In this document: positions 1-64,000 of the stretch, piece by piece
How positions within the stretch are numbered: the first letter of the stretch is position 1
How the letters are laid out: the number at the start of each line of letters is the position of its first letter
From: Octopus vulgaris
Lineage: Eukaryota
Length of the DNA stretch: 64,000 nucleotides
Direction of reading: 5' to 3'
NCBI GenBank assembly: GCA_951406725.2
Contig: OX597823.1
Coordinates: 12,772,001 to 12,836,000 of the forward strand
The notes under the pieces: generated by a model
Told to the model about the DNA's origin: nothing
The model's input: the letters and a program-made list of their open reading frames with translations, nothing else
The model's database searches: none
Made by a program: the position numbers and the translations under genes

Positions 1-79
1 TAATAAAATACTTCAGTGCTTTTATGTATATATAACTAAATGAAGTTCGTTGAACCTCGTATTTCTTGCTTATACTAAA

Positions 80-467
80 TTAGCTGTATCGCCCGGTGTT
101 GCTCGGGTTTGTAAGGGAATTAACTATATAGGCATTTTTAGAGAGTTATAGCCAAAAAATAGCAAAAAATTGCATTAAAAATGGGAAATAATTATGGTAA
201 TTTTTTTTAAATCGTTGACTCATCGTAGACATTTTTAGAGAGTTACTTCCCTTATATAATAGCGAAAAAATGCATTAAAATGGAAAAAAAATGATGGTAA
301 TTTTTTTTTAAATCGTAGACTCATCGTAGACGCGTGCTAATACCCAGAAGGGCTCGATATGAATCACGACTATAAGATACCCGGTTTTGGTTAAACTGCA
401 CCGCAAAATGTGGGAGTAGTAAGGAATCTAAATCGTAGGAGACAGACTTGACTTTTATATATAAAGA
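80..467 (-). mobile_element. Non-autonomous Helitron (family H1)
   Basis: Minus strand starts A|TCTTTATATATAAAA, has ctgtc repeats near the 5' end, a 3' hairpin cccgagcaacaccggg and a CTAA|T end. Homologous to 37054-37454 and 37800-38096. Confidence 0.8.
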
Positions 468-489
468 TATTCATACTTTCAGCTATAGA

Positions 490-630
490 CACAGGGCCTG
501 AAGTTTTGTTGAGATAGGGAATAAGACGATTACGTCGACCTCAGTGCTCAACTGGTACTTATTTTATCGACAAAGAAAGGATTAAACGCAAAGCCGAACC
601 CGACAGAATCTGAGTTTAGAACTTAAATTC
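490..630 (-). mobile_element. SINE-B fragment (degenerate)
   Basis: Reverse complement of the SINE-B core (ttctaaactcagatt...cctttctttgtcgataaaataagtaccagttgagcactgaggtcgac). Confidence 0.65.
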
Positions 631-710
631 GGCATGCTCACCTCCTTTGTTCCTATTAAATATTATATGAGAATATACATATCTAAGGTAAGTTTTAAAT
701 TTTAAATATG

Positions 711-864
711 CAACAGGAGTGGCTGTGTGGTAAGAAGCTTGCTTACCAACCACTTGGTTCCGAGTTCAGACCCACTGCGTGGCACCTTGGTCAAGCGTCT
801 TCTCCTATAGCCTCGGGCCAACTAAAGCCTTGTGAGTGGATTTAGCAGACGCAAACTGAAAGTC

Positions 865-948
<84 letters not shown>

Positions 949-1180
949 CTGTGTGCATGTGTGTGTGTGTTTGTGTGTCTGTGTTGTCCCCTCCCAACAT
1001 CGCTTGACAACCGATGCTGGTGTGTTTATGTCCCCATAACGCAGCACTTCACCAGAAAAGACAGATACAATAAATAACAGACATAAAAAAAGGATTGGAT
1101 TCAACTTGTTCGACTAATCATTTCAAGGCATTGCCCTAGCACGGCTGCAGTTCATTAACAAAACAAGTAAACGGCAAACG
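711..1180 (+). mobile_element. SINE-A, tRNA-derived SINE with internal (TA)n(TG)n microsatellite
   Basis: Head caggagtggctgtgtggtaagaagcttgcttaccaacc (A-box-like) and gagttcagaccc (B-box-like), internal microsatellite 865-970, tail aaacaagtaaa. Several homologous copies in the window. Confidence 0.85.
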
Positions 1181-2114
1181 ATTCTATTTTCGAGCCTTCC
1201 TAGTCTAATTTGAGGTCTAACTCTTGGGTATGATTAAGGCTTCTGAAATGGTTGCAGATTGCTTGATAGAAATAGACTGGGCATGTTGTAGTTTGTTTGG
1301 AAAGTAGTGGAAATATTGTTGTGATTTGTGCGATAGGAAGGAGATAGGAGTATTGATGTCGTAAGTGTATCAGATCGTTTAGAAAAGAAATTGTGTTCAG
1401 AGTGTCAGTGGCTGTTTTGTAAGAGGGATTTGATACTTTATCGACGAGCAAATACCTCTTGAATATTTGTGTGAAGAGTCTTCTGACAGGTTGGCTTTTA
1501 CTTATATACAAATTTTATTTGTGTGATAGTTGCGCCAAAGCAGAAAAACAAGGATTACTCAGGTTTAGAGAAATATAGGAACTCAAAGAACGAAGAGAAA
1601 GAGAGGGACAGTGACAGAATGAGCGAATGTATCGAATAACGATATCTTTCTTTGACGTTAGCGAGATCTGTGACATAGCTTTTACTCATGTAAAGAATGT
1701 AAAAGTATCATTTCGAAATTTTACTAATATTCTTGTGCGTTTCTTTCTAGAAGTATAATGACAGTGTTCACGTTGTTGTATAAAATCATTGAAGAATATT
1801 TTTTCTTAGCGGTGCATTCATGGAAGAAGTGATTTCTTGGAGTAAATTATTGACATGTATATAAAAAAAAGGAAGCAACTACAAAAAATTCCATAGTGAA
1901 GTAGTTAAATGTTTGAGAAGAATAACTGCGTATTCTGGAGAATTCTAGCAATGCATGTTGCAAAATAATCCTACGTTATGAAAGAGGTATGACACCTATC
2001 GATAGGCAGAATATTTTCTTGTCTGATGGAACAGCGACTTCTGATAGTGTCAGAGTAAAAGCAATCAGTTTCACGTTTTCCCAGTCTAACTGGGAAAATA
2101 ACTGATACTATATA

Positions 2115-2167
<53 letters not shown>

Positions 2168-2243
2168 TTCATAAAGCACGATATATTCGTGATCAGAGGC
2201 GTACGTAAACCGAGGATCTGCTATGTGTTCTGATATATACATA

Positions 2244-2285
<42 letters not shown>

Positions 2286-4640
2286 TGGATGTGTGCGTGT
2301 GTCGTTACACAAAGTCAATAGCCGAGACATTAAAATAATTCATAAAACGCCCACGTGTGCTTATATCTGTGCGCACACAGATGTTGATACAGCATTAAAA
2401 TGTATGTTTTGAGGCATGGATAAAATACGCTGCACTGGATGATGATATACCTTGTTGCATATGCTTATCTTATTGATTGTAGTTGACATAAGTTGGGTGA
2501 AAAGTGAATACAAGCCTGACCTTTACGTGCTGATGAGCCGTTAACGAAAGCTAGTGTTTTTCCTCTATAAACTTAAAAATGTATACATGTCTCCTCTTTT
2601 AGATTTGATACACAACTATGACAAGTGTCTTTTCTGATTACCTAAAGAGAGAAAACATTTGCCCTTGTTGCAAAACACATATTCTTTCTGATGATTATAG
2701 TCATTCGACAATTCGATTTTATGTCTATCCTCAGGATAGTAAACAAAAGATATAGCTTGTCTGCTTACATTAACAATGCAAAAAAGTATATATTTTTATA
2801 TGGAAATAGCTAATAACTACACAAATACAAAATGTCATTGCTAAAATTCTTACTAGAAAATTTAGATTTGCCTAAACAGATACATCGAGAAGCTAAAAAC
2901 CAGGGTATATCAATAATTCTGTCAGTTTACAATAATATATATTGTAAGTATAAATCAGGACTTTCAAATACTTGTGATATGGAATTTTACTTCTAACTAA
3001 TTACAGATGATCACCATCTAGTATTGATCTATACCATCTGAAGACGACACCTATGGCTATAATTAGAGAGAAATAAAAAAGATATGAATCATATATCTTT
3101 TTTTTTAGATAACATTGAAGGTAAGCAATTAAAATAGTTGTAATTTTTTTCTCTATGGCTTGTTCATATAGAAATATATGCTAACATTTTGCTTGTCGTT
3201 AAGTTTCATGTATCATTATTTTCTCTTAACAGCCTGAACAAAATATATATGACAAGTAATGCTGGACAAATTTGATGACACTTCAGTGAAGACTAAACTA
3301 ATAAATTATAATTGTGTAAAAATAGTACCGTCTCTGTCATTTAACCTGTTTTCATATATTAGTTTGATGATCATAAACGGTGTAAAAAAATCAAATCTTC
3401 TTAAGTTTCTGAGAAGAATAAGTTATTTTTCATAGTTTCAGCTCATGTAGATGTAGGGAATAATAAATCATCTGTTAGCTATTTGATGACGACCCCCTAT
3501 ACGGAGTATATTTATTTCTCATCTAGGTATCTCCATGAAGCCGGAGCTACATAGCATACAAAACAAAGAGTTTTTCTAGGAAATGAATGATAACATTGTA
3601 TGGAAACTGATTATGAGGAATCAGCTGTAACTGTTGTCTTTATTGGCACCGTTAATTATCGTCATTTTGTCCTCATCAATCTAAATCAACAGTACTTTTA
3701 TTTGATATCAGTAACAAATCAATGTATGGCAGTCGACTGACAGAACAGATAGAGTCGGGCAAGTTTCTTTGCACTATCTGTTCAAAGCCTCCGTTCTGAC
3801 AAAACGCCTGCGACAATTCTGGTACTAGGAGGTAACGACCAAAGTTGTCAGTCTTACTCTGAGATAAACACTGATGTGATGAAGAGGTAAAACTTGTATG
3901 TATGGGTAACTGCTTGTCTTCCACAAAAATTCCTTGAGGAACAGTCACCAATGATTAACAGAAGTCTTACATCGAATGTAATCGAAAAAAAAAATGAGCA
4001 TTCAGTTACCAAAAAATGAGTCTCAGACGTAGAAATGAATATAGAAAAGTGAAGAATGGAACCAAAAAATATGAAACATTAAGTTTGTTTGTCTATTATT
4101 TTTAACGAATTACCACCCTCTTATATGGCATTAAAGTCGTCTCACTCCCTTCAGAAAAAACAGACTGTTATGACAAAACGCTATAGAAAATGCTTCAATA
4201 GTTATCTTTATTATTTTTTCCTGTCTCACTTGGATAACATTTTCATAACATTTTATCTTAGATAAACAATTATATAGAAGAATATACTGATAAAATTAAT
4301 GCTTTTCTTTATTTCTTAAAACTATTCTTTACTTTTTTTTTTTTTTTTAGAATTTTGCTGTTCAGCATATTTTTTTATTCACTTCAAATATCTTGTAGAT
4401 AACGCGCTTTTGTGTGGTTATATTTATGCTTAAATATACGCATGTACACACTCTCACACATAAAAACACATACACACATATACGCACGCACACACATACA
4501 TAAATGTACGTGTGTGTGTGTGTGAGTGTGTATACTCACATTTATAAAATAATATTTTTATCTAATATGCAGACATACTTATAAGTGTACACAAACTCAC
4601 ATACATTAATATATAAATATATATGTATGAACATAATACT

Positions 4641-4692
<52 letters not shown>

Positions 4693-4936
4693 CATGCACC
4701 CACAATATATATTTGCGTGTGCGTAAGTGAGTGTATATATCTTGTGTGCTTGCTTACACGCGTATCACAGGAACATACATATGTTTCAATAGTAAGGAAA
4801 ATGCAAAAGATTAGAAAACTGGAATCAATTTAAAATCAGTCAAGTTAAACTACTGAGAAATATCTATCTATCTAACTATATATCTGTCTGTCTATCTATG
4901 CATCTCTCTGTCTGCCTGTCTGTCTGTCTATCTATC

Positions 4937-5000
<64 letters not shown>

Positions 5001-5014
5001 AATGTAGATATATA

Positions 5015-5717
5015 TCTTTATATATATAAAACTGAGAATGTGTGTCTGTCTGTCTGTGTGTTTCCCTAAAACTTGAGAACTACACAACCAATTTCATTCA
5101 AATTTTACACATGCCTTACTTAGGGTCCATGTAGTTTCATGGGCAAACAAATGTTCAACGTCTTGCCTAGAGCGAGCCCATAGCAATATCATATCTTCTC
5201 CACTATTTCAGTATTACGTGTTAAAAGTGAAACAAGAATATTTCTCTATTTTATGTCAGATGCTTTCATTTTAACAATAAAAATAATAATAACAATTGAA
5301 TTATATGTGGTAAGTAATAATTAAAATCAAACTAAAGTATAATATAATCGTAACATACAAAAGTAAAAATAGCAATTGGTATAAAATTGCATCAATGATT
5401 TGAACTTGAATAAGTGGTTTCACATGAATGGGAAGTAAATTAAAAATAAAATTAGCGTGCAGAAATGGAAAAGTCCAGATGGATAATAAAAAATTAAATT
5501 AAAGAAAAGACTATTGTCTATAAAGTATACAATGTAGAGAAAAAGAAGAGCTAACAATTCCAGTCTGTTATATATTTTGAGTATTGTTATCTCTAGCGAG
5601 ATCAAGATATGACTTTGTATTTTGCATTTTATGTGTACATGTAATATGTACACATATATATACACATATATACATGCACTAGCACTATGTCCAGGCAACG
5701 ACGGGTCTTTAATGCTA

Positions 5718-5718
<1 letters not shown>
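5015..5718 (+). mobile_element. Non-autonomous Helitron (family H2)
   Basis: A|TCTTTATATATATAAAA start, tgtctgtctg repeats, degenerate 3' hairpin (tccaggcaacgacggg) and CTAG|T end. Confidence 0.75.
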
Positions 5719-5772
<54 letters not shown>

Positions 5773-6125
5773 ATATATGAGAGAGAGAAATAGATAGACA
5801 GATAGTAAGATAGAGACGCACGCACGCACACACTCATATATATATATTCATAAATGAGGGTGAAAAATTAGATATTAATTTAATAATATCGTCAGTTTAA
5901 CACCAAGTGGCCTAGCACATTAATCTATCTTTTCGTTGTATTTCGCTTCCCTTACGTTGAAGGTAATGTTGTTTCTTCTGTGGAAACAACTTCGGTGGCT
6001 ATACCAGAATAAGGAGCTATTTCTAGCACTAGAGTTAACCACTTAACGTTAACTCTCTTATATTTATATATATATATAGGAAGACGCGTCGCAAGTATAA
6101 TGGCACGCATGGACCCACACTCGCA

Positions 6126-6171
6126 CATACATACATACATACATACATACATACATACATACATACATACA

Positions 6172-6200
<29 letters not shown>
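6126..6200. repeat. (CATA)n microsatellite
   Basis: Directly visible tetranucleotide run. Confidence 0.95.
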
Positions 6201-6202
<2 letters not shown>

Positions 6203-7025
6203 GCATGTATATATATATATGAGCGTGTCTAGACTTGCAGCTGTATGCATGACAACGCATACATAAAACAAAATATACAAATCTACACATATACATGCAT
6301 ACATATTGTACATACATGCATGCGTACATACATACAAGTAAAAATACTCTATTGATGTTGAAATTCCAGTGAATGGGCCTTGGATCTAGATTAGAAACTG
6401 GCTCTTTCTCCATTGGCATGAAATTTAGAGATAAAACTAAATAACGACATACATGGAGGTGAATTGCTGAAGCACAACAGTCTCTTTTCTCCATTGCCGA
6501 CAAAATACAGGGCCCAAAGTATTAATTTCTGTTTAATTAATACATACATATATTGACCTTTTTCAACAATTCATGGAGTTTCCATTGAATTAATTGCCGC
6601 TGATATTGCTAAAGTTCTCCGTTACCAGTTTTTTACTAAATAGAAGTAACCTTCTGTTAGCACGAATATTCTAATATGATATTTTCAATGCTTCAACGCT
6701 CTCAATTAATCTGTACCTTCCATATAAATGTAACAATTTAGACGCCATTTAATTTTTTCATCCGTACTTTCTTCGATATTTATTTTTCTCTTCAATATTA
6801 ATATTTTACATGAACTAAGTACCTTAGGTCAAAATTTGTACTTCTCAAGAATAAATTTGTAATAGGCTTCTGCTGAAAATACTCTTCAAGGGATTTATGA
6901 TATGACGAATAAAATAGCAAATATTTTGAGATTTTCAAAAGCTATACACACACAGAGACACACATAAAGTCAAACGTGGATGCAAAAATGAATGCATCCA
7001 TTATATATACATACATACAGATAGT

Positions 7026-7417
7026 AGGCACAGGCGTGGCTGTATGGTAAGAAGGCGGCGAGCTGGCAGAAACATTAGCATGCCGGACGAAATGCATTGC
7101 GGTGTCTTTGTATGCCGTTAAGTTCTGAGTTCAAATTCCGCCGAGGTCGACTTTGCCTTTCATCCTTTCGAGGTCGATAAATTAAGTACCAGTTACGCAC
7201 TGGGGTCCATGTAGTCGACTTGATACCTTTGTCTATTCTTGTTTGTCCCTTGTATGTTTAGCCCTTTGTGGGCAATAAAGAAATAAGAAGTTTGCATCCT
7301 AACTACATGGCTCTAGGTTCAGTCCCACTGTGGGCAAGCGTCTTCTACTGTAGTCTCGGACCGACCAAAGCTTTGTGAGTGGATTTGGTAGATGGAAACT
7401 GAAAGAAACCCTCTGTA

Positions 7418-7461
<44 letters not shown>

Positions 7462-7595
7462 TGCGTCTGTCTCTGTTTGTCCTCGCATCATCGCTTGACA
7501 AGCGATGGTGGTGTGCTTACGTCCTGTAACTTAGCGGTTCGGCAGAAGACACCGATAGAATAACAACAAGGCTTATAAAGTCTTGAGATCAATTT
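7026..7595 (+). mobile_element. SINE-A interrupted in its tRNA head by a SINE-B
   Basis: aggcacaggcgtggctgtatggtaagaag, then SINE-B, then SINE-A resumes (taagaagtttgcatcc...ggttcagtcccactg). Confidence 0.8.
7054..7285 (+). mobile_element. SINE-B, full-length tRNA-derived SINE with tail type 1
   Basis: Head ggcggcgagctggcagaaac, B box gagttcaaattc, core gcctttcatcctttcgaggtcgataaattaagtacc (resembles the Nin/Deu SINE domain), tail tgtatgtttagccctttgtgggcaataaagaaata. TSD taagaag at 7048-7054 and 7284-7290. Confidence 0.85.
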
Positions 7596-7814
7596 GTAAA
7601 TGCAATTGTTGGAAAATAATCCAAAGTTGAATATACCCCATTGCAAGTAGTTATCTAAATAAACATGCCTGCTTGAATAATAAATCTAACAACACGTCAC
7701 AGTACATGTTCTAACATAAATGTGGGAGCACAATCAACACAGGTACAATAATTGGCGAAAGAGCCCAACTAAGAGAACAAGGATCATAAAGCGAAGGACG
7801 TTGGTGCAGCGCCT

Positions 7815-8520
7815 GTCTTTCCGTTCTGAGTTCAAATCTTGTGGAGATCAACTTTGCCTTTCATTGTTTAGGGGTTGATAAAATACGCAGTAGTTGAGCA
7901 TTGGGGTTGATATAATCGACTTCCTTGATTCCCTGAACATCCTGGCCTTGTGCCAAAATTCCAAAGTATTATTATATTTATTAAGGCGGTGAGCTGGCTG
8001 AATTGTGAAGCATGCCGGAGAAAATGCTTAGACGCACTTCGTCCGTTTTTACGTTGTGAGTTCAAATTTTGCTGAGGTTGATTTTGCTTTTTTTTCCATT
8101 TGGGGGTCGATAAAATAAGTACCAATCGAGTTCTGGGTACCCAATGCACGGACATTACTGGAATTGTGCCTAAATTTGAAACCATATTACCATTATTATT
8201 ATAAAGGTGAAGGCAGAGAGCTGGCAGAATCGTAAGTACGTTGGTCAGTTCAAATTCCACCGAGGTCGACTTTGCCTTTCATCCTTTCGGGCTCGATAAA
8301 ATAATTACCAGTCGAACACTAGGGTCGATGTAATCGACTCTTCCCCGCCACCCCCAAGCTGCCTCTCTGGAAAAAATTGAAATAATATACTATTGTTAAG
8401 GTGGGAGCTAGCAAAATTGTTAAGCATGCCGTGCAAATTACTGAGCGACATCTCGTTCTGAGATCAAATGCCATTGCGGTCAACTTTGCTTTCCTCATTT
8501 CGGGGTCTATAGATTTCAAT
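7815..8520 (+). mobile_element. Tandem cluster of about 4 degenerate SINE-B units (tail type 2)
   Basis: Repeated aaggcggtgagctggc heads, gagttcaaat B boxes and ccttgtgccaaaatt...attatt tails. Confidence 0.7.
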
Positions 8521-10169
8521 TGACCAAATTCGGGCACCTGAGACAACAAGTTAAGTTCCTGTGCCTCGACTACGAAACTAAGTTGTATGGTGTCAAAAGA
8601 GTTTTCTTTTTACATAATCCTATTTGTGACTCTTACCAAATGTTTCATTGAAAATATGAATGTGAGCGTTTTGTATACATATTTTGTAATAGAAAAAAAC
8701 CTTCGGAAATGTCTAGGTATACAGGTAGGTTAGGTAGGGTGACATATATCGCTATAGAAATTAGGAAATATATGCTTAAATTGTTTCTAAATGATTAGGA
8801 TACTTTTTATAAAAGTGTAAAATATACGTATATATATATAAAATTATGTGTAAATGTATATGAAAGTATCCGAAGAGATTCTCTCTACATGCAGAGAATC
8901 ACATAATCACCGGCACTCTGAAACTTAACTATGCGCAAACGAAATCGTATACACCTATACATATACCTTCACAAAGACGCTGAAAGAATCATTCAAAGAG
9001 ATAACTGCACACGTTCGAACATGACACTTAGCGAAACACACAGACACACACACACATACACATACACATTCATTCTTAGAAAATTTATTTAGTTTTCTTT
9101 ATGCCACTGTTTTCATGAAGAGATAGCATATACAATTTCAGCTTTTTGATCAGCACAATTTCTTGTGTTGTTTTTGTATTTTTATTCTTGTGTTTGGAAT
9201 TTGCAAATTATAGTTTGATCTTTCTCCTTCACTTTTTAATGCAATGCAAATGGTAAAAATCATTGTTGTTACTGTATATCACACATAAAATCCTGGCAGA
9301 GCACTCCTATCATCAAAGGCTAGAACTGCCGCTTTTTCCAGTCAGTTTATTATAGCGTACAGTATCCAGTATTATTTTATATTTTTTCTTAATTGTATTC
9401 GAGTAATTTGAGGGAAATTTGAATTAATTCTTCACCATACATACATGCATGCATACATGAATGCGTACATCCATGCATACATGAATACACGCACATATAC
9501 ATACATATAATATGTCAGGAAGTATAAGAGATGATAATATATGTTTAACCACTTGACATTCTTAGGATCACTGGCGTTTCGCAGCCTTCTTCATGAAGTA
9601 ATCATCTGAGTGTGGAATAAAATTATGTTTACATTAATATGCATGCTTATGCATTATACAATACAATTGTATATTCATAAATCAATGCAAATAGAGATAG
9701 CCATTAGATGGTCTGAGAAGCTAGCTTTCTTTATTTGTATTGGTTTGTGAATATAAAATTGTATTGAATTGTAAGACGCATAGCATGCATATTGATGCTA
9801 ACATAAAATTATTCTACACTAAAATTCTTGCTACATGAATAAGGCTGCGAAATGGTCGTAGTCATAATGATGTAAAGCAGTTAAATCTATCGCTCATATC
9901 TCCTGAATTTTTTATGACCTCCATGCTCCTCAAAGTAATTTCTTTGACCGGGACTTCTGAGTTTCAGCAGCATGAACATTCTGTATTACACTTTTTCTGT
10001 ATTAGATTATTAAGAGGTCTGACATCCAAGTTGGTCAGAGGAGATTTCTGTGATAACCACACGATCCTCTAAATCGATAACTTATATACAAATTACACGC
10101 ACACATACACGCACACACACATACACTCACACAGACACACACGCATGCATACACACATATGCACTTTAT

Positions 10170-12160
10170 TTTGGTGGGTATGTATCTGAAATGGGAAAGG
10201 CATTCGATTTTGGTTGTAGAATCACATCGTAACCTTGCAGCTAAGTACATTACTTTGACCGCAGGCCACGGATATTTATGCTATCTACTTTCAGTAAAAT
10301 TCCTTATATAAAAAATAGAAATAATAAGTGAGATGGTAACCACCACAATTTCCTTTTCGAGACCTTGGTAACTACAATCCAAATTATTTTGTCTTAATTC
10401 ATTTGAAAGCTACTTACGTTATGTAAGAAATGTTCTCTTAGAGAACGACATATCGCTGATGTGGTTCTGACTAGAAATCTACTTTGTAGTTGTCTTGAAA
10501 TAGTTTTATCGCCCTCATGCCCATCTCCTTAAGTGAACGGTTAGTAATACTCTGTCAACTTCTCCTTTCCTTTCTGATAACTAGAAAAAATATGTTGTTC
10601 TTGCTATTTGTGCCTGTTTTTGTTGCTACTGGGTTTTTTGTTTTCCTTTTCCTTTGTTCTTTAATTCTTAAGATTCCTTTTACTGTTGCTGCTGGTATCT
10701 TCTTGGTGATTTTGTTGTTACGTGGCAGTTGTATCTGCGGTTTTTACTGTTGATTTCTTATACACGATGTGTCACACTCGCTATGGTAGTGGCTGTTGGT
10801 CTGTCGAGTGAGGAAACTGTTTAATCATGACATTTTCAGATCTGATTGGCTTGGCGTTGCCAAGCGTTTGGGCTTTTCGTATCAGGCAACCAGAATTGTC
10901 TATTCACCCGCTATATCTTGTGTGTTTCTCCACAACCTACCTGCAATTCGGACGTTGAAGGCATGTTAGCGATTGTTCTATTTTGCTCTCTATCATTTAC
11001 TTTTGTCCGTACTTGTTTTGGTTGGTAAGAAAACATCTTTGCGGGGGATTTTTCCAAGTATCTTAGCAATTCATTCTACAGTTGATACTGCTCTAATTCT
11101 GAAGCTGCAGCAGTCCGGGTTTTGGAAAAAGTGGTTAAAAAACACCATCTCCTTTCACGTAGCTTACTGTAGAGCAGAAAGTTTTGAAGCCCTTCGTTTT
11201 GCCACAAATATGGACCCTCGAATTTCTAGTATCTCACTTCACTTGCATTTCCTCACACATCCCGAAGAAAAAGAATGGTCGAGGATGCCTTTCAGAATTT
11301 CTAGTTCGACTAATGTGGAACAGGGACAATGCTCTTTTGTTTTGTTGGGAGTTTGTTTTCTAACTTATCTCTTCATATTCTTCGAACATTGCAACAATAC
11401 TTACCTGGACCATAAGTTACTGGAAGTTTCTGAATTTGTTTTTTGAAAGCATAACATATTCCGCTCCTATGGCTTCTATCTGGCTGTTGCGGATAACTAT
11501 TATCTCGTGCTATCTTCATTTTGCCAGAAAACTATTGTGCATCCCACCTCTTCCAAGCATTTTTCAACACATGCAACATTTGGGTACCACTCTCTCCTTT
11601 ATTGTTCATTGACTTGCCTCTAATATGAAGGAAATTCTCTTCAAAAAAAATCATCGCTATAGTTTTTGGTGTAATCTAGGTTCAACGTTGTTATTAGTTG
11701 TGGTGTTACTGATGTTATTGTTAATTTCTCGACGACTTTGAATGGGAGGTGTTACTGCCTGGCATTAGTCACCAGTTACTAAATTTGGAATATACCACCG
11801 AAGTCGTTTTCGCACGAGGTAATAGGGCAGATATCTTCATTCTCCTCCTCATCTTTTAAACTTGCGCTAGATTTTTTTATAAAAGTTATTAGAAAATATT
11901 CAAGCGAAAATTCTTTCGGAACGGAGATCACGAAAAATTTGGCGGAAATGGCTTTTTCAACGGTGGAAATCGGCAAAAGTAAAGCAAATTTTGTTAAAGC
12001 TCACCAGCAGTACTTCAGCGTGTATTCCATGTGCGGTCACGCAGGTAGACTCCAGTCGATTTTTCCATCCGAGGGGAGGCTTGAACCAGATATATCACAT
12101 GCCATGAGTACTGGAAACAACTGTAAGGCAAATTTGCTTCAAGGAAGGAATTATATGTAA
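10170..12160 (-). pseudogene. Degenerate 5' part of an L1/Tx1-like LINE (ORF1 remnant plus start of ORF2 APE endonuclease)
   Basis: Minus-strand fragments LLPISTVEKAISAKFFVISVPKEFSLEYF (about 11980-11890) and TIKERVVPKCCMC (about 11605-11567) resemble the ORF1 at 44218-45417. LLKVDSINIRGLRS at about 10297-10256 matches the N-terminal S-x-N-x-R-G-L motif of L1-clade APE. Many stops and frameshifts. Confidence 0.5.
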
Positions 12161-12545
12161 TGGCTATTATTTCAGCTTGATACACACACACAAACACACA
12201 CACACACACACACACATACATACGTACACGAACACACATATATGTACATATATATACATTGGGACGCACACTTAAGATGCTTTTACAATTAATAATAATA
12301 GCAGTGAGAAGAAAAAGATAATCAAAAGAAATATCAATAAAAACATCAATGATAAAAATAACTTTGATAACTACAGAATGAAATTATGACTAGAAGGAAT
12401 TTAAATTTCCTCCTAATTATAATAAAAAAGCTGCTATGAATTGTTTGTTCTGATAATGTCTTTCCATTACAGCAAAGTGAACAAATCATTGGTTACGTTT
12501 TCTAAGAAAAATATTAAAATATATGCACATATACATAAAACTATG

Positions 12546-12609
<64 letters not shown>

Positions 12610-13283
12610 TATATTATATTATATACATACTCAGGTATATAAGCATAGGAAGGTATTCATTTCTAAATGCAATTATAGCGTGTCTAATTTAATAAATGTT
12701 ACGATGGTTTATTAAGTTCATTACGTTGAAAATACTATGTTCAGAAGTACTGTACTAAAAATGTGTGCGCATTCATACATACGTATTAGAATACATTTTT
12801 GTCTATATCTTATGCATATAAATATTGTATCCTTATGTATATGTAAACTTTTTAAATTATGTTCTCACAATGAGAAAGTGATAATTATAAAATAATTGGA
12901 ATAGATAATAACGAACTTTTGTCGCATATTCCATCAGACAATACAAGTGTAATAATTATTCTATCTCTATTATACTCTTTTCCAAATTTGGTCATAGTTA
13001 TGTGTGTATGTTACTCCAAATATGTATTTTTTTTATCGTATAAATACACACAAACTTTACCTATCGAAATATGTATGCACACATACACCCACACAGGTAC
13101 GTGAATATGTTGGTAAAGAAATGGAAAGACAGCACGAAATAGTGCGTTGAAGGTATGAGTACCTAACTGGTTTTTTTGTATCTCCATACAAATTTTGAAG
13201 CATATCTGCTCCTACAAGCATTGCAGAAATGAGAGGGAGTGAAGCTGTTATTAAAAACACAGAAACATGCAAACCCATAAGCG

Positions 13284-14060
13284 CGTTTTTGCGAGCTGGC
13301 AGAATCGTTAGCATGTCTGGTAAAATACTTAGCGGTATTTCATCCGTCTTTACGTTCTGAGTTCAAATTCCGCCGAGGTCGACTTTGCCTTTCATCCTTT
13401 CGTGGTTGATAAATTAAGTACCAGTTACGCATTGGGGTCGATGTAATTGACTTAATCCCTTTGTCTGTCTTTATTTGTCCCCTCTATGTTTAGTCCCTTG
13501 TGGTTAGTAAAGAAATAGGTATTTCATTCGTCTTTACGTTCTGAGTTCAAATTCCGCCGAAGTCGACTTTACCTTTTATCCTTCGGGTCGTCAAAATAAG
13601 TACTAGCTGAGTACTGTAGTCGATGTATTTTGATCTCCCCTTCCTCCGAAATTTCTATCCTAGAGCCAAAATTTAAAACCACTGTTGCTATTATTAAGGC
13701 GGTGACCTGACAGAATCGTTAACATGCCGGATTATATGCTTAGTGGAATGTCGTCGGTCCTTACTTTCTGTAGTTCAAATGCCGCCCAGGTCGACTCTGT
13801 GTCTCATCATTTCGAGGTCGATAAAGTGCCAACTGAACACTGCAGTCTATGTAAATGACTTGCACCCGACATCCACACCATAAATTTCAGGACTTAGCGG
13901 CACTTCTTCTGGCTTTACATTCTTAATTGAAATGCTGCACAAGTCAACTCTGCCTTTCATCCTTTCCCGGCCGATAAAACTTGAACCGGTTAAGCACTGG
14001 GGTCGATGCAATCAACTACTGTCTCTCCCACATTTTCGAGCATTTTGCGTTTAGTGGGCA
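13284..14060 (+). mobile_element. SINE-B composite cluster (tail1 unit, ggtatttc-started tail2 unit, further degenerate units)
   Basis: Repeated SINE-B cores with junction aaagaaata|ggtatttc at about 13517. Confidence 0.8.
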
Positions 14061-17000
14061 GAAAACTTTACTGCAGAACAGGTAGGCACGCTGACTTAGG
14101 GTTTCAGGTAATTGCCCAAATTTGTTAATTTTCTTCGCCAGGGGTATGTTTGCTATATTTTTACCGTTTTTTCGTTATATTGTGTAAAGGAGATTACTTA
14201 CAAGCATATGTTTCATAATATTAATAATAATAATAATAATAATAATCATAATAATAATAATGATGTCGAAGAATTCTGGATTCCATGACATGTTAATGAC
14301 TTTTCAATAGATGTCATTAATGCGGATTTTGAATCCTATGGGTGGACGACAATAATGTATAAGTTCTAGTTTTCATATAACGGGAAGTATTTCAGCATAG
14401 CCTTAATAACAAACTCTCAACAACTGTTATAATTACTTTCAAAACCTTTTCTCTACAGTCGACAGTAACATCAGAGTACAGGCTTTTTTTGTGAATAGAA
14501 GTTTCATTTAGCAACTATGCATTTTCTGGTTCATCTTGGGCAGATCACACCTTGAGTGGGTCACACCTTGGGAAAATGTTTTCTGAGATAGCTTTGATTC
14601 AGTCTAAGCATAACGTTCGAAGACTGAGTAAAGAGAACCTTCGTAGAAGAGCAATAAACTGTTTCCTGTTCTTGGATTTTAAACAGGTAACTCAGTTTAT
14701 TATCCTAACCTCAAAAAGGATACCTACATGAGAGTCAGGTCTTCAGTTTGAACATACCTTCGTTTTCTCCTATCCTTCTCGGAAGCTCAAGATATATTTA
14801 TCGGTGACGTCCATCTTCCACTTAAATACTTTTAGACGGTAGAATTACGCAATTGATAGTTAATCTTATTAGTTAATTCTTATTACAGAATCTGCACATA
14901 ATCATCATTTAGTTGAACCCTATTCAAATACGCATTGAAATTATACTGCCAACCCACTGCTTTGCAACCATAAATATGAACTTCTGTCACGGTTACAAAA
15001 TTGCTCATCATTATGGGTGTATTTAATTTATTTTATTGCTCATGAAGAGCTGGTACTCCTGGCATTCATTGCCTCTATAAAACAGAGGAGGTTGACGTAG
15101 CTGAGTTTATCTTGAACAGTTGTAAATTGATGGCTAAAGAGAAAATTCCAGAAAAATCAATGTTTTCGTGTAGAGGTTAAGATTATGGGGTGACAATGTT
15201 GGCAGTTCAAGAGCAACCAGTTTCAAGGATCAAGGATCAATATTCACTGCAGAAGTGGCAGAAAAATCAAATCAATGGGAAACAAGAACACATCTGTGGT
15301 CAAGATTATGAAGTGTGGGAAATGTGTCGTCGGATGGGCGAAATACATTAAACGTAAAGTGAACTTGAGATGAATTTGAACTCACAACATAAGAAGCACT
15401 TAAACACTGCAAGGTGTTATGAGCCGTTCGACAGAGTCTACAAGTCCTCTGCTCTACCCAGTGTCCCCAGGGAGACTTATATTTTCTAAGGGTACAGTCA
15501 ATCTTTCTACATAACTGATACTTAATTTTATCGAAAAAGTAAAGTTGGTTAAGGTGAGATTTGAACTCAGAACGAAACATGCAACAACTAAAGTAAGAGA
15601 TTTTGTCGGATGTTCTAACGGTCCTAATCGCCCACACTTCTGATGAGATAATAATGATAACGTCTAGTGATGTTTCTAGCACCATTGTTGCACCGAAAAA
15701 AATTATCCTTGGTACATGTTACTGTTATTTAGCCTACTGGTCAACTTCCATTCTGGGTGAATATACCTGCGATCAGAAATTCTTCAGCCATTATTGTCTT
15801 ATGATTATCTCGGATTGCATTGTCATTTATCCGTTTCCTTATACATTTGAGTTGGTAGAGTATGATTTGATAAAGATTTGGCTGTTGCTTCTAGCAAATA
15901 GAGAGATTATGCTAAACGCTGTCATTGACTCATTTATTACTATGATCTATTTCTCATAGGCGGTGTACGTCAGGTACAGTTCCTGCAATGAGGATTCGAA
16001 AGCTGACTTAAAACGTTACTGATTGAGACCTAACATCTATAACACAAAGCTGATATGATCTTCCTTGATTTATTGAATTTTTACCACCATGTCTGGCCCC
16101 ATCAAACGTTGATCTTCACTAGAAACTGAACAGAACATCATCCTTTTGAGCTGTATATGTAGTTAAACTATGGTAATTTATGATGCAGTTTTAAATTTAC
16201 ATTTCACTCTATCAGTCTCATTCTACTACTCTTCACCCTCTGGTTTTTATTCTCTTTTGTAACTTAAATGTTACATACCTCATCTTCTACTTCATCATCA
16301 AGTATTGATTATTCCACCAAATAATACGGAATTCACAGCTCAGCTTTGCTATCGCCGGTAATAGCAAATGAATTGGTTACAGACGTCATGTCTAAACGAC
16401 ATATCTGAACGCAGTGGACATAAAGCAACTGCATGAACAGTACTATGTAAATTGATTCCCTCTAACCTTGCCTCGGTAACAACACGATAATTTACTGTTA
16501 AGAAACGACAATCTATTACATCGTTTGAATATAATAATGTAATGTAGCTATGTTTATGAAAATAGATAAACAAGACGAAACAAACCAATATTACGACGCT
16601 GAATGAATAAAATGCTATGCAGTCCAAACACATGCGACGTGTTCATATTTAGCTGGGGTTGATTGTAATCCATAAGGATTAAAATATAAGCACTAATGAA
16701 TGTAAAGAATTCAATTGAATCAAATTCATCCACCCACAAAATATATGGCATAGCGAATAAGCCAGAAATTATTATTAACTTTTTCATTACTATATTTCGT
16801 TGAAATACACCGCTTTCGCTTTAATTTTTAATATAAGAATTAAGTTAAATAATCGTCTTCAGATTCCTTGAAAATAGACGGTTTTCATCGTAGAACTACA
16901 GGGGCAGTCTGGAGCTGGTTAGGAAGTCCTGGAACATAATTGCCTTGTAGATTTTAGCAACACACTTTCATTTTCGTTTCCTCGCTCGCAAGAGTCTAGC

Positions 17001-18119
17001 CTGATCTTTTAACATTCTGAGATCTACTAATTTTCAAGTATGCATTGGAAACGACTCATTTGGATATATTTGACCATATAAACCACAAAACCCGTCTTCT
17101 TTTGGTTAATACACTATTATTCTGGGGATACTTGCAACATCAAATCAATGCACTAAAGCCAAATGCTTAAGAAGCTTACGTTGAAATTACGTGCATGTGG
17201 ATTCAATCTCACTGCATGATATCATAGGCTAGTGTCTCTTGTGAATGAAACTGTACTGCAGCCAATTCGATGAATTGTATACCTGTAGCATGAAGGTAGA
17301 TCATTCTCATACACAGGTAACACTGTTACCAAGAAGAAACTCGTAGGAGCATATATGTGTCTGTATAACATTGAGCCACTTAAACACTAATTTCATGATA
17401 TATTAGTACAGTTGATGGAACAACTAAAACTAGGAAATTCCGAACGAGGTCCATTGCTGCCTTCAAATATAATCCTTTACCTTTCTATGATGATAAAATT
17501 GATAAATCTTCTAACAACCAATGATGTCGTTGGTATTTCTGGTCTTCTACCGATGTAAGATACACGATTATGACTATAGCTCACTGTAAATTGTGATTTA
17601 GCATGTTTTTATTGGTGTTTATAGATGTCTGTGCGTGATGTATTTACATTTTTCTTATAAGTCAGTGAATTAATGTTTCTGTATTCTGGTAGTTGCTCTT
17701 TGAACTCCAGTTGCTAAACCATCGTTTTTCATCTTTTTGACCAATTCATTACTATTATATACACGATATATCCCTGATTTTATTGACATAGATGTTCTTT
17801 CTTTTAGTGAAATTTGATTTTCACTTTGAGAGTGACCTCCAAGTAACTGTTAGATAGTTTATGACAAGAGTACCAATATTAAATTGTTTGTCTTGAATTT
17901 GTAAGAATCTCTCTCTCTCTCTTTTTAAAAAATAAATGCATGCTCATATACCAATACATACACATATGCAAATGCACAGACGCAAACGCACACACTTATA
18001 TATGCATTTACTTAACTCTATGTGAGAAGAGTTTGACTTGGTTTGCATGTGTATTAGCAGGAAGGCTTATCTGTCCTTTGGTTATGAATGCCCCAGAAAA
18101 AATATATTTTGTGTTTCAG

Positions 18120-18188
18120 TGATTGCTTTATTTATATATCTTATTCTACCGTCCAAAACGGGGACAACAAAGAACCTCTTCATGGTTG
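18120..18188 (+). other. Weak candidate internal exon (69 bp)
   Basis: Acceptor ttttgtgtttcag and donor G|gtaagc, length divisible by 3, open in two frames (IALFIYLILPSKTGTTKNLFMV or DCFIYISYSTVQNGDNKEPLHG). No homology recognised. Confidence 0.25.
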
Positions 18189-19507
18189 GTAAGCCTACTG
18201 CAAGTACAGGTTGCGACAGAAATACCTCCCACATTTGAAAGTTTGAGAGAAGGAAAAAGAAACAACATTTATGAAAAATTAATTTTACTGTTGTTTAAAC
18301 AAAAGGTTACTGTTTGAAAACATTATTGGCATTTGCATAAGTTCATTAGCAATACATAGGTGAAAGTTTAAAATGTGGGCGGTATTTCTGCCGCACCCTG
18401 TAGAAAACAAGATTTCCCTCAAATCTGTGCTAGCCTTAAAAATAAAACACAAATTGGGTTACATAGTTCTATATTTCCCTTAGAGATAGTATATAATTAG
18501 TAGGGAAAAAGAATTTAGATAACGTCCATTATATGAGTTCCAAGCGAAAGTAATTCTTAATACATACAGTGGTTTTCTGGTTAGTGTATAATGAAATTTA
18601 GTAAATGTACATCGTAAAATTTCCAAGGTTATGGGCTTCAAATAATTACATATTTCTAATGATAGAAAATGTAATTAAAATCTTCCTGAGCCTGGTAAAA
18701 TAATCTAATGCTGGTAACATCAGGGAATATATAAGCATATATAATATTCCTGAAAACCGAAAAGGGTAGGATTGAAATTTTGCGAACCTGTACTTGCTTT
18801 TTACTTTTCCATCGACGGAAATGTAATACTGCCACATTTTAATGGTTTATTTATTCTCTACGTTATCTAAATAAACTGGAGAAGAAAAGAGCTTCATCCG
18901 GAATAGAAACCGTTTCCTCATTGTATAGTTCTTGTACAACGTCGAACTAAATACTGCTCAAATCTGAATCCGCAACTTAAATATTTGCGTCAAAACTAAC
19001 AGCTTTAACAAAAGAGAAATGTGATTGCGTATATCTACAAAAGCATCTTTTGTAAGGAATAAATGACTTTCGTGTGAGGAGAATCCACGAAACAAAAACT
19101 AGGAATCACTTCAAACAGCCATCACAGTCACTGAATGTCTAGATTTCGATGTCTTATGTGTCATTAGCACAACATAACAGCTTTATCAATATTAATAGAA
19201 TTCCGAATCTTCCAAACATTTAGCAACGACGGAATTGCAATAGAAATCAATAAAGGTAGTTTTGTGCTTGTAGAACAGCCGTTTGTCTTTTTCATTTGTA
19301 AGAATTCCTTTACATTTCCTGCTGATATTTACTGTATTTTGTTGTTGCTACTGTAGTTGGCTGTGTTGGTTTTAGATAGAAAGAAATGCTGTTCAAGTAA
19401 TCACTGAACGTTTTTAATTAAACGTGCTCACTGACATATACTAACACAAATATGCACTTCCATAAATGTAGAAATATACATAGGTTAACATGTACAAATG
19501 TATGTAG

Positions 19508-19840
<333 letters not shown>

Positions 19841-20029
19841 CAGATATATATATATATATTTACCTATATAAACACGTCTACAATTATGCATCCACAAAAA
19901 CACAGAAATGCGATTTATATAAAGAAATAAGCATTGCAGAAAAAAGAAATTAAGTATAAATAAATATGATCCCGTTTAGATTATAAATATATTTATATGA
20001 TATAACAGTTTGACTAACGCACATAAGTA

Positions 20030-20061
<32 letters not shown>

Positions 20062-20062
<1 letters not shown>

Positions 20063-21300
20063 TATAACCGTTGATATGCAAAAATATGTAAACATATTAT
20101 TCATATTCGGTAATAAAAACCCAACTGAAACAAGGACTTCATCAGAGTGGAGAATAAATAAAGGAGAAGAGAGAAAGAAGAAAATGGGTAAAGTTGAATA
20201 AGGATTTAATCATAGCATTTTAATTGTGTTTCTTTCGGCTGTTAAGTAAAAGACAAAAGCAAAATAGCAATTGTTGGATTAATCTTTTGTACTGTGGTTT
20301 TGGGGATAGGATGGATAAATAAAAAAAAGTAATAGTGGGATACGCCAATAGGTTTCAGTCGGAGAAGTGGTGTAGATACAATAAGATTTGATAATAATCA
20401 TAATAATTTATAATAGTTATGTTTGTACTACTAATTGATAGTATTACACACAATAAAGTGCTAATCGGGTAAGTACAATTTATTTATTTACTAATAGGTG
20501 GTTAAGCCCTTCCAACTGTTATCCGAAGTGAGATAAGCTAAGGTCCAACGTTCGATGTAATTGGTCAGTTGAAACTTAAAAACAAAAGACCAACCACTGA
20601 GACCGTTGTACCGGCTAAGATAGATAAATAAATGAATACGAAGTTGGTGTATGTTGTAAGGGGTCCTAAAACCCTTAGAGTAGTAAATACTAGGTTTAAG
20701 AAATAATATTATGGAATAAATGTTAAGAGAGGAATCTATTGGGACACTTAGGAAGTAAGGCGGTTAGGATTGGGAATTACGAAAAAGTTTGTTAATATGA
20801 ATGCGAAATTAGTCAAAACAATGAAACTAATTAATATCGTAGGAAAGCTACTGAAATGTTTCTGCTTTAAGGGAGGTAATAACTAGGGTAAGTGGCCAAA
20901 ATTAATGACTGGTGGTTGCAGTACACTCAAAATATTTAGTTAATAGCCTAACAGCTAATTTTCTAGGTAATTGATTAAATGATCTTAGAATCAGTCAGCC
21001 TGGTAATCGATTAAAAAAGGAAAAGTAATTAATTTAATTTTAATTTACTTTAATTGAATTTTGTGGCTCAAAAATCAAAAGCAAGGCAATGTAGGGGGAC
21101 ATGGAGTTATGTACAGGGAGGGTGTTCATACAAAGAGTATGCTTACTTATGCTTATTGAATAAAGACTCGTTCGAAGAGAGATAAGAAATTATTTTACTA
21201 ATGCTCTTTACAAGAGCCTTTTTTATCGATTGTGGATGATTACTGAGAGAACGTATACATTTTAAGTAAGAGTTTGGTTTCATGCAGTCCCTTCTGTTTT
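20062..21300 (-). mobile_element. Penelope-like (Naiad-type) retroelement remnant
   Basis: Minus-strand peptide KPNSYLKCIRSLSNHPQSIKKALVKSISKIISYLSSNESLF matches the SNHP...LSS thumb/linker region of PLE RT. It is followed by a non-coding segment containing ctgatgaagtcc and is flanked by microsatellites. Confidence 0.55.
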
Positions 21301-21374
21301 CTATATGTATGTGTATATATATTATATATATAAATACATACACACATACACACAAACGCACTCATATATATATA

Positions 21375-23221
21375 GAATTTAGAGAAAACCGCTATGTAGT
21401 TATTCCGTCAATAGTGTAAAGATATTATCTATATTAACCACATAGAAATTAATTGTAATATATTATAATTATTATTCTTAAAAACTCATCAGAAATCAAA
21501 CCTTAAATTGACTACGCACGATTCATGACTAAATATATAAATCGATAATATTAAAATTTAATTTTTAAGAATTTAAAATTCAATATTAATTCAATTTAAA
21601 AATATTTAGCCACTCTTCGGTCAAACAAATAACAAATAAATTTAGATATTATAATAAAAGAATAAATATATAAATATGTGTATATTAACAGTAAATAATT
21701 CAATAAAATTTAACAATATTAATGTAAAGCAAAAGCATGACTTATCTTACTGATGAAAACCATTTAAAAGAAATTTTAAACTTTAAACTTACAATCTAGC
21801 GTTGTAAAAAGACCTATCTTGTAAAACAATAAAGAAACAATAAATAAATAGATATGTGCATTTAACGATATAAATAAAATGATCAAAAAGACGTGACGTA
21901 ATATACCATTTACGGGGGGAAATTCTCAATAATTTAAAACTACGACATTATATGCAAAAATATAAAATTAATTGAATGTCCATAAATCAATATATATTCT
22001 TCAATTACTTTTATTAATCCCTTGGTTTAAACTTATTCCTAGTTAAGTTTATACACTACATAGCCGGCAACTAATTTATACTCATTATAACACTACATAA
22101 TATATCTACATAAATTAATAAATTAATAACATAAATCAGGTTATATATATTCACAAATTATCTAAACTTATTATATGAGTAATTCGACTTATGTTTACAT
22201 ATAATTTTCCTCTCATCTTGGAAATTAATCATTTTTAGATCGTAATATCCCCATAAATTCATTGGTACATAATAAACAAAAATTATTATCTATTCTATAA
22301 GATTTAGCTTTACAAGCTATCTCACATTTTAAATTATATTTAATCCCTTTAGATTTTAATTCCCATATATATTTGCTAAGGCCAGTAGAATTAATCAATG
22401 TTATATTCTTAAATGAATGCCTGTGTTGGGCCACCATTAATTTTATTAGACGTCGATCCCACATAAAACGCATTTATATTATAACTACTCCTATTAACAT
22501 TACCATCTATCACAGTCGCTACATTTATATACTATATCAGCCAAGTTACATTTAATTTTAAATTTACAATTCGTCTTATCTCTACACGTACAATAAAAAA
22601 ATTCTGGTCAATAGTATTATTGGAATTATTCTATAAAATTTGTAATATAAACTTATTCAGCATAAAGCTATTAAAAGATGAAATAATGTTAGCAACATTA
22701 TTAGTAGTAGAATAACCAACTCCAAAATTATTACTAGAAAAAATATTATTATATTTTTTTATTATCTACAATGAATAATTCAATTAGTTTTAATATCTCT
22801 TTAATAATGTTTGTTTGAACTTGAACGCTATAAGGGATAATTAACCAAATTTTATTCTTATTGTTAACATTACTTTTATTTATTATATTATTATATTTCT
22901 TATTATAACTAGCCACATTAAATTTATTCTTATCTTTTACTCTTTTATTTTATTTATTTTTGTATTATCTTAATACCTATTATTGAAACCATAATTAACT
23001 GAACAAAACTTATCATAATTATTAATATTAGGCTTATTATTATAAACAACACAAGAATCATTTATATTATTATTCTTTATATTATTATTATTATCATTAA
23101 ATCTACCATTATTAAAGAATTTAATACTTCTATTATATCCCGCCTCCTTCAAGGCTTCATTATGATAAAGTACATGGTTTTGGAAAATCTCAAAATTAGA
23201 AGAAAGTGCCGAAATTTTTAC
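21375..23221 (-). mobile_element. 5'-truncated Penelope-like element (Naiad-type): RT thumb, Asn-rich linker, GIY-YIG endonuclease, 3' tail
   Basis: KISALSSNFEIFQNHVLYHNEALKEAGY; CTCRDKTNC..KCN...IVYKC (about 22593-22538); FYVGSTS; HRHSF...TGLSKYIWELK...CLLCTNE. Frameshifted, and ends at (TA)n. Confidence 0.75.
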
Positions 23222-23790
23222 GCTGGAAACTCCAGTCCAAATGCTTTCGGGCGTATGGAAGTATATGGTCTTATCCAATATTTCTAGATAAGACTTACTC
23301 TCCATAATGCCCATGACTGATGCTTTTTCCAGACATGCACCCCACACCATCACACTTCCACCACCGTGCTAAAGTATAGGTCAGATGCATTCTGCATGAT
23401 ATTCTTCGCCTATATTCCTTCTTACATACTTCCTGCCATCACTGCCGAACAAGCTGAATTTTGACTCGTCCGACCACAACACATTCCACCAATCTGATAA
23501 TCTCCATTTCGAATGCTCTTTTGAGAACTGTATTTGGGACAGTCTATTTTTTTTTTTATAGAAATCCATGGCTTTTGCGAGAAACTCTTCCTAGAAGTTC
23601 AAATTGTTTGAAACGGTTTTTTATGGAGGACACTCCAATGGTAAGTCCATATTTTTGCCGAATTTCTCTTAAAATGTCAACAGCGGTTATTTTGAGCTTT
23701 TTGTTTTTGTGGGAATGTCTAAGAATATGTTTATCCATTCTTGCCGTTGTTTTCCATGGTTGCCCAGGTCGAGAGGGGTCTTTATAAGCA
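23222..23790 (-). pseudogene. Tc1-family transposase fragment
   Basis: HTH region, then VLWSDESKFSLFGSDGRKYVRR and HGGGSVMVWGAC. Broken at ...WSFQ, just before the second catalytic D, by the PLE. Confidence 0.85.
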
Positions 23791-24915
23791 TTACCTTATT
23801 TATAAAGAAGGACAGCATTGTATAATACGTTGATGTTTCGCTGTAAATTTGTAGACCATATTACAGTTCGAGAAATTTTCTTTATCTTGATACACATCTA
23901 AATCCACAATTTACAACCTGAATATACAACAAATGCTATTTAAACATTAGTATACTAGCGTTTTTAAAGTAAATGATGCCAACATATATATATATCTTGG
24001 GTCATCCCATAAGTAATGCAGTTTCTTTCAATTACATGAACTAATAGTCGGAGGGGGAAGGGATAAATTACTAGTAGCAGCAGCAGCAGCAGCAGCTTGC
24101 TTTGAAAGTAGGTAGAAATTTTCCCTTCAGCTTATTCTTAGTGCAAGTTTTGAAGAGTGCAGTTCGATTTTAATAGCCTTTTTTCAAAGCTATAATGGAA
24201 GTGACAGAGGAGCACATTCGTCATATTTTGCTTTATGAATTCAGAAAAAGTAACAATGTATCGGAATGTGCAAGAGATGTCAATGCAGTATACGGGGATC
24301 GGACAATAAGCATAAGCCTGTGTCAACGGTGGTTCCAGAAGTTCCGAGCCAGAAACTACAGCCTTGAAGACGAGCCTCGACCCGGAAGACCTGTTGAGCT
24401 CGACGACGACATCCTGCAAACCCTGGTGGAACAAAATCTTATCGTAGCTGTTGAGGAACAAGCAAAGAATCTTGGATTTGGTCATTCAACCATTAATGAA
24501 AATCTGCGTGACATCGGAAAAGTCAGGAATTTGGGTCAATGGGTTCCTCGTAAACTTTCCGAGTCTCATCGTGCGTAGAGTGTGAATGTGTGCTCTTCTT
24601 TGTTGCCACATCTTCTGAATGAACCTTTTTTGGAGCGAATAGCGACTGGTGACGAGATAAGGGTTCTCTATAAAATGTCAAACCCCGACGACAGTGGGTA
24701 GGGAAAAGAAAAACATCGGCAGCCCAGGCTAAAGAAGGTCTTCACCGTCATAAAATGTTGTTATCTGTTTGGTGGGATATGATATGTTTAGTTCGCTTTG
24801 AACTTTTAATTTCAAATCAAACGATAACAGAGGAGAGCAGATTGAGTGGTTTAAGTCAGCGTTAGATAAAAATGACCATGATTGGTTTCAAGACGAAAGG
24901 TGTTCTTCCATCATG

Positions 24916-25657
24916 AGGATCTTTACCTTTTGACTGAGAGATTTAAAACATTTTTTTTTTTACTAAACACTTTCAATCTTCGGACACTGGTAGAATGTGT
25001 CATATAAAACATCCTTTACTCTTAGCATTTTTGAGAAAAACTTATATTTACGAAGTTATTTCACATTAAAGTTGTCCTATTTTGGTAATTTCAACCAATC
25101 AATGACGTGTATTCAGTTGAATGAAATTACTGCCGTTATTTGTCAACAAGAACTTCCGGAGGTGTATATTCCGTTTGTCACTACTATTTATCACAACCCC
25201 AAACCTAAACCGTAGCCCTAAACTTAAAAACCTAACCCTAAAAACCTAGCCCCAACACCCTAACCCTAACCCTAACCCTAACCCTAAAACCCTAGCCCTA
25301 ACCCTAAAACCCTAGCCCTAACCCTAAAACCATATCCCTAAAACCTTAAAGCTAAAACCAGTACAATCGCACGAACGATGTCATAAGTAACAGTGACAAA
25401 CGAAAAATACACCGCCGATAGTTGTTGACAAACAACGGCAGTAATTTTATTCAACTGAATACACGTCATTGATTGGCTGAAATTACTGAAATAGGACAAT
25501 TTTAACGTGAAATAACTTCGTAAACATAAGTTTTTTCTCAAAATTGCTAAGAGTAAAAGATGTTTTATGTGATACATTCTACCAGTGTCCGAAGTTTGAA
25601 AGTGTTTAGTTGCAAAAAATAGTTTTTTAAATCTGTAGGTCAAAATGTAAAGATCCC
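24916..25657. mobile_element. MITE with about 270-bp TIRs and a telomeric-repeat core
   Basis: Left arm ggatctttacctttgact... is the reverse complement of the right arm ...ggtcaaaatgtaaagatccc. Flanking duplication atcatg(a)/atcttg(a); removing the insert restores mariner FHHDNA. Confidence 0.85.
25195..25357. repeat. Degenerate (CCCTAA)n telomere-like repeat
   Basis: ccctaaccctaaccctaa with ccctag and cctaaaa variants. Confidence 0.9.
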
Positions 25658-26714
25658 ATCTTGATAATGCTTGGCTACATACAGCGAGGATGACGTTCCA
25701 AAGGCTGGAGCAGTTTCCGTGGGAAACGATGCCCCACCCACCATATTCGCCGGACATTACCCCATCTGATTATCATTTATTCTGCAGTTTTCAAAATCAT
25801 TTAGACGGAAAAAATATGAATTCTGTAGACGATGTCAGAACAGTACTGGAGGAGTATTTTCCGTCACAGACAAGTGACGAATAGGGGTCTTGCAAGTCTA
25901 CCAGATAGATGGAAGAGCATTGTAGAAAATCAACGAGAGTATAATTTAGATGAAATAATAATTTGTTCACCTTATGAAAAACAAATGAAATATTAAAAAA
26001 AACGCATTATTTATGGGATGAACCAATATACAGATATGTAATATTTTGGACTAAAGTGTATATGTCGATTAGTTTGTTGAAGATTTGAGTAGAGCACTTG
26101 CACGGTTTGGGCTACCTGGAGTCATCCGCAGTTGGAATATATTTCCGTTGAATCTACTTCAGGAATTTCACAGTGATAGCTGAAATGATAATTGATTAAT
26201 AGATTAAGTAATCAGAAGATGGATCTGGTATTGGTCTTTATTTTGTACGATGCCTCATGCTACTGTCCTTTATGAGTGGAAATCCGTGCAACATGTTGTG
26301 CTGCATCCATTTTTCAATCTGTGTAACCTCACGTACTTCTTTACATAAAGTGTTGTCTCGCTAAAGACCTCGAATTTGGACGGTTATATTGTTATTTGCT
26401 CGTCGAATTAGGGAATTAAGCATAATTACACTTTCTATTAGTATTAATTTTCCACAACAAGTTGTAAATTTTTCTCGTATGTAAGTTCGATAAGCCGAAA
26501 AAGTTATTTTATAGCTTTCGGTTAGCAGTAGGGGTTACTGTGTATACGAATAGAAATCCTAAATTGGGAAATCAAGTAGATAAAATTCTGGCTATACCTG
26601 TTTCAAAGCTAGCAGAACCTCGGAAATAGAAATTATCCGAACGAGGGATAATCTACTATATATGTGTGTGTGTGGATGTGTGCGTACATATATATATCAA
26701 TGAGAGTGTATGTA

Positions 26715-27100
26715 TCTATTAAATAAAATATGTTCTGTCTGTCTGTGTGTGTGTCTTCTAGGATCTCGGGCATCCTCCATCTGATTGCGTTCAAATTTGA
26801 TATGTAGATACTGACGGTATTAGGGCGTGTATAAGTCTTGAAAAAAGTTACAAAAACTGATTCTAGGTGAGAATGCGATCGATAAAACCGTCGGAACGTA
26901 CATTTGTACGCGCAAGTACATCACCTTTTTCGATCGATACTACGCGTACGGGAGAAAAATGCACGGTGTCTCAAGTTTAGGTTAAATCAGTGTTTCTCAA
27001 AGGGGGGGCTATGGGCCGGCCGAACAAGTTGTTTTGAGAAAATTTGGTTTAAATGTTTGACAACTCAGCACCGTGCATTGGACGGAGGGCGTTATGCTCG
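26715..27100 (+). mobile_element. Non-autonomous Helitron-like element (family H3, CTCG end)
   Basis: A|TCTATT start, ctgtctgtctg, 3' hairpin ccgtgcattggacgg and CTCG|T end. Homologous to 47328-47880. Confidence 0.7.
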
Positions 27101-27134
27101 TATATATATATATATTTATATATTCAAAATGTGA

Positions 27135-27340
27135 CCGCGTGTATACCGTTGACGATTATTTTCATCCGTCTTCTCTTCTTTGGATCTTTCCTTTTCCTAT
27201 GTTTCTGACGAAGAGCTCCGCTCGAAACGTTAAACCTTCCTTCTTTCCTTCTTTCCTGAGCGTCCAATAATATTATACTTGTTCCTCGTCCTCGCGTTGT
27301 TGTGCTTTTTCTTTGTGTTTTCAAGTTTGGATTAACGTTA
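27135..27340 (+). mobile_element. Penelope-like pLTR/tail fragment between (TA)n tracts
   Basis: Pyrimidine-rich segment containing a minimal hammerhead motif, ending in (TA)n. Confidence 0.55.
27201..27235 (+). ncRNA. Minimal type I hammerhead ribozyme motif
   Basis: gttt-CTGACGA-a-gagc(tcc)gctc-GAAAcgtt-aaac: stem I gttt/aaac, stem II gagc/gctc, palindromic stem III ACGT, GUU cleavage triplet. Confidence 0.65.
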
Positions 27341-27954
27341 TATATATATATATATATGTATATATACGTACATATGTATGTATTTGTGTACATGCGTGTG
27401 AGTGCAGGCGTGTGAAAGTGTGCATGTGTGTGTGTTAGTAGGTGTCTTCAAAACTGCATTTGATGACAACGAGATTTTTCAATGGTTTCACATTAGATAT
27501 CATTATTATCAGCAGTTACTATTGTCTCAAATCTCTGCTTGAAATATGATTCGATATTTACCATCCGTTTGTCTCGTTGCGGTTTAAAGTGCAACAACAG
27601 TCATCCCAACATACGCATCCATCCATCGATCCATCTATCTAAACCACAAACCCGATCAAATTTAATTACACTTTTAGTCTACATACTTTTGTATTCAATT
27701 TATTTTCTAGTATTTTTTTCTAAAATCTAATTAGAATAAAAATTATTGCCTCAGATACAACACTCATTTATTATTTTTGTATTCCATCACTAACATATTC
27801 TGAAATTTTATTTTATATTTTTGATTCGTTTTGTTATTAATACATCTTTATTATTTTATGGTTGCATTTTTTATTTTTTGTTTTACAAATTGCTATTTTC
27901 TTGAAATTAATTCATTGCATAACATAACTTTTATATGGTTTCACGCCATGATCG

Positions 27955-27992
<38 letters not shown>

Positions 27993-28137
27993 GTGTGTGT
28001 GTGTGTGTACAGTATTTTTATAAATATACTTGTTTATCAGCTATATATTTCAAGATTATTCTTGCAATGTCTGTTGAAGCTTCATTTTGTTGGCTGCAGA
28101 AAATTCAATTATCTTACACACACATGCATACACACGC

Positions 28138-28234
<97 letters not shown>

Positions 28235-28472
28235 CGTATATATGCAATAAAGTTTTTTTTATGAATAGGTTATAAAGACTAAGTTGATGGAAAAGCGCTA
28301 GCTGTCTAAAAACTATTTACATTAACTGTAACAGTCTCACAATGTCATTGTTTTTAGAAGTAGTGTGAGCTGGAGTGGATATACTGATATACCAGATCAC
28401 TTATGATAAAAACCCTGCAATATATATATACGCAAATAATATATATATACGCATAGAATATAAAATAAATGC

Positions 28473-28635
28473 GCTCTTTTTAAGCCTAGCCAGGCTCATG
28501 GGCCCGGTTTCCCGGTTTCAGTGATGTATGTGTTCCCCAGCTAGATGGGGCGCCAGTCCATCGCAACGTTACTCACTTTTGACTGGATCAACGTGAAATG
28601 AAGTGTTTTGCTCAAGAACACAACGCGTCGCCCGT
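28473..28635 (-). mobile_element. 3' part of a third SINE family (CORE-like)
   Basis: Minus strand gtgttcttgagcaaaacacttcatttcacgttg...gaaaccgggcccatgagcctggctaggcttaaaaagagc. Confidence 0.55.
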
Positions 28636-29084
28636 TGCATCAAATTTTTCTGTATAATACAATAGTTGAGTTAGCTACAAAAATGGAGCAGGTGTAAGTA
28701 AATGAAATCGTTAATGGTGCGTTGTTCTATAAACAGTAATATTTGCTCTTCCACAGCGTTTCTGAAGGGTGTAAGTTAATTAGAAGCATAAATGAACTAA
28801 TACACTACTTCAAATGAAACAAACGAGGAAGGGTTATGACGATGTTTAAGTAAAATACCGTATTGGAAATTTTAGAAAAGGTCGGGAATTTTGAATGAAT
28901 TCGTTTGATATAATTTGTATATTCTCGAAAATAAAAATTATCAGTTGTTTTGTAGATGACAAAAAGCAATACGGTAAGACAGAAGGATTTGGTGACCCAC
29001 ATCAGTAACGTGAGCGTGTTTAAAAATCACAAGATAATGGAATTTTGTATTTCAAGTGCGGTAGCCTTATGATGAAAGGTAATT

Positions 29085-29310
29085 GCGAGCTGGCAGAATC
29101 GTAAGCACGCCGGGTAAAATGCTTAGCAGTATTTTGTCTGCCGCTACGTTCTGAGTTCAAATTCCGCCGAGGTCGACTTTGCCTTTCATCCTTTTGAGGT
29201 CGATTAAATAAATACCAGTTAAGCACTGGGGTCGATATAATCGACTTAATCCATTTGTCTCTCCTTGTTTGTCCTCTCTGTGTTTAGCCCCTTGTGGGTA
29301 GTAAAGAAAT
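29085..29310 (+). mobile_element. SINE-B with 8-bp TSD
   Basis: Full core and tail-1. aggtaatt duplicated at 29077-29084 and 29311-29318. Confidence 0.85.
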
Positions 29311-29698
29311 AGGTAATTACTACCTAATGAGGTGATAGTTATAAATATCTGGATGTTGGGGAAGTTGCTGAAAGATTCTAACTGCACAAAATGAAGTAAG
29401 CAGAATAAGATATATTGGTATAGAAGATTATAGAATGTATGCTCTATGAGAAGAGACATTTGCCCACATAATCTATGAATCTGAAGCAGTTGCCGAGAGA
29501 GTCTAATCAGAACCAGAGACATGGCAGAGCTGCTACAATCATAAATTAGCAAGTTTGTAAAAGTATGTGTTTGAACACATGAACAGATGACATGACAATA
29601 AATAATGCGTCTCAGGGAAATGACCTGTATTCCATTATACAATGTAATGTGAATCTTCAAACAGATAAGTAGAGTCAACATTCACTCCTGGCTAATGT

Positions 29699-30361
29699 CG
29701 TTCTCTGTGAAGAGGAAAAGGTGGATTGCTTAATTGAATGCTTCGTGTTTGCTCGAATACAAGATTGGTATAATAATAAGTTTTAAAAATCGACAAGTAC
29801 CAGAGCTCAGAATATGAATTTCGAGGAATCCGGAATTGCCATATCCAATTGTAATATTGCCTTAGAAAAAGTCGTAATAAGTTAGTTGAGGAATTTGCAT
29901 ATAGAAATGAATTTCCTAACTGCAGAAATCTCGTTAGCCTAGCACGACAAAAGCTATAGGAAAAGTAATCTACTGCATATTAACGCTTACAGGATGCTAA
30001 CAGGATGCCACTTCTAGCAATCTAACAAGTAGAGCAAAAACAGCAGCAAAGAATCCCGCTGTGAAATTTCCTCTAAATATTCGCGTGCAAAATAGAAATA
30101 TGCTTCTATTCCTCCAATAACAACGCACCTTTTAAAAAACTGAAGAAAAATATTAGTCGTATCCAATGTACACTAGCTCTCAAGAAAATACAAAAGAAAC
30201 CTGATGTTATGTCAAAGTATAATTATAAGCCAATATAAAAGCCGTTCTCTGTGAAGAGGAAAAGGTGGATTGCTTAATTGAATGCTTCGTGTTTGCTCGA
30301 ATACAAGATTGGTATAATAACAAGTTTTAAAAATCGACAAGTACCAGAGCTCAGAATATGA

Positions 30362-30363
<2 letters not shown>
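29699..30363 (+). repeat. 121-bp direct duplication (29699-29819 and 30243-30363)
   Basis: The two copies differ by one base, and the second runs into (TA)n. Confidence 0.9.
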
Positions 30364-30393
<30 letters not shown>

Positions 30394-30539
30394 CTGATAG
30401 TCACACAATGAATACTTTTACGAGGTAAATACAATTTCAAAGGTAAGGTAGAAATACATATACATAGCCTTATGCATGAGACCAGATGAAACTTATTCAA
30501 TGTGTGTTGTTATAAGACATATTGAATTAGATACATCTG

Positions 30540-31627
30540 ATCCCAAGCCATAGATCTAAGACGAAAGACATTTGCGTGTTTGGGAGCAAGTTATTTTCTT
30601 CCACAAACATGATCAGCTACGTTAAGACAAAGCGTTCCATGACCTCGCAAATATGTGAGGTCAGAGAAATAGGCCTGTAATTTTTAGCATCTGCTCCGCA
30701 TCCTCCTTTACGGACAAGAAACTTACACTCTCTGTTACAATTTTTGGCGAGCTTACTTCATGCAAGGGAACTCTGCAAAAGTATCTGCAGTGGTTTAACG
30801 AGAGCTTTCTGGCATATCTGTAAACGAATAGCCGAAAATCCATCTGAGCCCGTTACTTGGTTCGAGTTCATCTCATCAATGCTGATATATCGTCAAAATC
30901 GATGTAATCGATTGATGCTTTTTCCCGTGTAGATCTGCGGAGTTAAAGAATTCATCAAACTTGCTTTTTTGCATATATCCCAGTAGAGAAATGAAGACGT
31001 CTTATTTAGCAAGTTACGTGCCTCCTAGACGCAGCAATTAGTGAGCTGTTCTCTACAAACAGTAGCCGTATCTTGTAGTGCATTGAAGCAGGTTATTTCA
31101 CAAAAAATGTAGAAAGCTTCAGTATTCATTTTTGTATTTTCCAACACCTCGGTTTCTCCTTCCTTTTCTTTTCCATGGAAGAGTAAGTTTATTTTCGATC
31201 ACCAAGAGTGCGTCTTTGAAGTGAGATTTCTTGCAAAGTTGTTTATGTAAGTGATAGATCTTTATGCTCCGTCTCAAAGAGGACTCTCCTGCCTCGAGAG
31301 TATGAAGTTTTGTATATATTGGCTCGTCTTTGAGAAACCTTTAACGCATATAGCTCGCATTATTGACTAGCATTTTTTAAGTTCCGTATCAATGTATTGC
31401 ATAGAGAGGCCTTTAAGCCAATTTTACTTGTTTCAGTCATTTGACTGCGGCCATGCTGGAGCACCGCCTTTAGTCGAGAAAATCGTCCCCGGGACTTATT
31501 CTTTGTAAGCCCAGTACTTATTCTATCGGTCTCTTTTGCCGAACCGCTAAGTGACGGGGACGTAAACACACCAGCATCGGTTGTGAAACAATGCTAGGAG
31601 GACAAACACAGACACACAAACACACAT

Positions 31628-31684
<57 letters not shown>

Positions 31685-32050
31685 TACGACAGGCTTCTTT
31701 CAATTTCTGTCTACCAAATCGATTGACTTCCAGTCTGCTTTGTAGAGGTTCAGACTGAATAGTGTTGAGTGTCATCTGTGAGGAATATATCTTTAATTAC
31801 TTTTGGATCATATATCGTCAATCCTATCATATTATGGACCGAGAAAATTGTGATATCTTCACGCTGTAAATGATTTACAAATTGTTGGTGAAACAGCGAT
31901 CTAAGAAGTTCCATCTTCTGATTACTTAACAGAAGTTCTGCTACACCTCGCTCTTTGTGAGTCATCCCACCCAGAGAGTATCTTAATCGGCCTATGAACT
32001 TTTCATCCTACCCTCTGTAGATAAATCTAGCGCTTGTTTGAATTTAGAAA
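30540..32050 (-). pseudogene. Degenerate CR1-like LINE (APE C-terminus and RT N-terminus)
   Basis: [56 protein letters not shown]. Interrupted by SINE-A at 31423-31720. Confidence 0.7.
31423..31720 (-). mobile_element. SINE-A, 5'-truncated
   Basis: ttttacttgtttcagtcatttgactgcggccatgctggagc... with internal (CA)n(TA)n. Confidence 0.85.
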
Positions 32051-32369
32051 AATCTTGATCCAGTTCTCGAACAATAAATGAACAAAATATGCGGAATTAA
32101 TAGTAGAGATCAGAAATATGCAAAAATGTAAAAATTTGCCAATATCACTAGAATGCTAGGTTGGGCCTTGAACAAAGGAGTACTGCAGGACTAGGTACGG
32201 TTTGTCATCGAGACAAACATGCAAGTACTCCAAATGCCTGCCCTCCTTGTAACAACTCACTTTTTCACCATACTTTACCATACGCAGTATTATTATTCAC
32301 AGAGTATAATGTAATAACATCTAAAGTAGTATTAATGATTTCTAATATCCGTAATTTCTAATTTCCATA

Positions 32370-32560
32370 ATATGAGGTCCGTAATTTTAAGGGAAGGTGT
32401 AAGTCGATTACATTGACCCCAGTGCTTAATGGGTTAATTAGTTTATCGACCCTGGAATGATGAATGGCAAAGCGGAATTTGAACTCAGAAAATAAAGAAC
32501 TAGAATAGATGCTGCTAAGCATTTTATTCGACCTTCTAGAGGTTCTGTCAGCTCGCTGAC
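32370..32560 (-). mobile_element. Degenerate SINE-B
   Basis: gtcgattacattgaccccagtgc...gaatttgaactcagaa...cagctcgc. Confidence 0.65.
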
Positions 32561-34896
32561 TGAATTATGATAGCAATAATAATTCCAGCGCGACAATATG
32601 TCTAAAATAATCTGAGAATCTATCAAAATATAAATAACTGGAACTGGGGATAACCAAATTTAGACTGAAAAACAAACAACATCCATAACAATTGGTACAT
32701 CGAAGTTAACTGAAAACAAAAACAGATTTTGCGAATACGTAACCAAAGACGAAGTTACTAATAAACAAAAAATTAACAGAACGAAGGAAATTACTCTTAT
32801 ATCGTGTATAATGATTTCCATATAAAAGAAAATAAGAAAAACTGAACTACAGACTTGGCGTACATAACATTTTCGGAGCTGAGCTGAGCAATGTATTGAA
32901 AGCGCAAAATAAAAATAGAATTATTGTACGAAAAGAAGAATGTTTCCATGCTTGACCAATTTTCCATCAAATCAGTGGGAAGTCAAATCTTCACTATTTC
33001 TCCATAGAAATCATGCCGTACTATTTTAGAGTAGGTTTAAGCGCGATCTAATCTTGGATATCTGCGCTTTTCACGCAGAAAGTTAAAGAAAGTAATATAC
33101 TTGCCGACCAAGTATATCGCTTTCTATCTCCCTTGTATCAGAACACCCGATCAATTGTTCATTATTGAAAACAGTAACGTGTACCATGTTTTTATTGATA
33201 CGTTGGCTGATTTATCGACAAGAATATAATTGGAAATATTCTCTTGTTTGTAATAGTCTAATATAGTTTAATACCATTTGTTTGTTTGTTTTCAGCCATA
33301 ATCTTAAATTCGCAATAAAGTTCATTTCAGGAATTATTTCTCATCGCTGCCCATATACTCAGTTAGTACAGTCTATAGGAATAATGTCTATACAAAAAAA
33401 AAATATATATATATCAGGAATTTTTATTCTGAAATATTTTATGATTTGTTTCATGGGAAATATATCTTTTCTTTTTAAATAAAACATTCCCGAATTTCTA
33501 TAGAGTTGAATGTTTTAGAATTCAAACTATTCTTTTGTTTACATCGGTATCAAGCCATAGAACTCTCATTATCTTGTTAATTCTATTTTTAGTGGGTTAT
33601 CAATTAAAAATCTTGGAACACGTCTTCTCTATGATGAGAGAATTGTCAACATATATTCATCTGTACACACTTCATAAGCCAGCAAACAAACAATTTACCT
33701 ATTAAATGTAGTAACAAAACTTCATTCTAATCACAAAATCCTATAATTAGGAATACAATTGGCAGTTTAGGTTTTGATTAAATTTTAACAGGAATGAACA
33801 TGGATGAAAAGCTTTGGTCATAAGTTTGCACGATGAAAGTTCATGTAGGAATAAGCAATATCCAAAACTTTCTAAGGACGACCTTTCGCATGATGCTAAT
33901 ACAATTAAGTGCTGTCTAACACACATAATTGACTGTCTTTTCAATTAAATTTTTTCTCTAAGCTATATTTTCCCGGTCGTCCTAATATCTCGTATATGTA
34001 TTAAAGTACATGCACTAACAAGATGGATTAATTACTTCATAATTTCGTCGAAGTCGATGAAATAATTACTAGTCGAGTACTGGAATCGATTACATCGACG
34101 ATCTCCTTCCTCAAAATTTCAGACCTTGCGCCTATAGCAGAAAAAATTAAGGAGTTAATAATGCTTAAAATGACGTTTCTTTCTGAATGATCTGAATATT
34201 TCAGTGATGTTCTCATAAAGACAGGACGTACACCTCATTGTATAACTCCATTTAAATGTTACTCCATCCAATGTTGGTTTCCTCAAGTATATAAATACAA
34301 GTGGTTAAAAATTCTGTTGTGTCTGGGGAGAGTCATTCTGTTTTAGTGCCTTATTATTTAACACACTCACTGGTAAAATTTCCCCTTATTTCTTATTTTT
34401 ATTTTCTAAAATTTTCGTTGCGTGTTGCAACCTTTTCAATAGTTGGCTTTTGACATTGCTTTAACTCGCATATTGTATATATTGTGTATTGATGAGATAA
34501 AGGATCGGGCTGAATTGTTACCAGTTTCAAGATTTGTTAAACTTCTATCGATGTTCGCTTACTTTGTTTCTGTGTGTAGAGAGTATATAAGCTTATATTT
34601 TATTTAAACTGTATACGTATCTATTTCTAATGTTACTGTGTTGGCTTTTGTATTTCTAATCCTGATGGGCTTCCTATTTAGACGCGATGGCATGTGAAAA
34701 CTATCTGTTGACAAACTCTTATAAAATTTGTCTCTTCATTTTATGAGATTAAAAACACATTTTCGGAGTGGTTCATTTCAGGATTAAATACTTTAATTTA
34801 TCCTACACTAAAATAATAAATATGCTGAACCAGGCTCAAAACTGTCGACGAGAAACTATTGACGATTTTATTGTAAAGGTAAGTAGCATGACAAAA

Positions 34897-35495
34897 TGCG
34901 GCGAGCTAGCTGAAACGTTAGCACGCCGGGCGAAATACTTAGCCGTATTTCGTCTGCCGTCACGTTCTGAGTTCTGCTGTTACGTTCTGACAGACTTAAT
35001 CCGTCTGTCTGTTCTTGATTGTCTCCTCTGTGTTTAGCGCCTTGTGAGTAGTAAAGAAATAGGTATTTCGTCTGTCGCTACGTTCTGAGTTCAAATTCTG
35101 CCGAGATTGACTTTGCCTTTCATCCTTTCGATTAAATCAGTACCAGTTACGCACTTAATCCGTTTGTCTGTACTTGTCTGTACTGGTACATATTTAATCG
35201 ACCCCGAAAGGATGAAAAGCAAAGTCGACCTCGGCGGAATTTGAATTCAGAACGTAACGGCAGACGAAATACCTATTTCTTTACTACCCACAAGGGGCAA
35301 AACACAGAGGGTACAAACAAGGACAGACACACGGATCAAGTCGATTACATCGACTCCAGTGCGTAACTGGTACTTATTTAATCGACCCCGAAAGGATGAA
35401 AAGCAAAGTCGATCTCGGCCGAAGTTGAACTCAGAATGTAACGGCAGACGAAATACCTCTCTGTGTTTAGCCCTTTGTGGGTAGTAAAGAAATAA
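34897..35495 (+). mobile_element. Rearranged SINE-B composite with internal inverted dimer, flanked by 123-bp direct repeats
   Basis: Plus-strand SINE-B units, inverted units at about 35182-35456, then tail-1 resumes. Flanks 34771-34893 and 35496-35618 are near-identical. Confidence 0.8.
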
Positions 35496-36819
35496 GTTCA
35501 TTTCAAGATTAAATACTTTAATTTATCCTACACTGAAATAATAAATATGCTGAACCAGGTTCAAAACTGTCGACGAGAAACTATTCACAATTTTAATTTA
35601 AAGGTAAGTAGCATGACAGGTTTTCACCAGTCAGAATCGTTAGCGTTGTAGTTGACATGGTTAGCAAATTAGAGGGCATAATGCTACTTATGTTGGTGTG
35701 TCGTAGTGTTAAATAAAAACGAACCGACAATTCAGATTGAATTCGTAACCTTGTCAGTCATGAAGGTACACTTCTCATTCAGTATCATTGACTTGCAACA
35801 GTATAAGGCTGAAGCAACAGAATATTCTCTTGGTTGTGTTTACGTTACCGTTAAGCCAAGAATCAAAATCAAGATGAAGTGTTTGTGTGTATATATAATC
35901 GGTGAAATTAACTCTATGTTTCAGAGTATGGTATATTTAATCCGTTTATAAACTTATTAATACAGAGTCACTGAACTTCATAAGCACTGAAAATTAGTAA
36001 CGGAAATTAATAGGAAGACCTGCAAAAATAAACAAAACCGTTATTACAATGTTATCTATAGTCAATAAAAAAGTATTTTTATTGTAAAGATTTAAATTTC
36101 AGTTATAATCTTGAAAAAATTGGAATTGTTATTAAGTTGGAAAATCTACCTCTTTTACAAAAGAAAAAAAAACAGCTCTGCCAACTTTGCATTATGATAA
36201 ATATGAAATTTAAATAAAATCAGCTATGTAGGCAGAATACCTATTGTAAATATATATCAACAGCGCTATGCATTGAAACAAATGATTCAAAAAGTAATAA
36301 AAAAAATTGTATGAAATATATGTAAACAAACTGCGATAAATCTTGTAAGAAAGGACAAGAATTTTTTTTCTTTATATGGGAAACATACGGTGATATGAAT
36401 AAATCAAGATAACGGCTGCTATTATTATTTTGATTAAAAGTACTTGTAGACGTTACAGCAATTTATTAATAAATATAAAAAGATATTGACCGTATTACTG
36501 AATTGATGAAAAAAATGTTGTTTTGGGTGAAGAATTATAGAGTTCCTAAACAATAACTAATCTAATAAAACGGTAAAACTAAATAACAAATTATGAAAAA
36601 AAAATGCTTAGAAGAAGTTACACGCGGTACACACACTTACCAATAAATATGCACATATATATGTATGGATAGCCGTAATAAAAGCCTGTATTAGTTTGCA
36701 ACGAGAAAATCTAATATTAAATATAATTACACCTCTCAACTGAAATGAATATAAATATTTTAGTTTATATACTTTAATAAATGAAATGAAAACATTTTTG
36801 GTATTACCTTTTAATATTG

Positions 36820-37023
36820 GTTTCGAATTTTGGTACAAGGCCAGAAATTCCAGGAAAAGCGTTTAGATCGAAACCAGTGCTTAACTGGTACTCGTTTTAT
36901 CGACGCCGAAAGGATGAAAGACGAAGTCGTCCTCGGCGGGATTTGAACTAGGTTCGTAAAGACAGACGAAATGACGCTAATCTATTTGCCTGGTGTGCTA
37001 ACGATTCTACCCGCTCGCCGCCC
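36820..37023 (-). mobile_element. SINE-B (tail type 2)
   Basis: Reverse complement of the head (ggcggcgagcgggtagaatcgttagc), core and ccttgtaccaaaattcgaaacc tail. Confidence 0.75.
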
Positions 37024-37053
37024 TGATATTATCTTTTGATAATATATTAGCTA

Positions 37054-37454
37054 CTAGCAGTATCACCCGGCGTTGCTCGGGTTTGTAAGGGAAATAACTA
37101 TATAAGCATTTTTAGAGATGTAAAGTATAATAGCCATCTCAATATGGCTAACCACAAAGGGGGGGGGGTTACTGTAGCTTTTTACGTTCTGAGATTTAAT
37201 AATAAATTTTTAGAGAGTTACTTCCCTTATATATGCCAAAAATGCATTAAAAATGGGAAAAATTGATTGTAAATGTTTTTTAAATCGTAGACTCATCTCA
37301 TCGTAGACACGCGCTAATACCCAGAAGGGCTCGATATGAATCACGACTATAAGATACCCGGTTTTAGTTAAACTGCACCGCAAAATGTGGGAGTAGTTAG
37401 GAATCTAAATCGTAGGAGACAGACAGCACACAACCTCACTTTTATATATAAAGA
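37054..37454 (-). mobile_element. Non-autonomous Helitron (family H1)
   Basis: A|TC start, hairpin cccgagcaacgccggg, CTAG|T end. Confidence 0.85.
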
Positions 37455-37799
37455 TTAGCTATTAAGCCGGCGATCGGGCTGAATTGTTACAACGCCGGGA
37501 AAAACGCTTCCCTCCGAAAGTAAATAATAGCAGTGAAAATAGTAAATATGTTACACATGAAATATAATTAATGTAGGGTTTCGAGCTGAGCGAATACTCA
37601 GCACGCCGGACAGGATGATTAGCGGCATTTTGTCCGTCTTTATGTTCTCCGTTCAAATTCAACCGAGGCCGGCTTTGACTTTCATTATCTTCCATCGTTA
37701 ACTTCCAATTGAATGCTGAGGGTAGATGCAATCGACTTATCCCTCACCACCAATTGCTGTCCTTCTACCAAAATATTCAAACCAAAATTATATTAATTA

Positions 37800-38096
37800 C
37801 TAGCAGTATCGCCCGTCGTTGCTCGGGTTTGTAAGGGAAATAACTATATGAGCATTTTTAGAGAGTTACTTCCCTTCGAGTAAAAAATGCATTAAAAATG
37901 GGAAAAAATTATGGTAAATTTTTTTTTAAATCGTAGACTCATTGTAGACGCGCGCTAATACCCAGAAGGGCTCGATATGAATCACGACTATAAGATACCC
38001 GCTTTTGGTTAAACTGCACCACAAAATGTGGGAGTAGTTAGGAATCTAAATCGTAGGAGACAGACACTCACACAACTTCACTTTTATATATAAAGA
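37800..38096 (-). mobile_element. Non-autonomous Helitron (family H1, shorter)
   Basis: Same termini as the 37054 copy with an internal deletion. Confidence 0.85.
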
Positions 38097-38790
38097 TTAC
38101 AAGCTTGATAAAATGTGAGTAACTTTCATAAAGTAATGTTTAATGTACGCTTGAATAGAATAAAAGAAACCTATGACTATACAGTCCTAGAATTTGGGAG
38201 AACATATTTTTAGTAATATAAACCGTTAAATTCTGCCTAGGTCGACTTTGCCTTCCATTATTTGGGTGTCGATACATTCAGTAACATTTGCGTACTGGGG
38301 TCGATCTAATCGACTGGCCCCTACCCCAAAATTTCAGGCCTTGTGCTATGAGTAGAAAACAGTAATTTAAATCGTTACTATTATGTTAAACTGTCATATG
38401 TCCAAATTTAGCCACAGGCATTTTTTTTCAATGTTTATTTTTGCTTGCAATAACCGGTTCTTTTGGTCAAACTGTCAATTTCCGGCTACTTCAGATGCAA
38501 AGCTATCAAAAATTGTCAAGCTGTGATACAGCGGTTTTGCTATGGATTGGTAAAATTATTTTTTCGCTTTCTGAAAAAACAAACATTTTGGAATTACGAC
38601 ACTTTTGCATAATAGCAACGAAATGATTGTGGGGTGGGGCTGAGAGAATTTGGCATTACAAGGTAAATTTCTATGTTACCTTAAAAAATTTAAACATTAG
38701 TTAAGCATTCCATGGTAATTATCTACTATCTCTTTATTTCTCTATGTGTCTATATGTGTGTATATGTATGCTTATGTATATACATCTTGT

Positions 38791-38835
<45 letters not shown>

Positions 38836-39053
38836 CATGTGTGTACAGACACAACTCTCTCGTTCACTATATATATGTGGGCGTATATTAGCGTGTATGT
38901 ATATATGCACGTATTTATATACACATGCATCTGGTGATTCATAGAGTTAAAGCGTTGGGAACAATGTTTCCATTAACTTACTCTCTCTCATACTTCGTCC
39001 ATGCTATGCGAATCAATGGAAACAGACAGATATTCAATATGCCGCATCGTGAA

Positions 39054-39636
39054 AACGGTGAGCTGATAGAAACGTTAACACGCCAGGCGAAATGCATTGC
39101 GGTATTTCATCTGCCGTTACATTCTGAGTTCAACTTCCTCGGAGGTCGACTTTGCCTTTCATCATTTCGGGGTCGATTAAAAAAGTACCAGTTACGCACT
39201 GGAGTCAATGTAATCGACTTGATCCGTGTATCTGTCCTTGTTTGCACCCTCTGTGTTTAGCCCCTTGTGGGTAGTAAAGAAATAGGTATTTCGTCTGCCG
39301 TTATGTTCTGAGTTCAAATTCCGCGGAGGTCGACTTTGCCTTTCATCATTTCGGGGTCGATTAAATAAGTACCAGTTACGCACTGGAGTCGATGTAATCG
39401 ACTTGATCCGTGTGTCAGTCCTTGTTTGTACCCTCTGTGTTTAGCCCCTTGTGGGTAGTAAAGAAATAGGTATTTCTTCCGCCTTTACGTTCTGAGTTCA
39501 AATTCCGCCGAGGTCGACTTTGCTTTTCATCCATTCGGGATCGATAAATTAAGTAGCAGTCGTGTACTGGGGTCGATCTAATCGACTGGTCCCTCCTCAA
39601 AAATGTCGGGCTTTAAGCCTAGAATAGAAAAGAATA
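39054..39636 (+). mobile_element. SINE-B trimer (tail1-tail1-tail2)
   Basis: Two aaagaaata|ggtatttc junctions (about 39283, 39468). The last unit ends with ccctcctcaaaaatgtcgggc...agaaaagaat. Confidence 0.85.
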
Positions 39637-39825
39637 TGCCGCATTGCGGTTCGCATGTGAAACCCCATAGTTATAGTGCGAGTATCTTATTAACACGGCT
39701 ATGATTGCAGAGCTCAAGGTTGCCGTCTATCACATGATTTACCTCACTCATTATCAGGAACAAAAATATTCAAATAAATGCAAACGACTCCGCCTTTGGA
39801 AAAGGAATATGCCAAGAAACATGAA

Positions 39826-40225
39826 GGTAGTGAGCTGGCAGAAACGTTAGCACGCCGAGCGAAAAGCTTAGACGTATTTCCTCTGCCGTTACGTTCTGAG
39901 TTCAAATCCCGCCGACGTCGCCTTTGCCTTTCATCCTTTCGGGGTCGATGAAATAAGTACCAATTACGCACTGGGGTCGATGTAATCGACTTAATCCGTT
40001 TGTCTGTCCTTGTTTGTCCTCTCTGTGTTTAGCTCCTTTTGGGTAGTAAAGAAATAAGTATTTGGTCCGTTTTTAACGTTCTGAGTTCAAGTGTCACCGA
40101 GGTCGACTTTTCCTTTCAAAAATTCCCGGATCAATAAAATATGTATCCGTTGAGCACTGAAATTGATGTAATCGATTGAGCCTTTCCCCCGAATGTTCCG
40201 CCCTTGTGTCAAAATTTGGAACCAA
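39826..40225 (+). mobile_element. SINE-B dimer (tail1-tail2)
   Basis: Head, core, tail-1, junction gaaata|agtatttg, second core, ccttgtgtcaaaatttggaacc tail. Confidence 0.8.
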
Positions 40226-40258
40226 TACGTAGTATCATCACACACTCTTTCTACACAG

Positions 40259-40677
40259 TCTTTTTCTCTTTTATTCTCTTTTTCTCTTTTACTTGTTTCA
40301 GTCATTTGACTGTGGCCATGCTGGAGCACCGCCTTTAGTCGAGCAAATCGACCCCAGGACTTATTCTTTGTAAGCCCAGTACTTATCCTAGCGGTCTCTT
40401 TTGCCGAACCGCTAAGTGACGGGTACGTAAACACACCAGCATCGGTTGTCAAGCAATGCTAGGGGAACAAACACAGACACACAAACACACACACGCATAT
40501 ATACATATATACAACGGGCTTCTTTCAGTTTCCGTCTACCAAATCCACTCACAAGGCTTTGGTCGGCCCGAGGCTATAGTAGAAGACACTTACCCAAGGT
40601 GCCACGCAGTGGGACTGAACCCGGAACCATGCGGTTGGTAAGCAAGCTACTTACCACACAGCCACTCCTGCGCCTAT
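40259..40677 (-). mobile_element. SINE-A, full length
   Basis: Minus strand aggcgcaggagtggctgtgtggtaagtagcttgcttaccaacc...tgactgaaacaagtaaaagag. Shows the uninterrupted target site. Confidence 0.9.
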
Positions 40678-41568
40678 GTACATATATTCTGCTTTACAAA
40701 TAAATAAATATATCTGACACAGATGCCCATCTTTTTTTTGGAACGATTCTGTAAATTTGAGTTGTTCTCTGCCATTATCTTTTTCCTGCTTATCAGCAAT
40801 TGCATGAAATTTTTTTTTATACTGTTTCCGAAGTATATTTTTCCCAAATATATGTTTTTGTTTTATTGCATGACAAAGTTCAAAAATTGAAATACTTTTC
40901 AATTTAATTTTCACTGCTCAACGAAATTCGTATTTAATTAGTTTTGTTGCTAATGGTTTCCTATCCCCCCCCCCAAAAAAAAATTATTTATCTTTTTCCT
41001 GTTGATGTGTACACATGTTCGAGAAAATTTCAAACTTTTTAATTACTTGTCATATAGTTTATGTTCTTGGTTCACATGGAATCCGCACTATAGCTATTCA
41101 TGAGTAACAAAACCTCTTTACTTAAGTTGGAGTCAACGAGGAAACCTTTCACTAGACTAGTGACTCGCTAGAAATAGAAGCCAAATTTCCTTAAACAAGC
41201 ACGTGTTTGCATCTCTCTACGCAGTCATAAGCAAGATTTTTCTGGAATACTGGGAGTTGTCTTTGCATACACATCCCTACTTCCTCATCAACATGTTAAC
41301 TCAAAGAAAAGACCATCGCTTTATGACTAATATAGCTTGGAACCAGTGTTGTCTTAAGCGTTGTAAGGTATTGCATCCGATGTTCTATCGATAATCTGTT
41401 ATTGATCTCGAAATGAAATAAAGGTAACGGGGATTTCAATGACATTTGAAGTAAGAGTGACGAGATTAGGAGAGAGTACCTTCAGGAATTCCATCGATCG
41501 CTCGTGTGATTTTGCGAATTTATCGCCATAGAAAGTACAGACACTAATTTCTTCCCGAAAAGTCAAAT

Positions 41569-41852
41569 TACTCTTTTACTCTTTCACTCTTTTACTCTTG
41601 AACCCGGAACCATGTGGTTGGTAAGCAAGCTACTTACCACACAGCCACTCCTGCGCCTATGTACATATATTCTGCTTTACAAATAAATACGCATATATAT
41701 ATACATATATACGACGGGCTTCTTTCAGTTTCCGTCTACCAAATCCACTCACAAGGCTTTGGTCGGCCCGGGGCTATAGCGGAAGATACTTGCCCAAGAT
41801 GCCACGCAGTGGGACTGAACCCGGGACCATGTGATTGGTTAGCAAGCTACTT
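41569..41852 (-). mobile_element. SINE-A 3' portion (host of the ORF1-only elements)
   Basis: Tail (aagagtaa)n at 41569-41598, body to ...aagtagcttgctaacca. The 5' head continues at 46395-46436. Confidence 0.85.
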
Positions 41853-43912
41853 TATTTTATATAATTTGCCACTAGGGCAGCACACAGAGTAGTTGCGGGC
41901 TGGACAAGGACATTAATGGATGATGGTGGTGGTGGTGGATGACGATGGTGATGGGAGAAGTCAGAAAGCGCCCGCCGACTTTTGCTTCTCTAAAACAATG
42001 TTCTTTTTTTTTCAATAATTTACAAACTTTCAAAAATTACAAAAAATTCAAAAAATTTTCACAAAAATTTCAATTTACAATTTACACTTTTAAAAGTCTC
42101 TTCAGAGGCAATAAACCTCTGTCACAATGTAACACAATTACAATTTTACGTTACCCGACCGATGAACTCTCTTGCTTTAATGACGCAATCGTCCATCGTC
42201 AGGCTTCCGCATACAGGTATGACTTGCAAGAGATCCTCCGGGAAAGAATTCTCAATCCTGCACATATCATTTTCGAGTAGGACCTCCGCAGCCAGCTGCG
42301 AAGGCCACTCGGGATACTCCATGCAGGACCGAAGTCCCTCCCATTGGTTTCTCTTCCTCCTCTTACGTATTTCATTTTCTACAGTGCCTCCTTTACGGAA
42401 GAGGACTACATAAAATTTCTCCGGCATCACAATCGCCGGAGGAAACATGGGAGACGCCCTCTGGGTGTTACAGTCCGCTAGTGGCGTCCCGTTCCTCTTT
42501 TTCTTTTTCTTTTTACGCTGGGCCTCGGGAGGTTGAGGTTCCGGTGCTATACGCACCGGGTCCTCTTTTTCTTCCGCAGCCTCCGGTTCCTTGGGTGGGT
42601 CGCCATTGCTCCCCACTCTTCTTTTTCTTTTGGAGGAGGATTTTTCCCCCTCCTCACTTTGTTTCTCTCCCTCCATTGGTGGGGCAGGGAGAGGCTCTGA
42701 TATTAACTTCTCCAGGATCCTACTCTGGTTCCTGGGGCAGTTTCTCTTAATGTGGCCGGTCTCCGAACACAGGTGACACTTGGGGGCGCGTCCCTCAAGT
42801 ATCACCGGATACTTGGACCCGGCCATCTTCAAGAAGTCCGGCAAAACCAGACTCTTGGCCGACTGGGTCCACAGAGTCAAAGTAGCCTTTGCCCCTTCCC
42901 AGTCAGCTGCAGGCTCTATCTTCACGTTCAGGATCTTGGCGCTACCGCCACTCAGACCCCGGCGGATGGAATCTTCCACCCACTCGGGCTCAAAGCCTGG
43001 CGGCAGGCCGCAGACCCATAATCGTATCAATTTTTCCCCCTTATAGCTGGGAGAAACAGAATCTCTTCGCCCTCAATGGGCTTACTCGCGAAATCGCAAG
43101 CTGCTTTAGGGGAGTCAAACAGCAACCAAATCGTTGCGTATTTGGCTCCCCGTTGAATATATTTAACGGCTGGCATATAATCTGCCAGCTCGTTCATAAT
43201 GGTAGCTTTTGGGAAAACCATTATGGTATCGAGCGACCTCGAATATGTCCTCAATACCACGGTTCTGTCCTCGAGCTCCTTTAAGTACTTTTTGGGAGGT
43301 GTTAATTCCCACACTGAAATTCCTTGCCATAAGGTAAGAAAAACAGTTCAAAATGTTACAAAATAAATTATTAGACACAGAAAGGAGAATGAAAAAAGCA
43401 ACAGAAGGGAAGAAATAAAATTAAAATGGCAGTTCAAAAAAAGTACTTTTTTTTTTTACAAATGAATGATAGACGGAGAAAGAGAGTTCAAATTCAGACA
43501 AAGGAATTAATTTTTCTTTTTTTTTTTTTTTTGTTCACTTTTTCTGCCAAAAATTGTATTCCAGGCCAAATACACAGTTGGTGAAACACCTTGGTAAAAT
43601 AATCCTTGGTAAATCCCGTGGATAACACAACGACAATTTCAAAAATAATTTTTGCAGACGGACTACGCCGCCTCAAAAACACAATTTTCTTCACACCCGA
43701 CAACAGGCAGAAAAATTATATCCGGAGCAAAGTGGAGCCTTATTATCTGCTAAAAAATATTTAATGCTAAAAAACATTAATGCAAGTAATAAAACTTCAC
43801 TTCGCTCGCAAAAATACAAAATTCCTACCTTTAGTCGAGTCGAAAGTTCAACAATTCACGTTGAAACAACGTGGCATCTGGAGCAGCAAAATAACACGTC
43901 CGAACAGTTCAG
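41853..43912 (-). mobile_element. ORF1-only non-LTR retroelement, copy A (HAL1-like, Tx1/L1-type ORF1)
   Basis: Bounded by target repeats tggttagcaagctactt (41836-41852) and aggttagcaagctactt (43913-43929). One 5' monomer, ORF1, about 290-bp 3' UTR ending ataaaata. No ORF2. Confidence 0.8.
42146..43330 (-). pseudogene. Gag-like ORF1 (RRM-like plus CCHC zinc knuckle), two frameshifts
   Basis: Colinear with the 399-aa copy. 2-bp loss near 43312 and 1-bp loss in a C run near 43050. Contains CHLCSETGHIKRNC (CX2CX4HX4C). Confidence 0.8.
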
Positions 43913-44217
43913 AGGTTAGCAAGCTACTTTATTTTATTTAATTTGCCACAAGGGCAGTACACAGATAGTAGCTACGGGCTGGACATAGACATTAATGAAT
44001 GATGGTGATGGAATGAAGATGGTGATGGGAGAAGACGAAAGCGCCCGCCGACCCCCGCTTCTCTAAATCAATGTTCTTTTTTCAATAATTTTACAAAATT
44101 TTCAAAATTTCACAAAAATACAAAAATTTCACAAAAATTCCAAATTTTACAAATCACAATTTCAAAAGTTTTTCCAGAGGCAAAAAACCTCCATCACAAT
44201 ATAACACAAATACAGGT

Positions 44218-45417
44218 TCACGTTACCCGACCGATGAACGCTCTTGCTTTATTGACGCAATCGTTCGCCGTCAGGCCCCCGCATACAGGTAAAATTTGAT
44301 AGGAGCCCTCCGGGAAAGACTTCACGAACCTGCACCGATCGTCATGGAGTAGGACCTCCGCAGCCAGCTGCGAAGGCCACTCGGGATACTCCATGCAGGA
44401 CCGAAGTCCCTCCCATTGGTTTCTCTTCCTCATTTTACTTATTTCATCTTCTATTGTTCCTCCTTTGTAGAAGAGGACTACATAATATTTCTCCGGCCAC
44501 ACAATCACATACGGCGGAGGAGACATTGGAGACGCCGTCTGCGTGTTACAATCCGCTGGCGGCGTTCCGTTTCTCTTCTTTCTTTTTTTCTTTTTACCGT
44601 GGGCCACGGGAGGTTGAGGTTCCGGTGTTGCACACGCCGGATCCACTCTATCTCTCGTAGCTTCCTGGTCTTTTAGTGGGTCACCATTGTTCCCCACTTT
44701 CCGTTTTCTCGTTGAGGAAGTCTCCGCTTCCTCGTTCTGTTTCTCTCCCTCTATTGGTGGGGCAGGGAGAGGCTCCGATATCAACTTCTCCAGGATCCTA
44801 CTTTGGTCCCTGGGGCATTTCTTCTTAATGTGGCCGGTCTCCGAACACAGGTGACACTTGGGGGCGCGTCCCTCTAGCATCACCGGATACTTGGACCCGG
44901 CCATCTTCAGGAAGTCCGGCAAAACCAGACTCTTGGCCGACTGGGTCCACAGAGTCAGAGTAGCCTTTCCTCCTTCCCAGTTAGCCGCAGGCTGCATTTT
45001 CACATTCAGGATCTTGGCGCTACCACCGCTCAAACCCCGGCGGATGGAATCTTCCACCCACTCGGGCTCAAAGCCGGGCGGCAGGCCACAGACCCATAAA
45101 CGTAACAATTTTTCCCCCTTGTAACTGGGGAGAAACAGAATCTCATCGCCCTCAATGGGCTGGCTTGCAAATTTGCAAGCTGCTTCAGCGGAGTCAAATA
45201 GCAACCATACCGTTGCGTATTTGACTCCCCGTTGAATATGTTTAACGGCTGGCATATAGTCTGCCAGCTCGTTCACAATGGTGTCTCTCGGAAAAACCAT
45301 TATGGTGTCGAGTGACTTTGAATATGTCCTCAACACCACGGTCTTTTCCTCGAGTTCGTGCAAATATTTTTTGGGAGGTGTTAATTCCCACACAGTGAAA
45401 TTCTTTGCCTTTGCCAT
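44218..45417 (-). CDS. 399-aa gag-like ORF1 protein: RRM-like segments, LEGRAPK-CX2CX4HX4C knuckle, basic linker, conserved C-terminal domain
   Basis: Intact ATG-to-stop ORF, visibly GC-rich relative to the background. CHLCSETGHIKKKC knuckle. Synonymous differences versus copy A. Confidence 0.85.
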   Translation of the reverse strand: MAKAKNFTVWELTPPKKYLHELEEKTVVLRTYSKSLDTIMVFPRDTIVNELADYMPAVKHIQRGVKYATVWLLFDSAEAACKFASQPIEGDEILFLPSYKGEKLLRLWVCGLPPGFEPEWVEDSIRRGLSGGSAKILNVKMQPAANWEGGKATLTLWTQSAKSLVLPDFLKMAGSKYPVMLEGRAPKCHLCSETGHIKKKCPRDQSRILEKLISEPLPAPPIEGEKQNEEAETSSTRKRKVGNNGDPLKDQEATRDRVDPACATPEPQPPVAHGKKKKRKKRNGTPPADCNTQTASPMSPPPYVIVWPEKYYVVLFYKGGTIEDEISKMRKRNQWEGLRSCMEYPEWPSQLAAEVLLHDDRCRFVKSFPEGSYQILPVCGGLTANDCVNKARAFIGRVT

Positions 45418-45763
45418 AACTTAAAATACAACAGTTCAAAATGATAAACTAAAATTAGCCACAGAAAGGAGAATGAAAATGCAACAAAAGGGAAGAAATA
45501 AAAATGGCAGTTCAAAAAAGTTTTTACAAATAAATGATAGAAGAGAAAGAGAGTTCAAATCAGGCAAAGGAATTCAGTTTTCTTTTTTCTTTTTTTTTTT
45601 TTCACACTTCTTCGGCCAAAATGGTAATCCAGGCCAAATGCACTTGGTAAACCTTGGTAAATAATCCTTGGTGAAACCCTTGGTAAATAATCCTTGGTAA
45701 TCCGTGGACAACACAACGACAATTTCAACAATAATTTTTTCAGACGGACTATGCCGCTTCAAA

Positions 45764-46360
45764 AATACAATTTCTTTTCACTCGACACAGGCAGAAAAAT
45801 TATATCTGGAGCAAAGTGGAGCCTTATTATTTGCTAAAAAATATTAAATGCTAAAAAACATTCATGCAAGTAATAAAACTTCACTAAACTCGCAAAAACA
45901 TAAAACGCCTACCCGCAGTCGATTCGAACGTTCAACAATTCACGTTGAAACAACGCGACATCAATACAATTTTCTTTTCACTCGACACAGGCAGAAAAAT
46001 TATATCCGGAGCAAAGTGGAGCCCTATTATCTGCTAAAAATATTAAATGCTAAAAAACATTCATGCAAGTAATAAAACTTCACTAAACTCGCAAAAACAT
46101 AAAACGCCTACCCGTAGTCGATTCGAACGTTCAACAATTCACGTTGAAACAACGCGACATCAATACAATTTTCTTTCCACTCGACACAGGCAGAAAAATT
46201 ATATCTGGAGCAGAGTGGAGCCCTATTATCTGCTAAAATATATTTAATGCTAAAAAACATTAATGTAAGTAATAAAACTTCACTTCGCTCACAAAAATAC
46301 AAAATTCCTACCTTTAGTCGAGTCAAAAGTTCAACAATTCACGTTGAAACACGTGGCATC
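45764..46360 (-). repeat. Three tandem 199-bp monomers in the 5' UTR of copy B
   Basis: Unit starts (aatacaat) at 45764, 45963 and 46162. Copy A has a single unit at about 43680-43878. Confidence 0.9.
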
Positions 46361-46394
46361 TGGAGCAGCAAAAAAACACGTCTGAACAGTTCAG

Positions 46395-46436
46395 TGGTTA
46401 GCGAGCTACTTACCACACAGCCACTCCTGCGCCTAT
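46395..46436 (-). mobile_element. SINE-A 5' head (completes the 41569-41852 copy)
   Basis: Minus strand taggcgcaggagtggctgtgtggtaagtagctcgctaacca. Confidence 0.85.
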
Positions 46437-46788
46437 ATCTTTTTTTTAAAAAAATAGCATAATAAAGTTATATGATTATATTTAATCTAATTTTAACAAA
46501 CCTGAAGTAGAACATGCACAGTTATTAGTTTGTTCGAGTATATTTGTACGAAATAAAAGATGAACGACTGCAGGAAAGTAGGAGCAATTTTTCGAGTGGA
46601 TTTGATAAACAAGACTAAATGAAATATTCTTTTACGGAGCGAGAAAAAGATAATGGGGGATTATAATGCGCTGCAGTTTCAAGATTATTCATGAATAGCG
46701 TTCGTATTTATGAACAGCAATAATAATCTGAATGAATTTAATGATTCTTCCACAACACTGCTGAGTATTTCAATTACATAGCAGTATT

Positions 46789-47173
46789 CTCTTTTACTTG
46801 TTTCAGTCATGTGGCTGTGGCCATGCTGGAGGGCCGCCTTTAATCGAGCGAATCGACCCCAGGACTTATTCTTTATAAGCCAAGTACTTATTCTATCGGT
46901 CTCTTTTGCCGAACCGCTATGTTACGGGGGCGTAAACAAACCAGCATCGGTTGTCAAGCGATCTTGGTGGGGGAGAAACACAGACACACAAACATACATA
47001 CATATATATATATATATACATAAATACGACGGGTTTCTTTTAGTTTCCGTCTACTAAATCCTCTCACAAGGCTATAGTAGAAGACCCTTGCCCATGGTGC
47101 CACGCAGTAGGACCGAACCCGGAACCTTGTGGCTGGTAAGCAAACTACTTACCACACAGCCACCCCAACGCCT
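46789..47173 (-). mobile_element. SINE-A, full length
   Basis: Tail, body, internal microsatellite and head ggctgtgtggtaagtagtttgc. Confidence 0.85.
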
Positions 47174-47327
47174 ACAAGCCACGCCTACGAGTATTGTTGG
47201 TCAATATTTCTGAATCGCTTCATAGACTAACACTTTCTAGAGTAGCACACATGACTGCACACACACGCGCGCGCGCATACACACACATACATATATATGC
47301 ATTTATACAGGCTTGTACATATGTATA

Positions 47328-47880
47328 CGAGCGAAACGCCCCCCACCGTCCAATGGACGGTGCTGAATCACATCTGCTGAATAAACAGCAATCAGTGTTT
47401 TCTTTCATTAAAAAATAATTAAGCATGCCTTTATTTCAATAAAATTTTTGGTTTTGTTAAACGAAGTTAAGGCAAAAAAAAAAAACTTTCTGAGAAACCA
47501 AATACTCTTTCCTTCCTTCATGCCAAGTTTGAAGAAAATATCTCTTTTGCATCTTACTTTTTTCGTCTCATAAATATACTGCATTTTGTGACATTATTTC
47601 AAGCCAGCCGGATTTTTTGCGCAAACTGCACGTGCATTTTTCTCGCGTACGCGTTATATCGAAAGCAACAGCTGATGTACTTGCGCGTACAAATGCACGT
47701 TCCCACGGCTTTATTGATCACATTCTCACCTAGAATCGATTTTTGCAATTTTTGCAAGACTTATGCACATCCTGATATCGTCGGTATCTACACATCAAAT
47801 TTGAGCGCAATCGGATGGGGGATGCCCGAGATCCTAGAAGACACACACACAGACAGACAGAAGGGATTTTATATAATAGA
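47328..47880 (-). mobile_element. Non-autonomous Helitron-like element (family H3, CTCG end)
   Basis: A|TCTATTATATAAAA start, perfect hairpin ccgtccattggacgg, CTCG|T end. Confidence 0.72.
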
Positions 47881-48347
47881 TGACCGAGGTTTTAAAGCTG
47901 AAACAGGTTAAAGAGTAAATGAGTTATATGCCTATGTGTGAGCGTGTGTGTTTATGTGTGTGTGTGTGCGTATGTGTGTGTGTATGTATGCTAAACTCTT
48001 CGTCATACCTCCATGGCGGGCTGAGTCTATCAAATGAGTAATGCACGTGATTAGAAATCAGGTCAGTAATCCATCAATCTTTTTGCCAAACTGCTAAGTT
48101 ACACAAACGTAAATAAAATGAATAATGAGAAATAATCTTAGAGGCGCACGCACATAGATATACACACGTACACACTCAGGTATGCACAATGTCACATACG
48201 TACGCACATACACGCACACACAGATGTATACACTATGCCACATACACACACACACACATACACGCACATACACACACAAGTATACACAATGCCACATACT
48301 CACACACACAGACAGACAGACACACTCACACACATATTTATGTGTTT

Positions 48348-48472
48348 ACCGGAGTAAACACATAAATGTGAAACAAGGTGGAAAAAAGAGTACTCAAATA
48401 CCAGAGGTAGAGTAATATGCTTTATTTAAAAGCAGCAGAAATTTAACAACAGCTGTTACTCGGAGTTTCACA
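48348..48472 (-). mobile_element. Penelope-like tail fragment with 3' half of a hammerhead
   Basis: Minus strand gtGAAACtccgaGTAacagc. The 5' half is missing. Confidence 0.4.
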
Positions 48473-48492
48473 TACCTCATACCCTAATTCAC

Positions 48493-48793
48493 ATATCACG
48501 TGATCACGTGACCGACCAGTCCATCAGATGTAGTTACACATCGCTGGTCACAATGCGTTCGCATTGTTTTAGCCTTCGAATGACGCCATCCCGCTGGCTA
48601 AGCGAGCAGGCCAACACAAGAAAGAGTGAGAGAAAGAGTGGTGAAAGAGTACAGCAGGGATCACCACCCCCTGCCGGAGCCTCGTGGAGCTTTTAGGTGT
48701 TTTCGTTCAATAAACACTCACAATGCCCGATCTGGGAATCGAAACCGCGATCCTACGACCGCTGCCCTAACCACTGGGCCATTGCGCCTCCAC
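48493..48793 (-). mobile_element. Fourth tRNA-derived SINE family
   Basis: Minus-strand head gtggaggcgcaatggcccagtggttagggcagcgg...ggtttcgattccc (A and B boxes), tail gtcacgtgatcacgtgat. Confidence 0.75.
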
Positions 48794-49165
48794 AACTCAC
48801 ATATACACATTCGTATATAGACGAGCTTCTGCAGTTCCGCAACATCATTCACTCCCATGACAGTAGTCGACCCAGACTAAAGTAAACTACAGTAACTGTG
48901 ACATGCTCTGAGATTAATTCGAAAGCCACGTAAGAGAAAATTCCCAATTCCCATGTCCTTAATTATGATTTTGCAACGGACATTCCGATTTTCAAGTGCA
49001 TTCCTCATGGTGTGAGATTTTATAAAGTGTATAGGGACCCTTAATAGAGACAATACTACAATATTTTATTGGTCCAGGCACCATCTTATGTCAATTTTAT
49101 ACGGGGTGCATATACATTTTAGCGCTACAGTGCATACACAAAATTATACAAACAAATATATATAA

Positions 49166-49196
<31 letters not shown>

Positions 49197-49475
49197 TGGT
49201 GGCTCGTATGTATGTTGTGCTTGTAAGTATTCATGTATATATATATATACCCTATGGCACAGATACCGCCTGACAAATCCCATTGATAAGGAACTAGCAA
49301 AGCCAGAGTCAAGGTGGAAATCTGTTTTTCAGTGTCTCACACCTTGGAATCAAACCTTTGAAATTTTCTTGGCGAAAGATCTTAATAACATTGCGAGGTC
49401 TACGCTCGGAAACAGATAGATTAACTATGTGTGGTAAATTATCCTAATGGATTAGTCATTAGTTAAAGTTTGAAA

Positions 49476-49875
49476 GGCGGAGTGCTGGAAGAAACGTTAG
49501 CCCTTAGGGCGAAATTTTTAGCGGTATGTCGTCTGCCGCTACGTTCTGAGTTCAAATTACGCCGAGGTCGACTTTGCCTTTCATCCTTTCGAGGTCGATA
49601 AATTAAGGACCAGTTACGCACTGGGTCGATCTAATCGACTTATCCGTTTGTCTGTCCTTGTTTGTCATCTCTGTGTTTATCCCCTTGTGGGTAGGAAAGA
49701 AATGGGTATTTCGTCAGTCATTACGTTCTGAGTTCAAATTCTGCCGAGGTCGACTTTTACTTTCATCGTTTCGGGGTCGCTAAATTAAGTACAAGTTGTT
49801 TACTGAGTCGATCTAATCGACTTAGATCCTCCCCCAAGAACTTTCGGGCCTTGTGTCTACAGAAGGAAAGAATAT
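49476..49875 (+). mobile_element. SINE-B dimer (tail1-tail2)
   Basis: Junction aaagaaat|gggtatttc at about 49703, tail-2 cgggccttgtgtctacagaaggaaagaat. Confidence 0.8.
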
Positions 49876-50039
49876 TTGATGTTTGAATAAGGAAAATATT
49901 AGAAAACATCGGATAATACATCCCTACAGACATCGTGCCTCACGTAAAAGAAGAATTGGCACTGCTTGAATGGTTTTGATCATAGGTTTGCTAAATAAAA
50001 AATCGGGTGTGTTCCAGATATCGTCGATCTTCCTGGACA

Positions 50040-52200
50040 CGGACTTTAATTTGTTCTTGAATGTGGGGAGTAGCTAAACTTGTGCCTTTAGACTAGTAGC
50101 CATTTTGCACTAGTTGGTGCAGGACTGCAAGACGTCTTCAGCAATCTGTACGTTTTTCTAGGGACGTCCAGCCCTTAAGTGCTAGTGGGCGCCTGGAAAT
50201 CTATGTTGGATGCACATTTTGGTGGTGTGGGGCTATCTAATAGTAGAGAGGCTGAAGCGGTTTCACGAACGTGCTCAGATACTTCCAACTGTTTGACAGG
50301 CACCGACTGTGTACCAATCTGGACACGGAGAAACCACTCCGGGTCCTGTAGATCTTATGCAGATAGATTATTCTGGAAGCAAGTAGATAAGGATATTATA
50401 GGTTGCCTAATTTTTAAATCGTCGGTTACGCAAACTTATGAAGAGCATCGTCGATTCATAAAGGTTTCGTAGGCGGAGACGTGGATACTAGAAGCTGCAC
50501 GAGTTGCTCCTTGCATGCCAAATATACAGAAACCGAATTAGCGAATTAGTTAACAGGTGATAACGAGGGTAATCGTCAACAACAAGTGGTGGTTCACGCT
50601 GAAAAGAACAATTAGTGTAAAATCAATAAGATTTAGCAATGCAAAACATAGAATAGAGGTATACTTAGAAAGTTAGAAGAGAAAGTTAGGAAAGGCAAAG
50701 GAATCGACGTGCTCGTAACAAGATCAGGCGTCGAGCACATTCAGCAAGAAGTAAGCAGGCTACACAGACAGAGCAAAGTCGTATGCACCGAGACAAGAGG
50801 AGACGAAAGACTTTTGTTAGACATGACTGGCAGACGCACAGCAAAGCAAAATAAAAAAAAACAACATAATTTAATCTTTGGCAGACCACAACTAGGCCAT
50901 GTTACTCGGCTTCAAACATACCTGTATGGCTTTTCAGCGGCACTTCGGTCTATTGTTTGAGAGAAAGCGTGGGTTGGAACACTAAACAGACTTGTCTGTC
51001 TGCCTATCACAACTCTTGGCAAGAAAGGAGGAGTATTGCAAAATCTAACAACCAGCAGGGGAATTATGTGAAATATGGAGTTCTTAAATGCACATGTTGT
51101 AATCGCTTGGGGTGGATATTCTGCCTTACGAGCTGACCTTTATATGCCAGGCTTACTTGAGGATATCTTTGCAGATACCTGCCGCACTAGTGTGTGAACG
51201 AGGGAATTTTCTCTCTTCTGTGAACCGTGTAGCAACTGCATTGCTGATAATGGATCCACACATCTCCGTTAAACGCAGATTCGAATTTTTTGACCACAGT
51301 GTTATCAAAAATATTAGTGATTGTTGTCGATGGACTAATTATTGAGCGGCAAGCGGCCTTTCCGAAAATGTCTATCCGTGACTACGTGGGTAAAAAACTT
51401 CGCATAGGTGGGGCCCTGATTAATTTAAATCAATTAAACGCTTTTGATTATTTGATAACTTATACTGTGTGGCTGCCCTTAAACTGGTTAGTTTTCGGTG
51501 CCGTCTTCTGCGAATGATTTGCTGTAGTATGAAGAGGCATTGGATTGGTACTTAGGATGAATGATTACCTATCGTAGCTATTCATGATAAGGAGTGGTAG
51601 TACCCTCTCATCTTTTTAGCATGTACTAAGTCTTAAGCCACTACTACAAAACTATAAACATTGAAGGTTATCCCACACGAACTACGTTGTTAAGAACCAC
51701 GGACACTAAGATGTTATCATCTTAGTGTACCTGTTGAGGCACACTGTGCTGACCGGTAATTCTCTAAAGGACTATATCTTGGTGACTGAAACGAAAAGCA
51801 ACCAAGACAATTCATTGGGCCTTTAGTTTGGCACCTGAAAATGCAGGTCCATGTTGTTCACCTGTCCCGCGGAGTACTGGAGAGATGGAACGGTTAAATT
51901 ACTCGGGGTTTGGTTCGGTCCAGAAGGGAGAAGTAGTGGGACGTGGTAACAAGCAGAGTAACCTCTCTCGCCTAGAAATGAGCCGGTAGAAAGCTCTCAG
52001 GAAACGGTTCAGGATATACTCTTAAGGGAATGGGAAGCAAAACCATTTTGCATGCTTTCGTCCACTTCTCGAACATTGCTGGCTTGCAGAATTATGTTGT
52101 GCAGCCCTTGCATAGATTTCTCTCTGCCCGTGAAGGGCAAATGTTTTTCCTGTTGGCCTTGGTAAAAGAGGTTTTATGATGGTTGAGTTTCAAACAGCAG
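50040..52200 (+). pseudogene. Heavily degenerate L1/Tx1-clade ORF2 (APE plus RT)
   Basis: VLVGAWKSMLDA (GDWN-like), PIWT..N.SGSCRSYADR, GY*KL, DILPYEL, GGALINLNQLNAFD (LDxxKAFD-like), WRDGTVKLLGVWFGP. Confidence 0.7.
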
Positions 52201-53087
52201 AAATAGACAATGCCTGCAGGAAAAGTTTTACTTGTGGAAAATAATAGTATAATAGTTCAATGGTGGATGAGAATGAGTGTAAGTTGCGATTGAATGCGTC
52301 AGTTCCAAGCAATCGCCTGTAGATTTAAATAGGACAACTGTGACAGGGGCTTGCTTAGAAATCAATGTGACCATAGTTTATGGGGGGTTTTCCAGAATAA
52401 GCTTCAAATGCCTCACTCATTTTGAGGAATACTTTTTTTGTTTTAATTACATTATAGCTCTTGTATGCATATTCAATATATAAAACAACTCTATATTGTC
52501 TTGCAGCGTCCACTATCTTTTCGCCAACCCTTCTTTCCCACATTCTCATCTTAATGTTGATTTTGTTGTTATTCTGATTTGGGCAAGAGGTCGGCAATCT
52601 TAAGGAGATAAATTTTGATGATTCTAGCGACTCCAGATACACGATTAAGGGATACACGATTTTATCGATATCGAAAAGATGAAAGGCGAAGTTAAATGTA
52701 GCGGGATTTGAACGTGTTACGATGCATCAGATATACCATCTGGCATTTTGTCCGAGGCTCTAACGATTCTTGCATCTCATTGCCAGTATATTAGTTATAT
52801 AATGAAATTAATTGTTGTGCATTACTAAGAATCGAAACCACAACATCAACTCTGTACTAGCTTTCATCTCACAACATCTTGCCTGCTATTTCTATTGGCT
52901 CCTATATATTCAATTCTTGCTTCATGTTGAATGGCTAATTCTGTTCCAATGCACAATTAAGGTAGTCATAAATTACGTAATAAAATTATTGGCGCATAAA
53001 CAGTAAATGTAATAAGTGGCGTAGATGGGGATTATAAACTATTAGATAATACCAAGGGATAATGAGCTATATTTCAACAAAATAAAT

Positions 53088-53095
53088 TATTATTA

Positions 53096-53178
<83 letters not shown>

Positions 53179-53243
53179 GCTGCTGCTGCTGTTCTTGTTG
53201 TTGTTGTTGTTGTTATTATTATTATTATTATGATTATTATTAT
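53088..53243. repeat. Compound (ATT)n(GTT)n(GCT)n microsatellite
   Basis: Directly visible. Confidence 0.95.
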
Positions 53244-53363
53244 TTCTATTAGTATTATGTTTTGCGAATACTTCAGACATGTATCACCAAATTTATCCAC
53301 ACCTCCATTGTGATGCGATTTATTTTTAATCTTACAGCATCACATGTCTCAAGAAATATAGTG

Positions 53364-53787
<424 letters not shown>

Positions 53788-53804
53788 TATATATATATAT
53801 ATAT

Positions 53805-53833
<29 letters not shown>

Positions 53834-53835
<2 letters not shown>

Positions 53836-55335
53836 AAACTTAAAACTTAATAAAACTTAGATATGTTTCGACCAGAGATTGGTCCAGGCCATGTCTAACT
53901 TAATAGCACCACCTGATAGGATTATTCGAATCCTGTTTAAGTCAAGTTTTGTTCAAGTAGTGAGTTCTTGTTGGGTGAGTTGTATCCAATTATGGGTGGC
54001 TTGTCTGGTATTCTTTGAAGGAATCTATCCAGACTCTGTTTGAAGTTGATGGGATCCTTTTCCTCTTTGATCTCCCTCGGGACAATGTTAAATAGGGCAG
54101 GGCCTGTTGAGGAAAAGAAATTATGTTGCAGTGTACATGTATGTTGTGATCTTGAATTTGGCAGGGGACGTATAGCCCGTGGTCCAAGTCTCGGATGAAC
54201 CTTGAAGCTAATGTTTAGGTCGTTTGGGCAAAGTTGGCGGTATATTTTCCACATCGTACAAATGATGTACCGCTCACGGCGACGCTGGAGGGAGTAAAGT
54301 TTCAAGGCTTTAAGGCGATCCCAATAGTCGAGAGCAGCCATGCCTTCAATTTGTTTAGTGAGAGCCCTCTGGGGTGACTCAATTCTGGAGATGTTTTGTC
54401 TTGTGTGAGGAGACCACAGTGGGCAGCAGTATTCAAGGTGTGGCCGTACAAAGGATGAAAAAAGTGGTATGATGACACCTTGTTCTCTGGACCGGAAAGT
54501 TCTTAAGATCCAGGAACTCATCCTACGAGCTGTATCGACCTTCTTGTTGATGTGTGCACTCCAACTGAGATCGTCATCAACAATTACACCCAGGTCTCTG
54601 ATATTGTTAGAGGCTGTGAGCGGTTCCCCTGAAGGAAGAGCGTATGGTTGTTTTAGTGAGGAATTTCTTCCAAAATGCATCAGCTCAAATTTTCCCTCGT
54701 TCAGTTGCATTTTGTTTCTGTCTGCCCATTGACTCTCAGCATATAGGTCAGACTGGAGTTGAGTTCGGTCTGCTTCTTCATTGACGATTTGCTGGAGCTT
54801 AGTGTCATCAGCGAATATTTTCACTTTGCAGTGATGTACGACACTGGAAAGGTCGTTTACATAAATTATGAAGAGTAGCGGACCCAAAACAGTTCCCTGG
54901 GGAACACCGCTGGTGACTTTTGCTGGGTTTGAGTGGACTCCATCAACTACAACATGTTGTGTTCTATTCGCTAGGAAATACTGAATCCAGTGTAGAACTT
55001 TTCCACGGATTCCAACATTTGCCAATTTTGAGAGTAGGATGTTATGGTCTACCCTGTCGAACGCTTTACTGAAGTCAAGGTATATGACGTCAGAGTTCGA
55101 ACCTGTTCCCAAGGCTTTGAGTACATCTTCAATGTGGTGTAAGAGCTGTGTTAGACAGTCCCTGCCACAGCGAAAGCCATGTTGATTTGAATTTAGGAGT
55201 TTGTGGGTCTCCAGGAAGTCAGCTATCATTGATCTTAACACTCTTTCAAACACTTTAATGATGTGGGAGGTGAGTGAGATTGGGCGATAGTTGACTGGAG
55301 AGGGATCTGTTTCCCTGTTTGAAAACCGGGATGAC
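53834..55335 (-). mobile_element. 5'-truncated CR1-like LINE inserted in a (TA)n microsatellite
   Basis: RT ORF plus a short 3' UTR with hairpin and (aagtttt)n tail. (TA)n on both sides. Confidence 0.88.
53937..55335 (-). pseudogene. CR1-like reverse transcriptase (C-terminal part of ORF2)
   Basis: [45 protein letters not shown]. Open apart from a 1-bp shift near 55298 ([18 protein letters not shown]). Confidence 0.9.
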
Positions 55336-55350
55336 ATATATATATACATA

Positions 55351-55515
<165 letters not shown>

Positions 55516-55973
55516 ATATATTGTATTAGTCTAAAGAGCGTTCGTAGTGAAAGCAGATGTCTTTTGATAGGTACCATGTGTAAGTGCAAATTTCTTCTGT
55601 AAGCCTCGAGAATATTGCATAATTAATGGGGATTCAGAAAGCCCAGAGTCGTCAACTCTGATATGTTGGTTTATTCTATATGCGATGCTTGATGATTTTC
55701 TTCAAGACAAGACATAATTAATTCAAATGTCCATCTCATGCCTGCAATTTAAAAATTCAAATGATTTCAGCCATTGGAATAAAGTCATGCTGGATAATCG
55801 GTTCCAGAGTTTTCAGTCAATTTTATCAACGCCGATACTTAAATATTGTCGATTCTAATTATCTCTTCACTATTTCTCCAAGCTACCTCTCTTTAGATGG
55901 TTCCTTCTATTTCAGTAGTATACAATGTATATCATGTCTTAAAAGGTATATACGAACATAAACACACAGGCAA

Positions 55974-56552
55974 AGGCGGCGAGCTGGCAAAAACGTTAGC
56001 ACGCCGAACGAAATGCTTTGTGGTATTTTGTCTGCCGCTACGTTCTGAGTTCAAATTCCGCCGAGGTCGACTTTGCCTTTCATCCTTTAGAGATCGATAA
56101 ATTAAGTACCAGTTACGCACTTGGGTCGATGTGATCGACTTAGTCCCTTTGTCTGTCTTTGTTTGTCCCCTCTGTGTTTAGCACCATTGTGGGGAATAAA
56201 GAAATGAGAAACGGTAGCATGCCGGGCAAAATGCTTAGCGGTATGTCGTCTGTCGCTACGTTCTGAGTTCAAACTCCGCCGAGGTTGACTTTGCGTTTCA
56301 TCCTTTCGGGGTCGATTAAATAAGTACCAGTTACGCGCTGGGTCGATGTTATTGACTTAATCCCTTTGTCTGTCCTTGTTTGCTTTCTCTGTGTTTAGCC
56401 CCTTGTGGGTAGTAAAGAAATAGGTATTTGGTCTGCCGCTACGTTCTGAGTTCAATATCCGCCGAGGTCGACTTTTCCTTTCATCCTTTCGGGGTCGATG
56501 AAATAAACACCAGTTTCACACTGGGGTCGATATAATCGATTTAATCCGTTTG
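55974..56552 (+). mobile_element. SINE-B trimer
   Basis: Three cores with junctions gaaatg|agaaacggtagc and gaaata|ggtatttg. Confidence 0.85.
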
Positions 56553-57649
56553 TGCGCGTGTGTGTGTGTGTGTATGTGTGTGTGCAGATGTGTGTGCATG
56601 TGTATTTGTGCTTGTTTGCATGAGTAAGAAGAGTTTTGAACACTTTCTGTTATGCCATTAATCAATTTCAAAAGACATAGTCGAGAAAAGTGCAGTGCAT
56701 TGGCTCGTACCCGAAATCACGTGGTTACAATATTAACTTCTCGTGCATGTAAAAATGTCAGCTGATATCTAAGTAATTTCAAAATATTCACATACGTCTC
56801 ATAATGTCTCATGGTTTGACACAATTAACGTCGTAGCAAAGAAGCTATAAAATAAATGCGATGTTCTCTGGTGTAATTGTATCATTTCAATCGTCTAGAA
56901 AGGAAAGTGGTTGTAAAACTCACTAAAATGTATGTCACTTTCTAATCATACACGCAAGATGTTACGACATGAAGCAACAATTTTAAATATCTTTCGCACG
57001 TAATAATACTTTCTGCGAGCAATTACTACGAACGTTTGCCGAAATCTTCCGAAAATCCAAATGATAGCTCGTCCATTAATTTATCAAATTCCTTTCACTC
57101 ATGTACCGTTATATCCCATAACTCATAACATCGAGACACCAGAATTCGTTCTAGACATATTAAGAAGCTTAGTTAAAAGTTACACTGTTTCCCATGTACT
57201 AATACTGGATATTGTTCAGTGCGTCGCTTTAATCGGAGCTTAAACGGTGAGTGTATAACGGTGAAAACACAAAGAGATTATTTTCTTATCTATTGACTCA
57301 AATTATTTCGCTAGTATTATATTTATTACATTAAGTTCTGCATCTAATGCACATAAAACGGTAACAGTCTCTGAGAAGAAAACAAAAAAGAAGAGGAAAA
57401 AATATAGTATCTCTTGTTTTTTGTCCTGCAAAATAAAAATTTAATTTACAAAATGTTTTAGTTTTTCCTCTGTCTCTGCTTCATATGACAGGTAAAAAAA
57501 AACAATTCTATTGTCATTTATCGAAGAATTATAACGCACAAAGTTTCCATACTACCATATTTAAAACCACATCTGTCTTAAATTCTCGAAATGTAAAACA
57601 TTCCGTACTGTATTTGTCAAGACATTCATAAAGGTACAGAATTTCTCAC

Positions 57650-57768
57650 ACATACATACAAACATACATACATACATACAAACATACATACATACATACA
57701 TACATACATACATACATACATACATACATACATACATACATACATACATACATACATACATACATACA
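57650..57768. repeat. (CATA)n microsatellite
   Basis: Directly visible. Confidence 0.95.
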
Positions 57769-57769
57769 T

Positions 57770-57933
57770 TTCTCACTTTATTTCCTCTCCTTGTTCCTTT
57801 CTGTGTTCCTTTCTGTGGAAGAGCGCAGGCTCGAAACATTAAAAACTTTCTTCACTTCCCGAGCGTTATACTAATACATCTGTTTGTTGTCTACACCACC
57901 TGTCTTCGTCATTTATTTTTTGTGAATTCTTCC
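57770..57933 (+). mobile_element. Penelope-like tail fragment with variant hammerhead motif
   Basis: ttt-CTGTGGA-a-gagc(gcag)gctc-GAAAcatt-aaa. Related to 27135-27340 and embedded in (CATA)n. Confidence 0.5.
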
Positions 57934-58276
57934 TACATACATACATACATACATGCCTGCATACATACATACACACATACATACAAACAAACATACATAC
58001 ATATATAAGTAGTAGCGCAAAGCAATGAGGGTAAATATACAAACTTTAAGTTACTTCAAGTATATTTGTGACGTGTTTTAACTTCTAAAGGCAATTTCAC
58101 TCCAGTTTCGCATGAACAAAACAATTCTTGCTTTTGGTAAGCCAGAGAGTGCCACCAAATTGGTATTAGCGTGCTTATACCTTTACCATGAGAGGGAATT
58201 ATTCTCCATGGTAAACTGCAGTGAAATTGTGTTTAGAAGACTTTATACGTCACTGCTATATTTGAAGTATCCTAGA

Positions 58277-58319
<43 letters not shown>

Positions 58320-58324
<5 letters not shown>

Positions 58325-58498
58325 ATTAATTATATTTATTTTTTGTTTTTTATGTTTTGATTTATTTCTATAACTGTTTAAGTTTCCTAATAGTGGATTT
58401 ATCTCTAATTTAATTTATATTTATACTGTGAAATTTGATTTAATCCTAAATCTAATTTTTCCCTGTAAGTTTGGATATACTCCCTAATATTAAATATA

Positions 58499-58588
<90 letters not shown>

Positions 58589-58893
58589 CAAATTAGTGAT
58601 AAAACCACTATTAGGCAAATCAAACAGTGAAAATCATAAGCCAATACATAGAAATAAAATTAATTAAAAAAAATATAAAATATAAAAAAATATAAAATTC
58701 CAAATTAAAATATTTAAATTAAAGTTTTTTTAAATTAATTTTATTTCTATGTATTGGCTTATGATTTTCACTGTTTGATTTGCCTGATAGTGGTTTTTTC
58801 TCTAATTTAATATGATATATATTTATACTATAAAACTAGGTTTAATCCTAAATCTAATTTTTCCCTGTAAGTTTGGATTTACTCCCTAATATT
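58320..58893. repeat. Direct and inverted copies of an AT-rich PLE-type tail around (TA)n
   Basis: About 80-bp inverted repeat (about 58585-58665 vs 58733-58812). 58385-58491 is a direct homologue of 58783-58893. Confidence 0.65.
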
Positions 58894-60393
58894 ATTATTA
58901 TTATATATATATATATGTATGTATGTATGTATGTACGTATGTATGTATGTATGTGTATATATGTGTATGTATGAGTGTGTATGTGTGTGTGTGTGTGTGT
59001 GTATGTGTGTGTGTGCAGATGTGTATGTGCCTATGCAAACTATCGCTTTAAGCATCCGATACATTTTCCATAAATAAAATAAAGAAGGTACGCGTGTGCA
59101 CAAACATAAACACACTACATACTCATTGAGAACTGCTACAATGTATTTAAATGAAAACGAAAGTTTAAAAAGTGAAGTTATCTCCCTTTACATCACATTG
59201 CACAGTGAAAGATTGTCATTGTTTATTAAACAAAAGATTATTATATTGTGCTATCGAAATATCATACATTTATATATATTTTTTTTAATTCCTGCATAAT
59301 TGTCAAGGATTTGATTATATGTTTAGCCAGGTCTTTTGTTCACTCGTTTTTCAAAAAATATCGATAACAAATCGAACTTGTCACTCTCAATGGGAACACT
59401 GCATTAATAAATCAACACGTTTCGGTGATTAGAACATTATGACAAATTAAAAAAAACTACGAACTCCATGGTAAGTTAAAGATATTTTACGATGTTATGA
59501 TATTTAATACAGTGAACATTAAAAGTCAGCCAAGAAATTATTGTTTTGTGAGGAAATAACAGAAATATTCGACACTGAATATTGCTTTAAATATTCCAGG
59601 AAAGTACGGGAAACAATTTGGGATATACTCTACTCTTACTGGGACTTCTCAGCTAAGCATATACTTCTCTGTCATACCGATGATGAGATTAAGAATTTCC
59701 AAGTGAATACACAATAGTGTACACTAGTTGATGCGAAGAGATACTCTAAGTATAGCTTGGAGAAAAGGTGACACAATTTATTCAGAATCTCTATGAATCT
59801 GAAAAGCAATGATTGAGTTAAGTGTTGGTATGGTAGAATTATTATACTATTGGATAGAGTATCTAGGGCTATCCATACGCGAGTCTCTGCGATCTCAGTT
59901 TAAGCACCCCGGGGATAACTTTGCTTTTCATCATTTTTTTCTAGCGATAAATTGATATGCTATACAAGAATTGGGATCGGATTGTCTCTCTCTTTTCCTT
60001 TTTCACGATAAGAATTCACCTATGAAAATATCTGTGGAGAAAAGGTCTTCACCAAGTCTAAAAGACACCTCCAATATCAGATTGCTATCCCTAAAATTAC
60101 AGCCGAATTGATTCAAGATAAATTAAGTTCAGTTTTAGCATTAAATGTGTTTATGAACATAGCTTATTTAAAAATAATTTAACTCATCATAAATAGATAA
60201 TTAACAAGCATAATGATACTCCTACTATTGCTATTTTGTTGCTTCTAACACTCGAAGCAGCCACAAATGAAAAATGCTTTTTAAAATATTTATCAGGTTG
60301 GAAGAATATTTATTGTGTGTCTTTCATCTTATACTAGTTTCAGCCATTGGACTATGGTCATACTGAGGCGCACGAACACACGCACACTCATAT

Positions 60394-60457
<64 letters not shown>

Positions 60458-60767
60458 TATATATATATCGTTTTTTCGTAAAGACAAATACGAAGAAGCA
60501 CACGCTAAGGAGTAGGGCAGTCTATATTCATTACTGATAAAAGCCAGTTTATAGGGTTACTCTGAATTTCCCGGTCTAAAGGGTACCTTACCAAATCAGT
60601 AAGAAAGAGAGGAACTATAAGGGGAATCCAAGTGAGCAGATATAGAGACAATGATTCAAATAAACGCATAAAAAATTGTGCTTCAAAGTACAAATTGTAT
60701 ATACATGAATATATATATAAAATGAGAATGTAGACTCCAAGTTTTCAGATCATAAAAATATCAAGTG

Positions 60768-60789
<22 letters not shown>

Positions 60790-60798
<9 letters not shown>

Positions 60799-61811
60799 TG
60801 AGTAATTGAATGAATTATCTTATTAAGGATAATTCGAAAGATAACCGATACCTGGGTAGCAAATTCACATCAGAAAGAACACCGTTGAAGCTACGTCCAT
60901 AGGGCATAGACTACGTGTCTTCGTGCGGAAATTTGTATGTTTATTTTAAAATTGTAAGTATATAAAAGAATGGAGTTGAACGACTAGTTAACGAATATCC
61001 TTTATTTTCGACATATGTTTCGAAGGCTGCATATTCCTAATTGTTCGCCAAAGGCCCTTTAATAAACACAATCGTCGAAAGATCCTACAGGCGTTTACAC
61101 TGGAAAAGACACACCTTTCACTCATATAAATAGTGACTAATATAGATAACCCCTCGATTTCCCAAAAAATTTTTTCCTATACTTCACCCCAATAGTGAAA
61201 AAGATTTTCTTATATTCCCAATTACTACTATCCATTCTTGCGTTGCCTCTCACCTCGCCCGATTCTTTCTCCTTTTCGCTATCTACTTTCCTTTCTATAC
61301 AGTAAACATAATCGAACACACAGACACAGATATTTCATCTCACAGCTGTCAGTTTTCTGACATCAACCCATCCACAAACACAATCACGCATTCAGACACA
61401 CACATACACACATTAAGACAGTTATATACAGTCACACACACAGGCACTCATTCATTTAAACCCACCATTCTTTTGACCTGCACTCTCTCACCTTACTATT
61501 CTTATGCCTCCCTCCTCCTACTTCGTTTGAACTCTTGAACCTTTAGAAACTTCTAGATTCTTCTACATTCAGCCACTCTGACGTCACACATTATAAAGAG
61601 ACACTCATTATCGCCATGGGCTCCTTGAGAGCAGTCAGCTAAAGGTTTTTTGTACATTTTGATGTCGACATAAGTTCCTTGATTTTCCTGATGAGAAATC
61701 TGCATAATGTACTCCTTATTCCTTTGGAATTAGGAATATGCAGCCTTCGAAACATATGTCGAGAATAAAGGATATTTGTTAACTAGTCGTTCAACTCCAT
61801 TCTTTCATATT

Positions 61812-61815
<4 letters not shown>
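60790..61815 (+). mobile_element. Penelope-like element 3' end with inverted partial pLTR
   Basis: RRKILQAF..GKDTPFTHINSD (GIY-YIG C-terminal-like, about 61073-61137). 60955-61042 is an inverted copy of 61728-61815. (TA)n on both flanks. Confidence 0.7.
61682..61766 (+). ncRNA. Type I hammerhead ribozyme with long stem II
   Basis: attttc-CTGATGA-gaa..ctgcata...tatgcag..ttc-GAAAC-atat-GTC-gagaat: all core nucleotides present, stem I attttc/gagaat, GUC cleavage site. Confidence 0.8.
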
Positions 61816-61844
<29 letters not shown>

Positions 61845-61847
<3 letters not shown>

Positions 61848-61975
61848 AGCAAACTTAGATTACAGAGACTCAAAGAATTAGGTCGGCTATATCTGCCAAA
61901 CTTAAAGAGTAACACCAAACATTTCGAAACAGCTGTCGGTAGTGTAACGCCTTCTCCCTTCTAATTTTATGAGTC
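61845..61975 (+). mobile_element. Short PLE-type tail with 3' half of a hammerhead
   Basis: ttcGAAACagctGTCgg palindromic stem III, flanked by microsatellites. Confidence 0.4.
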
Positions 61976-62058
<83 letters not shown>

Positions 62059-63228
62059 TTACGTATATGTACATACATATGTTTGTGTGTGTGCTTGCAT
62101 ATACGTATATCTGGTTAAGAAGATTGATTCTCAGCCATGTGGCCTTTGGTTCAGACACACTGCGTAGCATAGTGGGAAACAATACATGCACACCTACACA
62201 TACACGCACACTCACACGCATATGCATACTTTTATCTGTTTGTATATATATATGCGCGTATGTGTGCGTAAGTGTATGTGTATATATCAGGATGTGTGCA
62301 TGTATGAATTGTATTATACAGCTAATCATAAGTTCCTGTTAAGGAAAGCACTGCTTAGATCTCCGCAACCAATTTAACATGTAAGTGTATTATTAGTCCG
62401 TGGACGTTGCGAACTGTAAGCACCTGTTCTCATTCCTGCGGAAGACTTACTTATGTACGTGTATATGCATATGTCGAAAATGTGATGATGTTTGGTCGAC
62501 AACTGATGAGAGGCTCACCGTGGATCTAACAGTTTTGTGTGAATATTTTTGTTGTGGGGAGTGGTCCTGCAAATTCTTCTCATGTCATTCTGTATTATTT
62601 TTCTTTACTCACAAACCCACATAGTACACACACATATACTCATATAAATAGAGAAGCTTTTGCTAGTGGAAACTCACACACACTAGCATATACACCGACA
62701 CATTCGCAACACACAATCACATGTTCTATGCTGGTGTCGCATTTGCAACTTAGCACTTAACACTAGAGCTGTTATATGTCCAACTATTATTTTTATACAA
62801 CTTACTTTTCATTTTGTTTCATATTTTTATTGTGTTGTATTGGATTAATAAATGCAGTTGATAATTGTAAATGATTCTTAGATAAAGGTCTTCTAGGTTA
62901 GCCGTTTTTTTACGCTCAGTTAGTAAGTGTTAAGCTTTCAGAGAACTGTTATCTTATGTTTTCAGGCATTTCTGCTGTGCAATCTAACACAATCATAGTA
63001 TAAATGAAAATCTATGTGTTTATGTAGGCATTTCTATATATGTATATATATATATGTATTTATATAAGTAATGCATGTTTGCGTGTGTGAAGATATGTTT
63101 GTCTGTATGCGTATATCAATATCAATGTATATTTATATGTATATGTATATATTTTTGTGCGTCTGTAGGTATGTATGTGTGTCTAGGTATGCATGTATCT
63201 ATGTATACGTATGTGTTTATATGTACAT

Positions 63229-63277
<49 letters not shown>

Positions 63278-64000
63278 ATGTATGTATGTGTGTATTTACC
63301 TTTGTTTCAAATTATATGCTCCTTAGATGATGAAATTTTGCATGGAGGAACAATTCTTAAGTAAGAATTTTACAGTTGATAAGACATTTTCCGAAAATTT
63401 AAAATCTTCAATTTATTAAAAAATGAAGACTTTATGCTTACTGTAGATGAATGTTCTCATCCTGGTGAAGAGAGAGGAATGTGTGACAGCATATACTTTA
63501 CAGGTAGTGCTGGTGGTGTCGATGGCGCCAGTTGTGTTGTTAACGGTAGTGGTGGTGGTGGTGGTGGTGGTGGTGTTAGTGGTGGTGTCGGCGATGCATG
63601 GTAATACAGTTATCTATAGTGATGGTTGTGGTGGTGAGAATAAAAATGATGGCTAATCATACTCTTCATTTGTTTTCTCTTTCCATACGAGATTGCTTGT
63701 GGATGTGAACATTCTACAAACGAAAATTGATTACATACAGCCAAACTTTTTAATGTGAACAGGAGAATCTATGTTGGAAATCCGAAAATTTTTATTTAAA
63801 CGCGACAGACAGAAAAATCAAACAAGATATAAACATTCTCCTTACTTCAGAAATGCAAATTTTCTTATTACAGACAAATATTATAGATATTGTGTTCGTT
63901 TCTTATTAAATTTTTATATTACACCAGACGTTATATAACTCACACGTACAGTTTCATTAAAGATATTAAGCTTCATCCCTTTAATATAGAAATCTCTGAA

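What the first reader, a model, noticed from the sequence alone, without database searches (positions are those of the whole stretch)
42146..45417. ORF1 of the two copies appears to be under purifying selection, implying independent insertions rather than local duplication
Seen: the proteins are nearly invariant across the RRM-like/knuckle core but diverge in the linker. SIRRGLSGGS is encoded with three synonymous differences (ctg/ttg, agt/agc, ggc/ggt), and the UTRs differ by indels. Inference: two subfamilies that need their own ORF1 in cis inserted separately at the same site.
Basis: partly seen in the sequence, partly recalled or inferred. Interest (0 to 1): 0.7.

Follow-up and report, generated by a model that had tools for sequence, protein, structure and literature searches.

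The report
Half-LINE twins keeping their own ORF1
Two stripped-down jumping genes from different subfamilies sit head to tail at one exact base of a very common short repeat in what is likely an octopus genome; their lineages kept the RNA-binding gene under purifying selection although one copy here is broken, likely because each RNA needs its own protein while borrowing the copying enzyme of a full-length relative.

Summary
Observation largely confirmed. The window holds two ORF1-only non-LTR elements (A, B; minus strand, no ORF2) stacked at one base of a tRNA-type SINE head. dN/dS between them is 0.35-0.45 overall and 0.21-0.27 in the two-RRM/knuckle core, but 0.8-1.0 in the C-terminal part. 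They are not a local duplication: B's nearest copies (98-99%) and A's (96-97%) lie on other contigs, and A-B identity is 86%. Selection acted on source lineages: core changes shared by several copies are mostly silent (106:60), private ones mostly replacement (40:85). A young 5.45-kb LINE with endonuclease and RT uses the same site and is the likely helper; its ORF1 is only about 27% identical. 'Independent' holds for the source, not for the site: about 0.8% of targets are filled, yet 15 of 36 clade members sit directly upstream of another unit, against 0 of 29 young helper copies. Two separate insertions (about 55%) versus one event with template jumping (about 30%) is unresolved. This scan found the system before on other DNA of this genome; the selection analysis is the addition. 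It resembles HAL1/HeT-A plus the crocodilian Tx1-Mar system.

The parts
46412..46434 (-). 5' piece of the host SINE head, upstream of the insertion point
   Evidence: matches the first bases of the intact SINE copy at 40290-40680
46396..46411 (-). 5' junction 16-mer of B: first 8 bases equal the target, the rest is a variant shared with B-type copies at other loci (partly element-borne target look-alike)
43930..46395 (-). Unit B, ORF1-only element, about 2.47 kb
45764..46351 (-). 2.9 tandem 199-bp monomers in B's 5' UTR (promoter role is inference)
44218..45417 (-). ORF1 of B, open, 399 aa: two RRM-like domains (about 26-99 and 104-181), CCHC knuckle (187-202), linker, C-terminal domain
43930..44217 (-). 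3' UTR of B; last about 150 bases conserved across ORF1-only subfamilies; terminal TGCC..TGGCAAAT..AAATA motif also ends the autonomous LINE
43914..43929 (-). internal junction 16-mer between B's 3' end and A's 5' end
41853..43913 (-). Unit A, ORF1-only element, about 2.06 kb, one 5' monomer
42146..43330 (-). ORF1 of A, broken by two private frameshifts (near 43314 and near 43050)
41837..41852 (-). 3' junction 16-mer (target copy) continuing into the SINE body
41693..41836 (-). remainder of the host SINE head and body

Best explanation
A and B are copies of two different subfamilies of an ORF1-only retrotransposon whose source elements kept the two-RRM/knuckle core under purifying selection, likely because each RNA is packaged by its own ORF1 protein while borrowing endonuclease and reverse transcriptase from a full-length LINE that uses the same SINE site, and they likely arrived in two steps, A first. 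Shown: separate ancestry, lineage-level selection, strict site use, existence of a full-length element at the same site with a similar 3' end. Inferred: (1) the helper's endonuclease nicks the SINE head at GGT|AAGTAGCTT; (2) the ORF1-only RNA is copied there through its shared 3' tail; (3) a 7-16 base duplication plus an element-borne target look-alike rebuilds the site at the 5' junction; (4) B later inserted there, pushing A 3'; (5) after insertion copies decay neutrally, hence A's frameshifts. Something makes occupied sites much more attractive to this clade than chance; that step is unexplained.
For: Separate ancestry: B's five nearest copies 98-99%, A's nearest 96-97%, A-B 86%; different clades, and in 13 of 13 sliding windows B ranks 15th-40th among A's 42 neighbours. 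Selection: core dN/dS 0.21-0.27; internal branches 0.24 vs young tips 0.52 in the core, p=0.0004; core silent:replacement 106:60 shared vs 40:85 private, p=8e-8; C-terminus 24:33 vs 10:44, p=0.008. The 26 ORF1-only proteins form one clade (100/100), far from 6 other ORF1s. Site: 84 of 85 tails abut the target (read by eye); 29 of 30 young helper copies too. Helper: three 5.4-kb copies with ORF1 and ORF2; knuckle, endonuclease, RT and zf-RVT domains. Two steps: at C7:113.3 Mb a private target variant is present at all three junctions, which needs two duplications; A has more private change than B (14/2071 vs 6/2273, p=0.07) and two frameshifts against none.
Against: No age polarity across arrays: the 5' unit is the younger in only 8 of 22 scorable pairs (pairs lacking close relatives were dropped). 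Stacking is far above chance and clade-biased: 493 filled vs 58,538 empty exact targets, yet 15 of 36 clade units have another unit directly 3' against 0 of 29 young helper copies, which a shared endonuclease alone does not explain. Young terminal branches are also below 1 (0.52), so the tip/internal contrast is blurred by unsampled sources. Copies are mosaic, which weakens tree-based rates. Linker shows no private/shared contrast (p=0.72). A one-base frameshift at codon 256 (in an A run, after the core) is shared by 5 copies and may be inherited. Helper use and cis action are not tested.
Confidence: 0.6

Rival explanations
1. One insertion event with two templates: the reverse transcriptase copied A's RNA to its 5' end and jumped to the 3' end of B's RNA. 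A full-length cDNA would end in the same bases as the nicked target because the RNA likely starts with a target look-alike, so it could re-prime a second RNA. Selection and ancestry conclusions are unchanged.
For: Clade-biased stacking: 15 of 36 vs 0 of 29; 5 of 25 genome-wide copies with the A/B-type 5' end have a unit upstream. No age polarity; 19 of 22 pairs do not differ in private change at p<0.05. 5' junction variants recur across loci and are absent from the commonest 3' junction and empty-target variants. Mosaic copies suggest switching between RNAs.
Against: The C7:113.3 Mb array has a locus-private variant at its internal junction. A looks older than B. Helper-type copies do occur upstream of other units in L199 and L201. 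Tandem R1 and SINEU-3 arrays are read as sequential in print (PMC2718515, PMC4494074).
Confidence: 0.28
2. A read-through B+A transcript from another array was copied as one unit.
For: Arrays show recurring orders (U2-type, B, A, then other subfamily or helper). B-type directly followed by an A-like unit also occurs on C4.
Against: The C4 A-like unit is only 93% identical to A and belongs to another subgroup. Three sister A-like copies sit upstream of three different partners. The exact-pattern census shows no second B+A pair with this junction type.
Confidence: 0.09
3. Local tandem duplication followed by divergence or conversion.
For: Head-to-tail layout; local duplication does seem to occur elsewhere (C10:101.18 Mb, near-equal 2-kb units with identical junctions).
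Against: A and B are never each other's nearest relative in 13 of 13 windows; dN/dS well below 1; 5' junctions differ.
Confidence: 0.02

Closest known systems
ORF1-present non-autonomous LINEs: HAL1 (L1 clade), HeT-A (Jockey), Ag-Sponge (CR1) (PMC5786205 and PMC5753468, passages; the primary HAL1 paper PMC2923044 was not held)
   Same: LINE ends kept, ORF1 kept, ORF2 absent; ORF1-only lineages that persist and spawn subfamilies, as for Drosophila telomeric elements (PMC13534243, passages)
   Different: RRM+RRM+CCHC ORF1 from the L1/Tx1 side rather than Transposase_22; strict insertion at one base of a SINE; ORF1 only about 27% identical to the likely helper's
Transposon-targeting Tx1 systems: Tx1L in Tx1D; crocodilian Tx1-Mar with SINEU-3 in Mariner-N4_AMi (PMC4494074, passages and section 14)
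   Same: Autonomous and dependent elements share a site inside an abundant repeat and stack with a target copy between them
   Different: Target is a SINE head, not a DNA transposon; passengers encode a selected protein; part of the 'duplication' travels with the element
Tandem R1 arrays in 28S rDNA (PMC2718515, passages)
   Same: Units separated by a 14-16 base target copy; insertion at the rebuilt 5' junction proposed; dN/dS about 0.3
   Different: R1 is autonomous and occupies 8-75% of its targets, so tandems are expected; here occupancy is about 0.8%

Membership tests
ORF1-present non-autonomous LINE | encodes ORF1 only, no ORF2 | tested here: met
   no RT or endonuclease in either unit or in relatives' units
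ORF1-present non-autonomous LINE | dispersed copies with retrotransposition marks (fixed 3' end, 5' truncations, target duplication) | tested here: met
   (truncated copies duplicate 7-16 or more bases)
ORF1-present non-autonomous LINE | ORF1 functional (under constraint) | tested here: met
ORF1-present non-autonomous LINE | derived from an identifiable autonomous counterpart by internal deletion | tested here: inconclusive
   shares site and about 30 terminal bases with the helper, but ORF1 identity is about 27%; no close progenitor found
ORF1-present non-autonomous LINE | mobilised in trans by the partner's ORF2 | not testable with these tools
   inferred from shared site and tail
HAL1 (strict) | mammalian L1-type ORF1 (Transposase_22) | tested here: not met
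   Pfam gives only zf-CCHC; fold is tandem RRM
Tx1 clade (helper) | APE endonuclease + RT + C-terminal zinc-binding domain, RRM/CCHC ORF1 | tested here: met
   best solved-structure match is LINE-1 ORF2p, E 3e-48
Tx1 clade (helper) | target-sequence specificity | tested here: met
   29 of 30 young copies abut the same SINE base (3 of the 30 were already known from the junction search)
Tx1 clade (helper) | RT phylogeny groups with named Tx1 elements | not tested
   no named Tx1 reference came; 'Tx1-like' rests on anatomy
HeT-A | Jockey-clade Gag, telomere targeting | tested here: not met
   interstitial SINE target on many contigs

The most novel reading that the evidence does not exclude
The ORF1-only lineage keeps its own, highly diverged ORF1 because that protein, with the target look-alike at RNA 5' ends, lets its RNA be chained onto other elements: either grabbed by the helper's reverse transcriptase at the end of another template or steered to sites already occupied. 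That would be a hitch-hiking mode of LINE parasitism that builds mixed arrays at under 1% target occupancy, with site choice set by the passenger rather than by the endonuclease alone.
Probability: 0.3. Interest if true: 0.75.

Novelty: new variant of a known kind. Interest (0 to 1): 0.5.

Why it matters
Purifying selection on a transposon gene is expected, and ORF1-only LINEs are known from three clades. What this adds is a clean natural test of why such elements keep ORF1: a dispersed, many-subfamily lineage with no ORF2, neutral decay after insertion and strong constraint before it, beside a young helper with a fixed, abundant target. That makes cis preference of ORF1, helper choice and array formation directly assayable. 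A LINE that inserts at one base of a SINE could also interest people who seek site-specific insertion tools. I found no description in print in seven searches; subscription journals and Repbase were not searchable, and supplements were not read.

Tried and rejected
Reads: only short contigs were held; they could not phase alleles or check A's frameshifts; no RNA holder listed. Rfam and ARAGORN: nothing at threshold, so 'tRNA-type head' rests on recalled A/B-box-like motifs. Folding B's and A's 3' ends with the target: no better than shuffles (z 0.58, -0.34); helper end z -2.18. Codon-model tree in IQ-TREE timed out; replaced by a DNA tree and my own GY94 fit on fixed branch proportions. Homology search for ORF1 found one protein, named Octopus sinensis uncharacterized, 60%; ORF2 search gave no informative names. 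The ORF2-bearing LINE in the C7:13.49 Mb array was rejected as helper: it is nested inside an A-type unit and has another tail. Inflated dS from mutation bias was rejected because private changes, under the same process, give 40:85; note though that A-B UTR differences (6-13%) are below silent-site differences (about 20-24%).

Full report
What is there. The stretch holds two homologous units on the minus strand: B (46395-43930) and A (43913-41853), 84% identical, separated and flanked by three 16-base target-like junctions at 46396-46411, 43914-43929 and 41837-41852. Outside them lie the two halves of one SINE. B has an open 399-aa frame; A's frame is broken at codons 8 and 97. Neither carries ORF2. 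The genome is 2.8 Gb and the only protein relative found is named Octopus sinensis, so it is likely an octopus.

The protein. Pfam finds a zinc knuckle. A model built on 32 aligned relatives has mean pLDDT 82.6 and two mixed alpha/beta domains before the knuckle; the listed structural matches are multi-RRM proteins, E about 1e-4 with low TM-scores. The ESM Atlas lists CCHC and ZCCHC3-like clusters at 0.91-0.93. This is the RRM+CCHC type of ORF1 described for Tx1-like and plant L1 elements (PMC5203782, passages).

Selection between A and B. With broken and gap-adjacent codons masked (378 of 399 kept), dN/dS is 0.35 (95% 0.24-0.49) without and 0.45 (0.32-0.63) with a transition weight of 3; core 1-222: 0.21 and 0.27; linker: 0.38 and 0.50; C-terminus: 0.82 and 1.03. 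The three silent changes in SIRRGLSGGS are as stated.

Where selection acted. I aligned 43 near-full-length copies; 12 are fully open and 21 have an unbroken core. A three-ratio GY94 fit gives, for the core, 0.24 on internal branches, 0.52 on young tips, 0.29 on old tips (p=0.0004 against one ratio); for the whole ORF the three ratios do not differ (p=0.12). Among the 36 copies at least 85% identical to A or B, core changes seen once are 40 silent to 85 replacement, and changes shared by several copies 106 to 60 (p=8e-8); C-terminus 10:44 against 24:33 (p=0.008); linker 23:46 against 26:44 (p=0.72). So copies decay near-neutrally once inserted, and only sources with a conserved core left descendants. 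The frameshifts shared between copies that I inspected (codons 79, 184-185, 256) were either different events or lay in single-base runs. Because the constraint is on amino acids and on dispersed lineages, benefit to the encoding RNA (cis action) is the simplest reading; this is inference, and L1 cis preference is recalled.

Not a duplication. B's nearest copies are 98-99% identical and A's 96-97%, on other contigs. They fall in separate clades and B never ranks better than 15th among A's 42 neighbours in 13 windows.

The system. 84 of 85 element tails abut the same SINE base. An exact junction pattern has 493 matches, control 0; the exact empty target has 58,538. Of the first 73 listed junction sites, the 3'-most unit had ORF2 matches in 17, ORF1-only matches in 35 and none in 21. 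Three full-length 5.4-kb elements carry ORF1 and ORF2, with knuckle, endonuclease, RT and zf-RVT domains, closest to LINE-1 ORF2p among solved structures. The 40 best copies of their 3' end are 99-100% identical, and 29 of the 30 fetched abut the SINE directly; one was not oriented by my script. Their last 30 or so bases resemble the ORF1-only tail. Their ORF1 is about 27% identical to B's, and 26 ORF1-only proteins form one clade at 100/100. 5'-truncated copies duplicate 7-16 or more target bases, while full-length copies carry variants after base 8-9 that recur across loci and differ from the 3' copy at the same locus: part of the apparent duplication travels with the element. Following a lead from an earlier scan note, tails read AGCTAC at 79 of 116 AAGTAGCT targets and AGCTTC at 4 of 6 AAGAAGCT targets, never the reverse; the four may be one event.

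How independent? At about 0.8% occupancy second hits should be rare. In the 73-site sample the script called 3 multi-unit (one doubtful) and a fourth shows an internal junction; the 5' end was found for only 40, so this is a floor. In the A/B clade 15 of 36 units have another unit directly 3', 20 the SINE, 1 no target (three of the 15 share one array). Genome-wide, 5 of 25 copies with the A/B-type 5' end have a unit upstream. Young helper copies: 0 of 29 have a unit downstream, although helper-type copies do lie upstream of other units in L199 and L201. For two steps: a private target variant at all three junctions of the C7:113.3 Mb array, and A's greater decay (14/2071 vs 6/2273 private bases, p=0.07; two frameshifts against none). 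Against: the 5' unit is younger in only 8 of 22 scorable pairs. I put two steps at about 55-60%, one event with template jumping near 30%, a copied dimer near 10%.

Against what is known. ORF1-only LINEs are a named class (HAL1, HeT-A, Ag-Sponge; PMC5786205 passages; PMC5753468 passages) and common among Drosophila telomeric elements (PMC13534243 passages). Repeat-targeting Tx1 elements with stacked passengers are known in crocodilians (PMC4494074 passages and section 14), and tandem R1 arrays with dN/dS near 0.3 in Drosophila (PMC2718515 passages). A recent octopus repeat annotation lists active L1-Tx1 families, with no occurrence of 'target' or 'nested' in its main text (PMC13282606 passages); its supplements were not read. 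The scan's own notes describe this system at least eight times on other pieces of this genome.

Noticed in passing
window 39101-39587: 2.6 head-to-tail copies of a 184-bp unit of a second SINE-like repeat; 44 bases of its 3' end match (82%) the tail of a LINE fragment in L035. Possibly a second stacking system.
   Followed up: partly
window 53937-55622: Open frame with an RT domain (Pfam RVT_1, E 4e-30), 32% identical to the helper's RT over 150 aa; another LINE family.
   Followed up: partly
window 25195-25359: Degenerate telomere-like (CCCTAA) repeats in an interstitial position.
   Followed up: no
L035:6510-7870 (- strand): A different ORF1-only element with its own tail, just upstream of a SINE-target array; its ORF1 groups outside the clade studied here.
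   Followed up: partly
L035:4776 to L034:8470 (- strand): A full-length ORF1+ORF2 LINE with another tail is nested inside an A-type unit.
   Followed up: partly
L032:706-1914, L033:5083-6339: Mosaic subfamily with a B-like core and an unrelated C-terminal part, in several arrays; suggests module exchange between subfamilies.
   Followed up: partly
L209 (C10:101.177-101.187 Mb): About five near-equal 2-kb units with identical junctions, probably true local duplication, next to a helper-type ORF1.
   Followed up: partly
L121:1399-1504: A 106-base element keeping only the 5' end and tail of an ORF1-only subfamily, at the same target; copy number not checked.
   Followed up: no
runs X4, X7 on window 41200-46900: Runs labelled as two other organisms, 2-3% different in the unique flank, also hold contigs matching the element.
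   Followed up: no

Follow-up and report, generated by a model that had tools for sequence, protein, structure and literature searches.

The Octopus vulgaris locus studied here raises the question of how an element that encodes only an ORF1 protein is moved, and whether the same LINE also moves an abundant SINE with a similar 3' end. In the 64,000-nucleotide stretch of DNA analyzed (the window), two ORF1-only copies lie in tandem on the minus strand and split the head of one SINE-A (46411-46433) from its body (41693-41836). Copy B (43929-46395) lies upstream of copy A (41852-43913), separated from it by a 15-bp target repeat alone (43914-43928). The same repeat, also on the minus strand, stands on the 5' side of copy B (46396-46410, differing by one letter from the other two) and on the 3' side of copy A (41837-41851). 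Copy A has an ORF1 with a zf-CCHC domain (42146-43330, frameshifted near 43050), and copy B has an open ORF1 of 399 aa with a zinc knuckle (44218-45417). Inspection of ORFs and domains revealed neither an ORF2 nor a reverse transcriptase (RT) in either copy. From the sequence of this locus, the first-pass annotation had proposed that the ORF1-only element and a second SINE, SINE-B, share a 3' tail and are both passengers of the same L1/Tx1-like autonomous partner. SINE-A and SINE-B are working labels, given without reference to the published octopus SINEs OK, OR1, and OR2, and the LINE family numbers I to V are labels of this analysis. Genome-wide searches were performed on the 2.8-Gb genome.

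An APE-RT LINE ending in the same tail, as the proposal implied, does exist in the form of an intact L1-group element of about 5.4 kb (family I), found by searching with the ORF1+ORF2 LINEs of arrays beside ORF1-only elements. Its 60 rows correspond to 48 distinct places, all 48 of which lie at the same bond of the SINE-A head with a 15-bp repeat. The 3' ends of ORF1-only elements join this very bond in 30 of 30 fetched relatives of copy B and in all 85 distinct-context rows among the collected loci. Furthermore, ORF1-only elements and ORF1/ORF2 LINEs occur together in mixed tandem arrays (L039, L041/L102). In eight fetched regions of family I, ORF2 was always open over 1140-1150 codons, both ORFs were open in two, and the 5' end followed the SINE-A head with the 15-bp repeat in seven. 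The ORF2 product carries endonuclease, RT, and zf-RVT domains (Pfam), its nearest solved protein is human L1 ORF2p (E 8e-67, versus 6e-20 for R2), and ORF1 carries a zinc knuckle. These are traits of Tx1-type LINEs, namely, a zinc knuckle in ORF1, an APE endonuclease with RT and a C-terminal zinc domain, and membership of the L1 group, as is sequence-specific insertion into a multicopy target, seen at all 48 places. On the basis of its anatomy and target specificity, family I is likely an L1-group LINE of the Tx1 clade.

Copies at the bond arose by independent insertion, since 26 young LINE copies agree at 99.4% over their last 200 nt but at 93.2% in the SINE flank, and since 5'-truncated copies bear their own 14-15-bp repeats. 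Both the young intact family I copies and the window elements use the T-variant of the site. Two other candidate partners were discarded: the long ORF of L035 looks RTE-like from its translation, and an RT-coding LINE fragment within the window (53937-55622, minus strand; RVT_1, E 4e-30), which has a dinucleotide repeat at its upstream end, is unrelated to the arrays. Young family I also prefers one SINE-A subvariant, which accounts for at least 17 of its 26 junctions and for 5 of the 36 empty sites compared with them (L107-L135 versus L186-L225). Between stacked elements, variants of the 15-bp repeat track the family that follows (L003, L004, L010, L015, L020, L030, L131, L144), which suggests that the 5' end of full-length elements may itself resemble the target.

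We then compared the tails themselves. The element 3' end had been placed at 41853-41920 on the minus strand, and these coordinates are right (the tail of copy A is taken here as 41852-41920), but the sequence quoted as the copy B version is a hybrid, with its first half from copy A and its second from copy B. Similarly, the quoted SINE-B tail-1 blends several window copies and matches no single literal one, although the tail-1 motif is present in the window. For example, tail-1 is followed by SINE-B internal sequence at 39219-39284 (+), and other tail-1 ends lie near 13515, 19842, 29311, 35059, 39468, 40056, 49703, 56204, and 56420 on the plus strand and near 35274 on the minus strand. Direct pairwise likeness between ORF1-only and SINE-B tails was marginal. 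In local alignments of six pairs, the real score was matched or exceeded by 14, 17, 18, 31, 336, and 766 of 2000 dinucleotide shuffles, and by between 35 and 1257 of 2000 once the A-rich last 14 nt were removed. End-anchored alignment against 11 window SINE-B tails (22 pairs) gave 0-12 of 500 shuffles as high for copy B and 0-31 of 500 for copy A, and a BLAST comparison of the window with itself showed no link between the two kinds of tail.

The resemblance became clear through a profile built from autonomous LINE tails only, 10 in number (one of family I, three of family III, and six of family IV) and reduced from 27 found by pattern. Copies A and B scored 21.4 and 23.9 bits, and 10 of the 11 window SINE-B tails scored 20.6-29.8 bits, with none of about 500 shuffles of each as high. 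One SINE-B tail and one tail of an ORF1-only subfamily reached only about 8 bits (two shuffles as high for each), and an unrelated second SINE-B tail, used as a control, scored -0.8. Because ORF1-only and SINE-B tails both score on a profile of autonomous LINE tails, their homology is clear, and alignment and profile together identify the SINE-B tail as homologous to a LINE 3' end. Compared with the family I tail alone, 0 and 1 of 2000 shuffles scored as high as copies A and B, and 0 and 1 of 2000 as high as two SINE-B tails; without the last 14 nt, the two ORF1-only values became 58 and 525 of 2000. The 5' half of the SINE-B tail has 29 of 30 letters in common with family I. The 3' half lies nearer to the L040 lineage and to family V, the latter in all 14 rows of a sample that favored family-V-like ends.

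A predicted terminal hairpin of 4 bp with a 5-nt loop precedes the A-rich end of these tails (41867-41879 in copy A, columns 16-19/25-28 of alignment A1; 43944-43956 in copy B by the same tail alignment; both on the minus strand). In an alignment of 24 hand-picked, related tails, one or a few per family, 89.6% of 96 cells were paired versus 69.8% in shuffles, and 19 double changes were counted versus 5.9, with none of 500 shuffles as high in either case. Slid registers paired at 51% or less, and RNAalifold recovered the same helix. The shared stem-loop that the proposal led one to look for is thus present as a helix of 4 bp with compensatory changes among these hand-picked, related rows. Counted by pairs that show double changes, the signal did not exceed that of shuffles (58 of 500 as high), single tails folded no better than their shuffles (z -1.9 to +0.6), and the helix is invariant within 14 ORF1-only tails.

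The tail is not confined to family I. Families II, III, IV, and V are ORF2-bearing relatives with the same tail motif and four kinds of microsatellite downstream, so that the tail is borne by at least five LINE families (family I and at least four others) that differ in target, and it therefore identifies a clade and not one partner. Two more lineages that have an ORF1 with no ORF2 seen also end in the motif. One (L040:3191-4850, L246-L265) is a second, older ORF1 lineage with no fixed target, whose tail is among the closest to that of SINE-B. The other (L105:5585-6964, L180:8459-9822, L073) has a distinct ORF1 and uses the same SINE-A bond, with no complementary stretch in its last 100 nt. 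On one small contig (G000:C50:5491-58923), family III LINE ends recur every 5.9 kb or so, forming a tandem LINE array.

A second feature of the ORF1-only tails is the portion elided in the first-pass quotation, which turned out to be a stretch complementary to the target (41888-41896 in copy A, with one letter decayed, and 43967-43973 in copy B, both on the minus strand). SINE-B tails lack such a stretch. Among the collected loci, all 76 ORF1-only tails with a T-type stretch lie at T-sites and all 5 with an A-type stretch at A-sites, with 4 decayed; for 11 rows of this tally the T-site was read from the printed sequence. A T-type stretch was also present in 45 of 49 LINE-type tails, the other 4 having none within 100 nt. 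Among 20 copies at A-sites, 4 were truncated, 13 had an A-type stretch, and 3 a T-type stretch.

What the stretch does admits two readings. Somewhat better than even, in our judgment, are the chances that site choice is purely enzymatic and that the stretch is a cis-pairing element, matching the read-through 3' flank, or a relic, rather than a guide. Pairing in cis accounts for the covariation of stretch and site equally well as guiding would, and independent changes in this pairing are few. At T-sites, four LINE-type tails have no such stretch within the last 100 nt; three of these belong to the lineage in which L073 and L105 showed no ORF2. Of the 16 informative copies at A-sites, 3 carry the T-type stretch. 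Stretch-bearing tails and SINE-B tails do not differ recognizably in duplex energy. No conserved loop presents the stretch: folded singly, copies A and B show an inner hairpin that would do so, but this hairpin is not maintained among 14 ORF1-only tails. Endonuclease-based targeting is moreover the accepted rule in the account of Tx1-type elements consulted in part (PMC4494074). Less easily reconciled with this reading are the strict sorting of T-type and A-type ORF1-only tails by site, the 13 of 16 informative A-site copies with an A-type stretch even though the two variants are equally common (15 versus 16), and the position of the stretch, which is non-homologous between LINE and passenger tails. 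These observations leave some room for a modular tail, which we entertain only tentatively, in which the clade-wide hairpin would be the handle for the RT and a separate target-pairing stretch of 6-9 nt would be an RNA address; passengers with the address, such as the ORF1-only element, would land at one base, and SINE-B, with the handle only, would land loosely. If true, an endonuclease-type LINE would be choosing its site with the help of RNA, and changing one letter would be enough to retarget it.

To see where SINE-B lands, we examined the sequence that follows its tail. In 40 random 10-kb stretches, 1 of 40 SINE-B tail ends was at the SINE-A bond, 19 were followed by SINE-B sequence, and 20 lay elsewhere. 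The corresponding counts were 3, 40, and 42 among 85 ends from all collected loci, and 0, 6, and 24 among 30 listed SINE-B matches. Target repeats of 9-19 bp flank many SINE-B insertions, which favor four bases at the site only loosely, and most SINE-B copies lie either at such loosely preferred sites or within SINE-B itself. The bases directly downstream of the tail do not belong to the SINE, as they recur upstream as target repeats. Genome-wide, 272 of 24,552 exact SINE-B ends (1.1%) join the SINE-A bond, a share that is a lower bound because exact matches were required; SINE-B copies accordingly number at least 24,552. A control site in the same SINE-A with the same first five letters had 1 exact SINE-B junction versus 272 at the bond, and exact sites numbered 17 and 31 per 400 kb, respectively. 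With about 1 junction expected from 31 sites per 400 kb, SINE-B is enriched at the bond about 290-fold. The window holds such a case, a SINE-B with tail-1 (7055-7285, plus strand) inserted at the same bond, in an A-variant site, of another SINE-A (head 7028-7049, body from 7286). A SINE-A head with varied 5' junctions was seen at 24 of 30 SINE-B-at-bond loci, which rules out one amplified SINE-B-in-SINE-A composite.

The two passengers do not share both site and variant. In addition to the small share of SINE-B at the bond, 96 of 100 listed SINE-B junctions there are in the A-variant of the site, although the two variants are equally common, and the T-variant is the one occupied by the window elements and by young family I. 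Family-I-type ends were found at the A-variant in 133 exact junctions, with an ORF2 upstream in 2 of 20 hand-picked cases (L389, L386). Older members of the family-I lineage likely placed the SINE-B minority at the bond, and the overlap between SINE-B and LINE is, given these older relatives, a minor one at the level of the lineage. We also searched for a LINE that targets an internal site of SINE-B. All 14 sequences fetched from 92 matches were SINE-B copies, the candidates L347 and L391 had no ORF, and 19 further matches resembled mutated SINE-B tails. Five LINE families share the SINE-B tail, and none of them matches both the whole tail and the target.

These landing sites bear on the proposal that one partner, the family-I lineage, moves every tail-1 copy of SINE-B, which would then land loosely only for want of the complementary stretch. 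The hot spot at the same bond, target repeats of similar size, the near-identity of the tail's 5' half to that of family I, and the ORF2-bearing LINE-type tails at the A-variant all speak for it. We nevertheless consider it unlikely, since so few exact ends are at the bond, genome-wide as well as in random DNA and among the listed matches, since those that are there lie mostly in the variant that young family I avoids, and since the 3' half of the tail is closer to family V, in that biased set, and to the L040 lineage. Even less credible, to the point of being very improbable, is a chance likeness of AT-rich 3' ends or spread as composites with SINE-A flanks: the direct alignment is marginal and 103 of 12,880 random 62-mers (true SINE tails included) reach its best score, but the LINE-tail profile and the hairpin covariation contradict it, as do flanks that diverge more than the elements, 5'-truncated copies with repeats of their own, and varied SINE-B junctions.

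Taken together, these results make it probable that the 3' end common to the ORF1-only element and SINE-B is the tail of a radiation of LINEs in the L1 group, likely of the Tx1 clade, and that the LINE enzyme likely recognizes the predicted hairpin of this tail. For the ORF1-only element, the enzyme likely comes from the intact family that inserts at the identical base, while SINE-B is likely carried mostly by other or older LINEs of the radiation. The claim of a single L1/Tx1-like partner is thus partly supported: it stands at the level of the clade and for the ORF1-only element, which shares bond and arrays with family I, and extends to only a small share of SINE-B.

Target-primed reverse transcription is established LINE biology. 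From the tails, insertion sites, 15-bp repeats, mixed arrays, intact ORF1+ORF2 copies, and hairpin covariation, we infer the enzymatic steps as follows. The ORF2 protein would bind passenger RNA through the hairpin and the A-rich end, after which the endonuclease would nick the SINE-A head and target-primed reverse transcription would insert the copy. A second nick about 15 nt away would regenerate the site, so that copies could stack. The passenger's own ORF1, which is under purifying selection, likely helps to package or co-assemble the particle. The short complementary stretch in LINE and ORF1-only tails may sharpen the choice of site, and SINE-B, without it, would land loosely.

The ORF1-only element has a single ORF homologous to LINE ORF1 and no endonuclease or RT, which makes it an ORF1-present non-autonomous LINE, and at least 106 matches show that it is multicopy and amplified as its own unit, with its ORF under selection (dN/dS 0.17-0.65 over 36 pairs of passenger ORF1s). 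This ORF1 is 27% identical to the ORF1 of families I and II, and a midpoint-rooted tree of 21 rows places nine passenger ORF1s in a clade of their own (100/100), set off by a long branch from every LINE ORF1. By its sequence, the element is therefore an old coding parasite and no fresh deletion of its present partner; it works like HAL1 and is not HAL1. The one protein that it keeps is predicted to bind RNA. A single-sequence AlphaFold model of ORF1 was unusable (mean pLDDT 39).

HeT-A forms head-to-tail arrays with its partner. Together with HAL1 (L1) and Ag-Sponge (CR1), HeT-A (Jockey) belongs to the known ORF1-present non-autonomous LINEs, and the portions of these papers that we consulted contained no Tx1-clade example (PMC5786205, PMC5753468). 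As in those elements, in so far as these portions describe them, only ORF1 is kept, under purifying selection, with a LINE-type 3' end; unlike them, the octopus element inserts sequence-specifically into a SINE and has an ORF1 distant from that of its present partner. In the sections consulted on crocodilian Tx1-Mar, and on Xenopus Tx1 in Tx1D, a Tx1-type LINE targets another transposon, the crocodilian SINEU shares the target preference to a varying degree (13-90%), tandem insertions are split by the target repeat, and different LINE families are inferred for different SINEs (PMC4494074). The octopus system resembles the Tx1-Mar/SINEU pair, as presented in those sections, in its transposon target, in a SINE that shares the preference, and in tandem insertions with the target repeat between them. 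It differs in that the target is a SINE head at one bond, that an ORF1-coding passenger is involved, and that the partnership is argued from a shared structured tail, whereas for Tx1-Mar and SINEU the argument made there is one of common target, age, and 5' heads.

L1-group LINEs are known mainly for taking poly(A). Stem-loop tails bound by the ORF2 protein are described for L2 LINEs in the pertinent part of PMC4176376, and L1-clade tail pairs comprise ZmSINE2/3 with LINE1-1_ZM and SINEX-3_CR with L1-1_CR in the portions consulted of PMC3472496 and PMC3747384. There, a 2012 survey covering over 800 L1-clade families counted just three SINEs whose tails belong to that clade, all plant or algal (PMC3472496, PMC3747384). 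As far as these portions reach, the octopus elements are like such stringent SINE/LINE pairs in sharing a 3' tail with a covarying hairpin and unlike the survey's pairs in representing an animal L1-group radiation, in which a single tail is common to at least five families and to several passengers. The text of an octopus repeat annotation, as consulted in part, lists 13 recently active L1-Tx1 families without targets or partners (PMC13282606), and two other papers mention only CORE-SINEs for octopus in the parts consulted (PMC4758252, PMC4824008). Our literature searches found no description of this octopus system, and Repbase, Dfam, the library and supplement of PMC13282606, and the 1994 octopus SINE paper may contain these families.

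With young intact LINEs, ORF1-only passengers, and thousands of SINE-B copies using one short structured tail and different landing sites, the octopus genome offers a natural series for telling RNA recognition from target choice. It brings two questions within reach of testing: why ORF1 is retained in half-LINEs, and whether pairing of RNA with the target helps a LINE of the endonuclease type to aim, which, if true, would matter for site-specific gene insertion tools. It is also a warning against reading a partner from a shared tail, which names the clade.

Several smaller observations concern the window and its SINEs. No tRNA gene was found, and 39800-47300 gave no Rfam match at gathering score. 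The 5' UTR of copy B (45770-46395) contains a unit of about 200 bp three times, and copy A has it once. The same SINE-A head, together with some 45 bp of flank, is present twice, 1 kb apart (40619-40706 and 41600-41690). An open frame at 24177-24578 on the plus strand resembles what we take to be the N-terminus of a mariner transposase. Finally, at L222:730-2050, five to six tandem SINE-B units of about 217 bp lie within a single 15-bp target repeat, and tandem SINE-B units of 184 bp are common elsewhere.
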